Assembly: GCA_963813335.1 (NCBI GenBank)
Contig: CAWEYL010000003.1
Coordinates: 480,001-544,000 of the forward strand
Direction: 5' to 3'
DNA: 64,000 nucleotides
DNA from: an uncultured Chloroflexia bacterium
GTDB taxonomy: Bacteria > Chloroflexota > Limnocylindria > Limnocylindrales > CSP1-4
The notes beneath the pieces were generated by a model that was not told where the DNA came from, ran no database searches, and saw only the letters and a list, made by a program, of their open reading frames with translations. A program made the translations under genes and the position numbers. Shown one piece after another: positions 1 through 64,000 of this stretch. Position 1 is the first letter of the stretch. The number at the start of each line of letters is the position of its first letter.

Positions 1-1633
1 AACGCCGACTTCGCCGACGCGGTCGCTGCCGCCGGGCTGACCTGGGTCGGACCGCCGCCGGCCGCGATCCGGGCGATGGGCGACAAGGCCGCCGCCCGAC
101 GACTGGCGGCCTCGCTCGGCGTGCCGGTCCTCCCCGGCTACGACGACACGGACCAGTCGGACGCCGCGCTGACCGCGGCCGCGGCGCGGATCGGCTTCCC
201 GCTGCTGGTCAAGCCGTCCGCCGGTGGCGGCGGGAAGGGCATGCGGACCGTTCGCGAGGCGACCGCCTTCCCCGATGCGCTCGGCTCCGCCCGACGCGAG
301 GCGCACCGCGGCCTTCGGCGACGACCGGCTCATCCTCGAGCGCCTCGTCGAAGGCGGCCGGCACGTCGAGGTGCAGGTCCTCTTCGATGCGCATGGGAAC
401 GGCGTCCACCTCGGCGAGCGCGACTGCTCGATCCAGCGCCGCCACCAGAAGGTGCTCGAGGAGGCGCCGTCGCCCGGCATCGATGCCGCCCTGCGCGCCC
501 GGCTCGGCGAGGCGGCGCTGACCCTGGCGCGCGCCGTCGGCTACGTCAGCGCGGGCACGTGCGAGTTCCTCGTCGACGACCGCGGGGTGCCCGCCTTCCT
601 CGAGATGAATACGCGGCTCCAGGTCGAGCATCCCGTGACGGAGCTGGTCACCGGCCGCGACCTCGTCGCGGACCAGCTCCGGATCGCGGCCGGGCGAGCC
701 GCTGGGGTTCGCGCAGGACGACGTGACCGCCACGGGCCATGCCGTCGAGGTCCGCCTCTACGCCGAGGACGCCGAGGCCGGGTTCCTGCCGCAGACCGGC
801 CGCGTCGAGCGGCTTCGATGGCCGACGGGCGACGGCATCCGCGTCGATGCCGGGATCGAGCTCGGGACCGAGGTCGGCGGCCGCTTCGACCCGATGCTGG
901 CCAAGGTCATCGCCTGGGGCGCGACCCGCCCCGAGGCCCTCGACCGGCTGACGCGCCGGCCCTCGACGAGACCGTCGTCCTGGGGCTGGTCACGAACCTG
1001 CGGTTCCTGCGCTGGCTGGTCCGCCAGCCGGTCGTCCGCGACGGCGCCGCGCGGACCGACACGCTCGACCGGATCTGGCCGCCCGACGACTGGGCCGAGC
1101 GGGCCGCGATCCCGGACGACGCCTGGGCGGGCGCTGCGGCCGCGCTCGAGAGCACTGACGCCGGTGCCGACACCTGGCACGGCGCGTGGCGGCTCAACGG
1201 CCCGGGCACGATCCGGCTGGTCGCCGAGGGGGTCGAGCGCTCGGTGCCCCTCGGGGGCCCGCCGACGGAGTCGATCGGACTCGAGGCCGTCCGCGTCGGC
1301 GACCTCGTCCACGTCGACATCGCCGGTCGCAGCGTCGCCTTCGAGATCGCGCCGCCGCCCTCGCTCGAGCGGATCGGCCGGGCCCCGGTGGGTGGCGGGC
1401 CGCACGGCGGTCCCGTCGACCTGCTCGCCCCGATGCCGGGGGCCGTCCTCTCCGTCCACGTCGCGATCGGCGCCTCGGTGGAGGCGGGCGACCCGGTCGT
1501 CACCCTCGAGGCGATGAAGATGGAGCACGCGGTAGTCGCCACGGAACGCGGTCAGGTCACGGACATCCTCGTCGCCCCGGCCGACCAGGTGACCCGCGGT
1601 CAGCGGCTCGCCGTCATCGGACCGGCGCCGTAG
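1..1633 (+). CDS. Biotin carboxylase/biotin carrier alpha subunit of an acyl-CoA (methylcrotonyl-CoA-type) carboxylase; 5'-truncated, frameshifted
   Basis: [55 protein letters not shown] and biotinyl motif EAMKM spread over three frames; HMG-CoA lyase lies downstream. Confidence 0.9.
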
Positions 1634-1644
1634 ACTTCGCGGCG

Positions 1645-1833
1645 ATGGCACACCACGACACGCCCCTCCCCCAGACGCGGGCCGAGCTGCTCGCCCTCCA
1701 TGCCGAGACCCGCCAGCGCCGGAATGCCGCGCCGTGGGGTAGCGAGGAGCACAAGGAGGCGATCGACCTGATCAGTCGGATCGAAGTCGAGGTCGCCCGC
1801 ATCGAGCGGGCGATGGACCCGCCGCTCGTCTGA
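1645..1833 (+). CDS. Small hypothetical protein (62 aa)
   Basis: MAHHDTPLPQTRAELLALH...; GC3-rich codons; TAGACT -10-like hexamer 8 nt upstream. Confidence 0.7.
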   Translation: MAHHDTPLPQTRAELLALHAETRQRRNAAPWGSEEHKEAIDLISRIEVEVARIERAMDPPLV

Positions 1834-1864
1834 CGCGGCCCGCCTGACCGCCGTCGACCACCCG

Positions 1865-2792
1865 ATGCCCGAGACCGTCCGGATCTACGAGGTCGGGCCG
1901 CGCGACGGGCTCCAGAACGAATCGGCGGTCGTCCCTACCGCGACCAAGGCGCGCTTCCTCGAGCTGCTCGCCGATGCGGGCCTGCGCGAGATCGAGGCGA
2001 CCTCGTTCGTGTCGCCGGCGGCGATCCCGCAGCTCGCGGACGCCGACGACCTGATGGGCGGCCTCGATCGACGCGCCGGCGTCCGCTACCCGGTCCTCGT
2101 CCCGAACGAGCGCGGCATGGCCCGCGCCGAGGCCGCCGGCGCCGATGCGCTGGCCGTCTTCACGGCGGCGACCGACGCGTTCACCCAGGCCAACATCCGG
2201 ATGACGATCAAGGAATCGCTGACCACCTTTGCGCCGGTGCTGGCGCGGGCGGGCGACCTCGGCTGGTGGCGGCGCGGCTACGTGTCGACGGCCTTCGGCT
2301 GCCCATACACCGGCCGCGTGCACCCCGCGGCGGCGGTCAAGGTCGCCCTTCGGCTGCTCGACCTCGGCGTCGACGAGGTCTGCTTCGGCGACACCATCGG
2401 CGTCGGCGTGCCGAGCCAGGTCTCGGCGCTGACCGGGCTCGCCGTCGCGGCCGGGATCCCGCTCGAGCGCATCGCCTTCCATTTCCACGACACGCGCGGC
2501 ACGGCGCTCGCCAACGTCGCAGCCGGCCTGGATGCCGGCGTCCGCTGCTTCGATTCGGCGGCCGGCGGGACCGGTGGCTGCCCGTACGCGCCGGGCGCGG
2601 CCGGCAATCTGGCGACGGAGGACCTCGTCTACCTGCTCGATGCGTCGGGCTACGAGACCGGCGTGTCGCTCGACGGCGTCCTCGCGGCCGCCCGGTTCAT
2701 CGCCGACGCCCTCGGCAAGCCGCTGGCCACGCAAGGTGGGCCAGGCGGGCGGCTGGGACCCGACGACGGGAGCCTCGACCGGCCGAGCGTGA
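1865..2792 (+). CDS. hmgL: Hydroxymethylglutaryl-CoA lyase (frameshift near 3' end)
   Basis: EVGPRDGLQNE, HFHDTRG, GGCPYAPGAAGNLATED. Confidence 0.92.
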
Positions 2793-2801
2793 TCCGGCGC
2801 G

Positions 2802-3551
2802 TCAGGACGGCCGGACGATCCAGCGGCACCCGAGGAGGACGACGTCGGTGGCGCGGGCGCCGTCGATCGCGAGATGGATCGTCGCAACGGGGCTCGCCGG
2901 GTCACCGCGCGGTCGGAGGCGGAGGCGCTGCGCGCCGATCTCGGCGTCCCGTGCGCCACCGCCCACGAGCGACGGCCGGAAGCGCAACCCGACGCTGCGC
3001 AGCATCGCGCCGCTCGTGGCAGCCACGTCGTCCACGGCGAGCTCGAGGACGGTGAGCCGCGCCGGTCCGGCCGCGCGCGACGCCCGGTCCGCGGCGGTCC
3101 ACTCCGCCGAACCGGCAACGTGCTCGATGAGGAACGGCGGGCGGGCCGGACCGAGGGTCCGCGCGGCGGCGAGTCGCCAGCGGACGACCTCCCCGTCGGG
3201 TCGGCGGCGCTCGCCGTCGATCGGTCCGACCAGGTCGCTCGCGGTCGCGCGGAGCCGCGCGAGGTCGCCGTCGATGTCGTCGGTGGCGATCGCCCAGGTC
3301 GCCAGCCCGCCACCGGTCTCGAGGGCACGGACGGTCGGTGCCCCGATCCACGATGTCGCGGCCAGCACCGGATCGAAGACGCCGATCAGCTCGAGGAACG
3401 TGTCGCCGAGCCAGACCAGGCGATTGAACGTCCCGAGCCCGTCGTGCCGCCCGCCGCCGCCCGGCACCAGGCCCAGAGCGCCGGCCAACTCCGCCGCGGC
3501 GGCATCCGGGTCGGTGGCCGCGATGACCAGGTGATCGATGCCGTGGAGCAT
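2802..3551 (-). CDS. VOC/glyoxalase-like domain protein
   Basis: GIDHLVIA, GGGRHDGLGTFNRLV, FLELI, PFLIE. Confidence 0.85.
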   Translation of the reverse strand: MLHGIDHLVIAATDPDAAAAELAGALGLVPGGGGRHDGLGTFNRLVWLGDTFLELIGVFDPVLAATSWIGAPTVRALETGGGLATWAIATDDIDGDLARLRATASDLVGPIDGERRRPDGEVVRWRLAAARTLGPARPPFLIEHVAGSAEWTAADRASRAAGPARLTVLELAVDDVAATSGAMLRSVGLRFRPSLVGGGARDAEIGAQRLRLRPRGDPASPVATIHLAIDGARATDVVLLGCRWIVRPS

Positions 3552-3628
3552 CGCCGGAGCGTAGCGCGCCACGGGTCGCGGCCGTGGATGGCAAGCACGA
3601 ACCGGTGTCTCTGCTATCGTCCGCGGCG

Positions 3629-4144
3629 ATGGACGGTGTCGTGCTCGTTCTGAACCAGAACTACGAACCGCTCAACGTCTGCAACCTGCCTCGCGCCTTC
3701 CGACTCGTGTTCGGGGAGAAGGCCGAAGTGATCGAATACGACCACCAGGTGATCCGGACGCCGCGGACCGAGTACCGCGCGCCCTCCGTCATCCGCCTCC
3801 AGCACCTCATCCGTCGGCCGCGGCCGCGGGTGAAGCTGTCCCGGCGCGAGATCTTCACGCGCGACCGCCACACCTGCCAGTACTGCGGCAGGCAGGGCCA
3901 CGACATGACGCTCGACCACATCATGCCGCGCCACCGCGGCGGCGGGCACACGTGGGAGAACCTCGTCACCGCGTGCAAGCCGTGCAACCACCGCAAGGGC
4001 GGCAAGACGCTCGAGGAGGCCCGCCTGCGCCTGGGCCGGCCGCCGTTCGAGCCGCGCAGCGACATCTACTCGCTGTTCACGCCGTACCTCGCCGACGACA
4101 ACAACGAGGCCTGGCGGACCTACCTGTTCCTGGGACGGAACTGA
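3629..4144 (+). CDS. HNH endonuclease (McrA-like)
   Basis: VLVLNQNYEPL, RDRHTCQYCG, TLDHIMPRHRGG, WENLVTACKPCNHRKG. Confidence 0.92.
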   Translation: MDGVVLVLNQNYEPLNVCNLPRAFRLVFGEKAEVIEYDHQVIRTPRTEYRAPSVIRLQHLIRRPRPRVKLSRREIFTRDRHTCQYCGRQGHDMTLDHIMPRHRGGGHTWENLVTACKPCNHRKGGKTLEEARLRLGRPPFEPRSDIYSLFTPYLADDNNEAWRTYLFLGRN

Positions 4145-5524
4145 TCGCGGCCGACCACGGGGCGGACCTCGCGGCGACCCTGCGGACGGCGATCCCGCCC
4201 GAGGTCCACGACCTGCTCGCGACCCTGTGGGCGGGCGGCCACGCCGCGTACGTCGTCGGCGGGTCGCTGCGCGACGCGCTCCTCGGCCGGCCGGCCGAGG
4301 ACTGGGATCTCGCCTCGGACGCCCTGCCCGAGCGCGTCCTCGAGCTCGTGCCCGGCGCCGTCTACGAGAACCGGTTCGGCACGGTGGCGATCCGGCGCGG
4401 CGACGACATCCTCGAGGTCACGACCTTCCGCTCCGACCACGACTACGCCGACTTCCGGCGGCCGCACCGCGTCGAGTTCGGCGACACCATCGAGGTGGAC
4501 CTCGCCCGCCGCGACCTGACCTGCAACGCGATGGCGTGGGGGGCGGTGGCGGCGGCCGCCGGTTCGCCCGGGCTGATGGACCCGTACGACGGCGCCGCCG
4601 ACACGCGGGCGCACCTCCTGCGCGCGGTCGGCGAACCGCAGAAGCGGTTCGAGGAGGACGCGCTCCGCATGGTCCGGACCGTGCGACTGGCGGCGACGCT
4701 CGGCTTCGATATCGAAGCGGCGACGCTCGCCGGCATCCAGGCGAAGGCCGAGCTGGTCCAGCACCTGTCGGGCGAGCGGATCGCGACCGAGCTCGACAAG
4801 CTGCTCGCCGCCGAGCGGCCGTCGATCGGGCTGCGGCTGCTCGCGGACACCGGCTTGCTGGCCGGAATCGACGAGGCGCTGGCCGCCCAGCGCGGGATCC
4901 CCCAGAACAAGGTCGAGGGCGAGGACCTGTGGGACCACACGCTGCGCTCGGTCGATGCGGCACCGGCCGGCCGGCCGGTGGTCAGGCTGGCGGCGCTCGT
5001 CCATGACATCGGCAAGCCGTCGACCTTCGCCGACGGCCACTTCATCCGCCACGACGCGGTCGGGGCGGACCTCGCCGGCGAGTTCCTCGACCGGCTGCGC
5101 TCGCCGCGGGCCGTCCGCGAGCGGGTCGTCCACCTCGTCGCCAACCACATGTTCAGCTACGAGCCGAACTGGTCGTCCTCGGCGGTGCGGCGGTTCATCG
5201 CCAAGATCGGCCCGGACTCGATCGAGGACCTGTTCCTGCTCCGTGAGGCGGACAACGTCGGGTCCGGGCTGCCGGCCGACGCCGGACGGCTGGAGGAGCT
5301 GCGGGCCCGGGTCGCACGAGGCGCTCCGCGAGGGCGTCGTCCTCGGCCGCGGCGACCTGGTCGTCGACGGCGACGACCTGATGGCGGAGCTGGAGATCGG
5401 GCCCGGGCCGCACCTCGGCCGGATCCTCGACGCGCTGCTCGAGCGGGTGGTCGAGGACCCGGCCCTCAACGACCGTCCGAGCCTGCTGCTGCTCGCGCGC
5501 TCGATGCTGGCGGACGAGCCGTGA
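4141..5524 (+). CDS. cca: CCA tRNA nucleotidyltransferase with HD domain (frameshift ~5315; probable CTG start)
   Basis: YVVGGSLRD, DWDLAS, DLARRDLTCNAMA, EDALRM, LSGERI, HDIGKP; C-terminal GPHLGRIL in a second frame. Confidence 0.88.
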
Positions 5525-5982
5525 TCGAGATCCTGCTCGAGGCGGAACGGGCGCTCGAGATGGGCCGGGTGGACGCGGCCGAGACGCTCTACCAGCAGGT
5601 CGCGGACGCGGATCCGCGCAACTCGATCGCGGTGGTCGGTCTGGCGCGCGTCACGCTCGAGCGCGGCGACGAGCCGGGCGCGCTCCAGCTCGCCCGGCGG
5701 GCACTGGTCATCGACCCGGAGAACGCGGCCGCGAGCCGGATGGTCGAGCGGCTCGAGGAGGTGATCCGCTACCGCGGCGCGGAGCCGCCGGCGCCGGTCG
5801 AGGACCCGGCCGTGATCGTCGAGGCGTCGAGTCTGGTCGAGCAGGCAGCGACCGTCACCGAGCCCGAGGTGATCGCCGTCCTGGCCGAGCCGACGCCCCC
5901 GGTCGCGACGCCGCCCGCGGAACCGACGTCTCCGAAACGGCGCTCCCTGCTCGACCGGCTCCTGCGCCGCCATCGGCCCTGA
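5521..5982 (+). CDS. TPR-repeat protein with P/E-rich tail
   Basis: AETLYQQVADADPRN and ARRALVIDPEN TPR-like helices; GTGA overlap with cca stop. Confidence 0.75.
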   Translation: MIEILLEAERALEMGRVDAAETLYQQVADADPRNSIAVVGLARVTLERGDEPGALQLARRALVIDPENAAASRMVERLEEVIRYRGAEPPAPVEDPAVIVEASSLVEQAATVTEPEVIAVLAEPTPPVATPPAEPTSPKRRSLLDRLLRRHRP

Positions 5983-6016
5983 GCCGCCGATCGCTGATCG
6001 ACGGCTGGAATCACGA

Positions 6017-6045
6017 ACCGGCGAGGGCCGCGGGCCCTCGCCGGT
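6017..6045. terminator. Hairpin between convergent genes
   Basis: accggcgagggcc-gcg-ggccctcgccggt, 13-bp perfect stem. Confidence 0.7.
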
Positions 6046-6080
6046 CGGTGCGGTGCGGATCGGGGATCCGCCGCGCGGTG

Positions 6081-6776
6081 TCAGGCGGGGTTGGCCACCT
6101 GCTGCAATGCCGGGACCTTCACCTTCTCGGTCGCGGCGCGCGTCGCCCAGACCAGCCCGAGCCCCGTGATGACCACGGTGAGCCCGATGAGGCCGAAGAG
6201 GGCTGCGATACCGAGGCCCATCGTGAGGGCCGAGGCCGTGACGCTGCCGACGCCGAGCTGGCCGACCAGGGCGAGGGCCGTGGGGGTCCAGATCTGTCCG
6301 CGGGCCGCGGCCTGGATCGGGTCGGTGCGGTCGAAGCCGGTCCAGTACTTGCCGGTGTTCTGGTAGTCGTAGGTGCCGGCGGGAGTCACGACCTTGCCGT
6401 CGACCACGACGTCTGCGGGGATGGTGACGGTCGTCGCCGCGTTCAGGGTGTGGTACGTGATCGTGGCCATCTGGTACATGTACTCGCTGACGGTGTTGAC
6501 GACCGGGTCATTCGCGTTGAGCTCGCTCTTGTCGACCGTGAAGCCCCAGTCGTTGGTCAGGAGCGCCATGATGGCCGTGGCCTCTTCGGTGTTCCCCTTG
6601 GCGTCGGCCAGCTGCCCGTCGGCGTTGTAGGTGAGCTTGACGTTCTGCGCGGCGCTGAACGCCTGGAGCGCACCAGCACCCTGCTGCGTCTTGTAGAGCG
6701 TGTACCCGCCCGCGGCGAAGAACACGATGCCCATGAAGACCAGGCCGATGCCGAGCTGCTGCAATCGCTTGTTCAT
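6081..6776 (-). CDS. Hypothetical membrane protein with an extracytoplasmic domain
   Basis: MNKRLQQLGIGLVFMGIVFFAAGG N-terminal TM segment, C-terminal TM hairpin, strong codon bias, GAGGG RBS. Confidence 0.8.
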   Translation of the reverse strand: MNKRLQQLGIGLVFMGIVFFAAGGYTLYKTQQGAGALQAFSAAQNVKLTYNADGQLADAKGNTEEATAIMALLTNDWGFTVDKSELNANDPVVNTVSEYMYQMATITYHTLNAATTVTIPADVVVDGKVVTPAGTYDYQNTGKYWTGFDRTDPIQAAARGQIWTPTALALVGQLGVGSVTASALTMGLGIAALFGLIGLTVVITGLGLVWATRAATEKVKVPALQQVANPA

Positions 6777-6944
6777 GACGTCCAACCCTCTGTTGTCTAC
6801 GTTTGTGGTCGATGTCCTCACTGTCGGGTCGGCGGCAGCACACGGATAGACGACGCGCGGACCCTTGTGGGGGCTCACTGGCCCGGGTGGGTGGGGGCCA
6901 CGCGACCCGTGCCGTTCGGCCCTGCAGCCCCTATCGTTGGCGGC

Positions 6945-7940
6945 ATGACACGGATCCTGGTGACCGGCGGCGCCGGCTATGTCGGCTCGGTCTCGGCGGC
7001 GGCCTTCATCGAGGCCGGCCACGAGGTCGTCGTCCTCGACGACCTGACCACCGGCCATCGCGCGGCGGTCCCGGCCGGGGCAGCGTTCCACCACGGCACG
7101 TACGCCGACTACGACGCCATCGCGCACCTGCTCGAAACCGAGCGGATCGAGGCCATCCTCCACTGCGCCGCCCGCTCGCTGGTCGGCGAATCGATCCGCG
7201 AGCCCGCCCGCTACTACACGGACAACGTCGCCGGCGGTGTCGCGCTGCTCGAAGCCGCGCGCGCGGTCGGGGTGGAGCGCATCGTCTTCAGCTCGACCGC
7301 CGCCGTCTACGGCGACCCGGACACCACGCCCATCCCCGAGGACGCGCCGCTACGCCCGATCAACCCCTACGGCGAGTCGAAGCGAGCCTTCGAAGGCGCG
7401 CTGCAGTGGTACGGCCGGGCCTACGGGATCCGCGCCGTCAGCCTCCGCTACTTCAACGTCGCGGGCGCGACCGAGGCGCTCGGCGAGGACCACGATCCCG
7501 AGACGCACCTGATCCCGAACGTCCTCAGGGCGGCCGAAGGCACGCAGACGCTGACGGTCTTCGGCGACGACTACCCGACGCCCGACGGGACCTGCATCCG
7601 CGACTACATCCACGTCGCCGACCTGGCCGATGCGCACCTGCTGGCGATCGAGGCGACGGCGCCCGGCGACCCGCGGACCGACGACTTCCTCGTCTGCAAC
7701 CTGGGGGTCGGCGGCGGCTTCTCGATCCGCGAGGTGATCGCCGCCGCCGAGCGCGCCGTCGGGCGCGCGATCCCGTACGCGGTCGGGCCGCGCCGGGCGG
7801 GCGATCCGCCGGTGCTGGTCGCCTCCGCCGCGCGTGCCGCCGAGGTGCTCGGCTGGCGGCCGGCGCAGCCCTCGCTCGACGAGATGGTCGGCTCGGCCTG
7901 GGCGTGGCGGCAGCGCCACCCGGGCGGCTACCCGGACTGA
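6945..7940 (+). CDS. galE: UDP-glucose 4-epimerase
   Basis: TGGAGYVGS, FSSTAAVYG, YGESK, LRYFNVAGA, DGTCIRDYIHV. Confidence 0.95.
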   Translation: MTRILVTGGAGYVGSVSAAAFIEAGHEVVVLDDLTTGHRAAVPAGAAFHHGTYADYDAIAHLLETERIEAILHCAARSLVGESIREPARYYTDNVAGGVALLEAARAVGVERIVFSSTAAVYGDPDTTPIPEDAPLRPINPYGESKRAFEGALQWYGRAYGIRAVSLRYFNVAGATEALGEDHDPETHLIPNVLRAAEGTQTLTVFGDDYPTPDGTCIRDYIHVADLADAHLLAIEATAPGDPRTDDFLVCNLGVGGGFSIREVIAAAERAVGRAIPYAVGPRRAGDPPVLVASAARAAEVLGWRPAQPSLDEMVGSAWAWRQRHPGGYPD

Positions 7941-7944
7941 CCCG

Positions 7945-9406
7945 CTAGCGCGGCTCGATGGGGGCGTTCGCCGGGGCGAGACGCTCGGGTGGGGTCGTGG
8001 GCTCGACGCGCGGGCCGGGGGCCGTCAGGTCCGTGTCGTCGCCGGCGCCCGGCTCGTGCCAGCGGTCGCTGACCGGCCAGACCAGCCACAGGCCGATGCC
8101 CATCGTCACGAGCAGGCTCAGGATCGCGATCTGGTAGGCGCCGTTGCCGAGCGAGTCGACGAACAGGAACACGATCAGCCCGTACAGCAGCTGGCCGACG
8201 ACCTGGCTGCCCTTGCCGACCAGCCCGTACAGCCCGAAGAACTCGCCGAGCCGGGCCTGCGGCGAGAGCCGGATCATGAAGACGCGGTCGGCCACCTGGA
8301 CCCCGCCGAGCCCGCTGCCGAGGATCGCCCCGGCGACCACGAAGATCGCGATGCCCGGGGTCGTGCCGCTCAGGCCCAGCGAGACCACGCCGAGCAGGAG
8401 CCCGACCACCCACGACACCAGGACCGCGATCAGCGTCTTCTTCGGCCCGTGCCGGTCGACCAGCCAGCCCCAGCCGAAGCTGGCCACGATGGCGACGACG
8501 GTCAGGATCACCGACACGATCAGCCACTGGCCCTGGGTGAGCCCCACGGCCTTCACCGCGACCACGCTCATCACGACGATCAGCGTGTTGACCGCGTCGC
8601 TGTAGAAGAACCGGCCGAGCAGGAAGCGCAGCAGCCCGGGCACGGTCCGGGCGTGGGCGATGGTCACGCGGATCTGGTCGAACGAGCCGGTGAAGTCCTT
8701 GAGCGTCACCTTCGGCGCGTCCGTGGCGCGCGGCGAGTCGCGGACGATCAGGAAGATCGGGATCGCGAAGACCGCGAACAGGACGCCGGCGATGAAGAAG
8801 ATCGGGTCCGGCGTCTCGGTGATGCCGAGGAGCAGCAGGGTGACGGCCGCGAAGATCGTGCCCATGTAGCCGACGCCGACGCCGATCCCCGAGAGCTTGC
8901 CGCGGGTCGACGAGTAGCTGACCGTCGAGAGGGTCGCGTCGTAGTAGATGAGCGCGGCCTGGTAGGCGAAGTTCGCGATCGTGAAGAGGATGGCGCCGAC
9001 GACCGCGGGCGTCGGCCCGATGACCGCCGAGGGCACGATCGTGAAGACCGTGAAGAACAGCAGGAACGGGAGGCGCCGGCCACCGCGGTCGCTGAGGGCG
9101 CCGAGGATCGGCGAGACCAGGGCGTTGAGCCCGACGCTGATCGCGATCGTCAGGCCCTGGACGAGCTGACCGAGGCCGGGCCCGAACCGGGAGTCGTCGG
9201 TCAGCCAGAGCCCGATCGCGGTCGACACGATGGCGTAGCTGAAGATCGTGTTGGCGAAGTCGTAGAGCGACCAGGCGACCGGGACGCGGGCCTGGCCGCT
9301 CGGCGTCAGGCCGCCGAGCCCGCCCGGGGCGTGCCGCCGCGTCGGGGCGTGCCGCCGCCGTGCCGGGGTTCGTCGCGGGGCCGCTGGGCGGGGCGGCGTC
9401 GGTCAC
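7945..9406 (-). CDS. MFS transporter, UMF1-like (frameshift near N-terminus)
   Basis: AWSLYDFANTIFS, LGALSDRGGRR, GEFFGLY; about 12 TM segments. Confidence 0.85.
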
Positions 9407-9722
9407 GGCGCGATGATAGAGGGCGGCGGTCGCAGGTTTCGGGGGCTTCGAGGCTCGAGTGCTGGCGCAGCGCCATCGATTCGCGAGGCAGGATCCACGC
9501 AACTGCCCGACCGCTGGCAGGAAGCCAGCGTTCGGGGCCGGCGGGAGGCGAGCACCGCGTCTTCGCTGGCTCCTCGCCAATGAAGAGGGGCCGTCAGGCT
9601 CGATACCGCCAGATCCATTGGCGCACAGCCAGCGCGGTCGGGATGATGGGCTGGGATGGACGCGGCCGCCCGATGCCCCGAACGCTCCGCCGCGCCACCC
9701 GCGCCCGGTACAATCTCGCGCG

Positions 9723-10505
9723 ATGACCTCCACCCGTCTTTGGGACCGCGCCGCCGCGCTGCCCGCCCTCCCCGATGGCCGCCGGCGGCCCGAGGTGGCG
9801 GTGCTCCCCGCGGGCGTCCCGAGCCTGGGCGACCTCTTCGACTTCATGCGCGACGCGGAGCTGCGCTTCGCCACCCTGCGGATGCGCATCGAGGACCGGA
9901 CGCAGACCGCCCGCGGCGAGGACTTGACCTCGATGGAGGTGGCGCTCCGCCACCCGGGCGACGCCAAGGTGACCACGACGCGCCAGACGGACGGGCCGCT
10001 CGGCGAGTACGAGGTCTGGATCTCGGACGGCGAGCTGGTCCGGACCTACTCGGGGATCCACAAGCTCGGGACCCAACGCCCGGTTCGCAACCGGCCGCGC
10101 GGCCTGGCCGACCCGGACTTCCCGGGCTTCGCCCAGGTCTACGAGCCGCTCACAGCGCTGCCGTTCGAGACGCTGCCCGACACCTTCGTCCACCCGGCCG
10201 GCTACTGCCAGAACGTGCTCTCGACCGGCCGCGCGTACGTCGCCGGGACGGCGCTCGTCATCGGCCGCGAGGCGATCCTCATCGAGTGCGACCACCCGCG
10301 CACGACCGAGATGGCGGGCGACCGCCCGGACCACCATCTCTCGCTCGCGGTCGACCGCGAGACCGGCGTCATCCTTCGCCTGGTCGAGTCGATCGGTGGG
10401 GTCGAGACCCGGCGGGCCGAGGTCGTCGACCTCGCGCCGGATGCGCCGCTCCAGCCGTCGGCGCTGCAGTTCGTCTTCCCCACCGGGACGACGATGCTGT
10501 ACTAG
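9723..10505 (+). CDS. Hypothetical protein, possibly LolA/RseB-like fold
   Basis: WISDGELVRTY, LAVDRETGVILR, FVFP; TACAAT -10 hexamer 8 nt upstream. Confidence 0.6.
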   Translation: MTSTRLWDRAAALPALPDGRRRPEVAVLPAGVPSLGDLFDFMRDAELRFATLRMRIEDRTQTARGEDLTSMEVALRHPGDAKVTTTRQTDGPLGEYEVWISDGELVRTYSGIHKLGTQRPVRNRPRGLADPDFPGFAQVYEPLTALPFETLPDTFVHPAGYCQNVLSTGRAYVAGTALVIGREAILIECDHPRTTEMAGDRPDHHLSLAVDRETGVILRLVESIGGVETRRAEVVDLAPDAPLQPSALQFVFPTGTTMLY

Positions 10506-10581
10506 CCAGCGCGGGTCGACACAAGCAGACGCCCGGCGGACGGATCCACCGGGCGTCGTCGATTCCGCGGGGTCCGCGGGG

Positions 10582-12192
10582 TCAGATGATGTCGAGCTCG
10601 CGTTCGATCGCTCGAAGCTCCTCTGGCGTCCCCTGCACCTTGGGTCCCTTGAACCAGTTCTTCGCCGAGACGAAGTACCAGATCGCCGCGCCACCGAGCA
10701 CCACCAGGAACACGACCGGCGTGTAGTTGAAGGTGGTGATGTTGATCGGCAGGGCCTGCGGCAGCATGAACAGGAAGAAGATGAAGACCACCCAGATCGT
10801 GGCCACGATCCCGATGGGCCGGCTCCATCGCCCGAGACTCCACGGGCCTTCCTCGAACTTGTCGCCGGCGCGCCAGCGCAGGAAGACCGGGCTGATGTAG
10901 GCGACGTAGAGCCCGATGACAGCGATCGAGGTGATCGCGAAGTAGGCGACCGGGCTGTACAGATAGGGCAACCCGAGGATGAACGCCCCGACGGCAGCCA
11001 GCCAGATCGAGTTCGTCGGGGTGCGGGTGCGCTTGTTGATCCGGTGCCAGAACGCGCTGCCTGGCACGGCGCCGTCGCGCGAGAACGCGTAGATCATCCG
11101 CGAGTTCGCCGTCACCGACGACATGCCGCAGAAGAACTGCGCGCCGATGACCAGGAGCAGGACGATCATCCCGAGCGACTGGCCGACCGCGTCGATCCAG
11201 ATCTGCACCGGCGGGACGCCGGTGGCGGTCTGCAGCGCGTGGGTGTAGCCGTCGACCTGCGAGCCGTCGGTCCCGGTGAAGACCTTGTCCGGCGTGATGC
11301 CGACGTTCATCGCCACCAGGAGGATGAACCCGAAGATCACCGAGATCACCACGGACCAGACGATCCCGCGCGGTGCGGCCATCTCGGCGTCGTGCGTCTC
11401 TTCGGACATGTGCGCTGACGCGTCATAGCCGGTCAGCGTGTACTGCGCGTTCAGGAGCCCGATCAGGGCGACGTAGAGCGGGATGCCGAAGATCAGGAAG
11501 CCCGGGAACGACGCGTTCGGGTCCGAGCTGGTGTTGTTGACCGCCTTCGAGAACACCGTGCCCAGGTCCGTCCGCGAGTGCTGGTTGAGGAGGACCGTGA
11601 CGATGACGATGACGGTCACGCCGACGATGTGCCACCAGACCGACACGTCGTTGAGGAGCTTGACGATCCTGATCCCGAAGGTGTTCAGGAGCGCATGGAG
11701 GACCAGCATCACGCCGTAGACGGCGATCGTCACCGTCGGCGTCACCGTCACGTTGAAGGCGAGGTTCAGGAACGCGGTCGTGAACAAGGCGAGACCGAAG
11801 TCGATGCCGGCGGTCACGGCGACCTGTCCGATGAGGTTGAACCAGCCGACGAACCAGCTCCAGCGAGCCGGGTCGCGACCCGACTCCGGGGCGAGCTTCG
11901 CGGCCCAGTAGTACAGGCCGCCGGCCGTCGGATAGCTCGATGCGACCTCGGCCATGCCGAGCGCGACGAGGGTGACGAAGAACCCGACGAAGAGCCAGCC
12001 GAGGGTCATGATCGCCGGTCCGCCGACGTTCATCGCGAATCCGAACAGGGTGAGGCAACCGGAGAGGATCGAGATGATCGTGAAGGAGACCGCGAAGTTG
12101 GAGAAGGTCTTCATCCCCCTCCGCAACTCCTGCGCATATCCGAGCTTGTGGAGTTGCTCGGTGTCCTTGGATGCCGCTGGACCGGATGCCAT
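10582..12192 (-). CDS. Amino acid/amine permease (APC superfamily)
   Basis: LGYAQELRR, FSNFAVSFTIIS, YPTAGGLYYW, GYDASAHMSEET. Confidence 0.92.
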   Translation of the reverse strand: MASGPAASKDTEQLHKLGYAQELRRGMKTFSNFAVSFTIISILSGCLTLFGFAMNVGGPAIMTLGWLFVGFFVTLVALGMAEVASSYPTAGGLYYWAAKLAPESGRDPARWSWFVGWFNLIGQVAVTAGIDFGLALFTTAFLNLAFNVTVTPTVTIAVYGVMLVLHALLNTFGIRIVKLLNDVSVWWHIVGVTVIVIVTVLLNQHSRTDLGTVFSKAVNNTSSDPNASFPGFLIFGIPLYVALIGLLNAQYTLTGYDASAHMSEETHDAEMAAPRGIVWSVVISVIFGFILLVAMNVGITPDKVFTGTDGSQVDGYTHALQTATGVPPVQIWIDAVGQSLGMIVLLLVIGAQFFCGMSSVTANSRMIYAFSRDGAVPGSAFWHRINKRTRTPTNSIWLAAVGAFILGLPYLYSPVAYFAITSIAVIGLYVAYISPVFLRWRAGDKFEEGPWSLGRWSRPIGIVATIWVVFIFFLFMLPQALPINITTFNYTPVVFLVVLGGAAIWYFVSAKNWFKGPKVQGTPEELRAIERELDII

Positions 12193-12412
12193 ACCCAAGA
12201 CCCTCCTGCACGACGCTGACGGGGAGAACGCGCGGACGCAGGGACCGGGCGGGCGACGTCGCGGAAACCGGGCGATCTCGATCGCGATGGGACTGGGGAT
12301 CCCGCCGGACCGCAGTTCGACCTACCCTCGGCGGTCCACGATAGGGGTCCGCGGGTCGGTGTCAAGATGGATGCCGGCAGGGGCAACACATCGCTGGAGG
12401 TCGAGGACGGAC

Positions 12413-13171
12413 ATGGGCGATCGGCTTGCTGGCAAGGTCACCATCGTCACGGGCGCCGGGTCGGGCATCGGCCGCGCGACGGCGATCCGCTTCGCCGAGG
12501 AAGGGGCCCGTGTCACATGTGTCGACCTCGACCGCGACAGCGTCGAGGCGACCGCGGCCGGGATCGGGGCTCAGGCGTTCGCGGTCGCAGCCGACGTGTC
12601 CGATGCCGCCGCCGTCCAGGCCTACACGGACGCGACCGTCGAGCGCTGGGGTGGGCTGCACGCCGTCTTCAACAACGCCGGGGTCAATCTGCCCGGCGTC
12701 TTCCACGAGGCGTCCGACGCCGTCATCGACCGGACCCTGGCTGTCAACGTCAAGGGCCCGATCTACGGGTGCCGCTACGCCATCCCGCACATGCTCCGCG
12801 GCGGCGGCGGATCGCTCATCAACACGAGTTCGGTCAATGGCCTCGTAGCGGAGCCGTTCCTGGCCATCTATGCCACGTCGAAGGGCGCGATCATCATGCT
12901 CTCGAAGGGGATCGCCCTCGACTACGCGAAGCAGGGCATCCGCTGCAACGCGATCGCCCCGGGGTGGGTGGACACGCCCGTCAACTACGCCCACGCCGAG
13001 ATGCTCGGCGGGCTCGACAAGGTCTACGCCGAGATCGATTCGTTCCAGCCGATCGGCCGGCCGGGCGAGCCGCGCGAGATCGCCAACGTGGCCCTGTTCC
13101 TCGCCTCGGACGAGTCGTCGTTCGTGACCGGGTCGGTGGTCGTCGCGGACGGTGGGATGACCGCCAAATAG
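12413..13171 (+). CDS. Short-chain dehydrogenase/reductase
   Basis: [19 protein letters not shown]. Confidence 0.92.
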
Positions 13172-13253
13172 GGCGCGGCGCCGCTCGGCGCCGACGTACC
13201 ATGCGCCAGCATGCGGCTCGGCTTGGACGGGGCCGCCAAGGTCGGAGGGACCC

Positions 13254-14651
13254 GTGAGCGACCACGACCACGCGAAGCACCCGCGGCTGATCGAACTCGA
13301 GGAGATGGTCCGCGACGGCCAGATCGACACGATCGTCGTCGCCATCACGGACATGCAGGGCCGGCTCATGGGCAAGCGCGTCCAGGGCCAGGCCTTCCTC
13401 GACGGCGTCATCTCCCACGGCGCCCATTTCTGCACGTACCTCCTCGGCACGGACATGGAGATGAACACGCCCGAGGGCTACAAGCTGATGAACTGGGAGA
13501 CCGGCTATGGCGACTGGATCGCCGAGCCGATCTGGGACCAGCTCCGGGTCCTGCCCTGGCTGCCCGGCACCGCGATGGTCCTCGCCGACGCGGTCGACGA
13601 CGAGACCGGCGCGGAGATCCCGGTCGCGCCGCGGACCATCCTCAAGCGCCAGGTCGCCCGGGCGGCGGAGCGCGGCTACGCCCTGAAGGCCGGCACCGAG
13701 TTCGAGTTCTACGTGCTCAAGGACTCCTGGGAGGAGCTGGCCGAGCGCGGCCATCCGGTCCCGCGCACGTTCGGGCACTACAACGAGGACTACCACCTGC
13801 TGCAGGCCACCAAGGCCGAGCCGCTCCACCGGCTGCTGCGCAACCAGATGACCGCGGCCAACGTGCCGATCGAGTTCAGCAAGGGCGAGGCCGCCAACGG
13901 CCAGCACGAGGTGAACATCCGCTACGACCACGTCCTGGAATCGGCCGACCGGAGCGTCGTCTTCAAGCACGGCGCGAAGGAGATCGCCTACCTCAACGGC
14001 TGGGGCATCACCTTCATGGCCAAGCCCGACCACCACTGGACGGGCTCGTCCGGGCACCTCCACATGAGCCTGTGGGACCTTGCCACGGACATCCCGCTGA
14101 TGGCCGCCGCCGAGGGCGAGCCGGCCGGCCCGTACGGCCTCTCGGAGATCGGCCAGCACTTCGTGGCCGGCATGATGAAGCTGTCGCGCGAGCTGGCGGT
14201 GTTCGTCGCCCCGTTCATCAACTCGTACAAGCGCTACGCGTCGCTGTCATGGGCGCCCGTGAACGTCGTGTGGGGCCGCGACAACCGCACGACCGGGTTC
14301 CGCCTCGTGGGCAGGGGGCCGACGCTGCACATCGAGGACCGCTTCCCCGGCGGCGACATGAACGCCTACCTGACCTACGCCGCGATGATGGGCGCCGGCC
14401 TGTACGGCATCGAGCACGAGCTGGCGCTCGATCCCGAGTTCAAGGGCAACGGCTACCTCGCGACCGGGGTCCAGCGGATGCCGCGGGCGCTGTACGAGGC
14501 GATCGGCGAGCTGGAGCGGTCCGACGCGGCCGTCGAGATCTTCGGGCAGGACGTCGTCGACCACTACCTGAACGCCGCGAAGGTGGAGCAGGACACCTAC
14601 GACTCGGTGGTCCACCCGTGGGAGCGCGAGCGCTACCTCGAGCGCGGCTGA
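13254..14651 (+). CDS. Glutamine synthetase-like gamma-glutamyl-amine ligase (GlnA4/PuuA-type)
   Basis: DMQGRLMGKR, GTEFEF, GQHEVN, ITFMAKP, GSSGHLHMSL, NSYKR, WGRDNRT. Confidence 0.9.
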   Translation: MSDHDHAKHPRLIELEEMVRDGQIDTIVVAITDMQGRLMGKRVQGQAFLDGVISHGAHFCTYLLGTDMEMNTPEGYKLMNWETGYGDWIAEPIWDQLRVLPWLPGTAMVLADAVDDETGAEIPVAPRTILKRQVARAAERGYALKAGTEFEFYVLKDSWEELAERGHPVPRTFGHYNEDYHLLQATKAEPLHRLLRNQMTAANVPIEFSKGEAANGQHEVNIRYDHVLESADRSVVFKHGAKEIAYLNGWGITFMAKPDHHWTGSSGHLHMSLWDLATDIPLMAAAEGEPAGPYGLSEIGQHFVAGMMKLSRELAVFVAPFINSYKRYASLSWAPVNVVWGRDNRTTGFRLVGRGPTLHIEDRFPGGDMNAYLTYAAMMGAGLYGIEHELALDPEFKGNGYLATGVQRMPRALYEAIGELERSDAAVEIFGQDVVDHYLNAAKVEQDTYDSVVHPWERERYLERG

Positions 14652-15118
14652 TGGATCGTCGGGGGCGCGGCTGGGCGCGTCGCAGGGGCCGCTGCGGACG
14701 GGCCGTGTCGCGGGACGAGTGGCCGTGGGCGCTGCCGACTTCGCCATGGGTGAAGAGACAGCCACGTCTAGCGTGGACAGACGCGCTCGGGGACTTGCTG
14801 TGGCGCCGGCATGTCGTTCGGTGTGGGTGAAGGATCGGGCAGCGAACGCCGCGACCGCGCGGGTCGCGGGCAGTCGGAGGCGCGTCCGCGGCCGGTCGAC
14901 CGGGTTTCGGCATTCACGTCACAGCGAAGGCGCGGGCCGAGGGCGGGCAGACGACGACGGCCGGCGGACTCCGAGTCCGAACTTCCTGCGTCATGTGACC
15001 GGCGCGGGCCGCGCACGCCCCATGCTTCAGAGAAACGGGTCTGGGAGACCGCGACCTGTGTTCGCCGGCCTGACCAACGCCGGCCCGATCGTTTCCTGCA
15101 GAGAAACCGGACTCCTGG

Positions 15119-15240
15119 ACCCGTCGAGCCGGGGACCCGTCGAGCCGGGAGCCCGTCGAGCCGGGAGCCCGCCGCGGGGGACCCGTCGAGCCGGGAGCCC
15201 GCTGCGCGGTCCGCCGCGGGAGCCCGCCGCGGGAGCCCGC
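15119..15240. repeat. Intergenic minisatellite of 16-bp and shorter hairpin units
   Basis: (a/g)cccgtcgagccggg(a/g) x4 at 15119, 15135, 15151, 15181, interspersed with gcccgccgcggg variants. Confidence 0.85.
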
Positions 15241-15276
15241 GCAGAGCCAGGCGCCAGCGAGCGCCGCGGCCCCCCA

Positions 15277-15954
15277 CTAGCGCCCCGCCGCGACCTCGCG
15301 GAGTCGCGCGGCCACGTCCGGATGGCTGGCGTCGTCGGCCAGGTCGGCCGGGGTGCGGCCCTCGTCGTCGCGGAGGGTCGGATCGGCGCCGGCGGACAGC
15401 AGCAGCTCGACCAGCTCGATGTCGCCGTGCTGCGCGGCCTCGTGCATCGGGGCGTAGCCGCCGTGCTGCCGGGCGTCCACGTCGGCACCGGCCGCGAGCA
15501 GCACCCGGCACACCTCGATATGGCGACCGGCGGCCGCGGCATGGAGCGGCTGGTTCACGAACGGGTTGCGCGTCCAGGCGCCGACATCGGCGCCGTGCTC
15601 GAGCAGGATCCGGGCCGCCTCGGGCTTGCCGAAGAACGCCGCGAAGTGGAGGGCGGTGAAGCCGTCGGCGGAATAGGCGGTGGCGGCCGCGGGGTCGTCG
15701 TCCAGCAGGCCCCGGAGTCGGTCGATCTCGCCCAGCGCCGTCGCCTCGAAGACGTCGCGCTCGGGGTCCGCCGCGACGAGCGCGTCGGTGACCGGGCGGG
15801 CGAGACGGTACCTCGAATGCATCAGTGCCGAGACGCCCGCCTCGTCCCGCGCGTTCGCGAGCGACGGGTCGAGGGCGACCAGCTCGGCGACGAGCGCCGC
15901 GTCGTCGGCGTTGACCGCGGCGATGAGATCGGCGGGCGTCGGGTCCGGGGCCAT
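15277..15954 (-). CDS. Ankyrin repeat protein
   Basis: GFTALHFAAFFG, QPLHAAAAG, GYAPMHEAAQHG, GRTPADLA. Confidence 0.92.
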   Translation of the reverse strand: MAPDPTPADLIAAVNADDAALVAELVALDPSLANARDEAGVSALMHSRYRLARPVTDALVAADPERDVFEATALGEIDRLRGLLDDDPAAATAYSADGFTALHFAAFFGKPEAARILLEHGADVGAWTRNPFVNQPLHAAAAGRHIEVCRVLLAAGADVDARQHGGYAPMHEAAQHGDIELVELLLSAGADPTLRDDEGRTPADLADDASHPDVAARLREVAAGR

Positions 15955-16034
15955 CACGACGAAGTGTCGCGCATCCGGGCGCGCGAGGTCATACCCTTGT
16001 CCCACGTCACCACTCCGCAACCCGCGAGGTCATC

Positions 16035-16803
16035 ATGCGACTCGCCGACAAGGTCACGATCATCACCGGCGCCGGCGGGGGCATGGGCCGGGTCGCCGCG
16101 CAGCTGTTCGCCAAGGAGGGGGCCAGGGTCGTCGTCGCCGAGTACAGCGAGCCGGCCGGCCGCGACACGGTCGCGATGGTCGAGGCGGAGGGCGGGACCG
16201 CGACCTACGTCAAGGCCGACGTCTCGAAGGAGGCCGACGCGAAGGCGATGGTCGACCACGCGCTGGCGACGTACGGCCGGGTCGACGTGCCTCTACAACA
16301 ACGCCGGGATCATGCCCGAGGCCGACCACTCGGTGATCGACACCGACGTCGCGACCTGGGACCAGGTGATGGCCGTCAACGTGCGCGGCCCGTTCCTGGG
16401 CTGCAAGTACGCGATCCCCGCGATGATCGCCGGCGGCGGCGGCTCGATCATCAACGTCGCGAGCTTCGTGGCGATCCTCGGCTGCTCGGTCCCGCAGGAC
16501 GCCTACACCGCGTCGAAGGGCGCGATCCTGTCGCTGACCCGCAGCCTGGCCGTCCAGTTCGGCCCGAACGGCATCCGCACCAACGCGATCTGCCCGGGCC
16601 CGATCGAGACGCCACTCCTGATGGACTGGCTGCTCAAGGACGAGGCCGCCAAGAACCTGCGGCTCGCGCGCAACCCCACGGGGCGCTTCGGCAAGCCCGA
16701 GGAGATCGTCTTCATGGCGCTCTACCTGGCCTCCGACGAATCGCGGTTCACCAACGGCGCGTCGCTCGTCGTCGATGGCGGCATCACCGTCAACTACTTC
16801 TAG
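16035..16803 (+). CDS. Short-chain dehydrogenase/reductase (frameshift ~16290)
   Basis: TGAGGGMG, YNNAGI, YTASKGA, NAICPGP. Confidence 0.88.
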
Positions 16804-16810
16804 CCGGAGC

Positions 16811-17650
16811 ATGGACGTGGCTGCGGGTCGGATCGCCATCGGGGTCGATGTCGGGGGCAGCGGGGTCAAGGCGGCCGTCGTCGACGTCGAGCTCGGCCAG
16901 CTGCGGTCGGACCGGCTGCGCGTGCCGACCCCGGTACCGTCGACGCCGGATGCCGTCAACGCCTCGATCGCCCGGCTCGTGAAGCGACTGGTCACATCGG
17001 CCGGCCTCGGCCCGACCACCCCGGTCGGGGTGGGGCTCCCCGGCGTCACGATCGACGGCACCGTCAAGACGGCATCCAACATCGATCCGGGCTGGCTCGA
17101 GTTCCCCGAGCGCGAGCGGCTGTCGCGCGTGCTGCTGCGGCCCGTGGCGATCGTGAACGACGCCGACGCTGCCGGGATCGCCGAGATGCGCTTCGGGGTC
17201 GGGAAGGACCGGCCCGGCGTGGTCATCTTCCTGACCCTCGGGACGGGCGTCGGCTCCGGCGTCTTCAACGACGGCGTGCTCGTCCCCAACACCGAGTTCG
17301 GGCAGATGGAGATCCGCGGCCGACCCGCGGAACGGCGGTCGGCGGCGATCGCGCGCGTCCGCCGCGGCCTGTCGTGGAAGGCCTGGGCGCAGGACCTCGA
17401 CGAGCACCTCCAGGCCATCGACACGCTGCTCTGGCCGAACCTGCTGATCATCGGCGGCGGCGTCAGCAAGAACGCCGATCGCTTCATCCCGCGGCTGACG
17501 GTCCGACCACCGGTGGTGGCCGCGACGCTGCGCAACGACGCGGGCATCATCGGCGCCGCGATCGTCGCGATCGAGCACGGGGTGACCGCCGGCCCGCTCC
17601 TCGAGACGCTCGTCCCGCCAGCACGGCCAGACGGCCAGCCGCCCGCCTGA
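16811..17650 (+). CDS. ppgK: Polyphosphate glucokinase (ROK family)
   Basis: GVDVGGSGVK, NDADAAGIAE, LTLGTGVGS, PNTEFG, GGGVSK, NDAGIIGAA. Confidence 0.88.
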   Translation: MDVAAGRIAIGVDVGGSGVKAAVVDVELGQLRSDRLRVPTPVPSTPDAVNASIARLVKRLVTSAGLGPTTPVGVGLPGVTIDGTVKTASNIDPGWLEFPERERLSRVLLRPVAIVNDADAAGIAEMRFGVGKDRPGVVIFLTLGTGVGSGVFNDGVLVPNTEFGQMEIRGRPAERRSAAIARVRRGLSWKAWAQDLDEHLQAIDTLLWPNLLIIGGGVSKNADRFIPRLTVRPPVVAATLRNDAGIIGAAIVAIEHGVTAGPLLETLVPPARPDGQPPA

Positions 17651-17662
17651 CGAGCGCGTCGG

Positions 17663-18663
17663 TCAGGCCTGGGCGCGCAGGGCTCGGAGGACCTCCGCGG
17701 TCCCCGAGACGATGAGGTTGTCGCCCGACGACGAGCACGCGTCCGGTCGGCGGGTTCGGCTCGTAGTCGCGCTCACCGCGGACGATCGCGAGCGCGAAGA
17801 TCCCGTCCTCGCGCAGCGACCCGACCGTTCGGCCGTCGAGCGGCCCGCCGGGCCCCACCTCGAGCTCTTCGAGCGAGAACGCGAGTTCGCCGTGCGACAG
17901 GGCCGAGTCGATGAAGTCGGCGACCCGCGGGCGGATGGCGAGCTCGGCGATCTGGCGACCCGCCCGCGTGTACGGGGACACGACCCGGCTCGCCCCGGCC
18001 TGGAGGAGCTTCGCCTCGGCGCCATCCTGGTTGGCCCGCGCGACGACGAAGAGTGCGTGATTCAAGGCCCGGGCCGAGAGGGTCACGTAGACGTTGTGGG
18101 CGTCCGAAATCGATGGTGGTGATGAGGCCGCGCGCCCGCTCGACACCGGCAGCGCGGAGCACGTCATCGTTCGTGGCGTCGCCCTCGACGACGAGATGAC
18201 CGTCGCGTGTGGCCTCGCCGAGTGACTCGGGGTTGATGTCGACGACCACGAACGGCTGACCGACGTGGGCGAGCTCGCGGGCCACCGTCGACCCGACTCG
18301 TCCGTAGCCGCACAGGATCAGGTGACCGCGAAGCCCGGAGATCTGCTCAGCCATTCGTCTCGCCTCCCGTCGGCCGCTGACCGTTTCGGAGAGGACCGCC
18401 TCGGCCACGATGCCGATCGATCCGAAGATGATCCCGATGCCGGCGACCGCCAGCGCGACCGTCCAGGCACGACCGAAGTCATCGAGCTCGCGGACCTCCT
18501 TGAAGCCCACGGTCGTGAGCGTGATCCCCGTCATGTATGCCGCGTCGTCGAGCGGCCAGCCGAGCATGACGTACCCGGCGGTCCCGATGGCGACGATCGC
18601 GAGCACGGCAAGCAGCCAGAGGCGGACATGCGAGCCCGTGAGCGCGTCGATGAAGCGCGTCAT
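17663..18663 (-). CDS. Potassium channel protein with TrkA-N/TrkA-C domains (frameshifted)
   Basis: TLTTVGF pore motif, LCGYGRVG, GDATND, AGASRVVSPY. Confidence 0.85.
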
Positions 18664-18777
18664 GTTGCGATCGTAGAGAGTCCGAACCTGCCTCCGGAGG
18701 GCCATCCGGCATGGCGGAACGGGCCGAAGGCCGGCGTATCATCGCGGCATGCCAGACCAACCCGCCCGAGGTCCCCG

Positions 18778-20264
<1,487 letters not shown>

Positions 20265-20294
20265 CCGGGCTCGGCGCGGCGCGGCGCCGCGGCC

Positions 20295-20804
20295 GTGGCA
20301 GCCGTCGACCCGGAGGCCCGGATGGCCGACGACGCACCGATCCTGGAACCCATCGGGCGGCACCGACCGCCGGCGATGTGGGTCGGCGGGCTCGTCGCGG
20401 TGCTCGTCGCGGTCGTGGCGATCGCGATCGGCGGGCGGCTCGAGCCGGGGCCGTCGGCGTCGGGGACGGAGCGCGGCGAGGCGGCGGTGAGTTCGGTCGC
20501 GGTGAGTTCGGCGCCGGCAAGTTCCGCGGCGGCCGTGGCGCCGGGCCCGGTTGATTCCGCGGCGGCCGTGGCGCCGGCGCCGGCCGGTTCCCTTGCGACC
20601 ACGGCGCCGGCCACCTCCCCGCTCCACAGCCCCGCGCCGATCTGGTACCGGCCCTCGCCGTGGCCGATGGGCGAGGACGGCCTGGCCGGCGGGACCGTCT
20701 ATTCGTCGCCGTCACCGTCGCCGTCGTCATCGACTGCTCCGGACGCGGGTGGCCTCGGCGTCTCGGGGCATCGGTGGCCGTGGACCGGCAACCCGGCCGA
20801 ATGA
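20295..20804 (+). CDS. Hypothetical membrane-anchored Ala/Ser/Pro-rich protein
   Basis: One TM segment, internal SAAAVAP repeats; stop codon lies inside the downstream repeat element. Confidence 0.5.
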   Translation: MAAVDPEARMADDAPILEPIGRHRPPAMWVGGLVAVLVAVVAIAIGGRLEPGPSASGTERGEAAVSSVAVSSAPASSAAAVAPGPVDSAAAVAPAPAGSLATTAPATSPLHSPAPIWYRPSPWPMGEDGLAGGTVYSSPSPSPSSSTAPDAGGLGVSGHRWPWTGNPAE

Positions 20805-20990
20805 CCACCGACGGAACGTTATGGCCGGTCGGAGGGCGGCTTCGTGGATCCGAGCCCCCACCGCGACCCTCCTTCGCCCCGGAGATGCACCCTGAGCTGC
20901 ATCAACGGATCGAGGGATCGGCCCGGGAGCCCTGCCTCAAGCGCCGGGATCGGCCATAACGTTCTGCCCATGAGCGTTATGACAGGTTGC
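20788..20990. mobile_element. MITE-like element, copy 1, ~43-bp imperfect terminal inverted repeats
   Basis: GAACGTTATGGCCG (20814-20827) and CGGCCATAACGTTC (20951-20964); both ends match the reverse complement of 58634-58846. Confidence 0.7.
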
Positions 20991-21029
20991 TGAGCCGGGC
21001 GCGGGCCGGCCGGCCGACCGCGGGATCCG

Positions 21030-21644
21030 TCAGGCGCCGACGTCGCGGTCCGGCCAGCGGACCCCGGGATGCCGCAGGTCCAGCCAGTCGCGGAGCGCCC
21101 AGGTCGACGTGCGGAACGCGATCTTCGGCCAGGGCAGCGCGTCGGGCGCGTAGGCCTGGATCTCGGTCGCCTCCGGGGTCGGCGCCGCGGTCCCGCCCAC
21201 GATCCGCGCCTCGAACACGATCGTGACGACGGCTGCCTCGAGCCTCGTGTACAGCCCGACGAGGTCGCCCGGCTCGACGAGCAACCCGGTCTCCTCCCAG
21301 GTCTCGCGGATCGCCGCCTGATGGACGGTCTCGTCGACCTCGAGGAAGCCACCGGGCTGCGCCCACAGCCCGACACCGGGCTCGATGCCGCGCCGGATCA
21401 GCACGACGTTCCCCTCGTCGTCGATGGGGAGGGTCGTGACCACGAGCCGCGGGTTGACGTAGGCGATGTGGCCGCACGCCTCGCACGACAGGCGCTGGCG
21501 GTCCTCGCCGTCCACCAGGCCGAAGCGCAGCGGCGATCCGCAACGGCTGCAGAAGTTGAGCGACGACGCCAGCCACGACGGCACGCCCCGTCCGGACGCC
21601 ATGTCGCTCGAGCGGCCGTCGGGGCCGCGGTCGAAGTCGTCCAT
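21030..21644 (-). CDS. NUDIX hydrolase with N-terminal zinc ribbon
   Basis: FCSRCG, CEACG, Nudix box PGGFLEVDETVHQAAIRETWEETG. Confidence 0.92.
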   Translation of the reverse strand: MDDFDRGPDGRSSDMASGRGVPSWLASSLNFCSRCGSPLRFGLVDGEDRQRLSCEACGHIAYVNPRLVVTTLPIDDEGNVVLIRRGIEPGVGLWAQPGGFLEVDETVHQAAIRETWEETGLLVEPGDLVGLYTRLEAAVVTIVFEARIVGGTAAPTPEATEIQAYAPDALPWPKIAFRTSTWALRDWLDLRHPGVRWPDRDVGA

Positions 21645-22090
21645 CAGGCGAAGAGAACCAGGATGCCCGCCCCGACCAGCGCCGCCAGGCCGATCAGGCT
21701 GACCGCCACCCAGGCGAGCCGGAACAGGCCCTTGGTCCGGTCGACCGGCATCCACGCCCAGGCCGCCCGCCAGATGCGGACGACCGCGTCGGCGGTGGTC
21801 ACGACCAGCAGGGGCAGGGCGATCAGGACGCACACCTTCACCAGCGGGCTGCCCAGCGACGCCCCGAGCTCGAGCGCCGTGATCGCGATCGCGCCGAGGA
21901 TGAGGACCGGGACGCTGAGCAGGACGTAGTGCTTCTGGAGCGGGGTCGGGGCCACCTCGGGCACGGACCGCGGCGGCAGCCCCTGCAGGCTCGGCGGGAG
22001 AACGGGGGCCGGCACCGCCTGCCGATCGAGCGTCGGCATCCCCGGCTCCCAGCGCGGGTCATCCATCGTGTGCGGCTCGCCGGGAGTCAT
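21644..22090 (-). CDS. Hypothetical membrane protein
   Basis: Three TM segments; TACACT -10 hexamer 7 nt upstream; TGATG coupling to the NUDIX gene. Confidence 0.7.
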   Translation of the reverse strand: MTPGEPHTMDDPRWEPGMPTLDRQAVPAPVLPPSLQGLPPRSVPEVAPTPLQKHYVLLSVPVLILGAIAITALELGASLGSPLVKVCVLIALPLLVVTTADAVVRIWRAAWAWMPVDRTKGLFRLAWVAVSLIGLAALVGAGILVLFA

Positions 22091-22108
22091 GCCCGCGAGT
22101 GTACGAGC

Positions 22109-22544
22109 CTAGACCGTCCGGGTCTCGCGCACGTCCGGATCGTCGATGACGACCGAGCACGTGGGGCACCACCAGCGCGTCTCCAGCGCGGTGCCGCACA
22201 GCTCGTGCTGGATCGGCTCGCCGGTCGCACCGGCGCCGGCGCCCCAGTCCGCGAGCAGGCGCAGCACCGAGGCGAGCTCGCGGCCTGTGGCGGTCAGCGC
22301 ATAGGACATCCGCGGCGGCCGCTCCTGGTAGGGCGTCGCCGTCACGATCCGTTCGCGCTCGAGGCGGCGGAGGCGATCGCTCAGGATGTTCGGGGCGATG
22401 CCGGGGAGGTCCTCACCGAGCTCGTTGAACCGCCGCGGTCGTCTCGAGCAGCGCCTCGACGACGAGCAGGCTCCAGCGGTCGCCGACCCGGTCGAGGGCG
22501 GCCTCGAGCGCCGATGTCGGGCGGGCGGCTGGTCGGTCGGGCAT
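22109..22544 (-). CDS. HxlR-family transcriptional regulator (frameshift ~22440)
   Basis: ALDRVGDRWSLLVV, PRRFNEL, GIAPNILSDRLRRL, YALTATG, C-terminal HELCG..CPTC. Confidence 0.85.
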
Positions 22545-22642
22545 CGGGCCAAGCGTACGGGCGGGCTCGGGGGTTGTCACCGTGGGGAGTCGGTAGTAGA
22601 TTGCAAGTCACAAGTCTATCGCGATACCAGGAGCCCCACCCC

Positions 22643-23515
22643 ATGAGCGTCATCGAAGAACTGCAGTCCGCCGTCACCGCCGTCGCCGAGCGCGTCGGCC
22701 CGTCCATCGTCGGGATCGGCCGCGGCACGCGCGGCTCGGGCGTCGTCATCGCCGACGGCGTCGTCCTGACCAACGCCCACAACCTGCGCGGCGACGAGGT
22801 CACCGTGACGTTCGCGGACGGCCGGCAGACCCGCGGCACCGTGGCGGCCTACGACGGCGACGGCGACCTCGCGGTCGTCAAGGTCGACACGACCGGCGCG
22901 ACCCCCCTCGAGTGGGGCGACGGCGCCGTGCCGAACATCGGGACCGCGGTCTTCGGGGCGGCGGCCTCGCACGGCGGCGGGACCCGGGTCACGTTCGGCC
23001 TCGTCTCGGCTGTCGCGCGCGCGTTCCGCGGCCCCGGCGGCCGGCGCATCGAGGGCAGCGTCGAGCACACCGCGCCGATGGCTCCGGGCTCCTCCGGCGG
23101 CGCGCTCGTCGATGCCGACGGCAAGCTGCTCGGCCTCAACACCAACCGCATCGGCGAGGGCTTCTACCTCGCGCTGCCGGCCGACGCGGCCCTGCGCGCG
23201 CGGGTCGATGCGCTGACCCGCGGCGAGACCCCGACGCGCGTCCGGCTCGGCGTCGCGATCGCGCCCTCGCATGTCGCGCGACGGCTGCGCCGCTCGGTCG
23301 GCCTGCCCGACCGTGACGGCGTCCTGGTCCGCGGCGTCGAGGAGGGCAGCCCGGCCGAGGCGGCCGGCATCGAGGCCGGCGACCTGATCGTCGAGGCCGC
23401 GGGCAAGCCCGTCGCCGACGGCGACGACCTGTTCGCCGCGCTCGGCGGCGTGACCGGCCAGTACGAGGTGAAGCTGGTCCGCGGGGCCGAGGAGCGCGCC
23501 GTCACCGTCGGCTAG
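22643..23515 (+). CDS. HtrA/S1C-like serine protease with PDZ domain, no signal peptide
   Basis: LTNAH, DLAVV, PGSSGGAL catalytic triad; GSPAEAAGIEAGDLI PDZ motif. Confidence 0.9.
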   Translation: MSVIEELQSAVTAVAERVGPSIVGIGRGTRGSGVVIADGVVLTNAHNLRGDEVTVTFADGRQTRGTVAAYDGDGDLAVVKVDTTGATPLEWGDGAVPNIGTAVFGAAASHGGGTRVTFGLVSAVARAFRGPGGRRIEGSVEHTAPMAPGSSGGALVDADGKLLGLNTNRIGEGFYLALPADAALRARVDALTRGETPTRVRLGVAIAPSHVARRLRRSVGLPDRDGVLVRGVEEGSPAEAAGIEAGDLIVEAAGKPVADGDDLFAALGGVTGQYEVKLVRGAEERAVTVG

Positions 23516-23525
23516 CATCTGGCGC

Positions 23526-24250
23526 GTGGAGCGCCTGATCGCCTGGTACACGGTCAGCTCGTCGATCGGCGCGGTCGGTCGCGCTGGTCGTCGCGAACGC
23601 GATCCCGCTGGTCGGGGTGCTGTTCCTCGGCTGGGACGTGTGGACGATCCTGATCGTCTACTGGCTGGAGAACGGGATCGTCGGCATCTTCAACGTCGCG
23701 AAGATGTGGCTGGCCGAGGGCGTCGACGACGCCTCGACCGCAGACGAGGATCAACGGCCGCCCGATCCAGGGCCAGGCCAAGGGCTTCCTGATCCCGTTC
23801 TTCCTCGTCCACTACGGGATCTTCTGGGTGGTCCACGGCGTGTTCGTGCTGTCGTTCGCGGCGTTCGCCACCTTCCGCCTGGATGACGGGATGTTCCAGG
23901 GACTCGATCCCGTCCCGGATCCCGGATCGGTCGTCACCGGGCCGGACCCCGGCGCGATCGCGTTCGCGGCGCTGGCCCTGTTCATCGGGCACGGAGCGTC
24001 GTTCCTGTTCAACTACCTGGGGCGCGGCGAGTACCGCCAGGTCTCAGCCGCCGGCTTGATGTTCGCGCCGTACGGCCGCCTGGTGATCCTCCATCTGACG
24101 ATCCTGCTGGGGGCGTTCGCGATCATGGTGGTCGGGGCGCCGGTCGGCGCGATCGCGGTGCTGGTGGCCCTCAAGACGGCGATGGACCTGGGCTTCCACC
24201 TGCGCGAGCATCGGAACGTCGCGGCACGGCCGATCGCGCCGCCGGCCTAG
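23526..24250 (+). CDS. DUF6498-like membrane protein (frameshifted)
   Basis: NAIPLVGVLFLGWD, YWLENGIVG, FFLVHYGIF, MFAPYGRLVILHL. Confidence 0.75.
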
Positions 24251-24281
24251 GTTCCCGCGTGGCGCCTGGCGGCGCAACGCC

Positions 24282-24789
24282 TCAGGACCCCGCGTTCGAC
24301 GGGTCGTCCATCACCGATTCGGTCTGGCGGGCGCGCCACGCCGCGAGGCGCTCGGCGAGCGCGGGATCGGACAGCGCCAGGATCGAGGCGGCCAGCAGGC
24401 CGGCGTTGGTGGCGTTGCCGATGGCGACCGTGGCGACCGGGACGCCGCGCGGCATCTGGACGATCGACAGCAGCGAATCCAGGCCGCCGAGGTGTTGCGT
24501 CGGGATCGGCACGCCGATGACGGGCAGGGCGGTCTTCGCGGCGAGCATCCCGGGCAGGTGCGCGGCGCCGCCCGCGCCGGCGACGATCACCTTGAGCCCG
24601 CGTCCGGCGGCGCCCTCCGCGTAGCGGAAGAGGTGGTCCGGCGTCCGATGCGCCGAGACGACCTTGAGCTCGGACGGCGACGCCCAGCTCGTCGAGGACG
24701 GCGACCGCGGCCTCGAGCGTGGGGAAGTCCGAGCGGCTGCCGCCGACCACGCCGACGAGCGCCGATCCCGCCTTCGCGCCGTCGCTCAT
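24282..24789 (-). CDS. purE: N5-CAIR mutase (frameshift ~24675)
   Basis: [39 protein letters not shown]. Confidence 0.92.
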
Positions 24790-25991
24790 CGATCCTCCTT
24801 CGCCTCCGGGTCCGCCGCCCAGCCGAGGGCCGCGCGGGCGGCTCGCGCCCGGTCGAGCGCCGCGTCGACCGTGGGCCCGAGCGCCGTGACGTGCCCCATC
24901 TTGCGGCGTTCGAAGACCTCGCGCTTGTCGTAGAGGTGGAGGTGGACGTCGGGGTCGGCGAGCGCGGCGGCGACGCCGGTGAGCCGCGCGGCGCGCTTGC
25001 GGCCCCGCGCCCAGCAGGTTGACCATCGCCGTCGGCGAGAGCGCCGCGGTGGAGCCCGAGCCCCAGCCCGCAGATGGCGCGGATGTGCTGCTCGAACTGC
25101 GAGGTCGCGGCGCCCTCGATGGTCCAGTGGCCGCTGTTGTGGACGCGCGGCGCCAGCTCGTTGACGACGAGGGATCCGTCGCGGAGCAGGAACAGCTCGG
25201 CGGTCAGCGTCCCGACGAGGTCCATCGCCGCGGCCAGGCGCAGGCCGATGTCCGCGGCCGCCGGCCTGGACGCGCCGCGTCGACCGGCGCGGGCGCCACC
25301 GATTCGAAGAGGATCCCGGCGTCGTGGACGTTGCGGGAGATCGGGAAGGTCGCGGTCGAGCCGTCGAGACCGCGGGCGACGATGACCGACAGCTCCGCCT
25401 CGAAGTCGATCTCGCGCTCCGCCAGCAGGGAGGCGCCGGGCGGGCGACCGAGCGTCGCGAGGGCGCCGTCGATGTCGGCTGGCGGTCGCCGACCCGGATC
25501 TGGCCGCGGCCGTCGTAGCCGCCGCTCGATGCCTTGAGCCGGAGCGGCAGCCCGACCGCGTCCGGCGCGGCGGCCGCCCGCAGCTCGTCGGTCGTGCGGA
25601 CCTCGCGCCAGGGCGCCACGGCGATCCCGGTGCCCTCGACGAACCGGCGCTCGGCGATGCGGTCGTGGGTCACGACCAGCGGCCCGTGCCCGGGCCGGAC
25701 CGGGACGAGCGGCTCGATGGCCGCCACGACGGCCGCGGCGATGTGCTCCAGCTCGTAGGTGACGACCGCGCTGCGGCCGGCCAGGCGGAGCGCGGCGCCG
25801 ACGTCGTCGTACGCGCCGATCACCAGCTCGTCGGCGACCGACGCGCTGGGACAGTCGATGTCCGGGTCGAGGACCGCGATGCGGTAGCCCATCGAGCGGG
25901 CGGCCTGCGCGAGCATCCGGCCGAGCTGGCCGCCACCGAGGATGCCGATCGTGGCGGGCGGCAGGATCGGCGCGCCGATGGGGGTCGTCAC
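24786..25991 (-). CDS. purK: N5-CAIR synthetase (frameshifted)
   Basis: GILGGGQLGRM, GGYDGRGQ, NELAPRVHNSGHWT, SQFEQH, RKMGHVT. Confidence 0.92.
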   Translation of the reverse strand: MTTPIGAPILPPATIGILGGGQLGRMLAQAARSMGYRIAVLDPDIDCPSASVADELVIGAYDDVGAALRLAGRSAVVTYELEHIAAAVVAAIEPLVPVRPGHGPLVVTHDRIAERRFVEGTGIAVAPWREVRTTDELRAAAAPDAVGLPLRLKASSGGYDGRGQIRVGDRQPTSTAPSRRSVARPAPPCWRSARSTSRRSCRSSSPAVSTARPRPSRSPATSTTPGSSSNRWRPRRSTRRVQAGGRGHRPAPGRGDGPRRDADRRAVPAPRRIPRRQRAGAARPQQRPLDHRGRRDLAVRAAHPRHLRAGARAPPRRSRRRRWSTCWARGRKRAARLTGVAAALADPDVHLHLYDKREVFERRKMGHVTALGPTVDAALDRARAARAALGWAADPEAKEDR

Positions 25992-26098
25992 GCTCCCGAG
26001 TGTACGGGCCGGGACGACGGGGCTGCCGGTCCGTCGAGGCCGGGCCGCGCCGGCTATGACGCCCGCGATGCCCGCCCCGCACCGGGTAGCATCGGGGC

Positions 26099-27179
26099 AT
26101 GCCCGACCCCGACCGGACCGCGCTGATCCTCGATGTCGACACCGGCATCGACGACAGCCTCGCGCTGCTGTACGCCGCCGCCTCGGCCGACGCCGAGATC
26201 GTCGCCGCGACCTGCGTCTTCGGCAACACCGAGGGCGCCCAGGTGGCGATCAACACCCGTGCGGTGCTGGAGCTGGCCGGCCGCACCGACGTCGAGGTCG
26301 CGCTCGGGCGCGAGCTGCCGCTGGTCCGCGAGCTCGAGACCACGCCCGAGACCCACGGGCCGCAGGGCCTCGGCTACGCCGAGCTGCCCGCCGCCGTCGC
26401 GGCCGCTGTCCGAGCGCCACGCCGTCGACCTGATCGTCGACGAGGTCCGCCGCCGGCCGGGCGAGATCACGCTGGTCACGCTCGGCCCGCTCACGAACCT
26501 CGCCCTCGGCCCTCGACAAGGAGCCCGCCCTCCCCCGCCTGCTCCGGGGCTACACGCTGATGGGCGGCGCGTTCGGCGCGTCGGGCAACACGACGCCGAC
26601 CACCGAGTGGAACATCCACTGCGACCCGCACGCCGCGAAGATCGTGTTCGCCCGCTGGGCCGAGGCGATGGCGGCCGATCCGACGATCCCGCGCCCGCTC
26701 GCGCTCGGGCTCGACGTGACCGAGCGCGCGAAGATCCTCCCCGACGACGTGGTCCGGCTCGCGCGTCGCGCCGGCAGCACGCCGGACGACTCGATCGCCC
26801 TGGCGCACGGCGAGGACCCGATGCTCGCCACCCGGTCCGTGGCGAGCAACCCGATCGTCCGCTACGTCGCCGACGCGCTGCGCTTCTACATGGAGTTCCA
26901 CGCCCACTACGACGGCTTCTACGGCGCGTTCATCCACGATCCGCTGGCCGTCGCGGCCGCGCTGGACCGATCGCTGGTCGAGACCGAGCCGCTCTTCGTC
27001 GACGTCGAGACGCGCCGGCGAGCTCACGGCCGGGATGACCGTCGCGGACCGCCGCCACCTCACCGGCAAGCCGCCCAACCTCGACGTCGCCGTCGAGAGC
27101 GGACGTCGCGACCTTCATGGAACGGCTCATCGAACGCGTCGGGGGGCTGGCGGCGGACCGGTCCGCCGTGGCACGCTAG
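26099..27179 (+). CDS. Nucleoside hydrolase, IU-NH family (frameshifted)
   Basis: DVDTGIDD, HGPQGLG, LGPLTNLA, MGGA, EWNIHCDP, IHDPLAV. Confidence 0.9.
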
Positions 27180-27240
27180 GCGGGGAGGGTTTCGCCGGCG
27201 CGATGACGCGCCGGCGCGGCGGACGGAGGAGGAGGATCCG

Positions 27241-28474
27241 ATGGGCCTCGACTGGCTGACGATCTGCGCGGACGACAAGGCCACGAACTGCGTCCAGCCG
27301 ATCCAGCTCGCCTACTTGGTCGCCGTCATCGTCGGCGCCGTCCTCTTCGCGGTCATCGCCCGGCGGTCGCGGGACCTCTCGACGGCCACGCTGACGCTGA
27401 TGGTCGTGGCGATCGCGATCAACATCGCGGTCGGCTCGCTGGTCTACGCGCTGCGCCTCCCGATCTACCTCGATTCGATCGGCACGGTCCTCGTCGGCGC
27501 GCTCGCCGGACCGTGGGCCGGGGCGCTCACCGGGCTCCTCGCCAACCTGATCTGGTCCATCCTGCCCGTCCCGGGCGGCGCCGGGCCGACCGCGGCGTTC
27601 TTCGCGCCGGTGGCGGCGGTCATCGGCCTGATGGCCGGCTTCTGGGCGTCGCGCGGCGTCTTCCGGCTGCGCAGCGACGATGCCCGCGTCGGCGGGTTCC
27701 TCGCCCTCGCGTTCGGGATCGCGGTCGCCGGGATCGCGCTGCTCGTCGTCCAGGCGACCATCGGCATCGCGTTCGACTCGACGAACACCGATTCGCAGAA
27801 CCAGTTCGTCATCAAGGGTCTGCTCATCCTCGGGGTCGGCGTCCTCGCCGGCTGGCTCTCGCGCCGGACCATCTTCGACCTCAAGGGCGAGGACCCGCGG
27901 ATCCGGACCTACCTGGTCGCGGCCACCGCGATCTCGGCGGGTGTCCTGATCTTCGCGTTCGTCCGCCTGCTGATCGGCCCGACCGGCTACTTCTCGACCG
28001 TCGACGGCGTCCTCGACGACGGCTCGCCCGGACAGCTTCCTCGGCGGCGCCAACCTGACGGGTTTCGCGCTGAGCGACCCGCTCGGGATGATCGTCGCGC
28101 TGGTCATCGCGGTCCTGATCGCGGTCGGCATCACGTCGTGGGCACGCCGCGGCGAGAACGCCCGGCTGTTCCCGGTCTGGGTCGGCGGCCTGACCACCGG
28201 CCTGGTCGCCGCGATGATCTCGGCCCCGATCGCGGCGGGCGTCTTCGGCGGCGTGACCGGCGGCGGTACGGATGCGCTCGTGGCGCTGTTCCGCACGCTC
28301 GGGCTCAACGTGCTCCAGTCGGCGTTCGCCCAAGGGCTCACCAGCGACCCGCTCGACAAGACCATCAGCTACACGATCGTGTTCATCATCCTGAGCGCGC
28401 TGCCGATCACGGTCCGGACGATGTACAGCCGCGGCGAGACGACCGTCGCGAGCGAGCAGACGGTCGCCGCTTGA
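27241..28474 (+). CDS. ECF transporter S component with a large internal membrane insertion (frameshift ~28030)
   Basis: AIAINIAVG, LPIYLDSIGTVLVGALAGPWAG; C-terminal SAPIAAGVFGGVTG and SDPLDK. Confidence 0.8.
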
Positions 28475-28501
28475 TCGTTCGCGCGGGCTGACGGACGGAG
28501 G

Positions 28502-29278
28502 ATGTCGACCGCCACCGGCTATTTCGTCGCGGGCTCGAGCTGGCTGCACCGGCGCTACCCACTGACCAAGCTCCTGGGCCTGGCGTTCGTGCTCGTGGCG
28601 GCGTTCCTGCTGCCGCCCGTCGTGCTCGTGGTCCTCGCGTTCGTGCTCGTCGCCATCGTGTGGTCGGCCGGCCTGCTGCGGCCCGCTGCCAGGGCCATGC
28701 GCATCCCGGCCCTGCTGCTGACGTCGATCGTGGTCGTCAACGCGCTGTTCTTCCCGGGGGCGACCGACCGCCTCGTGACCGTCGGGCCGCTGTCGGTCAC
28801 CCGCGAAGGGCTCACCTTCGGGCTGATCTCCGCCGGCCGGCTGATCGTCGCCTTCCTCGCCTCGGTCACGTTCCTGTTCACGACCCTCGCCGATGACCTG
28901 CTCGAGTCGCTGGTCAGTCGCGGCGCCAGCCATCGCATCGCGTTCGTGATCCTGTCCGCGGTGCAGATGGTGCCGCGGATGCAGGCCCGCGCCGGCGCGA
29001 TCCTCCAGGCCCAGCAGGCCCGCGGGCTGCCCATCGCCGGGTCGTTCATCCGTCGCATGCGGGCGCTGGTCCCGCTGATCGGACCGGTGATGCTCGGCTC
29101 GCTCGTGGATGTCCGGGAGCGGACCTTCGCCCTTGAAGCGCGCGGGTTCGGGGCGCGACCCGGGAGGACCGCCTACCGCGTGGTCGCCGACCCGCCGACC
29201 GATCGCTGGCTGCGCCTCGCGCTCATCGCCGGCATCGTGGCGATCATCGTCGGCAGGATCGCCGGGGTCTGGCGATGA
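28502..29278 (+). CDS. ecfT: ECF transporter T component
   Basis: SWLHRRYPLTKL, AQQARG, ALEARGF. Confidence 0.9.
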   Translation: MSTATGYFVAGSSWLHRRYPLTKLLGLAFVLVAAFLLPPVVLVVLAFVLVAIVWSAGLLRPAARAMRIPALLLTSIVVVNALFFPGATDRLVTVGPLSVTREGLTFGLISAGRLIVAFLASVTFLFTTLADDLLESLVSRGASHRIAFVILSAVQMVPRMQARAGAILQAQQARGLPIAGSFIRRMRALVPLIGPVMLGSLVDVRERTFALEARGFGARPGRTAYRVVADPPTDRWLRLALIAGIVAIIVGRIAGVWR

Positions 29279-31011
29279 CGGACGCGGCGCCACCCGTCAC
29301 GACGCCGCCAACCGCGCCGCTGCGGATCGACGGACCTGCCAGGTCCGCTACCCGACGCGGCGCGACCCCAGCCTCGCCGACGTGACGGTCGCGCGTCGCC
29401 GCGGGCGAGCGCGTGGGCGTGGCGGGCCGGACCGGGGCGGGCAAGTCGACGCTCACGCTGGCGGCGGCCGGCTTCATCCCGCGGGTCGTGCGCGCGACCA
29501 TGGGCGGCACGGTGCTGATCGGCGACGCCGACACGAAGACCGCGCCGGCGGACCGCCTCCTCGGCCGGGTCGGGATCGTCTTCGCGACGCCGGCGAACCA
29601 GCTGTCCGCCTCGAAGCTGACGGTCCGCGAGGAGCTGGCCTTCGGCCTCGAGAACCTGGGCGTGCCGCGCGCCGAGATGGACGCCCGCATCGACGCCGTC
29701 CTGGACCGCCTCGCGATCGCCCACCTCGCCGATCGCGAGCCGTTCGCGCTGTCGGGCGGCGAGCAGCAGCGTGTGGCGATCGCCAGCATCATCGCGATGG
29801 GGACCGACGTGCTGGTGCTCGACGAGCCCACCGCCCAGCTCGACCCGGCGGGGACGGCGTCGGTGGCGGACCTGCTCGACGGGCTGGCCCGCTCCGGGAC
29901 CGCGATCCTGTGCGCCGAGCATGCGCCCGAGGTCCTCGGGCAGATGGACCGCTGCCTGGTCCTGGACCTCGGGCGACCGATCGCCCTCGACCGGCCGGGA
30001 CAGGCCCTGCTCGCGGCCGGTGACGCCGTCGGACTGCGGCCGCCGACGCTCGTCCGCCTAGCCCGACTCGGCGGAGCGCCCGTCGGCCAGGAGTTCGACG
30101 AGGCCGCGATCGCGGCAGCCCTGCGAGCCGCCGGCGGTCGGCTGGCGATGCCGGAGGCGCACGCGCCCGCCACCGCGTGGTCCGCCGGCGCCCGACCCGG
30201 CGCGACCGTCCGGCTCGAGGGACTCGTGCATCGCTATCCGAACGGGGTCGAGGCCGTGCGCGGGGTCTCGCTCACGGTCGAGGCCGGCGAGGCGGTCGCG
30301 ATCGTCGGCCAGAACGGATCCGGGAAGACCACCCTGGTCAAGCACCTCGACGGGCTGCTGCGCCCGGACGAGGGCCACGTCCTGCTCGACGGCGCCGACA
30401 CTGCCGAGCGGACGGTCGCCGAGCTGGCGGCCACCGTCGGATTCGTGTTCCAGAACCCCGACGAGCAACTCTTCGAGCGATCGGTGGAGCGCGAGGTCGC
30501 GTTCGGTCCGCGCAACCTGGGGCGACCCCCGACCGAGATCCCCGGGCTCGTCGAGCGCAGCCTGGCGGCCGTCGGGCTGCTCGAGGTCCGCGCGACCAAC
30601 CCGTACGACCTCGACCTGTCGCGCCGCAAGCTCGTGGCGCTGGCCGGCGTCCTCGCGATGGACCCGGCGGTGCTCGTCCTCGACGAGCCGACGACCGGGC
30701 AGGACGCCGATGGCATCGAGCGCGTCGAGCGCGTCGTCCATGCGTATCGAGAGGCCGGGCGGACCGTCATCGCGATCACCCACGACATGGAGTTCGCGGC
30801 CGCCAACTTCACGCGCATCGTCGTCATGCGCCTCGGCGAGGTGGTCCTCGACGGTCCGCCGGCCGCGGTGTTCCAGGCGTCGAACGCGGACCTACTGGCC
30901 ACGACCGGGCTGACGCTGCCGCCGGTGGCCCGGATCGGCGCCCTGCTGGGGCTCGACCCGGCCCCGCTGGACCTGCGCTCCCTCGTCGAGGCGCTCGCGG
31001 TGCGCGGCTGA
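29275..31011 (+). CDS. ECF transporter fused double ATPase (frameshifted N-terminus)
   Basis: GRTGAGKST, LSGGEQQR, LDEPT; second domain GQNGSGKTT, FQNPDEQLF, LDEPTTGQD. Confidence 0.9.
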
Positions 31012-31082
31012 GCACCGCCGGCGGAACCAGCCGAACGTCCCATATGGCCGATACGTGGCCGTCGAGTATCCTGCGCACCGTG

Positions 31083-32642
31083 ATGCCCGCGCGCCGCCAT
31101 GCCCGAGGCCGCTCCACGCCCCGCTGGCTCGTTGCCGTCGTGCTCCTCGGGATCCTCATCTCGGCCTGTTCGCCGGCCGAGCCGAGTCCGAAGACGACGG
31201 TCGTCCCGAGCCCCGGCGCCAGCGGCTCGATCAGCCCCGATGCGAGCAGCGCCGTCACCCCGACCAGGCCACCGGTCGCGCCGGCCAAGTGGACCGACTG
31301 CGGGAGCGGCTTCCAGTGCGCCAACCTGCGCGTCCCGAAGGACTACGCCGACCCCGCCAAGGGCACGCTCCAGCTGGCGCTGCTCCGCCTGCCGGCGACC
31401 GACCGGTCGCAGCGCATCGGCTCGCTGATCATCAACCCGGGCGGCCCGGGCGGGTCCGGTGTCGACTTCGTCCGCGACGGCGCCAGCCAGTTCCCGAGCG
31501 CCATCCGCAAGCAGTTCGACCTCGTCGGCTTCGACCCGCGCGGCGTCAACACCAGCAGCCCCGTCCGCTGCATCGACAACCTGGACCTGCAGGCCGACCT
31601 CGACCCGTCGCCCGACAACGCGGCGGAGCTCAGCGCGCTCGTCGACCAGGCCCACCAGTACGCCGACGCCTGCGCGAAGCGCAACGCCGCGGTGCTCCCG
31701 TACCTCTCGACGGCCGCCGTGGTCGACGACCTCGACACCATCCGGGCCGCCGTCGGCGACGAGAAGCTCAGCTACTTCGGCTTCTCGTACGGGACGCTGA
31801 TCGGCTCGATGTACGCGGACAAGTACCCGGACAAGATCCGGGCGATGGTCCTCGACGGCGCGCTCGACCCGCAGCTGAGCGAGGTCCAGCTGCGGACCGG
31901 CCAGGCCAAGGCCTTCAACGCCGCCCTGACGCGCTTCCTCAACAGCTGCGCGAAGCGCTCGTCGTGCGCGTTCCACGAGGGCGGCAAGACGGTCAAGGCG
32001 TTCGACGCGCTGATGGCCAAGATCGACAAGAAGCCGCTGCCGATCCTGCGCATCGCCGGGCGGCGCAAGGTGGGGCCCGGGCTCGCCTTCACGGCGGTCC
32101 TCGGCTCGCTCTACAACAAGGCCAGCTACCCCGCCCTCGAGAAGGCCCTCGCGCTCGCCAAGGCCGGGGACGGCCGGCTCCTCGTCCTGCTGTCCGACCC
32201 GTTCCGCGGGCGGAAGCCCAACGGCTCCTACTCGAACCAGAGCGACGCGTACTTCTCGAACACCTGCCTGGACTTCCCGGTCTCGGCCGACGTCGCCGAC
32301 TACACGGCCCTCGCCAATAACCTCCGCAAGGTCGCGCCGCGGTTCCGGGCGGTGGCCTTCAACGACCTGCCGTGCGCGTTCTGGTCGGTCCCGCCCGAGC
32401 GGACGCCGGCCCCGGCGACCGGCGCCGGCGCGCCGCCGATCGTGGTGATCGGCTCGACCGGGGACCCGGCGACGCCCTTCCAGTGGGCGAGGAACCTGGC
32501 CGCCCAGCTCGAGTCCGGGACGCTCATCACCCGCAAGGGCGAGGGCCACACCGGCTACTTCTTCAGCAATTGCGTGCGGAAGGCGACGAACGCCTACCTG
32601 CTCGCCCTGACGGTCCCCAAGAAGAACCTCGTCTGCAAGTAG
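31083..32642 (+). CDS. Lipoprotein alpha/beta hydrolase (TAP-like peptidase)
   Basis: Lipobox LISAC, NPGGPGGSG, FDPRG, GFSYG, GDPATP, GEGHTG. Confidence 0.9.
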   Translation: MPARRHARGRSTPRWLVAVVLLGILISACSPAEPSPKTTVVPSPGASGSISPDASSAVTPTRPPVAPAKWTDCGSGFQCANLRVPKDYADPAKGTLQLALLRLPATDRSQRIGSLIINPGGPGGSGVDFVRDGASQFPSAIRKQFDLVGFDPRGVNTSSPVRCIDNLDLQADLDPSPDNAAELSALVDQAHQYADACAKRNAAVLPYLSTAAVVDDLDTIRAAVGDEKLSYFGFSYGTLIGSMYADKYPDKIRAMVLDGALDPQLSEVQLRTGQAKAFNAALTRFLNSCAKRSSCAFHEGGKTVKAFDALMAKIDKKPLPILRIAGRRKVGPGLAFTAVLGSLYNKASYPALEKALALAKAGDGRLLVLLSDPFRGRKPNGSYSNQSDAYFSNTCLDFPVSADVADYTALANNLRKVAPRFRAVAFNDLPCAFWSVPPERTPAPATGAGAPPIVVIGSTGDPATPFQWARNLAAQLESGTLITRKGEGHTGYFFSNCVRKATNAYLLALTVPKKNLVCK

Positions 32643-32658
32643 GGTCGGGGCGCGGGCC

Positions 32659-33045
32659 TCAGCGGCGGTCCTGACCGACCACCACGAGCAGGAACGACGT
32701 CTCGACCACGTCGATCCCCGCGATGACCAGCGCGACCAGCAGCGGCAGCGGGTGACCGAGACCCCAGCCCCCCGCGGCCGCGAACGCGGCGATGGCCAGG
32801 AACGCCAGGCGCACGCCGCGGATCAACCCCGGCACGTCCGTGGTCCCCTCGGCCATCCGGGCGAGACTGCGCGACAGCAGCAGCACGCCGACCGCCACGG
32901 ACGCGCCCACCAGCGCGGCGCGGATGACGGTCGGCGGCGTCACGAGCGCGTCGAGCAGGCCGGCGGTGGAGCCGAGGACCGTGGCCGCGACCACCGCGAC
33001 CGCGCCGATCGCGAGCGCCCCGAGCGACGCCGCGCGCGGGCTCAC
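32659..33045 (-). CDS. Hypothetical membrane protein
   Basis: Hydrophobic 128-aa ORF coupled to the JAB gene. Confidence 0.7.
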   Translation of the reverse strand: MSPRAASLGALAIGAVAVVAATVLGSTAGLLDALVTPPTVIRAALVGASVAVGVLLLSRSLARMAEGTTDVPGLIRGVRLAFLAIAAFAAAGGWGLGHPLPLLVALVIAGIDVVETSFLLVVVGQDRR

Positions 33046-33492
33046 GCCAGCGTCACCTCGTGGACCTCGCCGGCGACGATCCGCCAGGCGCGGACGCCCG
33101 GCTCGCCGGTCGCGGGATCGGCCTGGTCGTCGGCCAGCGAGACCAGCAGGTACAGCGCGTCGGGGTAGAAGGCGAGGCCGATGTCGGTCGGCGACGGGAC
33201 CGCCGGCGAGTGCGTGTGCGAATGGACGATCCCCCAGAAGACCTCGTCCGCATCGTCGGTCGCGATCGTCAGGCGGTACAGGTCGTCGGGGTCGATCTCG
33301 TAGCGGAGCGGGGAGGCCGCCTTGTTCCTCGTGGCCTCGAAGCGGAGCGCCTGCCCGCCGTCAGCCGCCGGCGCGTCGCCCACGATCAGGCCGCACGCCT
33401 CGTTCGGGATACTCGGCCCGGGCATGCGCGACGAGCGCGGCGCGGATCGCCGCGGGGAGCACGGCGGTCGCCGGCCCGGGATGGGCGCTCAC
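33042..33492 (-). CDS. mec: JAB/MPN (M67) metallopeptidase, Mec-like CysO-cysteine peptidase (frameshift ~33410)
   Basis: PNEACGLI and HSHTHSPAVPSPTD JAMM motif; directly downstream of cysM. Confidence 0.85.
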
Positions 33493-34526
33493 CACCAGTT
33501 GACGCCACCCTCGAGCGCGTCCTCCATCTCGTCGAGCGACATCGAGAACGTGCCGGCCGAGAGGTACTTCCAGCCGCCGTCGGGGAGCAGCGCCACGATC
33601 GTGCCGCCGTCCATCTCCCTGGCGACGCGGGCCGCGGCGACGAGCACGGCGCCGCACGACGGCCCGGCGAAGATGCCCTCGCGGAAGACGAGGTCGCGCA
33701 GCGCCGCGATCGAGTCCTCGTTCGAGACGAGGTACTTCGCATCGATCAGGTCGGGCTCGAAGATCTCGGGGATGAACCCCTCGTCGAGCGAGCGCAGCCC
33801 CTGGACCTTCTCGCCGGGGAGCGGCTCGACCGCAACGACCCGGACACCCGGCTTCTGCTCGTGGAGGTAGCGCGAGACGCCCATCAGCGTCCCGGAGGTG
33901 CCGAGGCCCGCGACGAACACGTCGATCTCGGGGCAGTCCGCGAGGATCTCCGGGCCGGTGGTCTCGTAGTGGGCGAGCGTGTTGGCCGGGTTCCCGTACT
34001 GGTACGGCATCACGAACCGCTCGTCCTTGGAGACGAGGTGCTTGGCCAGCGCGATCGAGCCGTTCGAGCCGAGCGCGCCGGGCGAGTCGATGACCTCCGC
34101 GCCGTAGAGCGCGGCCATCTGGCGCCGCTCGTTGGTGACGTTGTCGGGCATGACCAGCGCGACGCGGTAGCCCTTGCGCCGGCCGATCATCGCGAGCGCG
34201 ATGCCGGTGTTGCCCGAGGTTGGCTCGAGGATGATCGACTCGGGGCCGAGCAGCCCGCGCGCCTCGAGGTCCTCGATCAGGTACTTGGCGACGCGATCCT
34301 TGACCGAGCCGGTCGGGTTCAGCATCTCCAGCTTGGCGAAGATGTGGACGTCCGGGTTCGGGCTCATCCGCGGGATCTCGACGAGCGGCGTGTGCCCGAT
34401 CGCCTCGAGGATGTCGGTGTAGCGACCGCCGTGGGGGACCATCGCCTCGTGGGCGTGGGCGTGCGCGTGCGCCTCGTCGTGCGCGTGCGGGTCTTCGGCT
34501 TCGGGGAGCCGCCAGGGGACGGCCAT
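33489..34526 (-). CDS. cysM: CysO-dependent PLP cysteine synthase with His-rich N-terminus
   Basis: KLEMLNPTGSVKDR, PTSGNTG, GLGTSGT, DGGWKYLS. Confidence 0.9.
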   Translation of the reverse strand: MAVPWRLPEAEDPHAHDEAHAHAHAHEAMVPHGGRYTDILEAIGHTPLVEIPRMSPNPDVHIFAKLEMLNPTGSVKDRVAKYLIEDLEARGLLGPESIILEPTSGNTGIALAMIGRRKGYRVALVMPDNVTNERRQMAALYGAEVIDSPGALGSNGSIALAKHLVSKDERFVMPYQYGNPANTLAHYETTGPEILADCPEIDVFVAGLGTSGTLMGVSRYLHEQKPGVRVVAVEPLPGEKVQGLRSLDEGFIPEIFEPDLIDAKYLVSNEDSIAALRDLVFREGIFAGPSCGAVLVAAARVAREMDGGTIVALLPDGGWKYLSAGTFSMSLDEMEDALEGGVNWW

Positions 34527-34529
34527 GGG

Positions 34530-34802
34530 TCAGCCCCCGGCCATCGCCGGCAGGAGCCGGACCTCGTCCGCTGCCGCGACCGGCGTGTCCAGCCCGGCGA
34601 GATAGCGGACGTCCTGGCCGTTGATGTAGACGTTGACGAACCGGTTGAGCTCGCCGTCCTCGGTCAGCAGCTGGCCGCCCAGCGACGGATGCCGCTCCAC
34701 GAGCGCGTCGACGACGTCCCGGATCGAGCCGCCATCGAGCTCCAGCGACTTGGCGCCGCCGACGTTCGGGCGGAGCACGGCCGGGATGAAGACCGTGCTC
34801 AT
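34530..34802 (-). CDS. cysO: MoaD/ThiS-family sulfur carrier (CysO-like)
   Basis: LNRFVNVYINGQDVR, C-terminal PAMAGG. Confidence 0.85.
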   Translation of the reverse strand: MSTVFIPAVLRPNVGGAKSLELDGGSIRDVVDALVERHPSLGGQLLTEDGELNRFVNVYINGQDVRYLAGLDTPVAAADEVRLLPAMAGG

Positions 34803-36025
34803 GCGCGCGCCTCGGGCGAGACCGCGCCGGCGGCACCGGTCATCGTCATCGCGAACGGGATGTCGTCGCCGACCGCGTCCACGGTGATCGGGTGGCCGGC
34901 CTTGCGCGCGGCAACGGCCTTGTCCGAGCAGACCGGGCACTCCGGGTCGCGGCGGAGCTTGAGCTCGGTGAACTCGGTCTCGAGGGCATCGAACAGGAGC
35001 AGCCGGCCGGCCAGCGTGTTGCCGATCCCGAGGAGCACCTTGAGCGCCTCGTTCGCCTGGAGCAGGCCGAGGATGCCGGGGACGACGCCGAGGACGCCGG
35101 CCACGGAGCAGCCGGGCGCGAGCTCGGGCGGCGGCGGGGTCGGGTACAGGCAGCGGTAGCACGGCCCCTCGAACGGGACGAAGGTCGTGAGCTGGCCCTC
35201 GAAGCGGAAGACCGAGGCGTGGATGACCGGGATGCCGGCCGCGACCGCCGCGTCGTTGAGGATGTAGCGGGTCTCGAACGTGTCGGTGCCGTCGAGGATC
35301 ACGTCGTAGCCGGCGATGATCCGCTCGACGTTCGCGCCGACCAGCATCTCCTCGTGGGCGACCACCTTGATCTCGGGGTTGAGCGCCTGGATCGCGATCC
35401 GCGCGGACTCGACCTTGCGCTCGCCGACCCGGTCGGTCGTGTGGATGATCTGGCGCTGCAGGTTGCTGACGTCGACGACGTCGAAGTCGACGATGCCGAT
35501 GGTCCCGACGCCCGCCGCGGCGAGGTACAGCGCGCCCGGCGAGCCGAGCCCGCCGGCGCCGATGAACAGCGCCTTCGAGCCGAGCAGCTTCGCCTGGCCG
35601 GCCGAGCCGACCTCGGGGATCAGCAGGTGGCGGCTGTAGCGCTGCTTCTGCTCCGCCGAGAGCACGACCGGCGTCTCGAACTCGAGGCCGGCGCCCTTCC
35701 AGGCCTGGAAGCCGCCCGACATCGACTTGACGTTCGTGTAGCCCATGTCGGCGAGGGTCTGGGCCGCGAACAGCGACCGCACGCCGCCCGCGCAGTACAG
35801 GATCACCGGGGCGTCGCGGTCCGGGACCGCGCCCTCGATCTGCTGCTCGATGTAGGACTTGGAGATGTGGACGGCGCCGGGGAGGTGGCCCTGGTCCCAC
35901 TCGGAGGCCTCGCGGACGTCGATGATCGCCGCGCTCCCGGGCGCGAGGGCGTCCACCTGCTGGGAGGTGACTTCATCGATCTGGGCGCGGGCCTCGCGCA
36001 GGAGGTCGGCGTAGGACTTCGGCAT
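34799..36025 (-). CDS. moeB: Rhodanese-MoeB fusion, sulfur-carrier adenylyltransferase/sulfurtransferase
   Basis: N-terminal rhodanese (YCAGGVRS), RYSRHL, GAGGLG, SNLQRQ, CYRC, CPVC. Confidence 0.92.
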   Translation of the reverse strand: MPKSYADLLREARAQIDEVTSQQVDALAPGSAAIIDVREASEWDQGHLPGAVHISKSYIEQQIEGAVPDRDAPVILYCAGGVRSLFAAQTLADMGYTNVKSMSGGFQAWKGAGLEFETPVVLSAEQKQRYSRHLLIPEVGSAGQAKLLGSKALFIGAGGLGSPGALYLAAAGVGTIGIVDFDVVDVSNLQRQIIHTTDRVGERKVESARIAIQALNPEIKVVAHEEMLVGANVERIIAGYDVILDGTDTFETRYILNDAAVAAGIPVIHASVFRFEGQLTTFVPFEGPCYRCLYPTPPPPELAPGCSVAGVLGVVPGILGLLQANEALKVLLGIGNTLAGRLLLFDALETEFTELKLRRDPECPVCSDKAVAARKAGHPITVDAVGDDIPFAMTMTGAAGAVSPEARA

Positions 36026-36200
36026 GGGGCTGGTTGGCTCCGATGGGACGACGGGCTGGCGGCTGGCGCCAGGGCGGAAACGAAAGAGAGGACGGCCCCC
36101 AGGCCGTCCTCACGATGAGTGGTTCGCGGGCGGGGGCGGTTCGGATGACTCGCCGGCGATCAGGCCGGCCGGCGACACCTGCAGCGGCGCTCGATCCCGG

Positions 36201-36617
36201 TCATGCGCCGGCCTCGGCGGGGCTGGGGGTGAGGTTGGTGGGATCGGCCGCGCCGAGGTCCGCCAGCACGTGCTGGAGGCTGTCGTGGCTGAGCATCGCG
36301 CACTTGAGGCGGGCCGGGCTGATCTCGATGCCGAGCAGGTCGAGCAGGTCGTCGGCGCGGAAGCCACTGACCTCGGCGAGCGGCTTGCCCTTGATCTCGT
36401 CGGTCAGGAGCGAGGCGCTGGCCTGGCTGATCGCGCAGCCGCGGCCGGTGAAGCCGACGCGGTCCACGACCCCGTCCTTCACCCCGAGCATCAGCGTGAT
36501 CCGGTCGCCGCAGAGCGGGTTGGCGCCCTCGTACGACGCGTCGGCGTCCTCGACGACCCCGAAGTTGTGGGGGCGCCGGTAGTGCTCGAGGATGTAGTCG
36601 CGGTAGAGGTCGTCCAT
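36201..36617 (-). CDS. sufU: SufU/IscU-type Fe-S scaffold/sulfur-transfer protein
   Basis: YRDYILEHYRRPHN, NPLCGD, GCAISQASAS, RLKCAML. Confidence 0.92.
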   Translation of the reverse strand: MDDLYRDYILEHYRRPHNFGVVEDADASYEGANPLCGDRITLMLGVKDGVVDRVGFTGRGCAISQASASLLTDEIKGKPLAEVSGFRADDLLDLLGIEISPARLKCAMLSHDSLQHVLADLGAADPTNLTPSPAEAGA

Positions 36618-36643
36618 GGCTGTCTCGAAGTCTAGCGCGTCTG

Positions 36644-36674
36644 TCTAATCCCGACCAGCAAGGTCGGGATTAGA
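36644..36674. promoter_or_regulatory. IscR/Rrf2-type operator upstream of sufU
   Basis: TCTAATCCCGACC-AGCAA-GGTCGGGATTAGA with perfect 13-bp arms; minus-strand TAGACT at 36629-36634. Confidence 0.75.
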
Positions 36675-36975
36675 TCCGGCCGGCTCGGGCCCGTCGGTGG
36701 GCAGGGACGCGTCAGAGCGCCGGGACGCGTCGGAGCGCGGCCGGGGCGCCGTCCTCGTGCTCGGGGCGCCGTCCTCGTACCCTGGGCCGTCATCGTCACG
36801 CGCTGGCGCCGTTGTCGTGCGCTGGGCCATCCATGGACCGTCCGACAAAGGAGCCGCATGGGATCGCCGTCGGATAGTCCTCTGACCACCTCGGATGCTC
36901 TCTTCGTCGTCGATCGGCCCGCCATTGGTCATTTCGATGAAGGAGGACGAGCGGGCGACCGCCTCCGGACCTTCG

Positions 36976-37048
36976 GCTGGCCGGTCGGACGGTCCGTCGG
37001 CAGCCCACGCGTGCCAGCCCGCTGGCCGGTCGGACGGTCCGTCGGCAG
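36976..37048. repeat. 28-bp direct repeat, two copies
   Basis: gctggccggtcggacggtccgtcggcag at 36976 and 37021. Confidence 0.9.
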
Positions 37049-37169
37049 ACCACGTCGGCCCGTGAGCGCAGTGGCCGGCTGTGCGGGTCAGTACTGTTGC
37101 GACCCTTGGACGGTACGAAACGCTCCCTGCACGGCGGTCGCGAGGCCCTATCGTCCATCACCCGTGGTG

Positions 37170-38450
37170 ATGAGTGGCGCGCACCCGACCTCCATCTCGC
37201 TGTCTGGCCAGGCATCGAAGCGAGGCCCGATCCGGCGGGTGCCCACGGCCGAGCGCCTCACGGGCGACATCGAGACCTGGCTCCGGACCGAGTACGCGAC
37301 GGCCGTCCGTTCGATCCTGCGTCAGATCAAGTCGACCGGTGAGGAGCGCCTGCTGGTCGACTTCCATCCCGCGGCCGCGCCTGTCGCGATCGTCGTGAGC
37401 GAGTCGGGTCAGGTCGACGTCACGATGGAGGCTGTCTACGCGGGTCCCGGGTATCACCGCTTCGTCGGGCGCGTGCTCGAGCGTCTCGGGCAGGAACTCT
37501 CGATCGAGTGGGACGCACCGTCCGACGATCCGTCGGCGGCCGTCAGCTTCAGTGATCGCGCGGCGACCGAGCACGACTACCTGGGCTGGCTCGGGACGGC
37601 GCTCGCCGACGTCCGCGCAGCACGGCGGCTCGGATCAGGACCGCAGCATCTCGGCACCCCGTCAGGCGTGACGTACTCGATCGGCGGGGCGCTCGCCACG
37701 GTCCTGGGACCACGCGACGACACATGGCTCGATGCCGCGATCGCCGATCCGCGCCATGCGATCGACATCGTGCCCTGGTGGGCCGACGCGACCGACGGCC
37801 GATCCCTCATGAATCAGGCGCTCGTTCTGATGTGGCTCGAGATCCGCTGGCGCCGTCCCGCCCTCGAGGGTGAAGCGGCGACATTCGACGAGGTCCATCG
37901 CCTCCTGTCACGCGCATACCCGCTCGACCCGGACCTCCCCTACCCGTGGACCGCCTGGGCGGAGTTGGCCACCCTTCGCGGCATCGATGACCCGATGGCC
38001 CGACAGGCGATCGCGCGGGCGGAACGCGACGGCGAGCCACCCGGGCCTCCGATCGGCTATCGGCGCCTGCCCGTCCGGATCAGCCACGAGGGTTGGGTCC
38101 TGGATGGCGTCCCCGGCTCGTTCGCAGAGCGCCGGACCGACGAGGAGTGGTGGGGCGGCGGAGCGGGCCGAGGCATCACGCTCGCCGCGATCGACACCGG
38201 AACGATGAGCGCGGAAGCATTCCTCGATCAGGTCGCAGCCGGGCTCGGCCCGGACGTCCTGGATCATCGGGCCGGTCCGATCGTCGGTCGTGGGCGGCTG
38301 ACGTCAGATGCGAGTTCCGGTGTGGCCGTCGGGGTCGTCGAAGGGTTCTCGGCCGTGCCCGGTTCCGGTGCGGTGATCCGCATCGTCTTCGACGATCCGG
38401 CCGACTGGCAATGGGCGCTCGAGACGTGGCGAGGGCTCGCCCCGGGCTGA
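37170..38450 (+). CDS. Hypothetical protein (426 aa)
   Basis: Uninterrupted ORF with protein-like composition (FHPAA, AGPGYHRF, Trp-rich). Confidence 0.75.
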   Translation: MSGAHPTSISLSGQASKRGPIRRVPTAERLTGDIETWLRTEYATAVRSILRQIKSTGEERLLVDFHPAAAPVAIVVSESGQVDVTMEAVYAGPGYHRFVGRVLERLGQELSIEWDAPSDDPSAAVSFSDRAATEHDYLGWLGTALADVRAARRLGSGPQHLGTPSGVTYSIGGALATVLGPRDDTWLDAAIADPRHAIDIVPWWADATDGRSLMNQALVLMWLEIRWRRPALEGEAATFDEVHRLLSRAYPLDPDLPYPWTAWAELATLRGIDDPMARQAIARAERDGEPPGPPIGYRRLPVRISHEGWVLDGVPGSFAERRTDEEWWGGGAGRGITLAAIDTGTMSAEAFLDQVAAGLGPDVLDHRAGPIVGRGRLTSDASSGVAVGVVEGFSAVPGSGAVIRIVFDDPADWQWALETWRGLAPG

Positions 38451-38529
38451 ATGCCGCAGGAGGGGGCGATCGCGCTGGCCTCCGATCGGCTGCGCGCGGC
38501 GTGGAGGGTCGTCGTGCGATGCTTCGAGG

Positions 38530-39172
38530 ATGTACGTGCCCGCCCATTTCAAACCCGACGACGACGAGGTCCGCGAGCTCCTGCGGAATGTCGGGGCCGC
38601 CGACCTGATCACCTCGACCGCCGACGGGCTGCTCGCGACGATGCTGCCGCTCATCTGGATCGAGCCGAAGGCCGGCACGGACGGCTGGGGTGTCCTGCAC
38701 GGGCACGTCGCGCGCAACAACCGACAATGGAAGGTGCCCGCGGTCGGCGACGCCATGGCCATCATCCGGGGCCCGAACGCGTACATCTCGCCGGCCTGGT
38801 ACGCGACGAAACGCGAGCACGGCCGCGTGGTCCCGACCTGGAACTACATCACCGCCCACGTCCACGGCCGGCTCGTCATCCACGACGATCCGGCCTGGGT
38901 CGAGGTCAACGTGCGGGCCCTGAGCGACCGCCACGAGGCGGCGCGCGAGCAGCCCTGGTCGGTCGACGACGCGCCCGTGCCCTACATCGAGGGCCAGCTG
39001 AAGGCGATCGTCGGCGTCGAGCTCGTCGATCGACCGCGTCGAGGGCAAGTGGAAGCTCAGCCAGAACCGCTCCGACGCGGACATCGCCGGCACGATCGAG
39101 GGCCTCGAGGCGTCCGGCGAGAAAGGGGTCTCGGCGGCGATCCGGGCGCTCGGACGAGGCGGCCCGACCTAG
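38530..39172 (+). CDS. FMN-binding negative transcriptional regulator, PaiB family (frameshift ~39030)
   Basis: MYVPAHF, GHVARNN, GPNAYISP, VPTWNY, KWKLSQNR. Confidence 0.88.
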
Positions 39173-39412
39173 CCGAGGACGCCCTCCCATCCTTCGCCAC
39201 GCGACAGGGCAGGACGCGTATGCTCCATCCATCACGGTCAGGCGTCGAGCCTCACTTCCGGATCGCGACCCGGAACGCAGCCTAGCGCCTGCAGGTGAAG
39301 GGACTGGCTCACAGTCCCGACTTGGTTGTCACAGATGGAGGAGGCCCGGGTTCGGCGTATCGCGCCGCCCGTTGGTCCATCGGGACACAAGCCCTTCGTT
39401 GAGGAGGTACAC

Positions 39413-40535
39413 GTGCAAAACCAGAAGGTCCGTCTCGCCGCCTTGTTCGGGATCGCAGCGTTGCTCCTGGCGGCATGCAGCAGCGCCGGCTCATCGCCCG
39501 CGGTCGCGGCAAAGGACGCCAAGTCGGCCGCCGACATGGGCGGTGTCGACGCCGTCTGCGCCGCCGGCAAGACCGAGGGCACCGTCAACATCATCGCCAC
39601 CCCGCCCGACTGGGCGAACTACGGGCAGATGATCACCGACTTCACGGCGAAGTACGGGATCAAGGTCCAGTCCGACAAGCCCGGACGGCAACAGCCAGGA
39701 CGAGATCAACCAGGCCACCCAGCTGGCCGGCACCGGGCGCCAGCCCGACCTCTTCGACCTGGGATCCGTCGTCGCCGCGGCGCACACCGACATGTACGCC
39801 CCGTACAAGGTGGCCACGTGGGCGGACATCCCCGACGCCAACAAGGAGGCCACCGGCCTCTGGTGGAACAACTACACCGGGTTCATCACGATCGGCTACG
39901 ACACCAAGCTCGGCGACATCCAGAAGCTCGCCGACCTCGCCGATCCCAAGTACAAGGGCAAGGTCGCGCTCAACGGCGATCCGCTCAAGGCGTCGGCCGG
40001 CTTCAACGGCGTGGTCGCGGCCTCCCTGGCCAATGGCGGCTCCGCGGATAACATCGCGCCCGGTGTCGACTTCTTCAAGAAGCTCGCCGATAGCGGCAAC
40101 CTCATCCCGGTCGACCCGGACCCAGGCACGATCGCGGCGGGGACCACCCCGATCGTGATCGACTGGACCTACACCAACGGCGCCCAGACCGCAGTCCTCG
40201 CGCCGAAGGGCATCACCTGGAAGACCGTCGTCCCGTCGGACTCGCCGCCGGTCGCCGCCTACTACAACTCGGCGATCAACAAGGACGCCGCGCATCCCGC
40301 GGCCGCCCGCTGCTGGTTTGAATACGCGTTCTCGGACGCCGGCCAGAACACGTGGCTGAAGGGCTTCGCCCTGCCAGTCCGCCTGGCCGCCATGCAGAAG
40401 GCCGGGACCGCCGACGCGGCAGCCCTCGCCGCCATCAACCCGCCGACGACCCCGCCGGTCCAGCTGACCCAGGCGCAGACCGACACGGCCACGAAGTACC
40501 TCACCGACAACTGGAAGTTCATCGCCATCAAGTAG
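39413..40535 (+). CDS. ABC substrate-binding lipoprotein, PotD/AfuA-like (frameshift ~39680)
   Basis: Lipobox LLAAC, PPDWANYG, YKVATW, ALNGDP, HPAAAR; GAGGAGG RBS. Confidence 0.85.
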
Positions 40536-40566
40536 CCCGGCCTCTCGGTCGAGCGGTCGCGTCGAC

Positions 40567-41507
40567 ATGACCGATCCATCGGTCAGCACGGCCCGGCCGA
40601 CGCCACGGTGTCGGCCGGCCCCGCCTCGAGCGGGGCCGGTTCGCGCCGCCTCCGGGGAGCGGCGAACTACGTCGCCCTGACCCCCTTCCTCGCCTACGTC
40701 GGGTTGTTCCTCATCGTCCCGACGCTGGTCGTCACGTACGGGGCGCTCACGACCGCTGACGGCCAGTTCACGTTCGACAACATCGCCAGCATGTTCACGG
40801 ACGATGTCTTCGTCCAGGCCGTTCGTGCGGTCGATCCAGCTCGCGGTGGCCACGGCGATCGCGGGCGCCATCTTCGGCGGCGCTCCTCGCCTGGGCGGTG
40901 GTCCGCGGCGATCCCGACGGCCTCCTTCGGCAGCTGGTGATCGCGGCATCCGGCGTCCTCGCCCAGTTCGGCGGCGTCATGCTCGCCTTCGCGTTCCTCG
41001 CGACCTTCGGGATCCGGGGCCTCGCCACGGTGTTCCTCACGGACACCCTGCACCTCGACCTCCTCTCGGACGCGTCGTGGCTCTACAGCCTCGCCGGCCT
41101 GGCCGTCGTCTACACCTACTTCCAGATCCCGCTGATGCTGATCGTCTTCCTGCCGTCGCTCGACGGGCTCCGCCAGGAGTGGTACGACGCGTCGTCGAGC
41201 CTCGGCGGCAGTCGCCTGGTCGTTCTGGCGACGCGTCGGCGGGCCGATCCTCGCACCGTCCTTCCTGGGCGCGCTCCTGCTGCTCTTCACGAACGCGTTC
41301 TCCGCCTACGCGACGGCCGCGGCGCTCGTCAGCCAGGGCAGTCCGATCGTCACGCTCCAGATCGCCTGACAAGATGCAGAGCGAGGTCGTGCTCGGGCCA
41401 GGAGAATGTCGGCAAGGCGCTGGCGCTCGGGATGATCCTGGTCGTCTCGCTGGTGATGGCTGCTCTACGCGTTCATCCAGCGGCGCGCCTCGCGGTGGGT
41501 CCGATGA
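40567..41507 (+). CDS. ABC permease 1 (frameshifted)
   Basis: SGVLAQFGGVMLAFAF, YTYFQIPLM, NAFSAYATA. Confidence 0.8.
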
Positions 41508-42399
41508 CCGACATGCAGGGCCCCGAGCTCGCGGCGCGCGGCGCCGGGAGGCGGCGCGCTGCATCGCGCGGCCGACCGGTGCGGTCGCCGGGGGCCACGT
41601 CGGCATGTCCCGGCACGGGCTCGCGATCCTCGTCATCGTGCTCGGCTACCTGGTCCTGCCGCTGTTCGCGATGCTCGAGTTCTCGACGCGCGGCAACTAC
41701 GGGAGCCGGAGCCTCGACTCGTACGCGGCGATCTTCTCCGACCAGAACCTCATCGACGGCATCACGAACGTCGCTCGAGATCGCGGTCCTGACGGTCGCC
41801 GGCATGCTCCTGCTGCTCGTGCCCGACGATGGTCTGGACGGTCGTGCGCGTCCCGCGCATGCGCCAGGTGATCGAGTTCCTGTGCCTGCTGCCACTGGCC
41901 ATCCCGGCCATCGTCATCGTCGTGGGGATCGCCCCGATCTACCGCTGGATGGGCCAGCACCTCGGGGCGGTCGGGGCGTCCCCGTTGACGCTCGCCTTCA
42001 TCGACATCATCCTGGTGCTCCCCTTCGCGTACCGCGCGATCGACGCGAGCCTGCGGTCGATCGACACGGCCACGCTCGCCGAGGCGGCCCGCAGCCTGGG
42101 GGCCAGCTGGCCGCGGGCGATCTTCCAGGTGATCGTCCCGAACATCCGCGGCGGCATCGTCTCGGCGTCGGTCCTCGCGGTCGCGCTCGTCCTCGGCGAA
42201 TACACGATCTCGTCGCTGCTGTCGTTCAACACGCTGCAGGTGGTCATCTACCTGCTCGGCAAGCGCGACCCGTTCATCGCGGTCGCGGTGTCCTTCGCCG
42301 CCCTGACCTTCGCGTTCGTCCTGCTGTTCGTCATCACCCGCTTCGCGCCCGGGCCAGGGCCGCGGTACCGAGCAAGCCGCCGAGGAGCCCACGACATGA
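41504..42399 (+). CDS. ABC permease 2 (frameshifted)
   Basis: LPLAIPAIV, EAA motif LAEAARSLGA, LGEYTI. Confidence 0.8.
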
Positions 42400-43470
42400 C
42401 CGTCAACGAGCCTCGCCCCTGCCGCGAACGGGCATGGCGTCGGCGTCGAGTTCCAGGAGCTGCACCGCTGGTACGGCCCGGTCCATGCCCTTGACGGGCT
42501 GACGATCGACATCAAGCCGGGCGAGCTTGATCGCGCTGCTCGGGCCGTCGGGCTGCGGCAAGACGACGGCGCTCCGCGCGCTCGGCGGGCTCGACGTCGT
42601 CGACGCAGGGACGGATCCTGGTGGACGGCAAGGACATGACCCACGTGCCCGCGAACAAGCGGAACATGGGCATCGTCTTCCAGGCCTACAGCCTGTTCCC
42701 GAACATGACGGCGCGCGACAACGTGGGCTACGGCCTGCGGCTGCGGGGCGTGGACGGGGCGAGGCGCAAGAAGCAGGCCGAGGCGATGCTCGAGCTGGTC
42801 GGGCTCGCGCAGCAGGCCAGCCGCTACCCGCACCAGATGTCGGGCGGCCAGCAGCAGCGCGTCGCGCTCGCCCGCGCGCTCGCCATCGAGCCCAAGCGTG
42901 CTCCTGCTCGACGAGCCGCTGTCGGCGCTCGACGCGAAGGTGCGGCGTCAGCTCCGCGAGGAGATCCGGCGCATCCAGATCATGATCGGCATCACGACAC
43001 TGTTCGTGACCCACGACCAGGAGGAGGCGCTCGCGATGGGCGACCGCGTCGGCGTCATGTCGGCTGGCCGGCTCGAGCAGATCGCGGCCCCGTCCGAGCT
43101 CTACGACCGCCCGCGGACGCGGTTCGTGGCCGAGTTCGTCGGCCTGACCAACCGGATGCCCGGGACCGCCGCCGGCGGATCGGTCAACGTGCTCGGCACG
43201 CCGGTGCCGCTGCTCGAGGGCTCGGCGCAGTCCGGACCGGTCCACGCGCTGGTACGACCGGAGAACGTGCGACTCGCGGCCGCGGATGACGGCAGGGCGC
43301 GGGTCCTCGCGGTCAGCTTCCTCGGATCGCTGTGCCGCGCCCAGGTCACGCTGCTCGACGGGACCCTGGTGGTCGCGCAGATGTCGGCGTCCGATGCCAG
43401 CGGCCTGATCCCGGGGGCGGCGGTCTCGGTCAGCGTCGTGCCCGGCCCGGTCTTCGCCGTCGCCGACTGA
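42396..43470 (+). CDS. ABC ATP-binding protein, PotA-like (frameshifted)
   Basis: GPSGCGKTT, FQAYSLFPNM, MSGGQQQR, LLDEPLSALD, VTHDQEEA. Confidence 0.88.
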
Positions 43471-43497
43471 CGCTGCCCAGCGAGGATCCCCGCGGTC

Positions 43498-44864
43498 ATG
43501 AAGCAGATCACCGAAGCCGCCCGCAGCGTCGACGTCATCCACGAGACCGACGTGCTCGTCGTCGGGAGCGGCCCGGGCGGGCTGTCGGCGGCGCTCGCGG
43601 CCGCGCGGGCCGGCGCCACGACGACGCTCCTCGACCGCTACGGCTGCTTCGGCGGGAACATGACCCAGGTCGGCGTCGAGAGCATCGGCTGGTACCGCCA
43701 CGAGGCGACCGTGGAGGCCGATGGGATCGGCCGCGAGTTCGAGGAGCGCGCCGCGGCGATGGGCGCCGCGAACCCCGAAAGCCAGTCGCTGAGCATGGGC
43801 ATCGACGGCGAGCGCTTCAAGTACGTCGCGGACGTGCTGGTCGCCGAGGCCGGCATCACCCCGATGCTTCACCGCCTCGCCGTGCGGCCGATCGTCGAGG
43901 ACGGCGCCATCCGTGGGGTCATCACCGAGAGCAAGTCGGGCCGCGAGGCGGTGCTCGCGAAGCGGGTCGTCGACGCAACTGGCGACGCCGACATGGCCGC
44001 GCGCGCCGGCGCGCCGGTCCGCAAGACGCCGAAGGAGGAGATGCTCGCGGCGTCCGTGATGTTCTCGATGACCGGCGTCAACAAGCGCAAGTTCCTCGAC
44101 GAGGTCAAGGCGGATTCGCCCACCTACCGCGACTGGGCCGGCAACGCGGAATGGGACATCGAGACCACCGGGAAGGAGGACGAGCTCTTCTCGCCGTTCC
44201 TCCGCAAGCCGTTCAAGCGCGCCGTCGAGGCCGGTCTGATCCCGCCCGACTTCATCACCCTCGCCGGGACGTGGGGCACGATCACCGACCAGGGCGACCT
44301 CACGTACCTCAACCTCGTCCACCTGGCCGGGGTCGACGGCACGGACGCGGACGCGCTGACCCGCGGCGAGATCGCCGGTCGCGAGGAGGCGATGCAGGCG
44401 ATCAAGGCGCTCCGCGCGTTCATGCCCGGCTGCGACGACGCCAAGCTCCGCAACTTCGGCATGACCATCGGGATCCGCGACACGCGCAAGATCGAGGCGC
44501 TTTACGACCTGACCGAGCGGGACGTCCGCGAGCAGGGCCGCTTCGAGGATTCGATCGGCATCTTCCCCGAGTTCATCGACGGGTACGGGATCCTGATCCT
44601 GCCGACCACGGGCCGCTACTTCCAGGTGCCGTACCGCTCACTCGTGCCGAAGGGCATCGGACACCTGATCGTCGCCGGACGGTCGATCGGCGGCGACAAG
44701 GTCTCGCATGCGTCGACCCGGAACATGATGTGCTGCGCGGTCAGCGGCCAGGGTGCCGGGGTCGCCGCGGCCGTCTCGGTCCGGACGGACCAGCCGTTCG
44801 ATCGGGTCGACGTCGCGCACAGGTCCAGGCCGAGCTTCGTCGCCAGGGCGTCCGGCTCGACTGA
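43498..44864 (+). CDS. FAD-dependent oxidoreductase (frameshift near 3' end)
   Basis: VVGSGPGG, VDATGDAD, QVPYRSLVP, AGRSI, GQGAGVAAA. Confidence 0.88.
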
Positions 44865-46126
<1,262 letters not shown>

Positions 46127-47020
46127 CTAGCCGCCGACCTCGACGGCTTCGAGCTCGGGGCCCTTCGGGACGAGGAGCGCCTCATCGGGCACGTCGGGCG
46201 AGAGCCCGGCCTCGCGCAGGATCGGGCCGTAGCCCTCGTCCTCGAGGCGGAGCGCCAGGTCCTTGCCGCCGGACTTGACGATGCGGCCCTGGGCCAGGAC
46301 GTGGACGACGTCCGGCTTGATGTAGTTGAGCAGGCGCTGGTAGTGGGTGATCAGCAGCACGCCGAGCTCGGGGTTGAGCATCGCGTTGACGCCCTCGGCG
46401 ACGATCCGCAGGGCGTCGATGTCGAGCCCGGAGTCGGTCTCGTCGAGGATCGCCATCTCCGGCTCGAGGACGGCCATCTGGAGCATCTCGAGGCGCTTCT
46501 TCTCGCCGCCCGAGAAGCCGTCGTTGACGTAGCGCGACGCGAAGCCCTCGTCCATCTTCAGGAGCGCCATCTTCTCGCGCATCGTGTTGCGGAAGTCGCG
46601 CATCGAGACGCCGCCCTTGATCGAGTCGGTCGGGTCGATGTCGGGGTTCTTGTCGATGCCCTGGAGCTTGGCGTTGAGCGCGGAGCGGATGAAGCTCGCG
46701 ACGCTCAGGCCGGGGATCGCGGTGGGGTACTGGAAGGCGAGGAAGAGCCCGAGGCGGGCGCGCTTGTCCGCCGACAGCGCGAGGATGTCGCGGCCCTTCC
46801 AGGTGACCGTGCCGCCCTTGATGACGTAGGCCGGGTGGCCCATCAGCGCATAGGCGAGCGTGGTCTTGCCGCTGCCGTTGGGGCCCATGATCGCGTGGAC
46901 CTCGCCCTTGCCGACGGTCAGGTCGATCCCCTGGAGGATCTCGTGCTCGGGCGAGGCGACGGGCGCGACGCGCAGGCCGCGGATGACGAGGTGCTGGTCG
47001 GTGACGGGCTGGTCGGTCAC
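46127..47020 (-). CDS. sufC: Fe-S assembly ATPase
   Basis: GPNGSGKTT, FLAFQYP, NDGFSGGEKKR, LDETDSGLD, ITHYQRLL. Confidence 0.95.
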   Translation of the reverse strand: MTDQPVTDQHLVIRGLRVAPVASPEHEILQGIDLTVGKGEVHAIMGPNGSGKTTLAYALMGHPAYVIKGGTVTWKGRDILALSADKRARLGLFLAFQYPTAIPGLSVASFIRSALNAKLQGIDKNPDIDPTDSIKGGVSMRDFRNTMREKMALLKMDEGFASRYVNDGFSGGEKKRLEMLQMAVLEPEMAILDETDSGLDIDALRIVAEGVNAMLNPELGVLLITHYQRLLNYIKPDVVHVLAQGRIVKSGGKDLALRLEDEGYGPILREAGLSPDVPDEALLVPKGPELEAVEVGG

Positions 47021-47538
47021 GGGTGGGTCACGGCTCCGTGGTTGGTGGCTTCGGGGTCGATGGATGGGATGTCGCGGCGTTGGGGGACGAGGTCGGCGAG
47101 GGTCATCGAGTCGAGGGCGCCGGTGATGGCGTCGCGGACGCGGACCCACAGGAGGTTGACCGTGCAGCGCGAGCTGCGGTCGCAGGTGGTGGCGTGCTCC
47201 GGGTCGTCGGTGGCGCACATCATCGGGGCGATGGGGCCCTCGAGGGCGCGCAGGACGTCGCTCATCGGGATCAGCTCGGGGGCGCGGGCGAGCTCGTAGC
47301 CGCCGTGGGCGCCGCGGGTGCTGACCACGAGGCCGGCGTCGCGCAGGCTCACGACGAGCTGCTCGAGGTACGCGCGCGGGAGGTCCTCCTCGGCGGCGAT
47401 CTCGGCCAGGCTGGCCGGCCCGGACCCGTAGTGCCGGGCGAGCTGGACCATCAGCCGGACGCCGTACTCGCCCTTCGTGCTGAAGGAGACGGCGCCGGTG
47501 CCGTGGAAGGTGGGACGGGTCGCGACGGGAAGGGTCAG
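47017..47538 (-). CDS. Rrf2/IscR-like regulator with three Cys (probable CTG start)
   Basis: FSTKGEYGVR, YLEQL, STRGAHGGY, C-x10-C-x5-C; GAGG upstream of in-frame CTG. Confidence 0.88.
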   Translation of the reverse strand: MTLPVATRPTFHGTGAVSFSTKGEYGVRLMVQLARHYGSGPASLAEIAAEEDLPRAYLEQLVVSLRDAGLVVSTRGAHGGYELARAPELIPMSDVLRALEGPIAPMMCATDDPEHATTCDRSSRCTVNLLWVRVRDAITGALDSMTLADLVPQRRDIPSIDPEATNHGAVTHP

Positions 47539-47550
47539 CGGAGTGCCTCG

Positions 47551-47581
47551 ATATCCGAGTGATTTCGTCGGGATTAGTCTA
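47551..47581 (-). promoter_or_regulatory. TAGACT -10 element directly followed by a second IscR-type operator
   Basis: Minus strand TAGACT-AATCCCGACGAAATCACTCGGATAT; same half-site as the sufU operator. Confidence 0.7.
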
Positions 47582-47614
47582 CGCGGCGCGGCGGAAGGGC
47601 GTCAACGAGGCTCG

Positions 47615-48294
47615 GGGGTAGTAGATCGGGAGCTCCGAAGTTGCCGCTTGCCGGCCGGACACGGTTGTGGGGCGAGTGGTGCGGCCGACCATCCCCTGTC
47701 GGAAGTTGCCGCCAGCACACGATCGGGATGTGATCGCGCTCAGGCCGGCCGCTCGTCTGACAGGGTCGTCGACGAGAAGACGGTCGTGCCTTCGACCTGC
47801 TGCTCGAACTTCAGTGGCATGCCAGGGGCCGACTTCGCGAACCAGAAGGTGCCGACGCCGTCTTCGTCGGTCCGCGTGTAACGGAGGCAGGCGAACCGTC
47901 CCGCGGGGATCTCGATCTCCTCCTCGGTCACGGTCGTGCGATCGGCGGGCATCGACGCATGGCCCTGGAGCTCGCGCCAGGCTGAGTGGCCGGTCTCCGT
48001 CTCGGTCAGGCGGGTCCCGTCCGGCGTCTCGTTCCAGAACTCCTGGTCGCCCCCGTCCTCGTCCCCGGTCGAGAAGCGGGTGACGTGGACATACGGGTCC
48101 TGGTCGGCCCGAACGACCAGCGTGCGGACCGTCCGACCCGGCGGACAGCCCTGGCGGATCTCGTCGGCACTGAAGGGAGTCGGTTGATCGCCGAGCCTGA
48201 ACTGATGCGGATCGTCAGTCACTTCCTCGGAGTGTAGCGACGGCGCGACCCCCAGGGGCGCCCGGCAACTTCGAGCCGCTCTATCTACTACCCC
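47615..48294. mobile_element. Non-autonomous TIR element with passenger gene and 14-bp target-site duplication
   Basis: TIRs 47615-47646 and 48263-48294 (26/32 identical); GTCAACGAGGCTCG at 47601-47614 and 48295-48308. Confidence 0.85.
47740..48222 (-). CDS. Hypothetical protein (160 aa), cargo of the TIR element
   Basis: GTG start preceded by TACACT and GAGGAA; motifs PTPFSADEIR, WRELQGHAS, FWFA..PGMP. Confidence 0.8.
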   Translation of the reverse strand: MTDDPHQFRLGDQPTPFSADEIRQGCPPGRTVRTLVVRADQDPYVHVTRFSTGDEDGGDQEFWNETPDGTRLTETETGHSAWRELQGHASMPADRTTVTEEEIEIPAGRFACLRYTRTDEDGVGTFWFAKSAPGMPLKFEQQVEGTTVFSSTTLSDERPA

Positions 48295-48328
48295 GTCAAC
48301 GAGGCTCGTCGTCGTTGACGACGGGCCG

Positions 48329-49319
48329 ATGATGCGGGGTAGCGTGAAGCTTCGAGCGATCCTGGGACTCTCGGTCGCGATGGTCGTCGGCTGCTCGGGG
48401 ATCGGCGACGAGCGCTCCGGGTCGGCGAACGCTCCCGCGTCGGCGACGAGCGCTCCCGCGGTCGGCCTCGCCCGTCGCAGCATCGCGCGTCGCGGATGTC
48501 GTCGTCGGCGGCGCTCGACCCGTGACCATCCACGTCCCGGCTGGGTACGACGCCAACCGCCCGGCGCCGCTCCTGATCGTCCTCCACGGCTACAGCTCGT
48601 CGGGCAAGCAGCACGACGCGTACTTCCATCTCGGGGAGGCCGCGATGCAGCGCGGCTTCCTCTACGCCTACCCGGACGGCACCGTCGACAGCTCCGGGAA
48701 CCACTTCTGGAACGCCACCGACGCGTGCTGCGACTTCGATCCGCGCGGGGTCGACGACGTCGCCTACCTCGCCGGCGTCATCGCCGAGGCGCGGGCGTCA
48801 CTCGCGGTCGATCCCAGGCGCATCTACCTCATCGGGCATTCGAACGGCGCGTTCATGAGCTACGCGATGGCCTGCGCGCAGGCCGACCAGGTCGCCGCGA
48901 TCGTCAGCCTGGCCGGCGCCACGTTCGTGGACCCGGCGGACTGCGCCCCGGCGGTCCCTGTCGCGGTGCTCCAGATCCATGGCACGGCCGACGACACGAT
49001 CGCCTTCAAGGGCGGACAGATCGTTCTGGGTGGGGGCCGGTCGATGGCGCCCTACCCCGGCGCCGAGACGTCGGTCGCCACCTGGGCGTCGTACGACGGC
49101 TGCGCGGGCTCTTCGGTCGTCGACGAGCGCGTCGACGTCGACGCGGACCTTTCCGATCACGGCTCGCCGGCCGAGGCCTCGGTGACGCGCTGGACCGGCT
49201 GCAAGCCTGGCGGGGCGGTCGAGCTCTGGACGGTGCCGAACGGCGGTCACAGCCCGAACATCTCCGCGTCGTTCCCGGCGGCCGTCCTGGACTTCTTCGA
49301 GGCCCACCCGAAGCCGTAG
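48329..49319 (+). CDS. Secreted PHB-depolymerase-family (LpqC-like) esterase (frameshift ~48470)
   Basis: LIVLHG, YPDG, WNATDACC, DDVAYL, GHSNG, IHGTAD, GGH. Confidence 0.85.
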
Positions 49320-49335
49320 GCGGCGTCGAGCGGGG

Positions 49336-50136
49336 TCAGTCAGCCGCGCGGATGAGGCGGAGCGGGCGGAGCGTCAGCCCGTAGATGACGATCGCGCCGA
49401 TGCCGGCGAGCAGGCCGAAGACGATGGCGCCAGCCGGCACCCACGGACCTTCGACGATCGCATGCCACACATCGAAGGCGACCGCGGTCACCAGCGCGCC
49501 GAGGATGCCGACGGCCAGCCGGTGGCGACGCGGGCTCAGGCCCGATCGATCGAGGAACGCCGTGGTCCGGGCGACGACGGGGCGAAGCGGGCGCAGCGGC
49601 GGGATCCGGCCAACGAGCTCGTCGCCGAGGCCGAGGGCGTCGTCGAGGAGGTCGGGTTCCGGGGCTGACGGGGTGGCCGCACCGGTCGCGGTCCCGGCCC
49701 GCACGGCGCGGACGAGCAGGACCGTGGCCGCGGCGACCGCCACGGAGTTGATGAGCCACAGCGCGGCCACGAACCACGGCAGCTCCGTGCCCGCATCCGC
49801 CGGCGGCGCCGCGTACGCGAGCGCGTCCGAGACGAGCGTCACGCCCATGATCGCGAGCGCGATGCCGATGCCGAGCCGGATGCGCCGGGCCACGGCCGGG
49901 TCGAGGACGGTCTCGCGATGACGAAGGCTGCGGACCCAGGTCGCGCCGGCGACCAGGGCGATCGCCATGACGGCGTAGCTGACCACGGCGTCGTAGGGGT
50001 CCAGCGTGAACGGCAGCGTCTCGCGCAGGTCGTGGACCTGGGTCGTCAGGAAGCAGAGGAGGCCGAACAGCACGACCGCACAGGCCGCGGTGTTGGCGGC
50101 GAGTCGCGTGGCTCGGGTCTCGTCCCGATCGCTCAT
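49336..50136 (-). CDS. Hypothetical membrane protein
   Basis: About 6 TM segments, PFTLDPYDAVVS motif. Confidence 0.75.
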   Translation of the reverse strand: MSDRDETRATRLAANTAACAVVLFGLLCFLTTQVHDLRETLPFTLDPYDAVVSYAVMAIALVAGATWVRSLRHRETVLDPAVARRIRLGIGIALAIMGVTLVSDALAYAAPPADAGTELPWFVAALWLINSVAVAAATVLLVRAVRAGTATGAATPSAPEPDLLDDALGLGDELVGRIPPLRPLRPVVARTTAFLDRSGLSPRRHRLAVGILGALVTAVAFDVWHAIVEGPWVPAGAIVFGLLAGIGAIVIYGLTLRPLRLIRAAD

Positions 50137-50159
50137 GGCCGAACGATAGCCCTCGGGAC

Positions 50160-50344
50160 GTCGAAGCGCCCCGCCGCGTTCGACGGGGCGCTTCGACCTG
50201 CAGTACGCCGCTCGGGGAAACGGCGTCCGCTCAGGGAGAGGAGGTGGTGGGTGCATGAGCCCCGGTGGGAGGACACCGGGGCTCATGCGAGAGCGCGTCC
50301 GCGCGCCGGGCAGCCACGACCGACGGGCGGGGTGGGAGACAGGG
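50160..50344 (-). ncRNA. Candidate sRNA/structured 3'UTR with C-rich anti-SD loops
   Basis: 15-bp stem with UCCUCC loop (50253-50288), CCUCCUCUCCC linker, CCCC-loop hairpin (50205-50226), terminal 14-bp stem (50160-50197). Confidence 0.5.
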
Positions 50345-50461
50345 TCAGCGGCGGCGGTCCCGCCGGATGGGTTGGGGGGCGGGCGTTTCGATCCCGAAGA
50401 GCGAGCCGACCATCGCCGCGATCCGGGCGATGCTGCGCTGGAGGCGGATCGAGATGGGCAT
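50345..50461 (-). CDS. Small Arg-rich protein (38 aa)
   Basis: MPISIRLQRSIARIAAMVGSLFGIETPAPQPIRRDRRR; GAGG 9 nt upstream. Confidence 0.55.
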   Translation of the reverse strand: MPISIRLQRSIARIAAMVGSLFGIETPAPQPIRRDRRR

Positions 50462-50535
50462 CGATGAGACCTCTGGTGGATGGCCCGTCTCGCCGAAAAT
50501 GCATTCCGACGAGGCGGACCGCCAGCATGGCCATC

Positions 50536-50558
50536 AGGTACTACGCGGTCTAGTACCT
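50536..50558. promoter_or_regulatory. Palindromic operator candidate
   Basis: AGGTACTA-N7-TAGTACCT. Confidence 0.55.
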
Positions 50559-50619
50559 TCGGTGCACACGTTTCCCCTGCCGACGTCAGCGGACCCCACC
50601 GGACCGCACCAGGGCGAGG

Positions 50620-51499
50620 TCAGGAAGCGTTGCTGACCGACACCGACGCGAGGTACCGGCGCCGCCATGTCTCGGTCGCCTCGACGTTGTTGAACGTGTA
50701 CAGGTGCAGGTCCGCGACGCGCGCCGCCGGATCCGCGATCGACCGGCGCAAGGCCCTCCAGCAGCCCGTCCGGCCGGTAGAACCCGCCCGAGCGGAGGAG
50801 ACGCGCCACGAACCGGGCGTTCTTGGTCAGGAACCGGTGGGTGTCCGCGACGCCGATCCGCGCCGTGATCGCCAGCAGCTTGTGCGGCTCGGCGACGCCC
50901 GGCAGCCCGATATGCACCGGGAGCGTCAGCCCCTCGGCGCGCCGGGCGGCGATCCAGGTCCCGATGGCGATGGGATCGAAGCAGAGCTGCGTCGTCATGT
51001 AGCTGGCGTACGTCGCCTTGGCCGCGAGGGCCTCGGCCAGCGGCCCGTCCGGGATGAAGGCGTGGCCCTGCGGGTAGCACGGGATCCCGATCTCGGCGAG
51101 CGGATGCCCGATGTCGGCCATCTCGCGCAGCAGCGCGAGGCCGTCGACGAAGTCGCCCGGCTCCTTGGCATCGCCGCCGACGACGAACGCGCGATCGACG
51201 CCGGCGCCCTCGAGCCACGCGATGAGGTCGGCGAGGTGCGCCCGGTCGCGGACCATCCGCGCGGACAGGTGCGGGACGGCCTTGAAGCCGCGCGCCTGGA
51301 GCGCCTCGCACAGCGCGATCGTCGCCTCGATGCCCTTGGCCGGCGACGCGGTGACCGAGACGGTGGCCCCGGCGGGCAGGTGGTCCGCCTGCTCGAGCGC
51401 GTTCTTGAGCGGCACCAGCTCGAGCGTCGGCGAGGCGAGGACCCCGGCGACCGCCCGGCGCTGGGCGGCCGTCAGCCGGGAGTGGCGGCGGAAGAGCAC
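50620..51499 (-). CDS. metF: Methylenetetrahydrofolate reductase-family protein (frameshift ~50735)
   Basis: VPHLSAR, FVVGGD, CYPQGH, TTQLCFD, LHLYTFN. Confidence 0.8.
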
Positions 51500-51502
51500 G
51501 CC

Positions 51503-53039
51503 CTAGACGTCCGAGTCGGGCTGCGCCGCCTTGCGCTTGACGATGAACTCGAGGAGCGCCTCGTCGGTCGCGTCGTCGATGGGCGGCGCCTCGTACTCGG
51601 CCAGCATCCGCTTCCAGATCGCGTTCGCCCGCTGCGCGGCGTCGAGCGAGCCGTCCTCCTGCCACTGCTCGAAGCTGTTGTTGTCGGCGATCTCCGAGCG
51701 GTAGAAGGCGTGCTCGAAGTTGGCCAGGGTGTGGGCGTTGCCGAGGTAGTGCTGCCCCGGCTCGTTGGTGCGGATCGCGTCGATCGCCTGGCCGTTCTCG
51801 GAGAGGTCGACGCCGTTGACGAAGACCGCGGCCATCCCGCACTGGTCGGCGTCGAGGATGAACTTCTCGTAGCCGACGGTGAGCCCGCCCTCGAGCCAGC
51901 CGGCCGCGTGGAGGACGAAGTTGACGCCGCCGAGGATCGTGGCGTTGAACGTGGCCGCCGACTCGTAGGCGGCCTGGGCGTCGGCGATCTTCGAGGCGCA
52001 CAGGTTGCCGCCGGAGCGGAACGGGACGCCGAGCCGGCGGGCCAGCGAGGCCATGACGTACAGGACCAGCGACGGCTCCGGCGTGCCGAAGGTCGGCGCG
52101 CCCGACTGCATCGAGATGGAGCTGGCGAACGAGCCGAGCACGACCGGCGCGCCCGGCCGGACCAGCTGGACGAAGGCCATCCCGCCGAGCGCCTCGGCGA
52201 GCGTCTGGGTCGCGGCGCCGGCGACCGTCACCGGCGACATCGCGCCGGCGAGGATGAACGGCGTCAGGAGCGTGGCCTGGTTGGCCTCGGCGTAGGCCTG
52301 CGCCGCGCCGAGCATCACGCCGTCCCAGACGAGCGGCGAGTTGGCGTTGATGAGGCTCAGGACCACGGGATGGTCCTCGAGGTACGGCGCGCCGAACAGG
52401 ATCCGCGCCATCTCGACGGTGTCGCGCGCCCGTTCCGGGGCGGTGACCGAGCCCATGAACGGCTTGTCGCTGTAGCGCATGTGGGCGTAGACCATGTCGA
52501 GGTGCCGCTTGTTGACCGGCACGTCGACCGGCTCGCAGACCGTGCCGCCCGAGTGGTGGAGGTGCGGCGACAGGTAGGTGAGCTTCACGAGGTTGCGGAA
52601 GTCCTCGATCGTGCCGTAGCGCCGGCCGCCGTCGAGGTCGCGCACGAACGGCGAGCCGTAGTTGGGCGCGAAGACCGTGTGCATCCCGCCGATCTCGACG
52701 TTCCGCTCCGGGTTGCGCGCGTACTGGGTGAACTGGCGCGGCGCGGTCGCCTGGACGATCGAGCGCGCGAGCCCGCGCGGGAAGCGCACGCGCTCGCCGG
52801 TCGACGTCGGCGCCGGCCTCGCGGAAGAGGCGCAACGCGTCGGCGTTGCCGCGGAACTCGAGGCCGACCTCCTGGAGCATCGTGTCCGCGTTGTACTCGA
52901 TCAGCGACAGGCCCTCGTCGTCGAGGACCTCGAACGGAGTCAGCGTCCGGGTCAGGAACGGCACGTGCTCGGCATGCGCCAGGAGCCGGGCGGCCTGCCG
53001 GGCGGCCCGGCCGCCGCTGCGCCGACGGGGTTCGTCCAT
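51503..53039 (-). CDS. Non-pyrrolysine MttB-family methyltransferase, MtgB-like (frameshift ~52800)
   Basis: GGTVCEPVD, INANSPL, PFILAGAMSP, SGAPTFGTPE, RSGGNLCASK, HAAGWLEGG. Confidence 0.9.
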
Positions 53040-55088
53040 CTACTCGCCCTCCGGGGTGCCGACCGCGACCGCGCGGCGGCGTCGTCGTTCCGGGCGGCCG
53101 TCCGCGCCGGTGGCCCGCTCGGCCTTCGCTGGCAGGTCCACGACCGCCCCGAGGTGCGGGAACGCGGCCGTCTTGTGGGGGAAGGCCATCGCCTCCACGA
53201 AGTGCTCCTGGAACCGCGGCTCGACCGCGGTCTCGATCTTCTCGACGCGCCGGACGACGCCCTCGATCTCGCGTCGGGCCGCGCCGGACAGCAGCGCGAT
53301 CAGCGCGCCGGTCCCGGCGGCATTGCCGGCGGAGCGGACGTCGGCAAGGTCGCAGTCGGGGACGAGCCCGAGGATCATCGCGTGGATGGGGTCGATCTGG
53401 CTGCCGAACGCGCCGGCGAGGCGGATCTCGTCCACCGCGTCGATCGCCAGCTGGTCCATCAGCAGCCGGACCCCGGCGTAGAGCGCGGCCTTGGCGAGCT
53501 GGATGGCGCGGACGTCGTTCTGGGTGATGACGATGCGCGGGCCGCCGGCGACGCCCTCGTGGAGGACGTATCCGGAGGTCCGGCCGTCCGCGACGATGCG
53601 CGGCGAGCGCGCGGCAAGCGTCCCGTCGACCACGCCGTCCTCGGTGATGACGCCGGCGAGGAACAGCTCCGCGACCACCTCGATGATGCCCGAGCCGCAG
53701 ATGCCGGTGATCCCGGTCTCGGTCACGCCGGCCGCGAAGCCCGGCTCGTCCGACCAGGCATCGACGCCGATGACCCGGAACCGCGGCTCGAGGGTCTCGC
53801 GGTCGATGCGGACGCGCTCGATGGCACCGGGCGCGGCGCGCTGCCCGCCCGAGATCTGGGCGCCCTCGAAGGCGGGGCCGGTCGGGCTCGATGCCGCAAG
53901 GAGCCGGCGCTTGTCGCCGAGGACGATCTCGGCGTTGGTGCCGACGTCGACGACCAGCGTCATCCGCTCGGCCCGGTGCGGCTGCTCGGCGAGGATCACC
54001 CCGGCCGTGTCCGCGCCGACGTGGCCGGCGATGCACGGGAGCAGGTAGACGCGGGCGCCCGGATGGGCGCGCAGTCCCAGCTCGGCGGTGGTGGTCTTCA
54101 CCGCGCGGTCCGTGGCCAGCGCGAACGGCGCGCCGCCGAGCGGCGTCGGGTCGATGCCCAGGACCAGGTGGTGCATGATCGGGTTGCCGACGATCGTCAG
54201 CTCGAGGATCTCGGCCCGCTTGATCCCGGCCCGCATCGCGAGGGTCGCGATCAGCCCGTCGAGCGCCTTGCGCACGGCCGCGGTCATCTCGCCGGCGCCC
54301 TCGGGATGCATCATCGCGTAGGAGACCCGGCTCATCAGGTCCTCGCCGAACCGGATCTGCGGGTTCATCACGCCGTTGCTCGCGAGGACCGCGCCGTCGG
54401 CGAGGTCGGCCAGGTGGCCGGCGATGGTGGTCGAGCCGACGTCGATGGCGACGCCATAGGCCTTGTCGTGGAGGCCCGGCCAGATGCCGATGACCTGGCG
54501 TCCCTCGTGGACCGCCACGGTGACGGCGTACCTGCCGGCCTCGAGCGCGGGCTGGAGCGCACGGACGACCTCGAGGTCCGCGTCGAGATCCGTCAGCTGC
54601 CACTCGCGCTCGAGCGCCTCGAACAGGCGCGCGAGGTCGCCGGTCGGCGACGCCAGCTCGGGCGGGACGACCTCGACGTAGTGGAGGCGGATGACCGGGT
54701 CCACGGTGAATGTCCGGACGTCGAGGCCCTTGCGGACCACCTGGCGGTGGACCTGGCTCTCGGGCGGGACGTCGACGAGGACGTCGCCGCAGAGCGTCGC
54801 GGCGCAGGACAGGCGGCGGTCGGCGGCCAGGCCCTTTTCCTCGCGGTAGGCCGTCTCGAGCGCCGCGAACGGCGACAGGTTGCCCGGCGCCGACGTGATG
54901 GCGTGCTTGGGGAACTCGCCGATGCCCTGGGTCACCTGGCAGCGGCCGCAGATGCCGCGGCCGCCGCAGACCGAGTCGATGTCGACGCCGAGCGAGCGCG
55001 CCGCGTCGAGGACCGTCGTCCCGGTCGGGAACCGCCCGCGGCGACCCGACGGCGTGAAGATGACGAGCGGCTCGGCCTCGGCCGTCAC
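53040..55088 (-). CDS. ASKHA-type corrinoid reductive activator (RamA/RACE-like) with 2Fe-2S domain
   Basis: CGGRGICGRC, DVGSTT, DVGTNAE, GPAFEGA, GICGSG, IQLAKAA, LAGAFG. Confidence 0.92.
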   Translation of the reverse strand: MTAEAEPLVIFTPSGRRGRFPTGTTVLDAARSLGVDIDSVCGGRGICGRCQVTQGIGEFPKHAITSAPGNLSPFAALETAYREEKGLAADRRLSCAATLCGDVLVDVPPESQVHRQVVRKGLDVRTFTVDPVIRLHYVEVVPPELASPTGDLARLFEALEREWQLTDLDADLEVVRALQPALEAGRYAVTVAVHEGRQVIGIWPGLHDKAYGVAIDVGSTTIAGHLADLADGAVLASNGVMNPQIRFGEDLMSRVSYAMMHPEGAGEMTAAVRKALDGLIATLAMRAGIKRAEILELTIVGNPIMHHLVLGIDPTPLGGAPFALATDRAVKTTTAELGLRAHPGARVYLLPCIAGHVGADTAGVILAEQPHRAERMTLVVDVGTNAEIVLGDKRRLLAASSPTGPAFEGAQISGGQRAAPGAIERVRIDRETLEPRFRVIGVDAWSDEPGFAAGVTETGITGICGSGIIEVVAELFLAGVITEDGVVDGTLAARSPRIVADGRTSGYVLHEGVAGGPRIVITQNDVRAIQLAKAALYAGVRLLMDQLAIDAVDEIRLAGAFGSQIDPIHAMILGLVPDCDLADVRSAGNAAGTGALIALLSGAARREIEGVVRRVEKIETAVEPRFQEHFVEAMAFPHKTAAFPHLGAVVDLPAKAERATGADGRPERRRRRAVAVGTPEGE

Positions 55089-55101
55089 GGCGGTCGGCGC
55101 C

Positions 55102-56005
55102 TCAGCCCGCCGCGACCGCGCGCCGGTTGACGCGTCGGCGGCCGACCTCGCCCTCGGGCACGGCCGGGCGATGGGCGAGGATCCAGCGGCCGCAGTCGGG
55201 GTCGTGGCCCATCAGCACGTCGGCGGCCATGACCGAGGCCTTGACCTCGGGCATCAGCGGGTTGGTGATCGCCGAGGTCATGCCGCTGGCGATGGCCATC
55301 GGCAGGAAGGCGGCGTTGATGCCCTCGCGCTGGGGCAGCCCGAAGCTGACGTTCGAGGCGCCGCAGGTCGTGTTGACGCCGAGCTCCTCGCGCAGGCGGC
55401 GGACGAGCGTGAAGACCTGGCGGCCCGCCTCGGCGAGCGCGCCGATGGGCATGACCAGCGGGTCGACGACGATGTCCGAGGCGCGGGATGCCGTGGTCCG
55501 CGGCACGCTCGACGATGCGCTTCGCGACGGCGAAGCGGACGTCCGGGTCCATGCTGATCCCGGTGTCGTCGTTGCTGATCGCGACGACCGCGGCGCCGTA
55601 CTTGCGGACCAGCGGCAGGACGCGCTCGAGGCGCTCCTCCTCGCCGGTCACGGAGTTGACCAGCGGCTTGCCCTGGTAGACGGCGAGCCCGGCCTCGAGC
55701 GCCTCGACGATCGACGAGTCGATCGACAGCGGCAGGTCGGTCAGCGACTGGACGAGCTGGATGGTCTTCGCGAGGATCGCCGGCTCGTCGGCCAGCGGGA
55801 TCCCGGCGTTGACGTCGAGCATGTGGGCGCCGGCCTCGACCTGGGCGAGCACGTCGCGCTCGACCCGGCTGAAGTCGCCGGCCTTCATCTCCTCGGCCAG
55901 GAGCTTGCGGCCGGTCGGGTTGATGCGCTCGCCGATGATCACGAACGGCCGGTCGAAGCCGATGACGACCTCGCGAGTCGCCGAGGACAGGACGGTGTCG
56001 GTCAC
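55102..56005 (-). CDS. Methyl-THF:corrinoid methyltransferase, pterin-binding domain (frameshift ~55485)
   Basis: IIGERINPTGRK, LDVNAG, LSIDSS, VNSVTGE, GASNVSFGLP. Confidence 0.9.
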
Positions 56006-56358
56006 TGGGCCATCTCCGACTTGCGCGGGATCGGCGTCTCGTGGGCCGGCGGCAGCACGGGTCCGCCGGAGACACCGCCGCTCTGGATCAGCTCGGCCAG
56101 GTGGTGCTTGTCGAAGGCGGCCTCGAGGCGCTCCGCCTCGGCGCTCACCTCGGCCTCGATGTCGTCGCCGCAGCGCCGCTGCTCGCGGCGCCACTCCTCG
56201 ATGTAGTCGTTGTAGGCGCTCTTGCCGGCGCGCGCGGCGGCCTTGTCGATGGCGACCTGGAAGCGCGGGTGGAGGACCTGCTTGCTCTGGCGCCGGCCCT
56301 CGCGGGCGAGCACCTGCGCTGGGATGTCGCGCCACCAGATCACGGTCATGACGCCCAT
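56002..56358 (-). CDS. 'Virulence factor' (CvfA-N-like) small protein of corrinoid clusters
   Basis: IWWRDIPAQV, RFQVAIDKAA, YIEEWR. Confidence 0.75.
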   Translation of the reverse strand: MGVMTVIWWRDIPAQVLAREGRRQSKQVLHPRFQVAIDKAAARAGKSAYNDYIEEWRREQRRCGDDIEAEVSAEAERLEAAFDKHHLAELIQSGGVSGGPVLPPAHETPIPRKSEMAQ

Positions 56359-56365
56359 GGCGGCC

Positions 56366-56957
56366 TCAGGCGACCGCGCGACGGATGGTCGGGGTCAGCT
56401 CGCCGTAGCCGGTCGAGCGGCGCTCGAAGGCGAGCCCGAGTCGCGTGGCGGCGGCCTCGGCCTTCGCGGTCAGCTCCGGGTCGTCGGTCTGGGCGAGGTA
56501 GACCAGCCGGCGGTAGCTCCCGAAGTAGTCGGGCAGCAGCTCCGGATGGCGGTCGAGCCCGAGGCCCGCGAGCACGATGGTCTCGAACTGGCGGGCCAGG
56601 AAATCAGTCAGGTAGAACGTGCCGAGCTCCTCGTCCTGCATCGCCGCGAAGGCGGCCGAGCCGGCATAGAACTCGTAGCAGTGGGCGCCGGCGATGCGCT
56701 CCACGCCCTCGCGCTCGATCACCGCGTCGAGCGCGCCGCCGGTCCCGCAGTCGGCGTAGGCGACGAACAGGCGGATGTCGGGGCCGTAGGTCCGGCGCGT
56801 CTCGGCGATGCGGGCGGCGACCGCGTCGGCGATCAGCGCCGGGCGCATGTGCAGGCGGGCGTCGATGCAGACGACCTTGACCGCGGGCAGGTCCCGGGTC
56901 AGCGCGAGGAGCTCGCGCGCGAGCGCGCCACAGCCGATGACGACGACGCGCGGTGTC

Positions 56958-56974
<17 letters not shown>
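56366..56974 (-). CDS. DUF1638 protein
   Basis: IGCGALARE, LHMRP, YADCGTGG, AHCYEFY, FYLTDFL. Confidence 0.8.
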
Positions 56975-57659
<685 letters not shown>

Positions 57660-57710
57660 CGGGATCCGTCGCTCCGTGTCGTCGTGCCTGCGTCGCGTGG
57701 CGTGGTGCGT

Positions 57711-57747
57711 GGTTCCACGATGTGGAACCGTACCGTATGATGGAACC
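57711..57747. promoter_or_regulatory. Tandem IclR-type operator candidates
   Basis: GGTTCCAC-GAT-GTGGAACC (57711-57729) plus degenerate CGTACCGT-ATG-ATGGAACC (57729-57747). Confidence 0.7.
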
Positions 57748-57778
57748 GCGACCCGGAATCTAGCCGACAGGGAGGCCC

Positions 57779-58529
57779 ATGTCCAGCGTCCAGGCCATCA
57801 GGCGGGCCTTCGACGTGCTCAGCGCGCTCGCGGCCGGCCCGCTCGGGGTCACCGAGGTCGCGGATCGCTCCGGCCTGCCCAAGTCGACGGCGGCGCGGAT
57901 GCTCGCGACGCTGGTCCACGAGGGCGCCGTCGAGCAGGTGCCGGGCGACTCGCGCTACCGGCTCGGGCCGCGCATGGCGACGCTGGCCGCGGGGCTGACG
58001 CCGGCCCGCTCGCTGGCCGCGGTGGCGCATGCCTCGCTGGCGGCCCTGGCCGCGTCGGCCGGCGAGGCCGCCGGCCTGTCGGTCCCGGACGGCGACCTCG
58101 TCCACTACATCGACCAGGTGGACACGCCCGAACCCGGTCTCGGTCCGCGACTGGACCGGCAGCCGGGTCCCGCTGCACGCCGTCTCCTCCGGCCAGGTGC
58201 TGCTGGCGTTCCGGCCGCCCGGCGCCATCGAGCGCTACCTCGAGCGGCCGCTGGAACGGTTCACGCCGCGGACCGTCGTGGATCCCGACGCGCTCCGCGA
58301 GCGGCTGCGGGCCATCCGTCGCGACGGATACGCCTGGGTCCTCGAGGAGTTCGACGAGGGGATCGCGTCGGTGGCCGCGCCGATCGCGGACGGGTCCGGC
58401 GAGGTCATCGCCGCGGTCCACCTCCACGGGCCGTCGTACCGCTTCCCCGCGGACGGGGCGGCCGAGGTGATCGCCGAGGCCGTGGTCGGTGCCGCGGCCC
58501 GGATCGCGAAGGATCTGCGACGGACGTAG
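57779..58529 (+). CDS. IclR-family regulator (frameshift ~58128)
   Basis: VQAIRRAFDVL, LPKSTAARML, PLHAVSSG, GIASVAAPI. Confidence 0.9.
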
Positions 58530-58633
58530 CAGCGGGAAGTGGCGCCGGCGTCCCGACGACGGGGAGTGGGGCCGTGGACATGACGACGGGGAGTCGCGCC
58601 GCCGGCCGGCCGGGCCGCGATGCCGGCTGTCGA

Positions 58634-58846
58634 GCGACCCGGCATGACGCTCATCCACAGAACGCTATGGCCGATGCATGGCGGATCCTCGGCCTGGGGG
58701 ACCCGTTCGGTCGACCATCGGACTCGTGCCTGAGCACGAGATCGGCTGCTCAGCCGGCCGATCGGCGTGTCCACCCGACCGGTCAGGCCCTCCGAGGACG
58801 TCCGACCGGCCATTACGTTCTGTCCATGGTCGTTGTGCCGGGTCGC
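58634..58846. mobile_element. MITE-like element, copy 2 (inverted relative to copy 1)
   Basis: ~42-bp imperfect TIRs; ends are 38/46 and 34/42 identical to the ends of 20788-20990. Confidence 0.7.
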
Positions 58847-59040
58847 GGCTCCACCGGGCATCGCGGCACCGACCGGGCAACGCCCCGCCTCCGCCCGCCC
58901 GCGCCCGCCACGGGCCTACGGATCGAGCCTTCATCCCCTCTTCATGGCCCGCCGGCATCCTGTGGCCACGCCGCGAACCCACGCGGCCCAGCAGTCCGTC
59001 CCCGTGCTCACCGCGGGGCTCTGGTAGGAAGGAGTTCGTC

Positions 59041-59586
59041 TTGGCGAACCACCGACGCCGCTCGCTCGCCGGCAGCCTGCTCGTCCTGAGCGGACTGACC
59101 GCCGCCCTCGTCGCCCCGGCGGCCACCTTCGCCGCCTCGCCCGACGCAACACCCGCCACGACCAACTGCAGCGAGACCCACTGGCCCGTCTCCGTGCAGG
59201 GCGTGCCGCTGACCCTCAAGGCGGGCGCGCGGGCCGGCGACTACATCTGGCACAGCTCGACCGGGTGGCACCTGCGCGTGACCCATCCCGGGTCGGCGAA
59301 GGTCACGTTCACCGGTCGCATCGTCTCGAGCGCGCCCATGACCTTCAAGCCGGCACGACTCGAGAAGGGCGACACGATCACCCTGAGCGCCGACAAGAAG
59401 ACGCTGACCTACAAGTTCTACAACTACGGCAAGATCGACGGCATCGACTTCAAGACCGCGTGCGCCCAGCGGCTGCGGTTCTCGGCCTCGATCAACGGCA
59501 ACAAGCTCGCGACGAGCCGGATCATGCTCGGCACGCATGGGCGGCACCCGCTCGAGAACCCGTTCGTGGTCATCAAGATCGTCTGA
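59041..59586 (+). CDS. Secreted hypothetical protein
   Basis: AAGGAG RBS, TTG start, signal peptide, YIWHSSTGWHLRVTH. Confidence 0.8.
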   Translation: MANHRRRSLAGSLLVLSGLTAALVAPAATFAASPDATPATTNCSETHWPVSVQGVPLTLKAGARAGDYIWHSSTGWHLRVTHPGSAKVTFTGRIVSSAPMTFKPARLEKGDTITLSADKKTLTYKFYNYGKIDGIDFKTACAQRLRFSASINGNKLATSRIMLGTHGRHPLENPFVVIKIV

Positions 59587-59608
59587 TCGAGACCCATCCC
59601 GGGGACAG

Positions 59609-59636
59609 CGGCGGCGGTCGGCGACGACCGCCGCCG
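59609..59636. terminator. Hairpin between convergent genes
   Basis: cggcggcggtcg-gcga-cgaccgccgccg. Confidence 0.7.
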
Positions 59637-59644
59637 TTCCTTGT

Positions 59645-60367
59645 CTAGGACGTGGTGACCGGCGCGCCCCGCCCCGGCGCCTCGAGCGGCGTCATGCGGT
59701 GCTCGGCGATCAGCGTCTGGGCGTCGAACTGGCCGCGGCCCAGGACGAACCAGATCGCGGTGACCGGCACCTCGCCGATGTTGGCGAGGCGGTGCGGGAT
59801 CGACGAGTCGATCGAGATCGCGTCGCCGGGCCTCAGCACGTACTCCTCGAAGCCGATGCGCACCTGGAGCGACCCGGTCAGGACGTAGCCCCACTCATGG
59901 CCGGCGTGGCGCTGGTAGGCGTCCTCCGGGCTCGACGCGCCGCCGACCTCGTAGGTCACGTGCAGGAACTCGATGCCGGGCTCCGACATCGTCGTCAGGC
60001 GCTCCCATTCCACGCCGGACGCGAGGCGGATGCGGTGCCGGTCGACGGCATGCTGGACCGGCGCCCCGGGCGCCATCGTGCCGACCGTCCCGGGCTGCGC
60101 CGGCACCGGCGCGGCCTCGGCCGGGCGCCGGTCGTTGAACAGCAGCTCGTCGAGCGAGACGTCGAGCTCCCCGGCGATCGCGTACAGCGTGCTGACCGAC
60201 GGGTTCGCGCGGCCGGTCTCGATCTGCGAGATCAGGCTCGGGGAGACGCCGAGGCGGTCGGCCAGCTCGCGCAGGCTGAGCCCGCGTCCGCGCCGCGCCT
60301 CGCGCAGGGCGTCGCCCATCTCCGGGTAGTCCAGCTTGCCGTTCCGTGGAGTTCGAGCCGTGGCCAA
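59645..60367 (-). CDS. XRE-family HTH-cupin regulator (PuuR-like)
   Basis: LSLRELADRLGVSPSLISQIETG..PSV; HAGHEWGYV, PGDAISIDSSIPH. Confidence 0.9.
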   Translation of the reverse strand: MATARTPRNGKLDYPEMGDALREARRGRGLSLRELADRLGVSPSLISQIETGRANPSVSTLYAIAGELDVSLDELLFNDRRPAEAAPVPAQPGTVGTMAPGAPVQHAVDRHRIRLASGVEWERLTTMSEPGIEFLHVTYEVGGASSPEDAYQRHAGHEWGYVLTGSLQVRIGFEEYVLRPGDAISIDSSIPHRLANIGEVPVTAIWFVLGRGQFDAQTLIAEHRMTPLEAPGRGAPVTTS

Positions 60368-60452
60368 GCGCCTGCGTCCTTCGGTCGTGCCTGGGGCCTG
60401 ATGGTCCTGATTATCGGCGTCGGCGGGACGACCCGCCGATCGGCTCGGTGGC

Positions 60453-61157
60453 CTAGCGACAGTGCCACCCTCCGTCGACGATGAGGTCGACGCCGTTCAC
60501 CCCGGTGTTCTCGAGCAGGAACACGGTGGCGTCGACGATCTCGGCCATCGTGGTCAGCCGCTCGATCGGCGTCTCCGAGGTGTATCGCGCGATGGCCGCC
60601 GGCTTCTCGGACCAGTACGGGCTGTCCCCGACGACGCCGGGATGGATGGAGTTGACCCGGCGCGGCTTGAGCTCCTCGACGAGCGTCCGCGTCAGCCCCA
60701 CGACCCCGCCGTTGACGGTCGTGACGGTGGTCGAGCCCGGATACGGCCGCTCCTTGGCCATCCCGCCGAAGAGCACGAGCGAGGCGTCGTCGGTGAGCCG
60801 GTCGCGCAGGGCGTGGACGACCTCGGTGTAGCCCACCAGCTTCAGCGTGACGAGGCGGATCGCGCGGACGAGGTCGTAGTCGGCGACGGTGTTCTGGTCG
60901 CGGTCGATGGCGGCGAGGACGAGCCGGCGGACCGGCCCGACGCCGGCGAGGGCCGGTCCGATCGACGTCGGCTCGGCGAGGTCGAAGGCGAGCCCGGTGG
61001 TCGCGCCGCCGACCTCGGCGACCGCGGCCGCGACGTTCGCCGGATCCTGCCCGGTCAGGACGACCGTGCCGCCCTTCGATGCGTAGTGCCGCGCGATCTC
61101 CTGCCCGATCGCCCGGGTGCCCCCGACGACGACCACCGCTCCTGCAGCCTCGTTCAC
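60453..61157 (-). CDS. Atypical SDR oxidoreductase
   Basis: VGGTRAIG, RVNSIHPG, IVDGG. Confidence 0.85.
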   Translation of the reverse strand: MNEAAGAVVVVGGTRAIGQEIARHYASKGGTVVLTGQDPANVAAAVAEVGGATTGLAFDLAEPTSIGPALAGVGPVRRLVLAAIDRDQNTVADYDLVRAIRLVTLKLVGYTEVVHALRDRLTDDASLVLFGGMAKERPYPGSTTVTTVNGGVVGLTRTLVEELKPRRVNSIHPGVVGDSPYWSEKPAAIARYTSETPIERLTTMAEIVDATVFLLENTGVNGVDLIVDGGWHCR

Positions 61158-62077
61158 GATCGCTCCTCCGTTCTGCTGGTCTCGTAGCGCTCCCAGTCGC
61201 GGATCCAGCGATAGGAGTGGCGCGCCGGCGGCTGCGGGGCCTGGGTCTCGATCCAGCGGACCCGTTCGTCGCCGGTGTTGTAGAAGCCGTGGACCGCGCC
61301 CACGCCGGCGAACGCGACGTCGCCGGGCCGGAACACGTAGTGCTGGCCCTCGAACTCGCCCTCGATCTCGCCGGCGAGGAAGACGTACGCCTCCTCGAAC
61401 GGGTGGTCGTGCGCCTGGGCGGCGCCGCCCAGCTCGTAGTCGACGGTGAACATCGTCACGTGGTCCGCGCCGGACTGGTGGTCGACCAGCATCTTCACCG
61501 AGATCCCGCTGTAGACCACGAGCGCGGTGTCCCGCCCGGCCGACGCGCGGCCGCGCGCCTCGTCCTTGACGCGCAAGCGTCTCGAGCTGGGGGCCGGTCC
61601 CGTCGTAGTGGCCGACCAGCCGGAGGGTCGGGTCGCCGAAGGGCGGCCGTTTCGCGGCCGCGTCCATCGCGGCCAGGTCCTGGGCCGGCTCGAAGAAGGT
61701 GTCCTTCCGCCCGGCGTCCGGCGGCAGCCGCTGCGGCGATGCCAGCGACAGCATCCGGACCGGCGTCGCGTGCTGCTGTTCCCGAGCGCGTGGCGGTAGC
61801 CGGTCGGCATCAGGGCGTAGTCGCCCGGGACGAGGCGATGGAACGCGCCGGCGATCTCGAGCAGCAGCTCGCCCTCGAGGATGTAGAGCGTCTCCTCGAA
61901 GCTGTGGACGTGCGGGGCGAGCCAGCCGCCGGGCAGGATGGCGACCGCCGCGAGGTCCGTGTGGACCGCGCCCTGCGCCCGGCCGACGAGGGGGGCGCGG
62001 GCGAGCCCCGACGAGGTGGCGCTGGCGGGAGCCGGATGGTCGACGAACGACCAGTCGATGCGACCGACGGAATGCAT
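61154..62077 (-). CDS. Bicupin protein (frameshifted)
   Basis: HVHSFEETLYILEG and HDHPFEEAYVFLAG cupin motifs. Confidence 0.85.
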   Translation of the reverse strand: MHSVGRIDWSFVDHPAPASATSSGLARAPLVGRAQGAVHTDLAAVAILPGGWLAPHVHSFEETLYILEGELLLEIAGAFHRLVPGDYALMPTGYRHALGNSSTRRRSGCCRWHRRSGCRRTPGGRTPSSSRPRTWPRWTRPRNGRPSATRPSGWSATTTGPAPSSRRLRVKDEARGRASAGRDTALVVYSGISVKMLVDHQSGADHVTMFTVDYELGGAAQAHDHPFEEAYVFLAGEIEGEFEGQHYVFRPGDVAFAGVGAVHGFYNTGDERVRWIETQAPQPPARHSYRWIRDWERYETSRTEERS

Positions 62078-62098
62078 GGGTCCTGCTGGCTGGCTCCG

Positions 62099-63079
62099 CT
62101 ACTCGAACCGTCGCGACCAGGCGTCGACGCCGACGGCCAGGAGCAGGATGACACCGAGCGTGACCTGCTGGTAGAACGGGTCGAGCCCGAGCAGGTTGAA
62201 GCCGTTGGCGATGAGGGCGACGAACAGGCAGCCGAGGACCGTCCGACCGATCGTCCCCTCGCCGCCGAGGATGCTCGTGCCGCCGACGATGATGCCGGTC
62301 AGGACGGTGAAGGTCAGGAACTGGCCGCTGCTGGCCTGGGCGCTGAGCACCCGCGACGCGTCGAGGATCCCGGCCATGGCCGCGGCCGTGCCGCTCAGCG
62401 CGAAGGTCGCGACCCGGATGGCGTCGACCCGGACACCCCCGAGCCGCGCGGCCTGGGCGTTGCCGCCCGTCGCGTAGACATAGCGGCCGAACGTGGTCCG
62501 GCTCAGGAGGATGAAGGCGAGGACCGCGATGATGATCATCATCCAGGCGCCGCTCGTGATGCCCAGGATCTTGGTGGCCGCGAACGCCTGGAAGTCGAGG
62601 CGGTCGAGGGCGACGACGAGGTTGCCCTTGGTCACGATCGCCGCGATCCCGCTCACGACGAAGGTCATCGCCAGGGTCCCGATGAGGGGATTGATCCGGA
62701 ACCGGGTGACGATGATCCCGTTCGCGAGGCCGACGGCCAGGCCGACCGCCAGGCCGGCCAGGATCCCCACGGGCGCGGAGACCGCGGTCGCGGTCTGGAG
62801 CGACACGGCGGCCGCGAGCCCGTAGATCGCCCCGATCGAGAGGTCGATGCCACCGGCGATCAGCACGAAGGTGCCGGCGCAGGCCACGATGATGATCCCG
62901 GCCTGCTGGTCGAGGATGTTGGTGAGGTTGGCGACCTTCAGGAACGGCGGCGAGATGATCGCCAGCACGACGAACGCGATCAGGAACGGGATGAGGATCC
63001 CGGCCCGGCCGACGACCCGCCCGAGGCGCTGCGACAGCGGGGCGTCAGGCTGGCTGGCGGGCACCGCCTCCGTGCTCAT
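62099..63079 (-). CDS. Sugar-type ABC permease (RbsC-like)
   Basis: GGIDLSIG, GRYVYATGGN..AARLGG, IVGGTSILGG. Confidence 0.92.
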   Translation of the reverse strand: MSTEAVPASQPDAPLSQRLGRVVGRAGILIPFLIAFVVLAIISPPFLKVANLTNILDQQAGIIIVACAGTFVLIAGGIDLSIGAIYGLAAAVSLQTATAVSAPVGILAGLAVGLAVGLANGIIVTRFRINPLIGTLAMTFVVSGIAAIVTKGNLVVALDRLDFQAFAATKILGITSGAWMMIIIAVLAFILLSRTTFGRYVYATGGNAQAARLGGVRVDAIRVATFALSGTAAAMAGILDASRVLSAQASSGQFLTFTVLTGIIVGGTSILGGEGTIGRTVLGCLFVALIANGFNLLGLDPFYQQVTLGVILLLAVGVDAWSRRFE

Positions 63080-64000
63080 GCCGCGCTCGAAGTGGTCGTG
63101 CCGAACGCTGCACCCACGATCGCCTCCTCCGTCATGTCCGGACCCGACAGCTCCGCGACGAGGCGCCCGGCGCGCATCACGAGCACCCGATGCGCCAGCC
63201 CGAGGATCTCCTCGACCTCGTTGGAGATGAGCAGGATCGCCAGCCCGTCCGCGGCGAGCTTGACCAGGACCTCGTAGATGTCCCGCTTGGCCCCGACGTC
63301 GATCCCGCGGGTCGGCTCGTCCGCGAGGAGCACACCCGGGTCGATCAGCAGCGACCGGGCGAACAGGAGCTTCTGCTGGTTGCCGCCGGACAGCGATCCG
63401 GCCGGCGCGTCGACGAGGTCGGTCCCGTCCACCCGCGCGAGCGCGGCACGCACCTCGGCACGCTCCGGGCCGCGCCGGACGAACCCGAGGCGCTGGAAGC
63501 GCTCCAGGCTGGTGAGGCTGACGTTCTCGCGGATCGGGCGGCGGAGGATCAGCCCATCGTCCTTGCGCGACTCCGGGATCATCGCCACGCCGGCCTTGAT
63601 CGACGCGGCCGGCTGCCCGCCGAGCGGCTCGCCGCGCACGAGGACTCGTCCGGCGGTGACGGGGTCCGCCCCGTAGATCGCGCGGGCGAGCTCCGAGCGC
63701 CCCGCACCGATCAGGCCGGCCAGGCCCACGATCTCGCCGGCTCGCAGGGTCAGCGACACGTCGGCGACGCCGAGGGCCGTCAGGCCGTCGATGGTGATCG
63801 CGACCGGGGCATCGGGCGGCGGCGGCTGCTTCGGTGGATACGTCCGACTGGCCGGCCGGCCGAGCATCCCGGTGACGAGGCTCGCCTCGGTCTCGTCGGC
63901 GGTCGGCCCGGTCCGCACGACGCGCCCGTCGCGCAGGACGGTGACGACATCGGACAGGTCGAGCACCTCGCCGAGGAAGTGCGAGACGAGGATGACCGTG
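63076..64000 (-). CDS. Sugar-type ABC ATP-binding protein (RbsA-like), 5'-truncated
   Basis: GLIGAGRSEL, PESRK, LSGGNQQK, DEPTRGIDVGAK. Confidence 0.92.
   Translation of the reverse strand, partial: TVILVSHFLGEVLDLSDVVTVLRDGRVVRTGPTADETEASLVTGMLGRPASRTYPPKQPPPPDAPVAITIDGLTALGVADVSLTLRAGEIVGLAGLIGAGRSELARAIYGADPVTAGRVLVRGEPLGGQPAASIKAGVAMIPESRKDDGLILRRPIRENVSLTSLERFQRLGFVRRGPERAEVRAALARVDGTDLVDAPAGSLSGGNQQKLLFARSLLIDPGVLLADEPTRGIDVGAKRDIYEVLVKLAADGLAILLISNEVEEILGLAHRVLVMRAGRLVAELSGPDMTEEAIVGAAFGTTTSSAA

Follow-up and report, generated by a model that had tools for sequence, protein, structure and literature searches.

A transposase-less gene cassette at the rrf2-suf promoter of a Limnocylindria genome is probably a non-autonomous casposon derivative

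Which enzyme could have inserted a 680-bp segment that has inverted ends, a flanking duplication and a single gene, and that encodes no transposase, upstream of an rrf2 regulator gene? The segment lies in a 64,000-nucleotide (64-kb) stretch of an uncultured Limnocylindria genome, here called the window; the assembly from which it comes comprises 2.54 Mb in 7 contigs (72% G+C) and is 81% complete. A first-pass annotation of the window had proposed a non-autonomous, gene-carrying mini-element mobilized in trans, possibly by a Cas1-solo-like integrase. Casposons are large, rare, self-replicating transposons whose integrase is the closest relative of the CRISPR spacer integrase. Our comparisons lend support to the proposal: because elements that encode Cas1 and a family B DNA polymerase (PolB) bear the same ends and are flanked by a duplication of the same type, the window element very probably derives from a bacterial casposon as a non-autonomous form, a "mini-casposon" that was inserted at the -35 region of the rrf2-suf promoter.

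The terminal inverted repeats (TIRs) of the element are 32 nt long, pair at 26 of 32 positions (81%) and are separated by 616 nt, and an outer 12-mer (GGGGTAGTAGAT) and an inner 11-mer (CGAAGTTGCCG) are perfect in both arms, as a repeat search confirmed (Table 1). An exact direct repeat of 15 nt, CGTCAACGAGGCTCG, flanks the element (47600 to 47614 and 48294 to 48308); without the C that doubles as the last base of the right end, the duplication is 14 nt, in agreement with the first reading. The outer 12-mer occurs twice in the 64-kb window against 0.06 occurrences expected, none of 100 shuffles having given two, and the 15-mer, with up to 2 mismatches allowed, occurs three times against 0.73 expected. 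No third copy of the ends was found in the 2.54-Mb assembly with up to 8 mismatches allowed in the 32-mer. The annotation had stated that no transposase is present in the window; this holds, and none bearing these ends was found elsewhere in the assembly. Neither Cas1 (PF01867 search and tblastn) nor PolB (tblastn) was detected in this 81%-complete genome, and Rfam gave no match over 46500 to 49500 at E values up to 1.

Table 1. Features of the element and its insertion site in the window
Feature	Position	Strand	Remark
rrf2 regulator gene, heading sufC and sufS, outside the element	47017..47490	-	Pfam Rrf2, E 1e-38; NCBIfam rrf2 superfamily
rrf2-suf promoter, TTGACG, 18-nt spacer, TAGACT	47576..47605	-	sole promoter-like site in 47400-48600
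Left copy of the target duplication	47601..47614	+	exact direct repeat
Left terminal inverted repeat, GGGGTAGTAGAT...CGAAGTTGCCG	47615..47646	+	fits the consensus from 146 unique ends
Extra inner box, TCGGAAGTTGCCGC	47699..47712	+	13/14 to the left inner box
Cargo gene, 160 aa, GTG start	47740..48222	-	sole credible ORF inside
-10-like TACACT of the cargo gene	48232..48237	-	10 nt before the GTG
Right terminal inverted repeat	48263..48294	-	pairs with the left arm
Right copy of the target duplication	48295..48308	+	exact direct repeat

The additional inner box that had been noted near 47702 is real when compared with the left inner box (47634 to 47647), and the present left end sits 87 nt outside it. 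As a general feature of the family it was rejected, since an extra exact inner box is present in only 4 of 140 ends. Relatives of the cassette are homologous to the window only inward of about 47695 to 47700, and one of them (L199) has a decayed end at that point; the extra box is hence most plausibly what remains of an earlier left end that has decayed.

Downstream of rrf2 on the minus strand lie ORFs for a sufC-like ABC ATPase and a sufS-like aminotransferase. A sigma-70-like pattern detected one promoter-like site around the element, compared with 0.0 expected from shuffles, and the left copy of the duplication contains its -35 hexamer, which is the reverse complement of the first bases of that copy. 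The target here is the -35 region of the rrf2-suf promoter, which remains intact from the -35 hexamer downstream after the insertion. When 12 congener loci were compared with the window, the region upstream of rrf2 was found to be kept up to GCGTCAA(C/T), where similarity ends. The right neighbor is a gene for a PHB-depolymerase-like esterase, and its upstream sequence, TTGACGAC...GATGATGC, is conserved in two other genomes (G005 and G022). The insertion explains the break in synteny directly upstream of the rrf2-suf promoter in this genome. An empty site upstream of rrf2 in relatives, which the annotation had suggested looking for, did not turn up: no empty rrf2-esterase allele was found, the relatives with both genes having the esterase on a contig other than that of rrf2. 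Likewise, no contig bridging the empty site (47614 to 48309, with a single GTCAACGAGGCTCG) was found at 90% likeness among the contigs of four runs, a search confined to contigs, in which uncovered parts and the joints 47510/47546 and 47514/47567 were excluded as evidence.

Further copies of the ends, which the annotation had also called for, were found outside this genome. The pattern GGGGTAGYAGWT-N6-12-GWWGTTGCC occurs in 13 of the 131 genomes of the genus (G000 included), and the reversed control gave 0 matches. A slightly different pattern recovered 117 contig stretches from a collection of species-representative genomes, nearly all titled Limnocylindria, Limnocylindrales or Chloroflexota MAGs, with a few evident chance matches in other phyla. 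The consensus of the ends is GGGGTAGTAGATAGAG-N-CCGAAGTTGCCG. Among 146 unique ends with at least 70 nt of flank, GTCAA is found outside the GGGG at position -14 in 54, at -13 in 9 and at -15 in 7, and TTGAC is immediately adjacent to the GGGG in 41 (offset by one base in a further 3). Thus, GTCAAN plus 8 nt comes before one end of an element, and the same segment comes after the other end; the duplication starts with GTCAA nearly always. The rrf2 operator adjoins 20 of the 146 ends, always on the GTCAA side (other side, 0 of 46), and by our own count ends occur at the rrf2 promoter in 8 of the 13 genomes of the genus that hold ends.

When every forward end was matched to the reverse end that follows it, 27 unique inverted pairs of 543 to 17,926 bp were obtained, 3 of which are the same element in two related genomes. 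With the register fixed, the 14-nt flanks agree at 14 of 14 positions in 13 pairs, at 13 in 2 and at 12 in 1; that is, 16 of 27 pairs have at least 12 of 14 matching positions, compared with 10 of 232 control pairs that were deliberately mismatched within the same orientation class (control mean, 7.9). The 11 pairs with fewer than 12 matching positions comprise one-base register shifts (L125, L150, and L166), decayed copies, and L146, a head-to-head arrangement with no duplication. Solo ends are common, and for those of G112, G065 and G001 no partner was found on the same contigs. A 3.8-kb "pair" in G016 with groES and groEL inside is doubtful, given its degenerate partner and decayed repeat.

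The annotation had pointed out that flanks identical at all copies would make the 14-mer a part of the element or a recombination site. The flanks differ between sites: the eight bases after GTCAAY vary from one site to the next and agree within pairs, so that the repeat is a duplication made at insertion and not a core carried by the element. This observation bears on a conservative site-specific cassette system, integron-like and run by a tyrosine or serine recombinase, in which the 14- to 15-mer would be an attL/attR core. Such a system would be in keeping with the strong target preference and with the arrays of cassettes split by a short repeat that are described below, in which the CCCC-N14-GGGG junction resembles a two-armed recombination site. 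Conservative exchange at a short core would not, however, give eight bases that are variable between sites yet matched within pairs, and no recombinase gene was found in or beside the elements and arrays examined. We consider this explanation extremely improbable; with neither IntI nor another recombinase found, and with flanking repeats that are site-specific duplications, the elements do not classify as integron gene cassettes.

Clustering of all ORFs near the ends singled out the suf genes, which are markers of the target, and a family of Cas1 proteins. Genes for a Cas1-family integrase and for a family B DNA polymerase occur together in two of the 27 pairs, 15.4 and 17.9 kb long, and the other 25 are without an integrase. 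Since complete pairs of ends enclose both Cas1 and PolB, these two elements, L166 and L179, are casposons, and they provide the autonomous copies that the annotation had proposed to seek; the pattern that bounds them is also fitted by both ends of the window element. L166 (G147:C5) is 15,418 bp long, with TIRs of 37 nt at 89% and CTCAACAGGGCCTA(G) on both sides. Its PolB of 1000 amino acids has the full set of motifs of family B enzymes, namely, FDTET, NLPFD, and YNRDD for the exonuclease and DVSSMYP, KTLANAASYG, and YLACDTDS for the polymerase. Database matches of this protein are weak and sub-threshold (PF03175, 3e-4; PHROG DNA-polymerase families, 3e-6 to 5e-4), and no match to PDB sequences was obtained with the single sequence or with a three-sequence profile; FDTET, NLPFD, YNRDD, DVSSMYP, KTxANxxxYG, and YxACDTDS are invariant in the three PolBs of L166, L179, and L181. 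The Cas1 of L166 has 514 amino acids (PF01867, E 1e-43), and its best solved relative is 6opm_A (E 3e-23). According to the data-availability section of the eLife paper, 6OPM is the Methanosarcina mazei casposase-DNA complex.

L179 (G493:C43), of 17,926 bp, has the same ends and GTCAACGAGGCCCG on both sides, a duplication with one base different from that of the window, and is located directly upstream of an rrf2 gene. Its Cas1 matches PF01867 at 4e-39, its PolB has 48% identity to the L166 protein, and the element also carries a type I restriction-modification system; another element starts right after the right copy of its repeat. A third large element, L181 (G190:C3), consists of one end with PolB (45% identical) and Cas1. 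Eight Cas1 homologues have in common the invariant residues E243, E245, H263, D275, and E278 of the active-site region (L166 numbering), a CxxCG...C segment, and a conserved, HTH-like C-terminal tail, ATGLS..YC..I.RG...PHP..W. C-terminal fragments of Cas1 (the last 50 to 90 or so residues) are present in five further loci (L094, L105, L123, L135, and L157), in two of which, L094 and L135, they sit within paired cassettes, and this points to an origin of the non-autonomous cassettes by internal deletion.

In a sample of 401 genomes of the class, ends were found in 27 genomes, a Cas1-like match (E up to 1e-10) in 23, and both in 9. This co-occurrence (9 of 27 versus 14 of 374; Fisher p 3e-6) is to be read with the relatedness of the genomes, which are not independent, and with the breadth of the Cas1-like matches, which include CRISPR-type Cas1 and fragments; G416, which belongs to the nine, carries an unpublished flag. 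Of the genomes of the genus, G073 alone yielded a full Cas1, G112 having fragments of Cas1 and PolB, and Cas1 as a resident enzyme of the genus was rejected (1 of 131 genomes).

GGGG-initiated inverted ends recall the Tn3 family, and DDE elements are known to include cassettes that carry passenger genes but no transposase; IS231-derived mobile insertion cassettes (MICs) and Tn3-derived miniature elements are DDE-based MICs or MITEs of this kind. A MIC or MITE-like element moved by a Tn3-like or IS4/IS1182-like DDE transposase would, like the window element, combine inverted ends and a duplication with the lack of a transposase and with mobilization in trans, in some cases carrying a passenger gene, and the long duplication would be IS4/IS1182-like. 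The contents of the family argue otherwise. The 29 ORFs from 17 paired cassettes represent ECF sigma factors, TetR and LuxR regulators, cyclase/STAND NTPases, a TIR-domain protein, RibD_C, an HsdS fragment, and unknowns, and they include no transposase or recombinase family. No DDE transposase was found among these 29 ORFs or the ORFs of the three large elements, Cas1 is the only integrase within pairs of these ends, and the sole transposase-like protein, an HTH protein of L180, belongs to a decayed casposon that has no such ends in its vicinity. Target preference is strong, and the duplication is 14 bp; neither the 5-bp duplication nor the Tn3-type DDE transposase of a Tn3-derived miniature element was found. 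Movement by a DDE enzyme is therefore very unlikely.

The window element agrees at every point with what is in print for casposons, save that it encodes none of the machinery; casposons are described in the cited passages as Cas1- and PolB-encoding elements with TIRs and duplications of 14 to 15 bp (PMC9939771, PMC4779613, PMC6977970). The 14- to 15-bp duplications of the Aciduliprofundum boonei casposase, which the annotation had mentioned, are indeed stated in PMC6977970, and this enzyme is described as needing only the five 3'-terminal residues of the end (passages of PMC9939771, PMC4779613, PMC6977970, and PMC6614799). For the M. mazei casposase, the corresponding sections report that ends finishing in ...TCCC-3' are inserted into a target of 14 bp whose 5'-CGCA is conserved (PMC4779613, PMC6977970, PMC9939771) and that the enzyme requires a C-terminal HTH domain (PMC9939771, PMC4779613, PMC6977970, PMC6614799). 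Tandem casposons with one common duplication, as well as solo TIRs, are on record (parts of PMC4779613 and PMC6977970), and all bacterial casposons are intergenic according to a passage of PMC4779613. For the GGGG termini that the annotation had ascribed to the Aciduliprofundum casposon, the main text of PMC6614799 gave no confirmation, the strings GGGG and CCCC having 0 occurrences there.

Among known groups, the family 3 (bacterial) casposons are alike in their bacterial host and intergenic insertion, and the same-end relatives resemble them in carrying Cas1, a family B polymerase, and variable cargo (type I restriction-modification genes), with a CxxCG...C segment rich in Cys and an HTH-like tail at the C terminus of Cas1. 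The window element differs from them in being without Cas1 and PolB, and the assignment of its relatives to this family is by architecture only; their PolB is very divergent, with a weak PF03175 match. The family 2 casposons of M. mazei, whose casposase 6OPM is the closest solved structure to the related Cas1, have in common with the present elements a 14-bp duplication that is conserved in its 5' motif (CGCA in M. mazei, GTCAA in the present elements) and variable in the rest and, as far as the cited sources describe them, ends that finish in C residues at the 3' side, tandem copies, and solo TIRs. They differ in their archaeal host and in their targets, a tRNA-Leu gene and intergenic sites, and those sources describe full and decayed casposons and solo TIRs rather than small cassettes with passenger genes. 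Whereas an autonomous casposon encodes Cas1 and PolB, as L166, L179, and L181 do, the window element encodes neither; common TIRs, a site-varying duplication of 14 to 15 bp, a preferred target, and tandem reuse are what a casposon-derived non-autonomous element displays, and all were found.

As a non-autonomous casposon derivative, the window element would keep only what a casposase requires in cis, namely, two TIRs of about 32 bp ending in ...CTACTACCCC-3', together with one passenger gene. By analogy with the archaeal casposases, a Cas1-family integrase supplied in trans would let the two 3'-OH ends attack the target strands 14 bp apart, at sites chosen such that the duplicated segment begins with 5'-GTCAA(C/T), and gap repair would then duplicate the 14 bp. 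The chemistry, the supply in trans, and the movement of the cassette as a unit are all inferred. The target would be regenerated on both sides and hence be reusable, which would explain the tandem cassettes of relatives. We found 16 unique junctions of the form CTACTACCCC-N13-15-GGGGTAGTAG, with up to 2 mismatches allowed in each ten-letter arm; N is 14 in 10 of them, and L142 and L141 have two each. At each such junction, two adjoining elements have a single repeat in common, and the end of a neighbor lies about 14 nt away in 23 of the 146 ends.

Mini-casposons are so far laboratory constructs: in the cited part of PMC9939771, a marker between TIRs was integrated, often in tandem (Beguin 2016). 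Such artificial elements resemble those described here in being short, TIR-flanked DNA that a casposase integrates at a preferred target with a duplication; the elements here, in contrast, are natural and hold diverse genes. Neither natural mini-casposons with cargo genes nor casposons of this lineage were found described in the main text of openly readable papers. While casposase-moved small cassettes have been made in the laboratory, natural ones appear to be spread across a whole bacterial class; among the paired elements the non-autonomous copies outnumber the autonomous ones 25 to 2, and they are stacked in tandem at a regenerated 14-bp target and carry regulators, sigma factors, cyclases, and defense-like and unknown genes. 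More tentatively, with a probability that we put slightly below even, the casposases of the Limnocylindria may form a natural cassette-insertion system that accepts any DNA between two 32-bp ends, repeatedly and in tandem, at GTCAAY-N8 targets, the -35 region of the rrf2-suf promoter being one of them. If so, the arrays of gene cassettes spaced by 14 bp would be a Cas1-driven, integron-like platform for gene shuffling and a living analogue of the proposed intermediate between casposons and CRISPR arrays. The likeness to CRISPR arrays, a parallel drawn in PMC9939771, is that a Cas1-family integrase duplicates a short target and regenerates the site, giving arrays of insert, repeat, and insert. 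Unlike CRISPR spacers, each insert here is a gene cassette of 0.5 to 18 kb that brings its own ends, the repeats measure 14 bp, and there is no Cas2, leader, crRNA, or interference module. Confirmation would mean that Cas1-family integrases can be general inserters of gene cassettes in nature, would make available for biochemistry a GC-rich bacterial casposase whose 32-bp end and target are both defined, and would render testable the step from inserting one's own transposon to inserting other DNA into an array.

A separate question is whether the 680-bp cassette has moved as a small unit or has decayed in place. The same insertion with the same repeat is present in G100 (95.9% identity over 2.4 kb; protein 100% identical), so the window copy was inherited and is not fresh. 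Such common descent would also suit a relic, in which a full casposon at the rrf2 target lost Cas1, PolB, and most of its cargo and left a 680-bp remnant that never moved; L179 is a full casposon upstream of an rrf2 gene with a near-identical duplication, Cas1 C-terminal fragments survive in other cassettes, and solo ends are common, as they are in M. mazei according to a passage of PMC4779613. No Cas1 or PolB remnant was found inside the window element, however, and the distribution of the cassette speaks for movement. Its gene is found in only 4 of the 131 genomes of the genus, and homologues in G013 and G145, which lack such ends on their flanks, were rejected as cassettes; 14 metagenome contigs encode proteins 86 to 97% identical to the cargo protein. 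The cassette stands beside rrf2 in both orientations: in L187 it has the orientation of the window, with repeats GTCAATCGCCGGTG and GTCAATCGGTGGTG (L195 having the same distal flank), and in L188, L189, L191, and L196 it is inverted, with GTCAATCGGGACCG and GTCGATCGCGACCG and decayed ends. In L198 the cassette, with an intact end, is in a different flank. Three further loci (L186, L193, and L197) have it without recognizable ends between rrf2 and a gene for 170 amino acids, and on a DNA contig of run X1 it is inverted inside a larger pair of ends. By a hand count, the repeats agree within a lineage (14/14, 12/14, and 12/14) and differ between lineages (6 to 9 of 14), which favors separate insertions of the same small cassette, although inversion between the ends and later decay or rearrangement could explain part of this. 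Overall, we judge that the cassette moved as a small unit, with moderate confidence, and that an unmoved relic is a rather unlikely account, at about one chance in four.

The annotation had described the cargo as one unknown gene with its own -10 element, and a -10-like TACACT does precede the gene. Homologues of 159 to 160 amino acids back the GTG start of the minus-strand ORF, and the protein family has at least 240 homologues, those with a name all being hypothetical proteins. An AlphaFold2 model (pLDDT 94) matched YmcC-like, MucB, RseB, and LolA chains in Foldseek (E 4e-6 to 1e-4; TM 0.5 to 0.59), which points to an open beta-barrel of the LolA/RseB type, and a fold of this kind suggests that the protein binds a hydrophobic ligand; a match to DUF3108 is weak (E 1.2e-3, under the curated cutoff). 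The TACACT is conserved in relatives of the cassette, as is the sequence CTA(C/T)ACTCCGAGGAAGTG upstream of the gene. Contigs from RNA libraries of two studies cover 47700 to 48223 at 98 to 99% identity and stop one base before the GTG, where a DNA contig continues past 48223, a weak hint of a leaderless or near-leaderless cargo transcript that may start 8 nt after the TACACT.

Defence-type genes are abundant in the casposon cargo, both in the large elements, namely, the complete casposons L166 and L179, which carry Cas1 and PolB, and L181, which has one end together with PolB and Cas1, and in the cassettes L055 and L109. Taken together, the defence-type cargo of these loci comprises type I restriction-modification genes (HsdR and HsdM/S), a GmrSD-like nuclease, and Fic, and an Imm5-like protein, a TIR-domain protein, and STAND NTPase-cyclases were also found among their cargo genes.

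A decayed casposon is present in a congener (locus L180; G112:C4:1-12000), where a Cas1 fragment (amino acids 280 to 509) occurs with a PolB fragment; no recognisable ends were found near these fragments within G112:C4:1-12000. Their neighbours encode a 445-amino-acid protein with transposase-like helix-turn-helix domains and a 1,079-amino-acid AAA ATPase.

Locus L146 has two ends arranged head to head at 1451-2779, each with a GTCAAC-type flank (GTCAACGCTCGATG and GTCAACGCACCATG, reading outward). These flanks are not a target duplication, and the locus is possibly a recombinant of two elements or the product of an inversion. The 3.7-kb cassette at L135 (1827-5513) contains a C-terminal fragment of Cas1, and its target, GTCAAGGCTTGAC, is nearly palindromic, such that GTCAA is read from either side. 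Doubled ends, that is, two complete ends in the same orientation, were found 118 nt apart at L036 (8119/8237) and 202 nt apart at L071 (2066/2268), and they resemble the vestigial second left end of the window element.

To the right of the window element, the open reading frame (ORF) for a lipoprotein-type signal peptide and that for an esterase domain lie in different reading frames. Between them is an imperfect 37-nt direct repeat (48382-48418 and 48420-48456) with a spacing of 38 nt. The PHB-depolymerase-like gene may have undergone a frameshifting tandem duplication at 48329-48560, or this stretch may reflect an assembly error.

Features of the esterase region in the window
Feature	Position	Description
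Lipoprotein-type signal peptide ORF	starts 48329	MMRGSVKLRAILGLSVAMVVGCSG...
Esterase-domain ORF	48522-49319	PHB-depolymerase-like gene

On the minus strand at 47452-47562, the Pfam Rrf2 match starts 26 residues upstream of the first ATG, GTG, or TTG of the listed rrf2 ORF, and no canonical start codon is in frame within this 26-residue extension. A CTG that follows a GAGG may serve as the start. Contigs from RNA libraries (sequencing runs X7 and X9) link the 3' region of the cargo gene, from 47700 on, with the leader of rrf2 as far as 47575, the short side of this 47575/47700 joint being only 30 nt and DNA carry-over being a possible source. These contigs hint that, in a related lineage, transcription of the cargo gene may run through into rrf2.

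Follow-up and report, generated by a model that had tools for sequence, protein, structure and literature searches.

The minus strand of the window, the 64,000-nucleotide stretch of DNA analysed here, carries a 38-codon Arg-rich open reading frame (ORF) followed by a row of hairpins with C-rich motifs, beside an operon of one-carbon (C1) metabolism. The question raised by this locus is whether the ORF and the hairpins form a dual regulator of the neighbouring operon, as a preliminary description had suggested by analogy with the CcaF1/CcsR and 6C systems, or whether they have a different origin and role. The hairpins belong to a structured RNA that had not been catalogued, found in one genus of uncultured Chloroflexota from soil. 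This RNA is made up of a C/U-rich linker, a hairpin with an invariant CCCCGAG loop (hairpin 2) and a terminal stem. The usual context of this RNA is the tail of a surface-protein messenger; in the window the gene has been deleted to a 38-codon stump, and the RNA is almost unchanged.

The locus and its structured RNA

All of the elements that had been listed for this locus are present on the minus strand, and the small ORF is co-linear with the hairpin element (Table 1). RNAfold predicts −119 kcal/mol for the segment 50350–50140, as against −89.65 ± 4.51 for 200 dinucleotide shuffles (z −6.51), none of which was as stable. Pairing of CCCU with GAGGG is predicted to enclose hairpins 2 and 3.

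Table 1. Features of the locus in the order of transcription, with positions in the window
Feature	Position	Strand	Remarks
Two tandem 10-nt repeats, GTGCGGTCCG GTGGGGTCCG	50590..50609	minus	Upstream block of the retained promoter region
AT-richer palindrome GGTACTA-N7-TAGTACC with TAGACC	50537..50557	minus	May be a -10 element or an operator
5' UTR of the lost surface-protein gene	50462..50536	minus	Retained; includes the RBS AGAGG; collinear with the 5' UTR of G088
RBS AGAGG	50474-50470	minus	8 nt ahead of the ATG of the 38-aa ORF
38-aa ORF, MPISIRLQRSIARIAAMVGSLFGIETPAPQPIRRDRRR	50461-50345	minus	ATG 50461-50459, TGA 50347-50345; start and beginning of the signal peptide joined to the last ~15 codons of the surface-protein gene
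UCUCCC	50339-50334	minus	
Spacer hairpin	50299..50330	minus	Between the stop codon and hairpin 1; in MFE and centroid folds; weak evidence
Hairpin 1	50288-50253	minus	Perfect 15-bp stem, loop UCCUCC
C/U-rich single-stranded linker, ACCCACCACCUCCUCUCCCUGA	50252-50231	minus	Unpaired in all folds
Hairpin 2	50230-50200	minus	UUUCCCCGAG loop region (50220-50211); no other part of the family is as conserved
Hairpin 3, terminator-like terminal stem	50197-50160	minus	17 bp, no U tract behind

The ORF has a GC3 of 0.86–0.88 in its frame, which resembles coding sequence (window GC 71.8%). The true end of the upstream MTHFR-like gene is the TGA at 50622–50620, which corrects the earlier placement at 50534. 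The window genome (G000) has one additional C at 50741 that is absent from four sister genomes. Single-base indels occur in these MAGs (four within about 1 kb of the MTHFR-like gene in G131, one in G000), so that statements on the frame of the N-terminal part of the ORF are uncertain. The spacer between the ORF and hairpin 1 has an identity of 0.793 within the window's clade (five genomes), and group-B genomes carry a different hairpin at the position of the spacer hairpin. Contigs from soil metatranscriptomes (runs X15–X18) cover 50124–50788 piecewise at 90–99% identity, giving no ends or strand and with DNA carry-over possible, and two of these RNA-library contigs span from the MTHFR-like gene into the ORF. 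Depth gaps of the contigs over the flanking genes were set aside.

With a covariance model built from two sequences (R1), 16 genomes of the genus showed matches over the full length, and a second model comprising the linker with hairpins 2 and 3 (R2) matched 48 of 131 genomes (E ≤ 1e-4). Across 33 aligned members, 96.5% of cells are paired, compared with 36–49% when the partners are slid, compensatory changes on both sides are seen in 12 of 25 pairs, and the covariation score was reached by none of 500 shuffles. An alignment made with MAFFT only agrees (99.2% paired; 11 of 25 pairs changed on both sides). Hairpin 3 is 99.0% paired, with both-side changes in nine of its 16 pairs; the stem of hairpin 2 is 91.9% paired, with both-side changes in three of nine pairs, and its loop reads CCCCGAG in all 33 members. 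The linker has the family consensus cCgCCUUyCCC and is C/U-rich throughout the aligned set (33/33). The covariation model and the alignment thus bear out the view of the hairpins as a conserved, structured, sRNA-like element with C-rich single-stranded motifs resembling an anti-Shine-Dalgarno (anti-SD) sequence.

Of the C-rich loops, the CCCCGAG of hairpin 2 is invariant family-wide, but only the small clade of the window has the UCCUCC loop of hairpin 1 and the string CCUCCUCUCCC. At the place of hairpin 1, other lineages form a hairpin of unrelated sequence and loop, and in some the gap from stop codon to linker is only 5 nt, which leaves no space for it. A U-rich tail follows hairpin 3 in most other lineages (CUCUUCAUG, GCUUUUCGU, UGUUUUGUGU) and is absent from the window's clade. 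A plus-strand reading, with GGAGG and an ATG at 50255 opening a 70-aa ORF, was rejected; group B does not conserve its start, and it is on the minus strand that the U tails come after hairpin 3.

The window has no match in Rfam at gathering score. Sub-threshold matches (Scr6106, b55, sbcD) were not reproduced in five other members and were treated as chance. The first of these, a Streptomyces sRNA (RF02827), is matched weakly by cmscan over hairpins 2 and 3 (ACGCCG..CCCGAG..CGGCGU plus terminator) at 29.9 bits against a gathering score of 52.5 (E 0.22), and membership of that family was rejected. In a family-level search with R2 (150 genomes, 49 genera), the only matches outside the genus scored 27–33 bits and were essentially alignments of the terminator stem, which were not counted as members. 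An exact 20-mer scan of genome contigs gave 52 loci, of which R1 matched only those of Chloroflexia or Anaerolineaceae, the rest being chance. A DNA similarity search among 40 relatives gave short matches only, including 26-nt ones in the ORF region.

Origin of the 38-codon reading frame

In 22 of the 30 loci, the RNA core begins 5–136 nt past the stop codon of a gene whose product ends in ...PPTD...helix...TPVPAxxRRRxR; the frames are open to the edge of the locus in 16 of these and interrupted, with the tail still present, in six. Besides a signal peptide and a VWA domain, the 776-aa parent protein of G088 has DUF11/DUF7507 repeats, and its C-terminus carries a PPTD motif, a hydrophobic helix and an Arg-rich tail. 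Pfam recognises VWA, DUF11 and DUF7507 in both the G088 and the G108 proteins.

The 38-aa ORF resembles both ends of this protein. Residues 23–38 align with the final 16 residues of the G088 protein (BLASTP, E 4e-4), and residues 5–21 align ungapped and in register with residues 5–21 after the G088 start Met, an alignment that is the best local match in the whole G088 protein (p about 0.05, 5000 shuffles). At the DNA level, blastn of the window against G088 recovers the 3' end of the MTHFR-like gene, the promoter block and the RNA in collinear order, and the 5' blocks, the RBS and the ATG are common to the window and the intact gene. Within the 5' UTR, the blocks CATGCT and ACGGCCCG/ACGGGCCA align between the two; G088 carries GGAGGATCTATCGATG in place of the window's AGAGGTCTCATCGATG, and the GTACTAGACC block is separated from the ATG by 80 nt there, as against 86 nt in the window. 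These comparisons show the deletion relic of a large surface-protein gene, left when an internal in-frame deletion in the window's clade removed the gene body. On the 5' side the promoter region, 5' UTR, RBS and start codon with about 23 codons have been retained, and on the 3' side the last 15 or so codons and the 3' UTR RNA.

The C-terminal 87 nt of the ORF are 0.914 identical and free of indels among five genomes, with eight variable columns at third, five at first and one at second codon positions. The ORF belongs to no Pfam or NCBIfam family. A translated search with the peptide, covering 100 genomes of the genus, gave one real match (G109, E 5.5e-12); all others exceeded E 0.03 and fell within long ORFs. 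The mini-ORF is probably a leader relic that is still translated, and not an RNA-binding partner protein.

These findings bear on the proposal that a small Arg-rich RNA-binding protein and sRNAs from its 3' UTR, of CcaF1/CcsR or 6C type, control the adjacent corrinoid/C1 operon. The layout is superficially the same, with a small Arg-rich ORF and then hairpins with CU-rich motifs, and the C1 neighbourhood is genuine (MttB-family methyltransferase, B12-binding protein, DUF1638, pterin-binding protein, RACo and the MTHFR-like gene). Furthermore, the unit is placed after the MTHFR-like gene wherever the flank sufficed for checking, namely in the window's clade of five genomes, in G088, G098, G020, G078, G047, G144, G108 and G134 and, at a greater distance, in G071, G146 and G015. 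However, the ORF, a start-plus-tail fusion of a 776-aa-type gene, has no DUF1127 match in Pfam even at E ≤ 10, and the likeness to cuckoo/CcsR or 6C RNAs finds no counterpart in Rfam, where neither a cuckoo/ar14/CcsR nor a 6C model matches, the limit being E ≤ 10 for the window and E ≤ 5 for five other members. The CCUCCUCCC motif is in no loop of the 33 members, and the host is a Chloroflexota MAG, neither an alpha-proteobacterium nor an actinobacterium.

Control of the corrinoid operon by the RNA likewise gained no support. No operon start has a perfect complement of the loop, YTCGGGGR has no site on the operon strand from 51499 to 58000, and its 22 sites in the window as a whole are near the expected 20.9, without enrichment. 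The position behind the methyl-transfer/metF operon, which had been read as a regulatory connection, shows no specific link beyond conserved synteny. In many genomes the surface-protein gene stands behind the MTHFR-like gene and is itself followed by the RNA, which makes the adjacency inherited synteny. In G097 the RNA lies in another context, away from any MTHFR-like gene. A dual module of this type is already contradicted on its membership features and is regarded as highly improbable.

Gene losses and possible modes of action

Four different deletions, in different lineages, have kept both the promoter region and the RNA. (i) In the window's clade (five genomes) the 38-aa ORF is left, (ii) in G134 an ORF of about 72 aa with two helices is left, (iii) in G097 the start codon is lost and hairpin 1 is retained, and (iv) in G071 the RNA core lies about 45 nt past the GTACTGG block. 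Selection on the RNA was estimated from pairwise identity within the window's five-genome, species-level clade, all members of which are without the parent gene and its CUCGGGG box. Identity is 0.974 for hairpin 2 and 0.985 for hairpin 3; as near-neutral references, the flanking genes give 0.81 and 0.70 at their third codon positions and adjacent intergenic DNA gives 0.75. Hairpin 1 is 0.894 identical, with three compensatory pairs (A-U/G-C, G-C/A-U, U-A/C-G) and a loop that is invariant in these five genomes, and the linker has drifted at the neutral rate (0.805). The retention of promoter and RNA after the deletions, together with the conservation of hairpins 2 and 3, argues for a function of the RNA that is independent of the gene. 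Lying between a stop codon and the mRNA's own terminator in 22 of 30 loci and conserved past neutral expectation, the RNA has the position and the conservation of a 3'UTR-derived sRNA.

The locus is best read, with moderate confidence, as the remnant transcription unit of a large surface-protein gene that would carry a base-pairing riboregulator in its 3' UTR. In most species of the genus the unit consists of a large cell-surface protein gene ending in a conserved structured 3' UTR, with a variable hairpin 1, the C/U-rich single-stranded linker, hairpin 2 with its CCCCGAG loop and the terminator stem in this order. The riboregulator would be produced from the 3' end of the transcript and act by base-pairing, its C-rich loop (and, in intact-gene lineages, also the linker) pairing with G-rich SD-like boxes. 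One target would be the start region of its own parent mRNA, with the (C/A)UCGGGG box at codons 2–4 and CGGAGG as the SD, in a feedback of the icaR type. At least one further target or partner would lie elsewhere, which would explain why hairpins 2 and 3 were kept after the loss of the parent gene and the target box.

The (C/A)UCGGGG box of the intact parent gene is complementary to the hairpin 2 loop. Either CUCGGGG or AUCGGGG stands straight after the ATG in all four intact-gene subgroups examined (G088 group, G108, G012 and G015), which are homologous and hence not independent, and the box overlaps conserved Arg-Gly codons. TCGGGG is found at +1..+20 in none of 855 G000 start regions, and the duplex energy of the loop with its own gene's start falls within the best 0.7%, 1.3%, 2.9% and 6.8% of this background, which was obtained from G000 only with a crude home-made gene finder. 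In group B, the linker CCUCCG is complementary to the SD CGGAGG. A 3' UTR motif complementary to its own start region, as in icaR, is thus found in the intact-gene subgroups and not for the window's mini-ORF, whose start is unremarkable for the loop (an equal score is reached by 20% of the background). Because the loop is invariant, covariation of the intermolecular pairing offers no test. Long-seed RNAduplex comparisons with the RNA's own start region were negative, with 20–85% of the background as good and the G088 seed taken there from the wrong CCCCGAGCG occurrence.

Complementarity between the loop and its own gene's start, and between the group-B linker and the SD, would also be expected of a purely cis-acting 3' UTR element that serves mRNA stability, icaR-like self-repression or termination and has no trans role. 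The copy in the window's clade would then be an undecayed leftover, or a re-used leader or insulator for the downstream membrane-protein gene. Such an element would agree with the company of RNA and gene in 22 of 30 loci, with the two RNA copies of some genomes (both copies in G112 follow a gene with the PPTD–helix–Arg-rich tail), with the neutral drift of the linker after gene loss and with the predicted CCCU/GAGGG pairing around hairpins 2 and 3. Furthermore, the clade's hairpin 3 lacks a U tract and the next gene begins 24 nt past it, so that transcription may read through or the hairpin may act as a leader of that gene. However, hairpins 2 and 3 are 97–98% identical in five gene-less, box-less genomes with neutral sites at 70–81%, and the three other, differently placed deletions also spare the promoter and the RNA. 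The downstream gene varies among lineages and is about 1.27 kb off in G131. An exclusively cis-acting role is considered unlikely.

The search for trans targets in G000 gave none that is convincing; the 36 CTCGGGGAA sites genome-wide lie mostly within genes. The top-ranked start, at window position 48645, was rejected, being probably internal to an alpha/beta-hydrolase gene and absent from sister loci. This outcome would suit an element for protein binding or transcription control, in which hairpin 2 with its loop is recognised by some RNA-binding protein, by an RNase or by a factor of termination/antitermination and the linker is a landing site for Rho or a KH-domain protein. An invariant CCCCGAG (33/33) on a covarying stem is what a sequence-specific recognition site would produce, and the loop is positioned immediately ahead of the terminator. 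Set against this are the exact complements in the parent start region and the finding of no linked candidate protein gene in the loci read; moreover, similar C-rich loops are documented seeds in 6C RNA and S. aureus sRNAs (PMC6486639, PMC3868564). Protein recognition as the main role of the loop appears quite improbable.

Comparison with known systems, and the promoter region

The base-pairing riboregulator favoured here has partial parallels. In the icaR mRNA of Staphylococcus aureus, the 3' UTR sequence UCCCCUG is complementary to its own G-rich ribosome-binding region, and the 3'UTR-5'UTR model permits pairing in cis or in trans (PMC3868564). Here likewise, a C-rich 3' UTR motif (UUUCCCCGAG and CCUCCG) complements the start or ribosome-binding region of the same mRNA. 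However, the complement lies mainly at codons 2–4 in addition to the SD, the motif is in a covarying hairpin loop right ahead of the terminator, and the element outlives the coding region; the two share no sequence homology, and the present pairing is a prediction from sequence.

The 6C sRNA (B11) of Actinobacteria pairs through C-rich hairpin loops with several mRNAs, at G-rich stretches that are unpaired or at RBSs, and the present RNA resembles this short, GC-rich, chaperone-independent type of sRNA (PMC6486639). The present RNA differs in having no Rfam 6C match, in that only hairpin 2 is invariantly C-rich (at least two 6C hairpins have C-rich loops), in being 3'UTR-borne and not a stand-alone gene in most genomes, and in the phylum. 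The CcsR RNAs of Rhodobacter sphaeroides have two hairpins each, with CCUCCUCCC in the loops, and share with this locus an sRNA-like element in the 3' UTR of a small-ORF mRNA, anti-SD-like CU-rich motifs and C1 genes nearby (PMC8034643). They differ in the loops, which are here UCCUCC (in the five clade genomes) and UUUCCCCGAG; in the ORF, which is a gene remnant and not DUF1127; and in number and host, with a single RNA here, no tandem homologous copies and no alpha-proteobacterium. CpxQ is an envelope sRNA that comes from the cpxP 3' UTR. The likeness lies in a regulatory RNA that includes the terminator of an envelope-protein mRNA and is conserved above the neighbouring sequence, and the repeated loss of the parent ORF with promoter and RNA retained is the distinctive feature of the present case.

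A broader proposal can be offered only tentatively. This would be a genus-wide, chaperone-independent, 6C-like riboregulator of Limnocylindria-type Chloroflexota that arose in a surface-protein 3' UTR under a regulated promoter with decamer repeats and a palindrome, that represses its parent and other G-box mRNAs through CCCCGAG, and that was repeatedly turned into a stand-alone sRNA gene by deletion of the ORF. The 38-codon stump of the window's clade would then be kept only for a translation that lets transcription reach the RNA. If true, stages of an 'sRNA gene birth from a 3' UTR' would be found side by side in sister species.

Literature searches turned up no account of regulatory RNAs for this group, which is uncultured and abundant in soil and freshwater. 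The analysis provides a well-covarying candidate RNA with a defined seed (CCCCGAG) and a first putative target, the CUCGGGG box that a VWA/DUF11 surface protein has at codons 2–4. Four independent gene deletions in which promoter and RNA are spared amount to a natural experiment on 3' UTR function versus the coding region, and the deletion series documents how a stand-alone sRNA gene can arise. A caution also follows, in that a neat small Arg-rich ORF with hairpins can be what a gene deletion has left behind and not a dual-function module.

Upstream of the unit, the block GGTGCGGTCCGGT is also found ahead of the intact surface-protein gene in seven of seven group-B genomes, and the same upstream block occurs as four to five tandem copies in G097; the tandem 10-nt repeats may be a regulator-binding site. 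A simple scan of the promoter region gave no sigma-70 consensus promoter. The block 50559–50507 is 0.958 identical among five sister genomes, compared with 0.75 in the intergenic stretch just upstream, and GTACTAGACCGCGT recurs in other genomes in the intact gene's 5' region. Repeat arrays similar to the 10-nt repeats are also seen at other intergenic sites of the window genome.

Locus layout

The preliminary description of the minus-strand elements (ORF, motifs and hairpins; see table) matches the sequence exactly. The 211-nt stretch has a minimum free energy of -119 kcal/mol versus -89.65 ± 4.51 for shuffles (z -6.51). The GC content of the window is 71.8%, and GC3 in the frame of the 38-codon ORF (mini-ORF) is coding-like. 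Genes for a B12-binding protein, DUF1638, a pterin-binding protein, RACo, an MttB-family methyltransferase and an MTHFR-like protein lie upstream on the same strand, and the downstream neighbour encodes a 266-aa membrane protein with no family assigned. The assembly (G000) is a MAG of 2.54 Mb in 7 contigs, 81% complete.

In one of the five sister genomes of the clade (G131, locus L045), an additional stretch of ~1.27 kb lies between the RNA and the downstream membrane-protein homologue; the other four do not have it. Just 3' of the RNA in loci L050, L052, L055, L155 and L098, AATCCCGACGAAATCACTCGGATATCG comes after a conserved promoter-like TTGACG-N17/18-TAGACT and looks like a leader or small hairpin belonging to the next gene.

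Features of the locus and of related sites (window coordinates unless a genome or locus is named)
Feature	Position	Strand	Detail
RBS AGAGG		minus	8 nt before ATG of 38-codon ORF
38-codon ORF	50461-50345	minus	ATG start
UCUCCC		minus	between ORF and hairpin 1
Hairpin 1	50288-50253	minus	perfect 15-bp stem, loop UCCUCC
Single-stranded ACCCACCACCUCCUCUCCCUGA		minus	between hairpins 1 and 2
Hairpin 2	50230-50200	minus	loop region UUUCCCCGAG
Hairpin 3	50197-50160	minus	17-bp terminal stem, without U tract
Extra C in MTHFR-like gene	50741		absent in four sisters; last ~40 codons shifted
MttB frame change, G000	52760-52800	minus	GAC-C-GGC
MttB frame change, G088	L125 about 5230-5260		CGA-C-TTC, four to five codons further on
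Alpha/beta-hydrolase gene	48522-49319	plus	convergent to membrane-protein gene
Metatranscriptome contig spans	50124-50320, 50257-50475, 50326-50479, 50451-50721, 50637-50788
GTGCGGTCCG arrays, G000	C2:62987, C2:95733, C1:129841, C3:422398, C6:89629, C1:1205216-1205268		C3 site outside window
Tripartite signal example, P0002	L125:7566-9896		last ~50 aa
Hairpin-2 20-mer repeat array	L123 1501-1720		six times, exact 40-nt spacing

The RNA family

In the window, no Rfam match reached the gathering score; a sub-threshold hit to Scr6106 (29.9 vs 52.5 bits) was not reproduced in five other RNA members and was rejected. A sister genome (G109) was located via the mini-ORF peptide, and its alignment with G000 contains two compensatory changes in hairpin 1. 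A two-sequence covariance model returned full-length matches within the genus, four of them close and about a dozen distant, and all of these take the same three-hairpin fold. With a second model, covering the linker and hairpins 2 and 3, the RNA was detected in 48 of 131 genus genomes (E <= 1e-4), seven of which carry two forward-strand copies. Convincing matches to this model in a family-level sample (150 genomes, 49 genera) were confined to this genus, and when 185,579 species genomes were scanned for exact 20-mers, the true matches all came from MAGs of this group. The 20-mer pattern of hairpin 2 in an Actinomycetota MAG (L123) proved to be a tandem repeat unrelated to the family.

In the 33-member alignment 96.5% of cells pair, compared with 36-49% when partners are slid; both-sided changes occur at 12 of 25 pairs, and the covariation score was reached by no shuffle. 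A MAFFT-only alignment (19 members) was 99.2% paired, with both-sided changes at 11 of 25 pairs. The hairpin-2 loop CCCCGAG is invariant (33/33), and the linker is C/U-rich family-wide (consensus cCgCCUUyCCC). Hairpin 1 differs between lineages in sequence and loop, and not all lineages have it; the UCCUCC loop and the CCUCCUCUCCC string were found only in the window's clade, where the U-rich tail present 3' of hairpin 3 in most lineages is missing. Literature searches found no description of this RNA family. It is a new family, though of a kind already known, and its evolutionary history is instructive.

Parent gene, deletion and retention of the RNA

The RNA core starts 5-136 nt 3' of the stop of a tail-bearing gene in 22 of 30 loci, the shared tail being ...P(T/P)PPTD...hydrophobic helix...TPVPAxxRRRxR*. 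Sixteen of these frames are open to the locus edge; the other six have the tail and broken frames, which are likely assembly frameshifts. In the relative G088 the product is a 776-aa surface protein with a signal peptide, VWA, two DUF11 repeats and DUF7507. There and in G098 the gene lies directly 3' of the MttB and MTHFR-like genes, and the MTHFR-like gene is upstream wherever the flank suffices, except in G138 (within 4.7 kb) and G097. A tripartite C-terminal signal (PT(L/P)PPTD, hydrophobic helix, Arg-rich ...TPVPAxxRRRNRR) is shared by divergent surface proteins within the genus; it is unnamed in both Pfam and NCBIfam and may serve this group in sorting of a sortase- or exosortase-like type.

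Window and G088 are collinear by blastn (MTHFR-like 3' end 82%, GAAGGTACTAGACC-containing block E 2.7e-6, RNA 75%), with 2.3 kb of coding sequence in G088 standing opposite about 0.2 kb in the window. Upstream blocks of the intact gene (GGTGCGGTCCGGT, GTGTRCNCCGAARGTACTAGACCGCGT, CATGCT, ACGGSCC) are recognisable in the window at the same spacing, as is the RBS/start (GGAGGATCTATCGATG vs AGAGGTCTCATCGATG). Residues 23-38 of the mini-ORF match the last 16 residues of the G088 protein (E 4e-4), and residues 5-21 match the signal-peptide start, ungapped and in register (p about 0.05), this being their best local match in the whole protein. The mini-ORF thus consists of the start and ~23 codons joined, with the reading frame preserved, to the last ~15 codons, and these alignments identify it as the scar of a deleted surface-protein gene. 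The deletion is common to all five sister genomes. Soil metatranscriptome contigs (four runs, X15-X18, two of which may be one data set) cover the locus at 90-99% identity and contain its deleted form; they give neither strand nor ends, and DNA carry-over is possible.

The C-terminal 87 nt of the mini-ORF are 0.914 identical across the five genomes, with no indels. Variable columns there fall 8:5:1 at codon positions 3:1:2 (chi-square p about 0.07), a bias suggestive of continued use. The N-terminal part is at neutral level (0.757) and contains single-base indels, and apparent ORF lengths are 38, 38, 62, 64 and 65 aa. These frame differences were not relied on, because indels also occur inside conserved genes: the MTHFR-like gene carries four single-base insertions in G131 and one indel in G000. 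These long-read MAGs contain indel errors. Reading through the MttB-family gene requires a one-base shift past about residue 80 in G000 and likewise in G088: its first ~81 aa and the other 428 aa are encoded in different frames (GC3 near 1.0 in both). Either assembly errors at neighbouring positions or genuine recoding could account for this.

In the five-genome clade, which lacks the gene, hairpins 2 and 3 have identities of 0.974 and 0.985, and hairpin 1 0.894 with three compensatory pairs; comparison sites gave 0.81 and 0.70 (third codon positions of flanking genes) and 0.75 (intergenic after the MTHFR-like stop). Three further lineages, each with its own deletion junction, no longer have the gene but retain promoter region and RNA: G134 (mini-ORF ~72 aa, two helices), G097 (ATG lost, hairpin 1 kept; two near-identical copies, one on an 11-kb contig) and G071 (RNA core ~45 nt 3' of a GTACTGG block). 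Hairpin 2/3 conservation and the independent gene losses are evidence that the RNA has a function separate from the parent gene. A promoter-proximal palindrome block is also conserved in the clade (0.958). The 10-nt repeat GTGCGGTCCG and its variants form arrays upstream of the RNA and at several other G000 sites, one of which again adjoins GGTACTAG; the repeats may be a binding site of one regulator.

Proposed action and targets

The locus had been read as a CcaF1/CcsR-like module beside a C1 operon. Set against the CcsR/CcaF1 features described in PMC8034643, this reading fails: the host, a member of Chloroflexota, is neither an alphaproteobacterium (CcsR comparison) nor an actinobacterium (6C comparison), and the Arg-rich ORF matches neither DUF1127 nor any other family and consists of surface-gene start plus tail. 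The link to the corrinoid operon was not borne out, as the operon strand holds no loop complement and nothing ties the RNA specifically to the operon. As a functional idea, a riboregulator with anti-SD-like motifs, carried by the 3' UTR behind a small ORF, remains tenable in altered form.

Conserved single-stranded parts of the RNA are C-rich, like the loops of 6C sRNA (PMC6486639), and complementary to SD-like G-rich boxes. Such boxes occur in the start region of 4/4 intact-gene subgroups with fetched 5' ends: the G088 group (group B; SD AUCGGAGGAUC, start AUG-CAU-CGG-GGG), G108 (SD CUCGGGGAG, ACUCGGGGGA after AUG), G012 (three boxes, including AUG-UCG-UCU-CGG-GGA) and G015 (AUG-UCU-CGG-GGG). 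The exact complement of the invariant hairpin-2 loop is CUCGGGG; TCGGGG at +1..+20 occurs in 0/855 crude G000 start regions, and the loop/own-start duplex energies rank among the best 0.7-6.8% of the 855-start background. The predicted pairing parallels that of UCCCCUG in the icaR 3'UTR with the SD (PMC3868564).

The window's mini-ORF start has lost the box (its score is matched by 20% of the background) and the linker drifts, yet hairpin 2 is maintained. This speaks for an additional target or partner; a search for such a target in G000 found none. The alpha/beta-hydrolase gene of the window is absent in the sister loci, and within it CUCGGGGAGG, perfectly complementary to the loop of hairpin 2, precedes an internal ATG at 48645.
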